From Raphidiopsis brookii D9 (GTDB lineage Bacteria > Cyanobacteriota > Cyanobacteriia > Cyanobacteriales > Nostocaceae): a DNA stretch of 27,888 bases. The stretch spans positions 1 through 27,888 of the forward strand of contig ACYB01000002.1 of assembly GCA_000175855.1 (NCBI GenBank). The letters are read 5' to 3'. The position numbers and the translations under genes were made by a program. Of the stretch, positions 1 through 27,888 are shown in pieces. Position 1 is the first letter of the stretch; each line of letters begins with the position of its first letter. The notes below the pieces were generated by a model that did no database searches, was not told the DNA's origin, and saw only the letters and a list, made by a program, of their open reading frames with translations.

Positions 1-169
1 GTGGTTGAATAAAACCACCAATTTCTAAACTTTCAGACAAAGCTCCTGCTAAAAGTGGTTGTCCTATATTGTCCACTGGTTCATCCTCTAGTTGAAAATC
101 ATCGGGTAAGGCCTCCCATGAGATAACCGGTCCCGTCTGTGATTTGCTTTCACTGAGTAGGGTTGCCAT
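1..169 (-). CDS. Uma2-family (DUF820-type) putative endonuclease, N-terminal part; the gene continues past the window start
   Basis: My translation of the minus strand from the ATG at 167-169 gives MATLLSESKSQTGPVISWEALPDDFQLEDEPVDNIGQPLLAGALSESLEIGGFIQP..., open to position 1. I recognise the ISWEALPDDF...DEPV.N..QPLL pattern as the N-terminus of cyanobacterial Uma2/DUF820 proteins. It is absent from the ORF track because the window edge truncates it. Confidence 0.55.
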   Translation of the reverse strand, partial: MATLLSESKSQTGPVISWEALPDDFQLEDEPVDNIGQPLLAGALSESLEIGGFIQP

Positions 170-209
170 AAAAGTTACTTTTACTTGACTTATTCTTATT
201 CTATCATCT
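98..209. repeat. Copy 1 of a roughly 110-bp dispersed direct repeat (Uma2 5' coding end plus upstream region); the partner is at 26672-26772
   Basis: Positions 131-179 match 26701-26749 with 2 mismatches (154, 179). The flanks match with small indels: 4 nt on the coding side and 9 nt in the upstream part. Confidence 0.85.
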
Positions 210-1019
210 TCTCGAATCAAATAACTGTGACGCCTTGTTGAAATCTCTAATAGCTCCTTCTTTGTCACCTAGGTCATTGCGAGTTGCTCCCCGATTATTG
301 TAGGCTTGAGCAAAGTTAGGATTAATTTGGATAGCTTGAGTAAAATCACTGATTGCACCCTGCTTATCTCCCATATTATGACGAGCAAGTCCCCGATTAT
401 TATAGGCTTGAGCAAAGTTAGGACTAATTTGGATAGCTTGAGTAAAATCATTGATTGCACCTTGCCTGTCTCCCATGTCGTAGCGGGCAATTCCCCGATT
501 GTTGTAGGCAGTAGGATCTCTATAATCAAGTCTCAGACTCTGAGTAAAATCACTGATTGCACCTTGCTTATCTCCCAGGTTATGACGGGCAAGTCCCCGG
601 TTGTAGTAGGGTTGAGCAAAGTTAGGATTAAGGTTAATAACGGTGGTAAAATCATTGATTGCCCCGTGTTTATCACCTAAGTCACTGCGACTTGCTCCTC
701 GGTTGTAATAGGCAGCAACATTGTTAGGATTGAGTTTAATAACCTGAGTAAAATCACTGATTGCTCTCTGCTTATCTCCCAATTCATGCCAGGCAATTCC
801 TCGGTTAAAATAAGCTAAGCTATTACGGGGATAAAAATTGATAAATTGACTAAAATCATTGATTGCACCCTGCTTATCTCCTAAGTCATTGCGGGTTGCT
901 CCCCGGTTGTAGTAGGGTTGAGCAAAGTTAGGATTAAGGTTAATAGCTTGAGTAAAATCACTGATTGCACCCTGCTTATCTCCCAATTGGTAGCGGTTAA
1001 CTCCGCGATCATTATAAGC
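204..1019. repeat. 102-bp periodic coding repeat (TPR units), several units near-identical at DNA level
   Basis: Strings such as gagtaaaatcactgattgcaccctgcttatctccc and gagcaaagttaggattaa recur at 102-nt spacing. Confidence 0.8.
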
Positions 1020-1112
1020 AATAGCACCATTACTTAGATTAACATTATTTGGATTAATTGGATTAGGCTGGCGATTTATGGAACCGTAGGGTTTACTTGC
1101 TGATTGAAATTG
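204..1112 (-). CDS. Tetratricopeptide-repeat (TPR) protein segment of about 8-9 TPR units; probably the C-terminal part of the upstream protease gene
   Basis: The 34-aa periodic motif GDKQGAISDFTQAI..NPNFAQAYNNRG repeats through the ORF. The track ORF (204-986) begins at a TTG. The frame stays open upstream to 1112, and a complete TPR helix (AIAYNDRGVNRYQ) lies upstream of that TTG, with no ATG/GTG/TTG in between. Confidence 0.8.
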   Translation of the reverse strand, partial: QFQSASKPYGSINRQPNPINPNNVNLSNGAIAYNDRGVNRYQLGDKQGAISDFTQAINLNPNFAQPYYNRGATRNDLGDKQGAINDFSQFINFYPRNSLAYFNRGIAWHELGDKQRAISDFTQVIKLNPNNVAAYYNRGASRSDLGDKHGAINDFTTVINLNPNFAQPYYNRGLARHNLGDKQGAISDFTQSLRLDYRDPTAYNNRGIARYDMGDRQGAINDFTQAIQISPNFAQAYNNRGLARHNMGDKQGAISDFTQAIQINPNFAQAYNNRGATRNDLGDKEGAIRDFNKASQLFDSRR

Positions 1113-1873
1113 CTAAGGGAGAAAAAGATATTAATTGGAATGCCCGCATTAAAACCAGTTTTCTGTGTTGGTTTCACACCATTTACTGTTTCCGATTGAT
1201 TGTTATTATTGGTCTCCCCATCATCAGTATCTGCCAATCCGTGAATGCCAATTACTCTTCCATAAATATCAAATACAGGACCGCCGCTATTTCCGATAAA
1301 TGTCGTGGCATTATATACCAGTCCGTATCCCCGATCAGAATTAGGAATAAAAGTAACTACTTTTCCATTGGTGATAGTAAAAGTCCTTTGTTTGCCGACT
1401 CTACCAAAAATAGTGGGAAATCCTGCAACCAAAATATCTGATTGTATTTTGACATTATCAGAATTTCCCAATGGTGCAATCTGATAGTTTTCCCTAGATT
1501 CAAATCTTATTATTGCTAGGTCTGGATCTTGGACATTTATTTGCAGACTTTGACGGTACTTCATAGGATATTCTTTACCATCATAGGTTACAACAGTATA
1601 ATTCGAGTCTGTTCGGCAGCGAATTTTTATTGTACCTAGGTTATCACATACAACATGGTTTGCGGTGAGTACGGTGTAAATTGTTCCTTCTTTTTTGATA
1701 ATTACACCTGATCCACCAGGGTTGGCATTACTGTTGATTTGAACTGTAGTCTTCCTGGCTATATCCTCAATTCCTGTTGTTGTTTGTGCTGAGGTTGATG
1801 AGGTTGACACAGATATAAGCACAAATAGGGATAGATTTGCAACATATATCTTATTTTTAAGTATTTTATACAT
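1076..1873 (-). CDS. Secreted trypsin-like (S1/S1C) serine protease domain protein
   Basis: Triad context is present: TANHVV (His), DLAIIRF (Asp), GNSGGPVF (Ser). I prefer the ATG at 1871-1873 (MYKILKNKIYVANLSLFVLISVSTSSTSAQ), which gives a signal-peptide-like N-terminus. The track start at 1957 adds 28 unlikely residues. Confidence 0.8.
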   Translation of the reverse strand: MYKILKNKIYVANLSLFVLISVSTSSTSAQTTTGIEDIARKTTVQINSNANPGGSGVIIKKEGTIYTVLTANHVVCDNLGTIKIRCRTDSNYTVVTYDGKEYPMKYRQSLQINVQDPDLAIIRFESRENYQIAPLGNSDNVKIQSDILVAGFPTIFGRVGKQRTFTITNGKVVTFIPNSDRGYGLVYNATTFIGNSGGPVFDIYGRVIGIHGLADTDDGETNNNNQSETVNGVKPTQKTGFNAGIPINIFFSLSNFNQQVNPTVP

Positions 1874-1994
1874 TATCCCATTATCCTCCTCCAGGTTTTG
1901 TGGACTAACACTGGCTAGAATGCATGTTAACTGTGTATTACAAAAAGTGTAACACACAGTTTTGCGATGACCGATAAATCAGAAGTAAGCTCCG

Positions 1995-2909
1995 TTAGAA
2001 ACCTTGACGATAGCCAACAGCAAAGCTGAAGGAATTATAAGGACCAATATCTACTTGGACTGGTATGTTATTGACTATAAGTTTCTCTTTAGCACCATAA
2101 CTTGAAATGCTGGAATATTTCAGTTCACCAAAAACATTTCCTTTTTTGGTAATTTCATATTGTACACCAGCTTTCAGCTGATAGGCAAAAGAATCGCCAT
2201 CAGAATCGTCGCTATTACCATTAGGGTACTTTATCTTACCTCTAATAAAACCTAAACCAAGACCACCACCAACATAAGGGCGGAATTTAGAACCTGTGGG
2301 GATATCATAGTAGCCATTTATTAGAATAGTAGTGGCACTCAAATTACCAGATATCAACTGTGACGAACCATTAATAGCAGTTACTTCCTTTGCACTAAAA
2401 AATTGGTTACCGACTTCTAATTCAGCCCTTACCTGTTCAAACTGATAACCAGCTGCTCCATTGAATGAAAAGGCACCATTAGAACTTACGCTTGCCACTT
2501 TAATACCTAGCGCCTTTAAATCCACATCACTTTGAGAACCAAAACCACCACTAAGACTCCCATACCAGTAATTACTCGCAGGTAGGTCAGGATTAATATC
2601 TCCACCTATATACAAAGGAGTAGAAGGGTTAGTGGTGGGGGATACTGGTGTAAATCCAGGATCGGAAGAAGGAGTAGAAGGGTCCGTGGTGGGAGATGTT
2701 GGTGTAACTCCAGGATCGGAAGAAGGAGTAGAAGGGTTAGTGGTGGGAGATGTTGGTGTAACTCCAGGATCGGAAGATTGAGCTAGCAGATTAGCACTAC
2801 CCCCTATTAAATCAGTAGCTTTGGTGGAAACTTCCTCAGCTTTGACGGATGTAGTAAAAGCTAGACTAGCCACTACAGCGGGAAACAACAGATATAGATA
2901 AGATTTCAT
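1995..2909 (-). CDS. Outer-membrane beta-barrel protein (OmpW/OMP_b-brl-like) with a Pro/Thr/Ser-rich repeat linker
   Basis: Signal peptide MKSYLYLLFPAVVASLAFTTSVKA. The C-terminal half has alternating beta-strand-like patterning and a terminal aromatic residue (...FAVGYRQGF), as in OMPs. Confidence 0.7.
   Translation of the reverse strand: MKSYLYLLFPAVVASLAFTTSVKAEEVSTKATDLIGGSANLLAQSSDPGVTPTSPTTNPSTPSSDPGVTPTSPTTDPSTPSSDPGFTPVSPTTNPSTPLYIGGDINPDLPASNYWYGSLSGGFGSQSDVDLKALGIKVASVSSNGAFSFNGAAGYQFEQVRAELEVGNQFFSAKEVTAINGSSQLISGNLSATTILINGYYDIPTGSKFRPYVGGGLGLGFIRGKIKYPNGNSDDSDGDSFAYQLKAGVQYEITKKGNVFGELKYSSISSYGAKEKLIVNNIPVQVDIGPYNSFSFAVGYRQGF
2616..2777. repeat. 3 x 54-bp in-frame tandem repeat encoding SSDPGVTPTSPTTNPSTP
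   Basis: The direct repeat ggatcggaagaaggagtagaagggttagtggtgggagatgttggtgtaactcca occurs three times with few substitutions, covering codons 45-98 of the OMP gene. Confidence 0.9.
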
Positions 2910-2984
2910 AATTAGTAGCGTTAATTTTCACAGAGAGTAAACAAAAGCACTCTAAGTAATTATGAAACCTAATTTCATGTACCT

Positions 2985-3045
2985 AAAGATAGATATTTGC
3001 TCCCGGATAAAATCTAGTTTTATCTATCCAAAGATAGATATTTGC
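2985..3045. promoter_or_regulatory. Possible operator-like repeats upstream of the OMP gene
   Basis: The 16-bp direct repeat aaagatagatatttgc occurs at 2985-3000 and 3030-3045. An 8-bp inverted repeat tatctatc/gatagata lies at 3021-3028 and 3033-3040. All sit 75-140 bp upstream of the start at 2909. Confidence 0.25.
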
Positions 3046-3099
3046 GCTCAGATATTTAAACTGGTAATATATTTGGCGAGCCGAAACTAAGCGATTAGC

Positions 3100-3119
3100 T
3101 TTTTAGCCCCAGCTAAAAA
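3100..3119 (-). terminator. Perfect 8-bp stem / 4-nt loop hairpin downstream of the 3201-3905 gene
   Basis: tttttagc-ccca-gctaaaaa. The U/A runs are inside the stem rather than trailing it, so this is not a canonical intrinsic terminator. Confidence 0.2.
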
Positions 3120-3200
3120 ACCAAATTGTTGTACAAGTTATTATAATTTAAGCTAAATTACATTGCTTTAAGACTTAGCGTGGAACAGCAGGAAAGTGTA

Positions 3201-3905
3201 TCACTTATTGCCCACTAAATCGGAGGCGATAGCACACCAAATTTGCAAGAAGGTACCACGATTTAGTTTCCCACGTTCTTGACCAGGAAACAATGAATCA
3301 AATTTTCTATAGGTTTCTTTTCTTACCTCTTCCAAGGAGCGATACTTACCTAATTTACCAGCTTTTGCCAATCTATTCCAACGCTGCAAATCTTGTTGAC
3401 TATAGCTACCCATTTTCTTCCGCGCACTTTGACTAAGATTAGCCTGTTCAATTTTCCATAATAGTTCATCTGCTTTATTATTCCACTCTTTTCTTAAAGC
3501 TCTATCCCCCGCTGTATCTCGCAGAGATCTGTTCTTTAATTCCGGTCTGGAAGTATAAAATGTTTCATCAACTGTCTTAATAAAAAATCTTCGAGAAATC
3601 TCCAATTGCTGTAACCGGGTGAATACATTCTCAATACTACGTTGACTCCGACCAAAGGGAAGAGAAGGAACAGAGGGAAATTGGGGAATTTCCACTTTGG
3701 GTAAACTAACCGATGTCAAAGTTTTAACTAAGAAGTTGCCAAAAGACCACAGACCAGCACCGGTTAAACCAATTCCCGTAGTAATAATGAAAGTCATAGC
3801 AAATGGACGCAACCATAAAGGCATGTGTATCTTATTAATAACAGCTTGAGTAGTTACATAAATGGTTCTTCCTGGTGCTGCTATCAAGGTTTTCAATTTA
3901 GTCAT
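3201..3905 (-). CDS. Membrane-anchored protein resembling the C-terminal extracytoplasmic region of cyanobacterial Ser/Thr kinases
   Basis: One hydrophobic segment (FAMTFIITTGIGLTGAGLWSFGNFL) is followed by a charged helical region ending ...RGTFLQIWCAIASDLV. From memory, this region is normally fused to the kinase domain in cyanobacterial STKs. It lies 41 nt downstream of the kinase on the same strand. Confidence 0.6.
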   Translation of the reverse strand: MTKLKTLIAAPGRTIYVTTQAVINKIHMPLWLRPFAMTFIITTGIGLTGAGLWSFGNFLVKTLTSVSLPKVEIPQFPSVPSLPFGRSQRSIENVFTRLQQLEISRRFFIKTVDETFYTSRPELKNRSLRDTAGDRALRKEWNNKADELLWKIEQANLSQSARKKMGSYSQQDLQRWNRLAKAGKLGKYRSLEEVRKETYRKFDSLFPGQERGKLNRGTFLQIWCAIASDLVGNK

Positions 3906-3946
3906 GGGAGGACTATTTTGAATGTGGTGAGAATTAATCGGTTTTA

Positions 3947-4915
3947 TTATATTTTCCCTAAACTATTTGATAATTTATTACTTGGTCGAATTAAAGCAAA
4001 CTTTAATAAGTCTTTTATAACTTGATCAGCTTCTTGATAGCGATCGCTTGGTTTATATGCCAACATTTTTTTCAAGACTGATTCCAACTGAGGACTAACC
4101 TGAATTCTAGTACCCCAATACCAAGTACCATGATGACTATCATAAAGTGACTGAGGATCTTGACCATTAATTAAAACCAAAGCAGTTACTGCCAAAGAAT
4201 ATAAATCGCTACTTTTAAAGACCTTTCCTGCGATTAACTGTTCCTCTGGTGCATATCCCTTTTTACCTAACAAGGTACCATTTCCCACGAGATTAGTTTG
4301 CCACAAACCTTGATAAGCTGGTAATTGTTTAACACCTCCAAAATCAATTAACACTGGTAAATTATCACTTTGGCGGAGAATCAAATTATCGGGGGAGATA
4401 TCGCGGTGGACTATATCTAAGGAATGAATATAGCTCAAAACGGGCAAAATATTTTCTAATAGGGTAATAACTTCCACCTCGGTGAAAGATATCCCTTGTT
4501 TTTGTAGTTGTTGAGATAGTTGGTGATAGTTAACACCTTCCACATAATCTTGAACTAAAAAGAAAAAATCTTTACTGCCTATTTTTACCTGTATAAACTC
4601 ATGGAGTTCAGGAATTTGTGGGTGATGGATTTTTCTAAGTACACCTGCTTCCCGTTGAAATAATTCCCGAGCTTTTTGCAGATCTTCCGGTTGAGATAGC
4701 TGAGGTGCAAATTCCTTCAAAACACATTTTTGACCATTCTTTTGTTTATCCATAGCCAAATAGGTTCGACCAAATCCACCCTGTCCCAATATGTGTAGGA
4801 TTTGATAGCGATTGTTGATTATCCTTTCTGAGGATAAAGGTAATGATTCCCCACACTGAGTACAAAAACGATGATTACTTTGATTCAGGTGTTGTTGGCT
4901 ACAATATACATACAT
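3947..4915 (-). CDS. Ser/Thr protein kinase with N-terminal 4-Cys (zinc-ribbon-like) prefix
   Basis: C-x11-C-x2-C N-terminus (CSQQHLNQSNHRFCTQC). Gly loop GQGGFGRTY, VLKEF, catalytic HRDISPDNLIL, DFGGVK, GYAPEEQ. Confidence 0.9.
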   Translation of the reverse strand: MYVYCSQQHLNQSNHRFCTQCGESLPLSSERIINNRYQILHILGQGGFGRTYLAMDKQKNGQKCVLKEFAPQLSQPEDLQKARELFQREAGVLRKIHHPQIPELHEFIQVKIGSKDFFFLVQDYVEGVNYHQLSQQLQKQGISFTEVEVITLLENILPVLSYIHSLDIVHRDISPDNLILRQSDNLPVLIDFGGVKQLPAYQGLWQTNLVGNGTLLGKKGYAPEEQLIAGKVFKSSDLYSLAVTALVLINGQDPQSLYDSHHGTWYWGTRIQVSPQLESVLKKMLAYKPSDRYQEADQVIKDLLKFALIRPSNKLSNSLGKI

Positions 4916-5190
4916 ACATGGTAAAATCAGTCAATCATCAACAAATAGTAATTTAGTAAATTGTAATTTACCTTGAATTTTAAGGACAGGGCGAATCCGG
5001 ATGCATGATCAACAAGGAATAATCAGGCGATCGCCTTTCTCCAATGCTTAATAAAACGTAATAAAAACAAGCAAGTAAAATGCTTGCCAAGTAGATTCGG
5101 GTAGTGTTATGCTCATACAGCATCATTATCTGACTAAGTTTATAACATTTTAACTCTATAACATTCAGACAAATTAAAGAAAGGAATAAA

Positions 5191-8100
5191 ATGACCTTCA
5201 CATCAGGACAGTTACAAATTGTCAGAAATAGCCAAGACGAAAAAATTCGTGTGGAAGCATTACGGCAATTGTTAGGATATCCGGTGAAAGAACTGGATCG
5301 GGAAGGTTCACGGTTTTGGTATTTACGTCCTGGTAATGATGAAGAGGAAGCAGCGGAAACTTGCCCTATTGCAGTAGGTTTTTATAGAGAACTGGTGTCT
5401 TTAAGTGAATTAGAGGCTAAAAGATTTTTCACTGAGGAAGCGCAACAAAAAGATATTTACGGTCATTACATCAGTCGAGTAGCTGAGGAACAACCCGTCA
5501 TGTATCTAATTTTACCCAATGGGTCATCTGGTAGGATTTCTTTAATCCTTCCTGGAGAAGGTAAATTGCGTCAGCAACAAATTCAAACTTTTAGTTATGA
5601 TGATGAGCAGTTACTGTCTAGACTAAAAAGAATTACACAAGACGAAATATTTATTGCTACTAAAGCACTGATGTCTGTTCCTTTAGTGGAATGGGTGTTT
5701 TATGAACCAATCAAGACCGCCAAGGAGTTGGCCCTAAAATTAGCACAAGCAGCTCGTCAGATTGAGCAGGTAATACCTATCGCTTACAAGCAAGAACGGG
5801 AAGATGGATATTTACATACATTACTTAAAAGTTTTCAGCGGGAATTATTACCTTCTCTTAAACTGAGTTCAGATCATGAAAAAGATTATAGTTTTGCCGA
5901 CATTTATGCCCAAACTATTGCCTATGCTTTGTTTACTGCCAGAGTGTTTGGATATGTGAGAGATAAAAGAGCAGGAAGGACACAAGAAACCTTATTTGAT
6001 AGAGAATCAGCTTGGCAACAATTACCCGAAACTAATCCCTTTCTACGTAAGCTGTTTCAGGATGTTTCTGAACGCAGTGCTGAGAAATTGGGTGATGATT
6101 TGATAGGAGCAATTTCTGATATTTTCGTTATTCTTCGTACTACTAAGATGGATGCGATTCTGTCAGATTTTGAGATGAAAATGAACCGGGAGGATATTGT
6201 AATTCGGTTCTATGAAGATTTCTTAGCAGCATATAAACCCCAAATGCGAGAACGACGGGGGTTTATTACACACCCGAACCCGTGGTTTCTTACATGGTGC
6301 GTTCTGTAGATATTTTGGTGAAAGAAAAGTTTAATAAACCCTTGGGTTTAGCAGATCCAGAGGTGATGATTCTTGACCCTGCTTGTGGTACTGGTACGTT
6401 TTTATTATGGATTTGTCAACTTATTTATCAACGGTTTCAGGAGTCACCTGCAGCACTGACGGAAGGCTTAGTTGACAAATCTTGGTCTGGGTATGTTGAG
6501 GAGCGGTTGCTACCTAGAATATTTGGTTTTGAGCTGTTAATGTCTCCCTATGCGATCGCCCATCTGAAAATAGGTTTGTTTTTGCAAGAAACTGGTTATA
6601 AGTTTGATGGTGGTAAACGATTAGGGGTTTATTTAATTAATACTTTAGAGGATATTACGTTAAGGGAAGAAACCCAGCAATTAAGTTTAAATATCCCCCA
6701 GATGGAACAATTAATTGCTGAAGAGGCGAAAGCGGGGGCTAGGGTTAAGAAAGAGGAACCGATTATGGTGGTAATTGGGAATCCTCCCTATTCGGGACAT
6801 TCGGAAAATAACAATCCTTGGATTAAGGAGTTAGTTAATCATTATTACTTTGTAGATGGTAAACCATTAGGTGAGAAAAACCCCAAGTGGTTACAGGATG
6901 ATTATGTTAAATTTATTCGTTTTGGTCAGTGGAGAATTGATCAGTCAGGTCAAGGGATATTAGCTTTTATTAGTAACCATGGATTTTTAGATAACCCCAC
7001 ATTTAGGGGAATGCGTCAGCATTTGATTGATAGTTTTAATGGTATTTATATTTATGATTTGCATGGGAATAGTAAGAAGAAGGAAAGTGATATTGATGGT
7101 GGTAAGGATGAAAATGTTTTTGATATTCAACAGGGTGTTACTATTAGTTTGGCAATTAAAGCAGAAGATAAGTATATTAATCATTCTCACTTATATGGTT
7201 TAAGGGAATATAAATATAATACCTTGACTGAAAATACAGTTAATACTACTAAGTTTTCTGAGGTTAAACCAAAGTCTGAGTTTTATTTATTAATTCCTCA
7301 AGATACATATTTATTTGCAGAGTATGGGCAGTTTTTAAAAATTACTGATATTATGCAAGAATATTCTTTAGGATGTCTTACTAAGAGAGATAAACTGGTT
7401 ATTAATTATTCATTTAAGGAAATCAAAGATAACATAGTAAAATTTCTAGACAGCAATAAAAGTGATCAAGAAGTAGTTGATATCTTTGGATTACAATTAT
7501 TTGATAAAGATAAATGGAATGCTTCTACAGCTAGAGAATGTATCACAGATCAAGAAATAGAAACTTATATTAAGCAAGAAATATTTAGACCATTTGATCA
7601 AAGGTTTATCTTTTACCATCAAGAATTTGTGGCACGATTAAATTATCGTGTTATGCAACATTTTCTATATCTGAATTATGGCATAGTCTTGGGAAGACAA
7701 GGAGCAGCAATAGGATCAACTTATTGGGATGTCATTTTTATTTGTAATTTAATTATAGATCAAAATATTTTTCGTAGAGGTGGAGGAACTGTTTTTCCCC
7801 TTTACCTCTACCCCGACACAAATCAACCGCAAGAACTGCAACAAAAAAAACGCCCCAACTTTTCAGAAAAGTTCCTCAAAAAAATAGAAATAAACCTGGG
7901 TTATCTCCCCACACCAGAAACCATATTCTACTATATCTATGCCATCTTCCACTCCCCCACCTACCGCACACGCTACGCTGAATTTCTGAAAATAGACTTC
8001 CCCCGCGTTCCCCTCACCAGAAACAATAACCTATTTTGTCAACTTGCAGAATGTGGAGAACAATTAGTAGCCCTGCACCTCATGAAATCACCCAAATTAA

Positions 8101-8408
8101 ATAACCTTATCACCCAATTTACCCCAAATGGAGGTAATTCAATAGTAGATGCGGGATATCCTAAATATACCCAAAATGCAGTATTAATCAACAAAAAAGG
8201 TGACAAATTTTTGGGAGTACCCGAAGAAGTTTGGAACTTTTATATAGGAGGTTATCAAGTTTGTCAAAAATGGCTCAAGGATCGTAAGGGACGCACCCTA
8301 AGTGATGATGATATCCAACAGTACCAGAAAATTGTGGTAGCACTCCAGCAAACCATAGCAACTATGACCAGTATTGACACAGTAATTCCAGAATGGCCCA
8401 TTTACTAA
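5191..8408 (+). pseudogene. Type ISP / type IIG-like N6-adenine DNA methyltransferase (about 1080 aa if joined) lacking nuclease and helicase modules; split by a frameshift at a G5 tract
   Basis: ORFs 5191-6309 and 6282-8408 overlap. The family motif RGVYYTPEPVVSYMVRSVD is read across the two frames (RERRG in frame 1, GVYYTPEPVVSYM in frame 2). SAM motif I is DPACGTGTFL and motif IV is GNPPYSG. Upstream motifs are ADIYAQTIAYALFTAR, NPFLRKLF and FYEDFLAAY. The C-terminal signature is type-ISP-like: FHSPTYRTRYAEFLKIDFPRVPLT, GGYQVCQKWLKDRKGRTL. Confidence 0.85.
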
Positions 8409-8545
8409 ATAACTAACCATGATAGAAAACTACGACAGTCAAGAATCAGAACGCATCATCGGTCAAATTGCAATAAACCTAGACCACCTACCTACACCCT
8501 TAAGGGTTTAAACCTCATGATTACGAACTTTATAACAAAAACCTA

Positions 8546-8700
8546 ATGAGTCGTAAAGGTGGTGACTTCCAAGTAGACTTTAATCGTTATGGAGGACCAG
8601 ATTTAGTAATTATTGATGAAGCACATGAAGGTATCCCTAATTATAGAAACCGTATTCACCAAACCTGTTTACAAATTCAACAGAGCGATCGCCTGTATTC
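8546..8700 (+). pseudogene. Possible relic of an SF2/SNF2-type helicase gene (motif II only)
   Basis: The translation contains GGPDLVIIDEAHEG, a hydrophobic run followed by a DEAH box. No other helicase motifs are nearby. The 3' end of the track ORF (8546-8785) runs into the duplicated unit and is not credible as coding. Confidence 0.3.
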
Positions 8701-8775
8701 AATTCAAGATAATCAACAAGAGCTAGATCTGGGGATCCTAGAATATGGAGTAACCTCATTGGTAGCCCTTATGAG

Positions 8776-9534
8776 GTGGAAGTAGAAAAGGATCTAACTA
8801 TTAGAAAACAACTGCTAGACGTCATAATCATTAAGAGATATAAAGACAGCGGATTCAATCTCTATCCAGCAGGTTTAGAAAACATGTCTAAACATAACCT
8901 GATCAGCTATAAGTCCATCCATGAATCATTCACGGTTTGGTCACTAATGGAATTAATAGGACACTACGTCAATTATCGGAAACAAACAAGTAAATCCTTG
9001 TCGAATCTGCTACCAGAGAAGGATTACAAACTATATGGATTAACAACCCACGAACCGACCCAACTAATGGGGAAATTAAAATGGAAAAGTGTCAGTCAAG
9101 GGGTTTATGATATAGAATGTGTTGGTATGAACGTTAGACTGATAGTGCTTTCCAAAATACCCAAAAGTGCCAACAATGAGTTGTGGAGACTGTTTAGTGC
9201 GAAAGCAGAAGTGGTAGAAGAAGCGATTAGCCATTATCAAGAAAGTTACCGCAACAGTGAGTATAGTGTACTAATGCAACAACTGTATGAGTTTTACTTA
9301 AAGGAGAAACTGCCAATGACGTATACATTAAAGCAATTTAAAAAAGATTTTGTAATAAGTCACTTGAGAGAGATACCGACTGAAGAGGTATTAAAGCAAT
9401 ATTCTCCAGAAGAGGTGTTAAAGCAATATTCTCTTCAGGACCTCTTAGAAGGACTTTCACCAGAGACTCTGGAGCGCTTGGCAATTATTCTGTCTCAATT
9501 GGGTGTCAACCAAATAAAAAATCAGGAGCAATGA
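8776..9534 (+). CDS. PD-(D/E)XK-fold, Rpn/YhgA-like putative nuclease/transposase-like protein, copy A (5'-truncated relative to copy B)
   Basis: Continuous 252-aa frame, paralogous to copy B. Core is EVEKDLTIRKQLLDVIIIKR...HNLISYKSIHE, an acidic residue followed by a hydrophobic strand and a (S/E)xK-like strand. It lacks the first 34 codons and the upstream region seen in copy B, and begins at a GTG. Confidence 0.5.
   Translation: MEVEKDLTIRKQLLDVIIIKRYKDSGFNLYPAGLENMSKHNLISYKSIHESFTVWSLMELIGHYVNYRKQTSKSLSNLLPEKDYKLYGLTTHEPTQLMGKLKWKSVSQGVYDIECVGMNVRLIVLSKIPKSANNELWRLFSAKAEVVEEAISHYQESYRNSEYSVLMQQLYEFYLKEKLPMTYTLKQFKKDFVISHLREIPTEEVLKQYSPEEVLKQYSLQDLLEGLSPETLERLAIILSQLGVNQIKNQEQ
9382..9435 (+). 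repeat. 2 x 27-bp in-frame tandem repeat (EEVLKQYSP)
   Basis: gaagaggt.ttaaagcaatattctcc. occurs twice. Confidence 0.9.
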
Positions 9535-9922
9535 TATTGGGATGTTAAGATTTTTTCAATCTCTCTTATAAGCTTTTCTGTGTTTAGATAGATGGTTTTT
9601 TGCTGGTATAATTCACCGGGCGATCGCTTAATTACTTAAATTCCCTATCATACAATCTAGTTGTACAAAAGCTAAAACGGGCGTTATTGTATAATCAGTG
9701 CAATGCGATCTCGCAAGTGCGAAGGGAAATTATGAAAGTGGTTAAAAGAGCGCCTCCAATTTAACATAATCAACAAGAGCTGGATCTGGGGATGCTAGAA
9801 TATGGAGTAACCTCATTCAATCGAATTGGTAACAAATTAGTGTAAAAATTTCTGATACCATATTGACATGGGGTAATTAACTCAACCCACACTTAATAAG
9901 AAGATATGCCAATAGTCCAGTC

Positions 9923-10875
9923 ATGGTAAGTAAAAAACCCAAACCTCGGAAAAAAAACTCTTCCCAAAATCCAAATAGAGATTGGCACCGCCTTCTAGGA
10001 ATGTTTATAACCGTCCACTTCTATGGTAGCCCTTATGAGGTGGAAGTAGAAAAGGATCTAACCATCAGAAAACAACTGCTAGACATCATAATCATTAAGA
10101 GATATAAAGACAGCGGATTCAATCTGTATCCAGCAGGTTTAGAAAACATGTCTAAACACAACCTAATCAGCTATAAGTCCATCCATGAATCATTCACGGT
10201 TTGGTCACTAATGGAACTAATAGGACACTATGTCAATTATCGGAAGCAAACAAGTAAATCTTTGTCGAATCTGCTACCAGAGGAGGACTACAAACTTTAT
10301 GGATTAACAACCCACGAACCGACCCAATTAATGGGGAAATTAAAATGGAAAGGTGTCAGTCAAGGGGTTTATGATATAGAATGTGTTGGTATGAACGTTA
10401 GACTGATAGTGCTTTCTAAATACCTAAAAGTGCCAATAATGAGTTGTGGAGACTGTTTAGTGCAAAAGCAGAAGTGGTAGAAGAAGCGATTAGCCATTAT
10501 CAAGAAATTTACCTCAATAGCGAGCATAGCGTGTTAATGCAGCAACTATATGAGTTTTACTTAAAGGAGAAACTACCAATGACATATACATTAGAGCAAT
10601 TTAAAAAAGATTTTGTAATAAATCACTTGAGAGATATACCGACTGAAGAGGTGTTAAAGCAATATTCTCCGGAAGAGATCAAGCAATATTCTCCAAAAGA
10701 TTTGTTAAAGCAATATTCTCCAGAAGAAGTGTTAAAGCAATATTCTCCAAAAGAGGTGTTAAAGCAATATTCTCTTCAGGACCTCTTAGAAGGACTTTCA
10801 CCAGAGACTCTGGAGCGCTTGGCAATTATTCTGTCTCAATTGGGTGTCAACCAAATAAAAAATCAGGAGCAATGA
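9923..10875 (+). pseudogene. PD-(D/E)XK-fold, Rpn/YhgA-like putative nuclease, copy B (full N-terminus but frameshifted)
   Basis: ORFs 9923-10480 and 10444-10875 together match copy A. The break coincides with a 1-nt shorter A run: ctaaat at 10416-10421 versus caaaat at 9153-9158 in copy A. N-terminus is MVSKKPKPRKKNSSQNPNRDWHRLLGMF.... Confidence 0.6.
10645..10776 (+). repeat. 5-unit (27/24/27/27/27 bp) in-frame tandem repeat (EEVLKQYSP variants)
   Basis: Same unit as 9382-9435, expanded from 2 to 5 copies. Confidence 0.9.
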
Positions 10876-11082
10876 TATTGGAATGTTAAGATTTTTTTAA
10901 TCTCTCTTATAAGCTTTTCGGTGTTTAGATAGATGGTTTTTTGCTGGCATAATTCACCGGGCGATCGCTTAATTACTTAATTCTCTACGTATTAAATTTA
11001 ACAGGGGTTAAAAGGGCGATCGCCAGTCACAAGAACCATGATAAAATCCTCAAAGGATTGAACTAATACTCCGGAGTCAGTA

Positions 11083-12498
11083 GTGTTAAGCATCGAAGAA
11101 ATTATTGAAATTGCAGATACACAAGTATTTGAACACCAGGGACAACATCTCAATGATTTACAACGAGTTATCCTCGAGGGAACACTCAACGGTAAGTCCC
11201 ACCTGGATATTGCTCAAGAACAAAACTTGACAGAGGAATATATTAAAGATAGTGCAAATAAATTGTGGCATTATTTGACTCAGTCGATCGGAGAAAAACT
11301 TAACAAGTTTAATATCAGAACAAATTTGGGTAGGTATACTTTTTCGTCAACTAATATTTTGACCATCAACAGTGGTAATGTTTTTCAGAAATCTATGGGG
11401 GATGGTTTTTCGTCAACTAATATTTTGACTATCAATAGTGGTAGAGTTTTTCAAGAATCTCTACCGTCAAAAAAAACCGACCAAATTGAAGATAAAAAAG
11501 ATAGTGTTATCCCTCGCCAAGATTTAACAGAAGCACCTGAGATAGAAGATTTTTATGGAAGGGAAGAGGAATTATCTTTACTGCAAACAAAGATTCTGGA
11601 ACAAAAATGCAGTTTAATTGTCCTGCTGGGAATTAGGGGTATTGGTAAGACTGCTCTAGCTTTGGAACTGATGAACAAAATTAAAGAGAATTTTGACTGG
11701 CTTATTTATAAAAGTCTCTATTCCCAACCTATACTGACAGAATTGATTACAGAAATAATAGGGTTTAACGATGACATTACCGAGAATAATTCCACTTATG
11801 AACTTTCCGATCTAAAAAAATCTTTGGCACAAGAAAGATATTTAATTATCCTGGATGATATTAACTGTGTTTTTAAAAATCAACAATTATCCGGTCAATA
11901 TCAACAGGAATATGAACCATACAGTAATTTATTTAAACTATTATTTAGTGTCAAAAACCAAAGTTGCGTCATTCTTATTAGCAGTGAAAAGATTCCTGAA
12001 TTGTCCGTGTTGACTAATAATAATTATCAGAATGTTTTCCCCTGGGAGTTATCAGGGTTAGGTACTGATGCTGTCAATTTGCTCAAAAAGTATCAACTTA
12101 AATGTCCACAAACATATCAGACATTAATTGATATATATGAAGGTAATCCGCGTTACTTACAAATTATCGGACATCTAATTCAAGATTTATTTGCAGGTGA
12201 CATTAATAAATTTCTGCAACTACAACAACCTTCTATAGATATTGATCTAATGGCATTTTTACGACAAACTTTAGACGGTTTGTCATTATTAGAAACAGAA
12301 ATATTGAAATTCATCGCTAGTCAATCTGGTTCCATACCACTGACTGATATAGAAAATCACTATTATTTTCACCAGGACGTGGTCAATAGCATTCAATCTC
12401 TAAAAAGACGTTATCTTCTTTCTACCCAATTAGTAAATGAACAGGTAATCTTAGAAATTTCACCTGTCATCAAAAAATTCTTGTCACCAGAGAATTGA
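11083..12498 (+). CDS. STAND-class P-loop NTPase (NB-ARC-like) with an N-terminal HTH domain and no C-terminal repeat sensor
   Basis: GTG start. The N-terminal block LNDLQRVILEGTLNGKSHLDIAQEQNLTEEYIKDSANKLWHYLTQSIGEKLNKFNIRTNL matches the sigma-70-region-4/LuxR-like HTH found at the N-terminus of many cyanobacterial NACHT/NB-ARC proteins. Walker A is LLGIRGIGKTALALE and Walker B is YLIILDDIN. The protein ends after a winged-helix-like region, with no WD40 or TPR repeats. Confidence 0.75.
   Translation: MLSIEEIIEIADTQVFEHQGQHLNDLQRVILEGTLNGKSHLDIAQEQNLTEEYIKDSANKLWHYLTQSIGEKLNKFNIRTNLGRYTFSSTNILTINSGNVFQKSMGDGFSSTNILTINSGRVFQESLPSKKTDQIEDKKDSVIPRQDLTEAPEIEDFYGREEELSLLQTKILEQKCSLIVLLGIRGIGKTALALELMNKIKENFDWLIYKSLYSQPILTELITEIIGFNDDITENNSTYELSDLKKSLAQERYLIILDDINCVFKNQQLSGQYQQEYEPYSNLFKLLFSVKNQSCVILISSEKIPELSVLTNNNYQNVFPWELSGLGTDAVNLLKKYQLKCPQTYQTLIDIYEGNPRYLQIIGHLIQDLFAGDINKFLQLQQPSIDIDLMAFLRQTLDGLSLLETEILKFIASQSGSIPLTDIENHYYFHQDVVNSIQSLKRRYLLSTQLVNEQVILEISPVIKKFLSPEN
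11340..11460 (+). repeat. About 2 x 66-bp in-frame tandem duplication (FSSTNILTINSG.VFQ.S)
   Basis: tttttcgtcaactaatattttgac.atcaa.agtggta..gtttttca.gaatct occurs at 11340 and again at 11406. Confidence 0.9.
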
Positions 12499-12542
12499 TG
12501 GTTTTCTTTTGCTGATGATTAATCCAATTTGTATTGCAGCAA

Positions 12543-15311
12543 TTATAGATAGATTTCCGCTTTCAAGATAGTCCCATCCTCAGTTGGCAAAATCTCAAAA
12601 CCTAAGTTTTTACACACCTTCTGCATGGCTATATTTTCCGCCAGAATCTCCGCAAAAATCACGGATATTTTCTCATTCTTGGCTATTTCCATTAATCTTG
12701 TGAGAATTTCTGTACCTAACCCGTTGCGCTGGTAACCATCAGTGACCAACATAGCAAATTCCGCACTATTACTACCATGTAGTTTAGTTAATCTTCCTAC
12801 CGCTAAAATTTGCTTCTGTTGAGTATGTGGATCTTCCTGTTCAGCAATTAAGGCCATTTCTCGGTCATAATCAATAAAACAAATCCTAGTCAGTCTTTCA
12901 TGGGCAATTCTTTGACTTAGTTTGATCAGATGAAAATAACGAAAATAAATAGCTTCTTCCGATAATGTTTGGTGAAATTTAACCATCAATGGTTCATCTT
13001 CAGGACGAATAGGACGAATAATCACCTCCGTGCCATTTTTTAAGCTCCAATTAGCGACGTATTGATGGGGATAGGGACGAATGGCTAATTTAGGTAATTG
13101 CTCCTCTTGTACCTCAGCTGGATGTAATACTATTCTTCCATCTAATGCAATTAAACCACCTGGATGATCGGGTGTGGGGGGAATTGCTAATAAAGGATTA
13201 ATATCTATTTCTTTAATCCACGGTTGTTCTACTACCAAATGACTAAAGACTACTAACAGTTCCTCCAAAGCTTGCATATCAATACTTTGTCTACCCCTGA
13301 CCCCCCTTAAAGCTTGATAAATTTTAGTCTGCTCCATCATCCGACGTGCTAGGGTGGTATTTAGGGGTGGTAGAGCAATAGAACTATCTTGAAAGACTTC
13401 TACCAATTGTCCTCCAGTGCCAAATAATAATACTGGACCAAATTGGGGATCCAAGCTACTACCAATAATTAATTCATAGCCATTGGTTTTGACCATGGGT
13501 TGTACGGTTACACCTAAAAAATCCTCTGGTCTCGTTTTTTCTAAAACTGAGGTCTCTATAAAATGATAGGCTTTTTTTACTGATTCAGCATTTCTTAAAT
13601 TTAACTGAACTCCCCCCACATCTGTTTTATGGGTAATTGTATGGGAATACAATTTTAATACTACAGGATAGCCAATTTTTTCTGCCCATTCTACCGCTTC
13701 TTCCGGACTTTGGGCAATGCTTCCTCCTACTACTGGAATGCCATAAGCTGCTAAAATTTCCTTGGATTCAAATTCAGTTAAAATTGTTCTTCCCGCTTTC
13801 CTAGCTTCTGCAATCAGAGTTGTCACTAAACCACAATTGCGAGTATTACTATCACATTCCAAGGCGGGTAATACAGGAGTTTCATAAATCCCCTTTAAGT
13901 TATAACTATAACGCCACATATAACTAAATATCCTAGCAGCAGTATCAGGATAGGAATATGTAGGAATCCCCTCAAGGTTGAGAATTTTTTTCCCTTCTGC
14001 AATATCATCTCCACCCATCCAACTGGCTAAAATAGGTTTGCCCTGCATTTGAGAATAGGGCTTTAATTCCTGGGCAATCCTGGTGGGATCAGTCATAGCT
14101 TGAGGCGTCAAAATTACTAATAAACCATCACTATTGCTATCCTCACTGGCAATCTGTAAGGCTTTTGTATAACGTTGTGGATCCGCATCTCCCAAAATAT
14201 CTATGGGGTTATTATGACTCCATTGTGGAGGTAATATATGATTTAAATTTTCCATAGTTTGGGGAGAAATTACTGCTAATTCTCCTCCACTTTCTATCAA
14301 TGAGTCCGTCGCTAATACTCCCGGTCCACCCGCATTGGTCAGAATGGTTAATCTAGGACCTTGAGGACAAGGTTGTTTTGCTAATACTTCTGACATATCA
14401 AATAAATCAGAAATACTATTAACTCTTAATACTCCACATCTTTTAAATGCTGCATCCAAAACCGCATCACTTCCTGCTAATGACCCCGTATGGGAAGCTG
14501 CTGCTTTTGCTGCTGCTGCTGTACGACCTGCTTTAATTACTATAATTGGTTTGGTTAATGTTACTTCCCGTGCTGCTGATAAAAAAGAACGAGCATTACC
14601 AATTGATTCCATATAAATAACTATACTTTTAGTGTGGGGATCGTCTCCTAGATAATAAATTAAGTCTCCCCAACTAATATCCAACATTGAACCTAGGGAA
14701 ACAAAGGCGCTAAAACCTACATTTTCCTGTAAACTCCAGTCCAAAATTGATGTGCATAATGCACCACTTTGACTCAGGAAACCCACACTCCCTGGTTGGG
14801 CTATTTTACTAGCAAAGGTAGCGTTTAAACCAGAAATGGGGTTCATCATCCCTAAACAGTTTGGTCCAATAATTCTGATCTTTCCTCCCTGTGCTACAGA
14901 TAATATTTCTTTCTCTAAAGCAATTCCTTTTTCACCTGCTTCCTTAAAACCAGCAGAAATAATAATTGCTCCTTTGATTCCAACTTGCACACAGTCGGCA
15001 ATAATTTTTGGCACTGTGGGTGCAGGAGTAGCAATTACAGCTAGGTCAATTTTTTCCGAAATATCAAAAATTGTTGGATAGGCTTTTATACCCAGTACAC
15101 TATGACGATGGGGATTAATCGGGAAAACTGTACCATTGAAGGGATTGGTAATTAAATTCCATAGCAAAGTTCGACCCACACTCCCAGGTTTTTCACTTGC
15201 ACCAATAACTGCTACGGTTTGAGGTGCAAAAATCCTGTCTAGTGCACTAGTTTTTTCAGTACGCAATATATCAGATGCTTTATCTAATCTCAAGGGGATA
15301 GATGCTTCCAT
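12543..15311 (-). CDS. ADP-forming acetyl-CoA synthetase-family protein fused to a C-terminal GNAT acetyltransferase (Pat/YfiQ-like architecture)
   Basis: CoA-binding N-terminus [15 protein letters not shown], succinyl-CoA-synthetase-like SHTGSLAG, an ATP-grasp region, and a C-terminal GNAT ([10 protein letters not shown]). I prefer the ATG at 15309-15311 (MEASIPL...), which is preceded by AAGGAG at 15317-15322. The 77 upstream in-frame codons belong to the protease relic. Confidence 0.85.
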
Positions 15312-15751
15312 GACTGCTCCTTTTAGTTTTTGACTGATTTTATTGAGGGCCATACCTATGGATTTTTTTCCCAGGGGTGAAATAGGGTCACCCAATTGAA
15401 ATTTTTCCCCTGGGACTATGACTAACCACGCGGAAGGAGAATTACCATAGAGAAATTGAGATAAAGTTAGTAGAGATTGTGGATCACTGCTATGGGTGTG
15501 ACTGGAATTCAGTGGTAATGGCAATAGTAATTGTACTTGCACCTGATTATATAGGAATTAATACAAGTGTCTACAAAAATTGCTAATCGAGAATTGGCTA
15601 TGGGTTCAGCTAGTTCGGGTGTTAACTGGTGAACTGCAAGTGATTGGACGCATGGTAAACGCCACCTTTGTATCACTTTAGCTATTAGTGGTCCTATTCC
15701 GTCATCACCAAATAATTCATTACCATAACCAATGACTATTGCAGTTCCCAT
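15312..15751 (-). pseudogene. Hydrogenase maturation endopeptidase (HoxW/HupW-type), frameshifted and without its own stop codon
   Basis: The N-terminal half is in ORF 15509-15751 (MGTAIVIGYGNELFGDDGIGPLIA...VHQLTPELAEPIA...IFVDTC). The C-terminal half ([36 protein letters not shown]) is in a different frame and runs straight into the downstream gene. Confidence 0.7.
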
Positions 15752-15785
15752 AGTTTTTACCTTTTTTGATTAGAGTTGTTGCAGG

Positions 15786-18089
15786 TTAAATGCTTTTGTG
15801 GAAAGTCCGTTGAATCACATCTAATTGCTGTTCGCGAGTTAACTTAATGAAATTCACAGCATATCCGGAAACACGAATTGTCAGTTGAGGATATTTTTCT
15901 GGATGTTCCATAGCATCAACAAGTATATCTTGGTCTAGAACATTTACATTGATATGATGACCACCATTATAGAAGTAAGCATCCAACATTCCGCGCAGAT
16001 TATTAATTTTGTCTTGGGAATTTTTACCTAAAGCATTGGGAACAATAGAAAAAGTGTAGGAAATTCCATCTTGAGCATGTTCATAAGGAAGTTTGGCTAC
16101 CGATTCTAAAGATGCGATCGCTCCTTTTGTATCTCTACCATGTAGAGGATTTGCTCCGGGAGCAAAGGGTTCTCCAGCTTTTCTCCCATCGGGGGTGTTA
16201 CCGGTAATTTTGCCATAAACCACATTGGAGGTAATTGTTAAAATTGATTGGGTTGGTACTGCTTGACGATAGGTTTTTTGTTGACGCAGTTTATCCATAA
16301 AACTCTGAACAAGATTGACAGCTATTTGGTCAACTTGATGGTCATTATTACCAAACTGAGGATAATCCCCCTCAATTTCATAATCTATAGCTAACCCTTT
16401 GTCATCTCGAATTACCTTGACTTTGGCATATTTAATTGCTGAAAGGGAATCTACTACTACGGATAAGCCAGCAATTCCACAAGCCAAGGTTCGATAAACA
16501 TCACAATCATGTAACGCCATTTCTAAACGTTCATAACAGTATTTATCGTGCATATAATGAATCACGTTCAGGGTATTTACATATAATCTGGCCAACCAGT
16601 TCATAATTTTGTCAAACTTATCTACTACTTCCGAGTAATCTAAATATTCTGAAGTAATGGCATCAAAACCTGCAACGACTAACTGCCCAGTTTTTTCATC
16701 TTTACCACCATTAATAGCATATAACAAAGCCTTGGCTAGGTTGGCACGGGCTCCAAAAAATTGCATTTGTTTACCAATTTTCATGGCAGAAACACAACAA
16801 GCAATGCCATAATCATCCCCATATTCTGGGCGCATTAGATCATCATTTTCGTATTGAATGGAACTGCTATTAATAGATACCTTGGTGCAAAAATGTTTAA
16901 AGTTAATCGGCAAATTCTGTGACCACAAAATAGTTAAATTTGGTTCTGGTGCAGTCCCTAAATTATATAAAGTGTGGAGAAATCGGAAACTACTTTTTGT
17001 CACCAAAGTCCTACCATCTTCACTCATTCCGCCAATACATTCTGTTACCCAGGTGGGATCACCGGAGAATAATTGATTATATTCGGGCGCTCTTAAAAAC
17101 CTTACCATCCGGAGTTTAATCACAAAATGATCGATGATTTCCTGAACTTGAGATTCTGTCAAGATGCCATTTTTTAAATCGCGCTGAAAGTAGATATCTA
17201 GAAATGTAGAAACTCTACCCAAAGACATAGCTGCACCATTTTGTTCTTTAACAGCACCCAAATAACCAAAGTATGTCCACTGTACAGCTTCCTTGGCAGT
17301 AGCAGCAGGCAAACTAATATCAAAGCCGTAGTTAGCAGCCATGATTTTAAGTTCTGTTAATGCTCGAATTTGCTCAACAAGTTCCTCATGTAGTCTAATT
17401 GTAGACTCCAGCATATCATTTGACTCTAATGAGGCCAACTGTTCTTTCTTATCCAGAATTAACCGATCAACTCCATACAATGCTACCCGACGATAATCAC
17501 CAATAATTCTTCCTCTTCCATAAGCATCTGGCAATCCAGTAATAATCCCAGAGTGTCTAGCCAATTTCATTTCTTGGGTGTAACCGTCAAAAACACCATC
17601 ATTATGGGTTTTACGATATTTTGTGAATGTTTCTTCCGTTTGAGCTTCCAGGTGATAACCATAGGATTGTAAGGAGTTTTTACTACCCGAATACCACCAA
17701 AAGGCATAATTGCTCGTTTTAGGGGTTTTTTCGGTTTGTAACCCCACAATCTGCTCTAGATCGGAATCAATATAACCGGGAGCATGGGAAACAATATTTG
17801 ATGGCACTTTAGTATCAGCATCTAAAATTCCTTTTTCCCGCTCTAATTTCATCAAATCACAGACCATAGTCCATAATTTCTGAGTGCGTTCAGTTGGACC
17901 AGCTAAAAAGCTATCATCTCCTGTATAGGGTTGATAATTGCCTTGAATAAAATCCCGGACATTAATTTGTTCATTCCATTTACCACCACAAAAACCTTGC
18001 CACTGTGGATGTAAATTACTATCAGATATACCAGATATATTTTGGGTTGAATGTTCTACATTTGCTATCATAATTATCTCCAATGTCAT
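15786..18089 (-). CDS. pflB: Pyruvate formate-lyase (formate C-acetyltransferase); the ORF is intact but holds an internal out-of-frame patch
   Basis: Collinear with E. coli PflB as I recall it: [43 protein letters not shown], active-site IACCVSAM, glycyl-radical motif TIRVSGYAV. See the finding on 17677-17731. Confidence 0.9.
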
Positions 18090-18129
18090 CTAATTCAATT
18101 CTCACATATCCCCCATTTCCCTTCCTTGT

Positions 18130-20748
18130 TTATTGACCCAAATTTCCCCAATAGGCTTTGATATACAAATCTTGTAAATCACTAATCAGTGGATAACGGG
18201 GATTAGCACCTGTACATTGATCATCAAATGCTTGCTCAGCCATTGTTTCTAATTTCTCGTGGAAAGTTTTTTCATCGGTTTTAATGACATCCTTAATAGT
18301 TTGTGGAATCTCCACATCCTGTTTCAGTTTTTCCACAGCAGCAATTAACAGATCTACTTTCTCATCTTCCGTACCACCTCCCAAATGTAAGTGGTCTGCA
18401 ATTTTGGCATAGCGCCACTTGGCATTTGGATATTCATATTGGGGAAAAATAGCCTGCTTAAAAGGCGCATCGGTTGCGTTGTAACGAATCACATGGGAAA
18501 TCATCAAAGCATTAGCTAACCCATGAGGGACATGGAAAGTAGCTCCTAGTTGATGAGCCAGGGAGTGACATATACCCAAGAAAGCATTTGCAAATGCCAT
18601 GCCTGCGATCGTAGCTGCATAATGAACCTTTTCTCTAGCTTTAGTATCTTTACTTCCATTTTTATAGGCAGATGGTAAGTATTTAAACAGTAGTCGAATT
18701 GCCTCTAAAGCTAATCCCTTAGTATATTCAGAAGCGCAGATAGAAACGTAGGATTCAAGGGCATGAGTTAGCGCGTCAATTCCACCATAAGCTGTTAGCG
18801 ATTTAGGCATATTTAGCACTAATTCAGGATCTACAATTGCCATATTAGGAGTTAGTGCATAATCAGCTAAAGGATATTTGATCCCCGTCCGATCATCTGT
18901 CACCACTGCAAACGGTGTCACTTCTGAACCGGTTCCTGATGTGGTGGGAATAGCGACAAATATAGCTTTTTGTCCCAAGCTGGGTAGTTCGTATACTCGT
19001 TTGCGAATGTCCATAAACCGCATCGCTAACCCATCAAATTCTGTTTCTGGATGTTCATACATTAACCAGATCACCTTAGCTGCATCCATTGGGGAACCAC
19101 CACCAATTGCAATAATTACATCTGGTTGAAAACCATTAGTTTGAGCTAGTCCTTTATGAATTGTAGTTAAAGATGGATCAGGTTCCACATCATAAAACAC
19201 CTGGGTTTTAACGCCAATTTCCTCCAGTACACTGGTGACTTTAGTTGTGATTCCCAATTCAAATAATGGTTGATCTGTAATAATCAAAGCCCGACTTTTC
19301 CCTATTAAGTCCCCTAATGCAACTGGTAAACAGCCATATTTGAAATATACTTTTGGGGGAACCCGAAACCATAACATATTCTCCCGTCTTTCCGTTACGG
19401 TTTTGATGTTGATCAGGTGACGAGGACCCACATTATCACTGACAGAATTGTTTCCCCAACTACCACAGCCCAAAGTAAGAGACGGGTCAAGACGAAAGTT
19501 ATATAAATCACCAATTGCGCCCTGAGATGAAGGTGTATTAACTAATACTCGACTAGTGCGCAGGGTATTTTCAAATTCTGTAATTCTATCTCGTCTTTCT
19601 GGTGCTGTATAAAGGACAGAGGTGTGTCCCAGTCCAGCAAACTCAATTAATTTTTCAGCTATAGTTACAGCTTCCAGAAAATTTTTGGCTCGGTACATAG
19701 CTAAAATGGGAGAAAGTTTCTCATAAGATAATGGTTCCTGGGTGCCCACTTGATCTACTTCTGCAATTAGAACCTTAGCTTCTTTAGCTGTATCTAATCC
19801 AGACATTTGAGCCAATTTGGCTACAGATTGACCAACTATTTCTGGATTTAAGCGACCATTAATCAAAATTAAATCTCTAATCTTTTGCTTTTCTAGGTCA
19901 TTTAAGAAGTAAGCACCACGGCTGAAAAATTCTTGTCGCACATCTTCGTAAACATCATCTAAAACTATTACGGATTGCTCACTAGCACAAATCATGCCAT
20001 TGTCAAAAGTTTTGCTAATCAAAATTGAAGATACTGCCATTTTAATATGGGCAGTTTCATCAATTACCGCTGGGGTATTGCCCGAACCCACACCCAAGGA
20101 AGCATGACCTGAAGAATAAGCTGCACGCACCATTGCAGGTCCACCAGTGGCCAGAATTAAATTTATCTGGGGATGCTGCATTAGCTGCTGTGATAATGCT
20201 ACTGTTGGTTCATCAATCCACCCAATAATTCCTGCAGGAGCTCCAGCTGCTACCGCAGCATCCAGAACTATTTTGGCAGCTTCAATTGTGCATTTTTTGG
20301 CACGGGGATGGGGTGAAAAGATGATTCCATTACGGGTTTTAACAGCCAGCAAGGCTTTAAAAATAGCGGTTGAGGTGGGGTTGGTAGTGGGCACAATCCC
20401 TGCCAATATGCCCACAGGTTCGGCAATTCGCTGAATTCCAAACTGTTTATCATCTTCGATAATGCCACAGGTTTTTTCGTTTTTGTATTTGTTGTAGATA
20501 TATTCGGAGGCAAAGTGGTTCTTAATTACTTTATCTTCTACAACCCCCATTCCTGTCTCTTCTACTGCCATTTTAGCCAGGGGTATCCTCCCTGCATTAG
20601 CTGCACGAGCAGCTTGTTTAAAAATGTGATCTACCTGTTCTTGGCTATATTCAGCATATTTGACTTGAGCTGCTTTAACCTCTTGAATGAGAATTTGTAG
20701 ATCTTCTGAGGTTTTGACGGGGTTTGTAGTTTTTTGGGTTGTATACAT
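18130..20748 (-). CDS. adhE: Bifunctional acetaldehyde-CoA / alcohol dehydrogenase
   Basis: 872 aa. N-terminal ALDH domain (KTFDNGMICASEQS) plus a C-terminal Fe-ADH domain (GGGSPMDAAK, HSLAHQLG), collinear with enterobacterial AdhE. Confidence 0.92.
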   Translation of the reverse strand: MYTTQKTTNPVKTSEDLQILIQEVKAAQVKYAEYSQEQVDHIFKQAARAANAGRIPLAKMAVEETGMGVVEDKVIKNHFASEYIYNKYKNEKTCGIIEDDKQFGIQRIAEPVGILAGIVPTTNPTSTAIFKALLAVKTRNGIIFSPHPRAKKCTIEAAKIVLDAAVAAGAPAGIIGWIDEPTVALSQQLMQHPQINLILATGGPAMVRAAYSSGHASLGVGSGNTPAVIDETAHIKMAVSSILISKTFDNGMICASEQSVIVLDDVYEDVRQEFFSRGAYFLNDLEKQKIRDLILINGRLNPEIVGQSVAKLAQMSGLDTAKEAKVLIAEVDQVGTQEPLSYEKLSPILAMYRAKNFLEAVTIAEKLIEFAGLGHTSVLYTAPERRDRITEFENTLRTSRVLVNTPSSQGAIGDLYNFRLDPSLTLGCGSWGNNSVSDNVGPRHLINIKTVTERRENMLWFRVPPKVYFKYGCLPVALGDLIGKSRALIITDQPLFELGITTKVTSVLEEIGVKTQVFYDVEPDPSLTTIHKGLAQTNGFQPDVIIAIGGGSPMDAAKVIWLMYEHPETEFDGLAMRFMDIRKRVYELPSLGQKAIFVAIPTTSGTGSEVTPFAVVTDDRTGIKYPLADYALTPNMAIVDPELVLNMPKSLTAYGGIDALTHALESYVSICASEYTKGLALEAIRLLFKYLPSAYKNGSKDTKAREKVHYAATIAGMAFANAFLGICHSLAHQLGATFHVPHGLANALMISHVIRYNATDAPFKQAIFPQYEYPNAKWRYAKIADHLHLGGGTEDEKVDLLIAAVEKLKQDVEIPQTIKDVIKTDEKTFHEKLETMAEQAFDDQCTGANPRYPLISDLQDLYIKAYWGNLGQ

Positions 20749-20765
20749 GTTGGTAAGTTTAGTAA

Positions 20766-20793
20766 ATTTATGAGCTATAATTTATGAGCTATA
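20766..20793. repeat. Perfect 2 x 14-bp tandem duplication (atttatgagctata) in the pflA-adhE spacer
   Basis: Read directly: 20766-20779 equals 20780-20793. Confidence 0.9.
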
Positions 20794-20832
20794 TAGGTTG
20801 TCATTTCCTTGATTGGTTTTTAAAAATCTAAT

Positions 20833-21621
20833 TCATTGGACTTTAACTCCATAGCAACTGAAAATATCTTTGACTTTCTCTATTTCTTCTAGACTAGGAG
20901 GCATAGTATTCCCAAGTTCATAGTGATATCCTAGTTCATGCCATTTGTATTCACCTAATTTGTGAAAAGGTAAAATTTCTACTTTTTCCACATTGGTAAG
21001 TTTAGATACAAACTCTGCTAGTTGACGGACGTTTTCATCACCATCTGTCAGATAGGGAACCAGAACAAATCTTATCCATGTTGGCTTATTAATCTCTTGT
21101 AAATATTCCGCAAATCTCAAGGTTGGTTCGATGGAAACTCCCGCAACATGAAGATAGGTGTTAGGATCAAAAGACTTGATGTCTAATAAAACTAAGTCTA
21201 CAAATTCTAGCACGGACTTGGAGGTGGTTAAATCAGGAAATCCGGAAGTATCTAAGGCAGTATGAATGTTTAATTCTTGACACTGACGAAAAACCTCTCG
21301 GACAAATTCTGGTTGTAACAAGGGTTCTCCACCACTAATAGTAACTCCTCCACTAGTAAATTCCATATACGACCTATATTTTTCTATTTCTGTGACTAGT
21401 TCTCCTACAGTTATTTCTTTTCCTGTTTTCGTGTCACGGGTGTCAGGATTGTGACAATACAAACATCTTAATAGGCAGCCTTGGGTGAAAATGACAAATC
21501 TTATACCTGGTCCATCCACTGTACCACAGGTTTCTAGTGAATGAATACGACCCAATATTTGAGAACCTGGCGAAACAGTTGTTGGAGAATGATGGAGACT
21601 TTGAGAAGTTCTGGCATTCAT
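20833..21621 (-). CDS. pflA: Pyruvate formate-lyase activating enzyme (radical SAM)
   Basis: GRIHSLETCGTVDGPGIRFVIFTQGCLLRCLYCHNPD matches the PflA N-terminus and its CxxxCxxC cluster. It has a roughly 22-aa N-terminal extension relative to E. coli PflA. Confidence 0.9.
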   Translation of the reverse strand: MNARTSQSLHHSPTTVSPGSQILGRIHSLETCGTVDGPGIRFVIFTQGCLLRCLYCHNPDTRDTKTGKEITVGELVTEIEKYRSYMEFTSGGVTISGGEPLLQPEFVREVFRQCQELNIHTALDTSGFPDLTTSKSVLEFVDLVLLDIKSFDPNTYLHVAGVSIEPTLRFAEYLQEINKPTWIRFVLVPYLTDGDENVRQLAEFVSKLTNVEKVEILPFHKLGEYKWHELGYHYELGNTMPPSLEEIEKVKDIFSCYGVKVQ

Positions 21622-21698
21622 GGGGTATATAAATTAGATGAATTTTAGATGGATTAGTGAATTAAACGATCTGTTTTTTTCATCCTGAGTAGGAAAAA

Positions 21699-21875
21699 TT
21701 ATATATTAGCATTTGTTTGTGTTTTAACTGTGGAAAAACAATCATTAGTAGCCATTTTTAAGCCAAAGTCAACAAAATTAAATGTTTTAATATCTGATGG
21801 TGTACACGAGTGGTTCCGTATGCAGGACATAGAGAGATTTGAATCGTCTACTGCTATTTCTAAGTGTTGATACAT
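21699..21875 (-). CDS. Candidate 58-aa small ORF upstream of pflA (below the ORF-track cutoff)
   Basis: My translation is MYQHLEIAVDDSNLSMSCIRNHSCTPSDIKTFNFVDFGLKMATNDCFSTVKTQTNANI. GGAGGT (21881-21886, minus strand) lies 5 nt upstream of the ATG. I recognise no family. Confidence 0.3.
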   Translation of the reverse strand: MYQHLEIAVDDSNLSMSCIRNHSCTPSDIKTFNFVDFGLKMATNDCFSTVKTQTNANI

Positions 21876-21931
21876 TTTGCACCTCCTAAGTTTTCATGAA
21901 TGTGATAAAATTTCGATCATAAGGTGGTCAA

Positions 21932-21964
21932 CAATCAGAAACTCCGCTGATTGATTTTTGATTT
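21932..21964 (+). terminator. Terminator-like hairpin with a T-rich tail in the pflA / pentapeptide-gene divergent spacer
   Basis: 7-bp stem caatcag/ctgattg (21932-21938 and 21947-21953), 8-nt loop, then atttttgattt. Confidence 0.3.
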
Positions 21965-22070
21965 ACCTTAAGACTACTAGAAGAATTTGAGGAACTTGTG
22001 AGGAAACATCCTCAAAAATTAATAAACTCAACCAAAATCTTCATAAGATTATAAATGTGAGGCTTTATAT

Positions 22071-22448
22071 ATGTCTGAAGTAATTACTCCACGCCCAATC
22101 AATAGTGCTGATGAACTGATGAAAAGTTACACGGAGGGAATGAGATATTTTCAAAATGCACAACTAAGGGGAGCTGATTTGCATAACCTGGATTTAAAGG
22201 GTTCTGATTTAAGTTATGCTGACTTGAGCAGTGCTAATCTAAGTATGGCTAATTTGCGCGGATGCGATTTAAGCTATGCTGACCTAAGTGATGCAAATTT
22301 AGAAGATGCAGATCTGCGGGGCACTATGCTCTTTTATACAAATTTACGCCAAGCTAATTTACAGGGTGCTAAGTTAGATAATGCTTATTGGGATAAAAAC
22401 TCTCCTTTATTTCCCAATACAGAATCTACTAAAGATCCGATCCAATAA
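22071..22448 (+). CDS. Pentapeptide-repeat protein
   Basis: Runs of A(D/N)L.x quintets: [51 protein letters not shown]. Confidence 0.85.
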
Positions 22449-23789
22449 TGATTCGGTTACTTCTTCTCCGGTAATTTCCCCCAGCGCGTAAATTGCTCCT
22501 CTTAAATCAATTGTCCAAAAATCCAGCGGTAATTGGTCTACAATGGTTTTCTGCACTTGTACTAGATCTATCTGAGCTTTGATTAGAGCTGCTGCTTGTC
22601 TTTGATTAATAGCTAGGTCTAGATCCCCAGCTACAATCTTTTGAGTTTGTACTACTTCTAGAATCGCTTGCTCTAAATCTTCAATTCCTCGGTTTTGACC
22701 AGCAGCAGTTTTCACCGCTTTCTCCATGGTTGGACTACATATACCCCCTAGATCTTCCACTAGATCAATTTTGTTGATAACTAGGATCAATGGACGGTGT
22801 TTTACTTGTTGATAAATTTCCTCATCTCCACTTTGCCAACCCGCTTTAGCATCAATGGTTAATAATACTAAATCTGCACTGTTAGCAGCTTGACGGGAAC
22901 GCTCAACTCCAATTTTTTCCACCTGATCTACTGTTTCCCTAATTCCCGCAGTATCCAAAACTTGAATTGGTATTCCCCCCACCACTAACTGGGACTCTAC
23001 TATATCGCGGGTCGTACCTGGTAAATCAGTCACTATGGCGCGATCGCATTGACTCCAAGCATTTAACAAACTAGATTTTCCCACATTAGGACGACCAACA
23101 ATAGCAACTTTTAAACCGCTTCTTAATAATTCACCTTTCTCTTTAGTACTAAGTAACCTACTAACTTCCACACTAATTTGATTAATTTGAGTAATTATCT
23201 TTCCCTGGTCTAGGGGTGGTAAGTCCTCCTCAAAGTCAATTCTGGCTTCTATCTCCGCTAAAATATCTAAGCACTGATTCCGTAAATATCTAATCGGTTG
23301 AGCCAATTTCCCTCGCAAACCCGCTAGTGCTGTTTGTGCTGCTTGGGGAGATTTAGCACCCACCAAATCAGCTATGCTTTCAGCTTGGGTTAAATCCAAT
23401 CTACCATTTAAAAAAGCTCTTAAGCTAAACTCTCCCGGTTGAGCTAATCTCGCACCATTTTCTAAACACAGCTGTAATACCTGTTGTACTGGTATGATTC
23501 CCCCATGACAATGGAATTCTACCACGTCTTCCCTAGTGAAAGACCGAGGTGCTTTCATAATCAATAATAAAGCTTCATCTACGACCTGTTTGGTTTCAGG
23601 TTGACGGACAAACCCATACAAAATCCGGTGACTTTCCCAAATCTGTTTCCCTGGAGTATAAAATAAAGTATGGGCGATCGCCATTGCTTGGTCACCCGAA
23701 ACCCGCACAATACCCACACTACCCTGTTGAGGAACAACAGCAGTAGCTATAGCGGCGATCGTCCCAGTATGAGATAATAACTTTATCAT
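22407..23789 (-). CDS. mnmE: tRNA modification GTPase MnmE (TrmE)
   Basis: 460 aa. TIAAIATA...GIVRVSG N-terminus, G-domain [12 protein letters not shown] / DTAGIR / NKID, and the diagnostic C-terminal CIGK. Confidence 0.95.
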
Positions 23790-23800
23790 AAAAACTAACT

Positions 23801-24001
23801 ATGGAACCAACAATTAATTGCGCCGAAGCCTGTGTTAATGGCTGTGTACTAGGAGATAAATGTCCCCATACTGAGTATAGAGCAGCAACAACAAAATTCA
23901 TTCAAGATACCCCCCTCGAAAAAATGTTAGAAATAGCTGAGGAGAGACTGCGGAAAAAGATAATGGAACCACCTAAATGGGTTTTTCCTGAAGATACCTA
24001 A
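23801..24001 (+). CDS. Small Cys-rich hypothetical protein (66 aa)
   Basis: MEPTINCAEACVNGCVLGDKCPH... has C-x3-C-x3-C-x5-C spacing. It lies on the same strand as hpnA/hpnH and directly upstream of them. Confidence 0.55.
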   Translation: MEPTINCAEACVNGCVLGDKCPHTEYRAATTKFIQDTPLEKMLEIAEERLRKKIMEPPKWVFPEDT

Positions 24002-24054
24002 AATTTAACATCCAAACTAGAGATACAAAATTTACGAGATAGAGGGGGGATAAC

Positions 24055-25041
24055 ATGCGGGCTTTTGTCACTGGTGGTACGGGTTTTGTGGGTGCTCACG
24101 TAGTTAGATGTTTACTACAATCAGGATATAAAGTAACAGCACTAGTGCGTAAAAATAGCCAGCTAGAAAACTTAAAGGGTTTAGAAATAGATATGGTGAT
24201 AGGGGATCTGAATGACCCAGGAATCTGGGAGCAGATGGGGGGTTGTCATTACCTGTTTCACTTAGCAGCTCATTATTCCCTGTGGCAAAAAGACCGCCAA
24301 CTATTATATCATCATAATGTGGAGGGGACGCGCAATCTTTTAAGATCAGCTCAAAAAGCGGGAATTGAACGGACAGTTTATACCAGCTCTGTAGCAGCTA
24401 TAGGAGTGGGAAAGTCAGGAGAAATTGTAGATGAGACCCACCAAAGTCCCCTAAACAAACTAGTAGGAGATTATAAAAAGTCTAAATTTCTAGCAGAGCA
24501 GGTGGCAAAAACAGCTGTTCAAGAAGGTCAAGACATAGTGATAGTCAATCCTAGCAGTCCCATAGGTCCTTTAGATATTAAACCCACACCCACAGGAGAT
24601 ATTATCCTCAGATTTTTGCGCCAGCAAATGCCAGCTTACGTAAATACAGGTTTAAACTTTATTGATGTGCGAGATGTAGCTCAAGGACATTTACTGGCAC
24701 TAGAAAAGGGAAAAACAGGCGATCGCTATATTTTAGGGAATGAAAATCTGAGTTTAAAACAACTGCTAGACACACTGGCAGAAATTACAGGAATCAAAGC
24801 ACCACAATTTTCCCTACCATCTTTTATCCCATTAAGTGTAGCTTGGATAGAAGAGAAGGTTTTGGCACCTTTAGGAAAAACCCCCACAGTTCCTATAGAT
24901 GGAGTTCGGATGGCACAACAACCAATGTATTATAATGCTTCCAAAGCCATCCGCATCTTGGGACTACCCCAGTCTTCCGTTCGGGTAGCACTCCAAGATG
25001 CTGTCCATTGGTTTGTGTCTCATGGTTATGTAAAATACTAG
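24055..25041 (+). CDS. hpnA: Hopanoid-associated sugar epimerase (NAD-dependent epimerase/dehydratase family)
   Basis: Rossmann motif VTGGTGFVG, YKKSKFLAEQ, VNPSSPIGPLDIKPTPTGDIIL, MPAYVNTGLNFIDVRDVAQGHLLALEKGKTGDRYILG. This matches the HpnA family pattern, and the gene is adjacent to hpnH. Confidence 0.8.
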   Translation: MRAFVTGGTGFVGAHVVRCLLQSGYKVTALVRKNSQLENLKGLEIDMVIGDLNDPGIWEQMGGCHYLFHLAAHYSLWQKDRQLLYHHNVEGTRNLLRSAQKAGIERTVYTSSVAAIGVGKSGEIVDETHQSPLNKLVGDYKKSKFLAEQVAKTAVQEGQDIVIVNPSSPIGPLDIKPTPTGDIILRFLRQQMPAYVNTGLNFIDVRDVAQGHLLALEKGKTGDRYILGNENLSLKQLLDTLAEITGIKAPQFSLPSFIPLSVAWIEEKVLAPLGKTPTVPIDGVRMAQQPMYYNASKAIRILGLPQSSVRVALQDAVHWFVSHGYVKY

Positions 25042-25052
25042 AGGAGTTTTGT

Positions 25053-26068
25053 ATGGCAATTAATCTGCAACAAGCGATGGATATTGGGAAGTACCTATTT
25101 AAACAACGTCTATCAGGAAAAAACGCTTCCCTTTAGTATTAATGTTAGAACCACTGTTTCGTTGTAACTTAGCCTGCTCAGGGTGTGGAAAAATCCAGCA
25201 TCCCACGGAAGTTCTTAAACAAAACTTGTCACCGGAGCAGTGTTTTGCAGCAGTGGAAGAATGTGGTGCACCCGTAGTTTCCATTCCGGGAGGAGAACCC
25301 CTATTACACCCACAAATTAATCAAATTGTCCAAGGTTTAGTAGATCGTAAAAAATACGTGTATTTATGTACCAACGGATTACTTTTAGAAAAGAGCTTGC
25401 ATAAGTTCAAACCGTCTCCCTATCTTACCTTTAGTGTTCATCTAGATGGAATGAAAGAGTGGCATGATCACTGTGTGGATAGAAAGGGAGTGTTTGATGT
25501 TGCTGTAGCGGCAATTCGTGCTGCTAAATCTCAGGGTTTTCGCGTCACAACCAACACCACCATTTTCACTGGTTGTAATGTAGAGGAAATGCAAGGGTTT
25601 TTTGATTTTCTAGAAACCTTGAAAGTTGATGGGATGATGATTTCTCCTGGTTACAGTTATGAATGGGCTCCAGACCAAGATCACTTTTTACAAAGGGAAC
25701 AAACTAGAGCATTATTCCGAGAAATTCTCGCCCCCTATCAATCAGGAAAGAAAAACTGGAACTTCAATCACAACCCCCTGTTCTTGGATTTTCTCATTGG
25801 GGAGAAGGACTATGAATGTACTCCTTGGGGTAGTCCCAGTTATAGTGTTTTGGGATGGCAAAAACCCTGTTACCTATTAAACGAGGGTTACTATCAAACT
25901 TTCCAAGAGTTACTAGACCAAACTGATTGGAGTAAGTATGGACATGCTAGCGGTAATCCTAAATGTGCTGATTGTATGGTGCATTGTGGTTATGAACCAA
26001 CTGCAGCAATAGATGCTATGCAACCACAAAACATAGCTCGTTCTCTCAGCACTGTTTTTGGTAGATAA
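25053..26068 (+). CDS. hpnH: Adenosyl-hopene transferase (radical SAM), with a frameshift 22 codons into the gene
   Basis: The ATG at 25053 is preceded by GAGGAG (25041-25046). It encodes [23 protein letters not shown], then the frame breaks at an A6 run (25118-25123). The conserved continuation [25 protein letters not shown] is in the frame of track ORF 25142-26068. Confidence 0.85.
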
Positions 26069-26078
26069 GCACAACTGG

Positions 26079-26124
26079 CCAAAAGGTTAGCCACAATTCG
26101 CCTTCAAGCTTCCTTTTGGTTTTT
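26079..26124 (+). terminator. Candidate intrinsic terminator after hpnH
   Basis: ccaaaagg (26079-26086) pairs with ccttttgg (26112-26119) and is followed by ttttt (26120-24). The loop is long (25 nt, with a possible extra agc/gct pairing), so this is only moderate. Confidence 0.35.
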
Positions 26125-26194
26125 AATATACAACATCTTAACTAGCTTCAAATTTTATTCCTAAAGTGTGATCAGGCTTATTCCATTGTTTATC

Positions 26195-26219
26195 TATATA
26201 GGCTTGTCAAGCCTATATA
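26195..26219. repeat. Perfect 11-bp inverted repeat with a 3-nt spacer (tatataggctt-gtc-aagcctatata)
   Basis: Read directly. It lies between the convergent hpnH and 26251-26604 genes and has no trailing U run on either strand. Confidence 0.8.
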
Positions 26220-26250
26220 AGTATTAGGACACTAAGTAATCAAATTGAAC

Positions 26251-26604
26251 CTAATCATAAAATTGGTAAGAACCACCTCCCAATTTGCAAATATTGATAT
26301 TATACTTTTCCACTACATCACCATCGGCAAATTTGGCTTGAAAGTCATAGTTGCAAGTTGTACGCTCATCATTGATATTAATTTCCGTCGCTTTTCCAGA
26401 TCCTAAAACATCATCTCCTAAGATATCGTTTTCCCAATTTTTAACCCCAGAAGGAGAAGCGTAAAATTCTGTCATATTTACCCTTGTTTTATTTTCCAAC
26501 ATGAAAGAAATATCTTCAGCCAAAACTTTGGATGTGTTGCCTATTACACTGGGAATAACCAAACCAACTACAGTCAAACCCATCAAAAACGTTCTTAGTT
26601 GCAT
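26251..26604 (-). CDS. Small secreted hypothetical protein (117 aa)
   Basis: Signal-peptide-like MQLRTFLMGLTVVGLVIPSVIGNTSKVLA. Two Cys residues (TTCNYD...INICK). AAGAGG lies upstream of the ATG. Confidence 0.6.
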   Translation of the reverse strand: MQLRTFLMGLTVVGLVIPSVIGNTSKVLAEDISFMLENKTRVNMTEFYASPSGVKNWENDILGDDVLGSGKATEININDERTTCNYDFQAKFADGDVVEKYNINICKLGGGSYQFYD

Positions 26605-26671
26605 AGCTACTTATAACCTCTTTAAGATTCAAAAGGATGTTTCGATACCCGTACCTTTTGGCGAAGGTCAG

Positions 26672-26739
26672 ATCATCGGGTAAGCGCACGATATAACTTA
26701 TCCCGTCTGTGATTTGCTTTCACCGAGTAGGGTTGCCAT
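26672..26739 (-). pseudogene. 5' fragment of a Uma2-family paralogue
   Basis: The minus strand from the ATG at 26737-26739 reads MATLLGESKSQTG then a stop. Residual homology (..LPDD..) continues out of frame, then similarity to the copy at 98-169 ends. Confidence 0.6.
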
Positions 26740-26772
26740 AAAAGTTACATTTACTTTTTTATTCTATCATCT
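26672..26772. repeat. Copy 2 of the dispersed direct repeat (partner 98-209)
   Basis: See copy 1. Same orientation, 26570 bp apart. Confidence 0.85.
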
Positions 26773-26859
26773 GGTAAGTTTTTTGATATGATTGTGGTAG
26801 CATTTTTTTGGGCTTCCTTATTTTCCAATAACTCTATTTAAACAACAATGGCAATCGCC

Positions 26860-27888
26860 CTAACTGCGAATAACCATAATAGTGCGTCCCCCTGGACTAA
26901 TAGCTTCCTCCGTACTAATTCTCTCTCCCATAGGTGGTAATCCGGGACGGCGATCAAAAATCACTAACCAACCTGTATCTAATCCCAACCCATCCAAGTA
27001 TTTATCCAGTTGGGTCAAACCCTTAGTTAGGGGATCTAACTTTTCCCTCCGCACCTTTAACTCTATGCCCATCACCACTTTGCCATAGCGTAAACAAATA
27101 TCCATCCTCCCAGAACCAATGGCATATTCCCGCTCTAAAGTGCCACCACCATTCACTACTCGATGTAAAAATGCCATTAATACTAAATGGGGAGCAATCT
27201 CATGATAGGGCGCACTTCTGAGTAATGGTTCCCCATGTTGTCGCCAAAATTCTAAGAAAGAGTCTAATAGGATTTGAGGGTTGAGTGTGCCATCAGGGTT
27301 TAACCAATTGGGTTCCACCGAGGTTAAAGAGGCGATCGCCACTGCGGCTAAGTTTTTAGGTAAAATCTCTCGATAAATAGGGTTAGCAATTTCTAGTCCA
27401 CCCCCGCGATCTCGACGGCATAAACCCAGATCTAAGACGTATCGTAAGTTGTCTTCTGGCGTATTAGCTAAGTCTTCACCAGCTAACATGGGTTGAATAA
27501 TATCCCTAACCCGCTCTTCCCGCAATCTTTCTGCTAAGCTATCTAAATGAGTATCCTGGCGCTGAATCAGAATTTCTTTGGCTCGGTTAATGACTTCAGC
27601 AGTAATGGGTTCGGTTACATCTTTAACTAAAACTTGGGTAGCTTGACGAGCTAGTGCGTTTACTAACCATGGTTGTCCGTCGGTTAAATAATATGCGCGT
27701 TGAATTGCTTCTGTGGTAAAAACTTGTCCCGTAGCTTGTGTGTGTTGTAAGTAAAGTTCTTCCACTTCCGGTAAAGTAAAATTACTTAAAGTCAAGGATT
27801 CAGCCTTGATATTAAAGGGACTGGAGGTATTGAGTCTTTCACTTCCACCGGACTTAACCTTATAGTCCCGCACATCCCGCATACCAAT
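26860..27888 (-). CDS. ATPase-associated protein with a C-terminal PD-(D/E)XK nuclease domain (partial; N-terminus lies outside the window)
   Basis: The C-terminal EREYAIGSGRMDICLRYGKVVMGIELKV matches the PD-(D/E)XK (DUF1703/PDDEXK_9-type) core. The upstream YLTDGQPWLVNALARQ resembles the lid region of AAA-like/ORC-type ATPases. The frame is open to the window end (..IGMRDVRDYK). Confidence 0.65.
   Translation of the reverse strand: MGMRDVRDYKVKSGGSERLNTSSPFNIKAESLTLSNFTLPEVEELYLQHTQATGQVFTTEAIQRAYYLTDGQPWLVNALARQATQVLVKDVTEPITAEVINRAKEILIQRQDTHLDSLAERLREERVRDIIQPMLAGEDLANTPEDNLRYVLDLGLCRRDRGGGLEIANPIYREILPKNLAAVAIASLTSVEPNWLNPDGTLNPQILLDSFLEFWRQHGEPLLRSAPYHEIAPHLVLMAFLHRVVNGGGTLEREYAIGSGRMDICLRYGKVVMGIELKVRREKLDPLTKGLTQLDKYLDGLGLDTGWLVIFDRRPGLPPMGERISTEEAISPGGRTIMVIRS

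Follow-up and report, generated by a model that had tools for sequence, protein, structure and literature searches.

At the pflB locus of Raphidiopsis brookii D9, an open reading frame of full length encloses a short stretch of codons that is read in the wrong frame. The locus was analysed within contig ACYB01000002.1, with a length of 27,888 nt (the window), and it raises the question whether the two one-base changes that enclose this patch are real mutations, the second of which compensated the first, or errors of the deposited sequence.

An out-of-frame patch within pflB

The product of the window gene, with the scrambled patch included, is EFA74461.1 ('Formate acetyltransferase', Raphidiopsis brookii D9; P0127 among the fetched proteins), and a look-up of this exact product for a second record found no other record. 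The best protein match is the PflB of Cylindrospermopsis raciborskii with 97% identity, and the 90% cluster of that protein includes EFA74461.1. Despite the scrambled patch, the window protein passes TIGR01255 over its full length with a score above the curated cutoff (Table 1). The gene starts at the second ATG, at 18071, as in the D9 record and in all relatives, and not at 18089. The product of the mechanical open reading frame, which includes the upstream ATG (18072-18089), begins MTLEII..., and the D9 record and all orthologues begin MIANVE.

Both patch boundaries lie in runs of A on the coding strand, which around 17677-17731 reads GTT ACA AAC CGA AAA AAC CCC TAA AAC GAG C. A reading of the sequence alone, made before the comparisons reported here (the sequence-only reading), had proposed two opposite one-base changes in neighbouring A-runs, and the deposited sequence indeed has A6 at 17731-17726 and A5 at 17681-17677. 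It had also counted 15 scrambled residues. Fifteen codons (45 nt) are out of frame, but only 13 of the 15 residues are altered, since K118 and F124 coincide by chance. When the sequence was corrected in silico by shortening the first run and lengthening the second by one A each, the canonical PflB string was obtained. The restored string aligns without gaps to residues 103-117 of E. coli PFL (PLKRALIPFGGIKMI, PDB 1h16), and the alignment continues without gaps through YRKTHN, so that the proposed match of the restored frame to E. coli PflB was confirmed as well. The restored 15 residues are those of the orthologue in every close relative, and therefore the match is not due to chance.

The statement that the gene has kept its length, its ACCVS active site and its RVSGYAV motif also held. 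IACCVS, with the active-site Cys-Cys, and the C-terminal glycyl-radical motif RVSGYAV are invariant in the PflB alignment, and both align to E. coli PFL. After correction, the D9 protein thus resembles E. coli PflB (PDB 1h16, 2pfl) in that the alignment is full length, has no gaps around the patch and includes both conserved motifs. It differs in being a cyanobacterial orthologue and, as deposited, in carrying 13 wrong residues.

The gene belongs to a set of fermentation genes on the minus strand (12543-21621), which comprises pflA, adhE, pflB, a hydrogenase maturation protease gene and a gene for an ADP-forming acetate-CoA ligase fused to a GNAT domain. The activase gene pflA lies in this cluster two genes upstream of pflB, and the cluster is syntenic in the relatives with contigs that span it.

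Table 1. Positions of the genes, reading frames and homopolymer runs in the window
Feature	Position	Strand	Description
pflB (formate C-acetyltransferase)	15786..18071	-	761 aa from MIANVE; TIGR01255 1166.9 bits, cutoff 994.2
pflB, long ORF including the upstream ATG	15786-18089	-	767 aa; from the open reading frame list
A6 run (T6 on the plus strand)	17726..17731	-	one base longer than the A5 of 12/12 relatives; +1 shift
A5 run (T5 on the plus strand)	17677..17681	-	one base shorter than the A6 of 12/12 relatives; frame restored
Out-of-frame patch	17682..17726	-	codons 116-130, 45 nt; from the alignment with the relatives
Mechanical ORF in the overlapping frame	17567..17749	-	60 aa; carries the true PflB peptide
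adhE	18130..20748	-	872 aa, intact; length as in the relatives
pflA (PFL-activating radical-SAM enzyme)	20833..21621	-	262 aa, intact; TIGR02493 330.8 bits, cutoff 231.75
Hydrogenase maturation protease gene (TIGR00072)	15290..15751	-	153 aa in all relatives; 80-aa truncated ORF in the window
Private indel, A3 versus A4 in L087 and L088	10418..10420	+	splits a gene of ~317 aa (9923-10875) into ORFs of 185 and 143 aa

Distribution of the indels among relatives and sequencing platforms

Twelve loci that encode the closest PflB proteins were used for the comparison, all from Cylindrospermopsis/Raphidiopsis strains other than D9. They were taken from C. raciborskii isolate assemblies (L083-L085), assemblies of Logan read sets (L086, L092), metagenome contigs from JGI and ENA (L087-L090), Raphidiopsis sp. 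BLCC-F218 (L091), and the Brazilian strains CYRF (L081) and CYLP (L082). The nucleotide identities of their pflB genes to the window gene were 98.0-99.5%. Exactly two gap openings versus the window were found in ten assemblies, three in CYRF and four in CYLP. An alignment with the closest relatives had been suggested as a check by the sequence-only reading, and it showed that both patch indels are private to the window. All 12 relatives have A5 followed by A6 and are in frame, and a BLAST comparison of the whole window with the 12 loci agreed. The 44 nt between the runs (17682-17725) are identical in the window and in all 12 relatives, and the relatives encode the canonical peptide there.

The result was the same at the protein level. 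The canonical motif is present in 142 of the 147 fetched proteins; four others are fragments that fall short of the site, and the D9 protein alone is scrambled. The sequence-only reading had allowed for the case that orthologues from related strains share the scrambled peptide; none does, either at the 12 loci or among the 143 proteins that cover the site, with the exception of the record of D9 itself. The corrected D9 protein is two residues away from its nearest relatives, P0123 (MVCC14-type) and P0125 (CENA303), and the exact corrected sequence was absent from the members of the cluster. Pattern scans of metagenome contigs, with A5 or A6 allowed at each run and then with the wild-type string, gave 0 matches. 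The first pattern fits all 12 fetched loci, so that these contigs are evidently absent from the scanned collection.

The D9 genome was sequenced in three 454/GS20 runs to 27x coverage and assembled with Newbler (Stucken et al. 2010, PMC2821919). In addition, 188 small-insert, 491 fosmid-end and 253 finishing Sanger reads were obtained, and the authors stated that Sanger reads were used for correcting '454/Roche technology intrinsic errors' (PMC2821919). A few hundred Sanger reads cannot be sufficient to correct a genome of 3.2 Mb. CYRF and CYLP were sequenced on the Ion PGM, which likewise uses flow chemistry (PMC5658482). A literature search for error rates of the 454 assemblies of D9 or CS-505 yielded nothing specific.

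For a platform control, one-base indels in coding sequences that are present in one or two assemblies were counted over the 5,978 bp common to all 13 sequences. The window (454/GS20) had four private indels and eight private substitutions, CYLP (Ion PGM) had three and seven, and CYRF (Ion PGM) had none of either. One more coding indel, an A6 to A7 change in pflB, was shared by the two Ion PGM assemblies (substitutions were not counted for this pair). The other ten assemblies are apparently not derived from 454 or Ion Torrent data, being short-read assemblies to judge from their sources and contig names, and they had neither coding indels of this type nor private substitutions. Beyond D9, CYRF and CYLP, the only indel columns in the shared stretch were found at 15768, an intergenic site that follows the clades. 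Frame-breaking indels track the sequencing chemistry rather than the phylogeny, and a ratio of four private indels to eight private substitutions, as found for the window in the shared stretch, is implausible for coding DNA under selection.

The pflB gene is split in both Ion PGM assemblies by homopolymer indels of their own, into 446 and 330 aa in CYRF (L081, 10001-12287) and into 400 and 330 aa in CYLP (L082, 10001-12288). The A6 to A7 indel common to the two corresponds to 16755-16760 of the window. In CYLP, adhE and the CoA ligase gene are fragmented, too. The gene splits in these two strains are probably platform errors as well.

The D9 contig contains three extra private one-base homopolymer indels, identified by comparison with the relatives that cover each site, and they disrupt two other genes, both of which are intact in the relatives. 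The hydrogenase maturation protease gene, which sits between pflB and the acetate-CoA ligase gene, carries a private -1/+1 pair (GG versus GGG at 15554-15555, and T4 versus T3 at 15321-15324). Because of a stop codon between the two indels, the gene reads as a stump of 80 aa. This pair is opposite in sign and yet rescues nothing, which argues against selection for compensation. The 999-aa ORF downstream of the protease gene turned out to be an artificial upstream extension, by 77 codons, of the 922-aa gene for the ADP-forming acetate-CoA ligase/GNAT protein, the real start of which is the ATG at 15311. The third extra indel splits the gene at 9923-10875 on the plus strand. Altogether, five frame-breaking homopolymer indels were found in ~16 kb of comparable sequence, and three of ~12 genes are hit.

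The indels are present in the deposited sequence, private to this assembly and located inside homopolymers, and the platform and the further defects of the contig are established. We infer that the defects arose during base-calling or consensus building and not in the cells.

Probable homopolymer miscalls and the competing explanations

The patch very probably represents two independent 454 homopolymer miscalls of opposite sign. Flow chemistry derives the length of a homopolymer from signal intensity, and the consensus would have given A6 for a true A5 and then, 44 nt downstream, A5 for a true A6. As the shifted frame is free of stop codons and the two errors, being opposite in sign, would cancel each other, the ORF stayed open, and gene callers annotated a full-length PflB, in which 15 codons would be wrong. 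Judged from the sequence comparisons, the pflB gene of D9 cells most likely encodes the canonical peptide and a normal, functional pyruvate formate-lyase. The sequence-only reading had left open whether sequencing errors of opposite sign or natural frameshift suppression had produced the patch. The 454 origin of the assembly, the private nature of the indels, the further defects in the contig and the platform control strongly favour the former, and the latter is unsupported.

The indels share several properties with known 454 and Ion Torrent homopolymer miscalls, i.e. they are one-base changes in runs, occur in AT-rich DNA, are private to a flow-chemistry assembly and are found several times in one contig, where they disrupt genes that the relatives have intact. 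They differ in that the pflB errors are opposite in sign and occupy neighbouring runs that no stop codon separates, and for this reason pflB escapes the flags for split or truncated genes and is annotated as intact.

Three points speak against miscalls. Two errors in adjacent runs of one gene are a coincidence, consensus errors should be uncommon at 27x coverage, and real damage to pflB would be tolerated in the aerobic culture of D9, in which PFL is probably dispensable. The size of the coincidence was estimated from the frequency of runs. The window has a G+C content of 38% and contains 201 runs of at least five bases, 18 of them in pflB. Runs of this length occur every ~140 bp, which corresponds to ~23,000 per 3.2 Mb. 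The per-run miscall rate was assumed to be 1-3%; in the window, 2-3 of 105 runs in 13.5 kb were discordant, a figure that counts the pflB pair itself, which makes it partly circular, and that is based on few events, all from this contig. As a rough estimate, ~2-20 double errors in adjacent runs are expected per genome, half of them (1-10) opposite in sign. A scan for the adjacent opposite-sign pattern would be expected to find a few cases.

A real pair of mutations in D9 is the strongest of the alternatives, but it is unlikely. Slippage in one A-run, in nature or during long aerobic culture, would have inactivated pflB, and an opposite slippage in the neighbouring run would have restored the frame. 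The product would be a full-length PflB with 13 substituted residues, which might be crippled or partly active. Classical intragenic frameshift suppression reportedly goes back to Crick et al. 1961. In agreement with a real pair, the two indels are not multiples of three (+1 and -1), restore the frame jointly and are both private to the window, and both sites are homopolymers prone to slippage. The ORF is open, of full length and above the TIGR01255 cutoff. PFL would be needed only for fermentation in the dark without oxygen, so that selection on it would be relaxed in culture.

Compensatory frameshift pairs have also been documented in other taxa (Biba et al. 2022, PMC8935012; Park and Hahn 2021, PMC8127213), and the pflB indels resemble them in that +1 and -1 changes, here 44 nt apart, scramble a short peptide and restore the frame. 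The documented pairs tend to occur in genes under weak constraint and, within these, in segments of poor conservation, and occurrence in more than one independent assembly was used as the criterion for high-confidence cases (Biba et al. 2022, PMC8935012). The D9 pair differs on both counts and, in addition, is the signature error of its platform. The allele is present in a single 454 assembly; neither the 12 loci nor any of the 142 other proteins that extend over the site have it. The affected segment contains five invariant or nearly invariant residues in a gene with a ratio of synonymous to non-synonymous differences of 7:2. Weak conservation is a tendency of the documented pairs (Biba et al. 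2022, PMC8935012) and not a strict rule.

The conservation of the segment was quantified with 222 PFLs from cyanobacteria, Bacillota, Verrucomicrobiota and other phyla. The patch overwrites P116 (conserved in 221 of 222), R119 (222 of 222), P123 (221 of 222), G125 (221 of 222) and G126 (222 of 222). By mean entropy, the patch ranks 288th of 722 segments of 15 residues and is thus moderately above the median conservation. The middling rank is explained by the high conservation of the whole enzyme. An initial expectation that few segments of the enzyme would be more conserved than the patch was withdrawn in the light of this rank. Outside the patch, the D9 gene differs from that of L083 by seven synonymous and two non-synonymous changes and from that of L087 by 33 synonymous and nine non-synonymous changes, which indicates purifying selection on D9 pflB there. 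Nothing suggests a decay of the pathway, as pflA and adhE are intact. AlphaFold2 models, computed with alignments of ~50 sequences, were poor both for the window protein (mean pLDDT 48.7) and for the close relative P0001 (55.2), with values of ~23-31 in the patch region of both.

Further points also argue against a real pair. The patch contains no accommodating substitutions, and a second-site change would be no more probable than a true reversion of the run that had slipped first. Moreover, the three other private frame-breaking indels in the contig would also need to be real. If the pair were real nevertheless, it would be one more case of a documented phenomenon, unusual only for the conserved segment that it strikes, and it would permit a direct test of the tolerance of a glycyl-radical enzyme, PFL, to 13 replaced residues.

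It is very unlikely that one of the two indels is real, which would make pflB a true pseudogene in D9, and that the other is a sequencing error that reopened the frame. Such a combination is compatible with runs that are prone to slippage and a platform that is prone to errors, and D9 could conceivably have lost PFL in culture. However, it would require a rare mutation in the cells and, in the neighbouring run, a sequencing error; selection on pflB shows no relaxation, and neither pflA nor adhE is damaged. Two errors of a kind with three further examples in the contig are also the more parsimonious assumption.

Programmed recoding, in which ribosomal frameshifting or transcriptional slippage on the A-runs would produce the canonical peptide from the deposited DNA, can practically be dismissed: A-runs can in principle support slippage, which is the sole point in its favour, but two precise and opposite shifts would be needed, and every orthologue is in frame with A5 and A6, so that there is no conserved recoding site. 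To our knowledge, efficient transcriptional slippage is known only from runs longer than 5-6 A. Phase variation was considered together with recoding, and both were rejected; none of the 12 relatives varies at the runs, and all are in frame.

Consequences for the D9 draft and minor features of the contig

Two miscalls of opposite sign thus being the preferred explanation, the main value of the results is a flag on data quality. The deposited PflB of D9 (EFA74461.1) very probably contains 13 wrong residues, and at least two other genes in the same contig are broken by the same kind of error. In inferences on gene content or pseudogenes from the 454 draft of 2010, which was described under 'smallest genomes of multicellular cyanobacteria', frameshifts should be treated with caution. 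Homopolymer errors of opposite sign can hide in an ORF that looks intact, where they are missed by detectors of pseudogenes and frameshifts.

Several minor features were observed elsewhere in the window. At two intergenic sites, differences in run length might represent either polymorphisms or miscalls. At 25124, the window has A6, L083-L086 have A7, and L087-L090 have AAAGAAA. At 24049, the window has G6 and L083-L086, the only relatives with this difference, have G5. The gene of ~317 aa at 9923-10875 has no Pfam match, and its KQYSP(E/K)E(V/I)L repeat is expanded by 18 residues relative to L087. A further frameshift was considered at 8546-9534 and rejected, as the region consists of a paralogous copy that is truncated at its 5' end, where it adjoins unrelated sequence. 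The copy (8719-9534, plus strand) has ~88% amino acid identity to the product of the gene at 9923-10875, with the junction at ~8760, and it looks like a partial tandem duplication rather than a frameshift.
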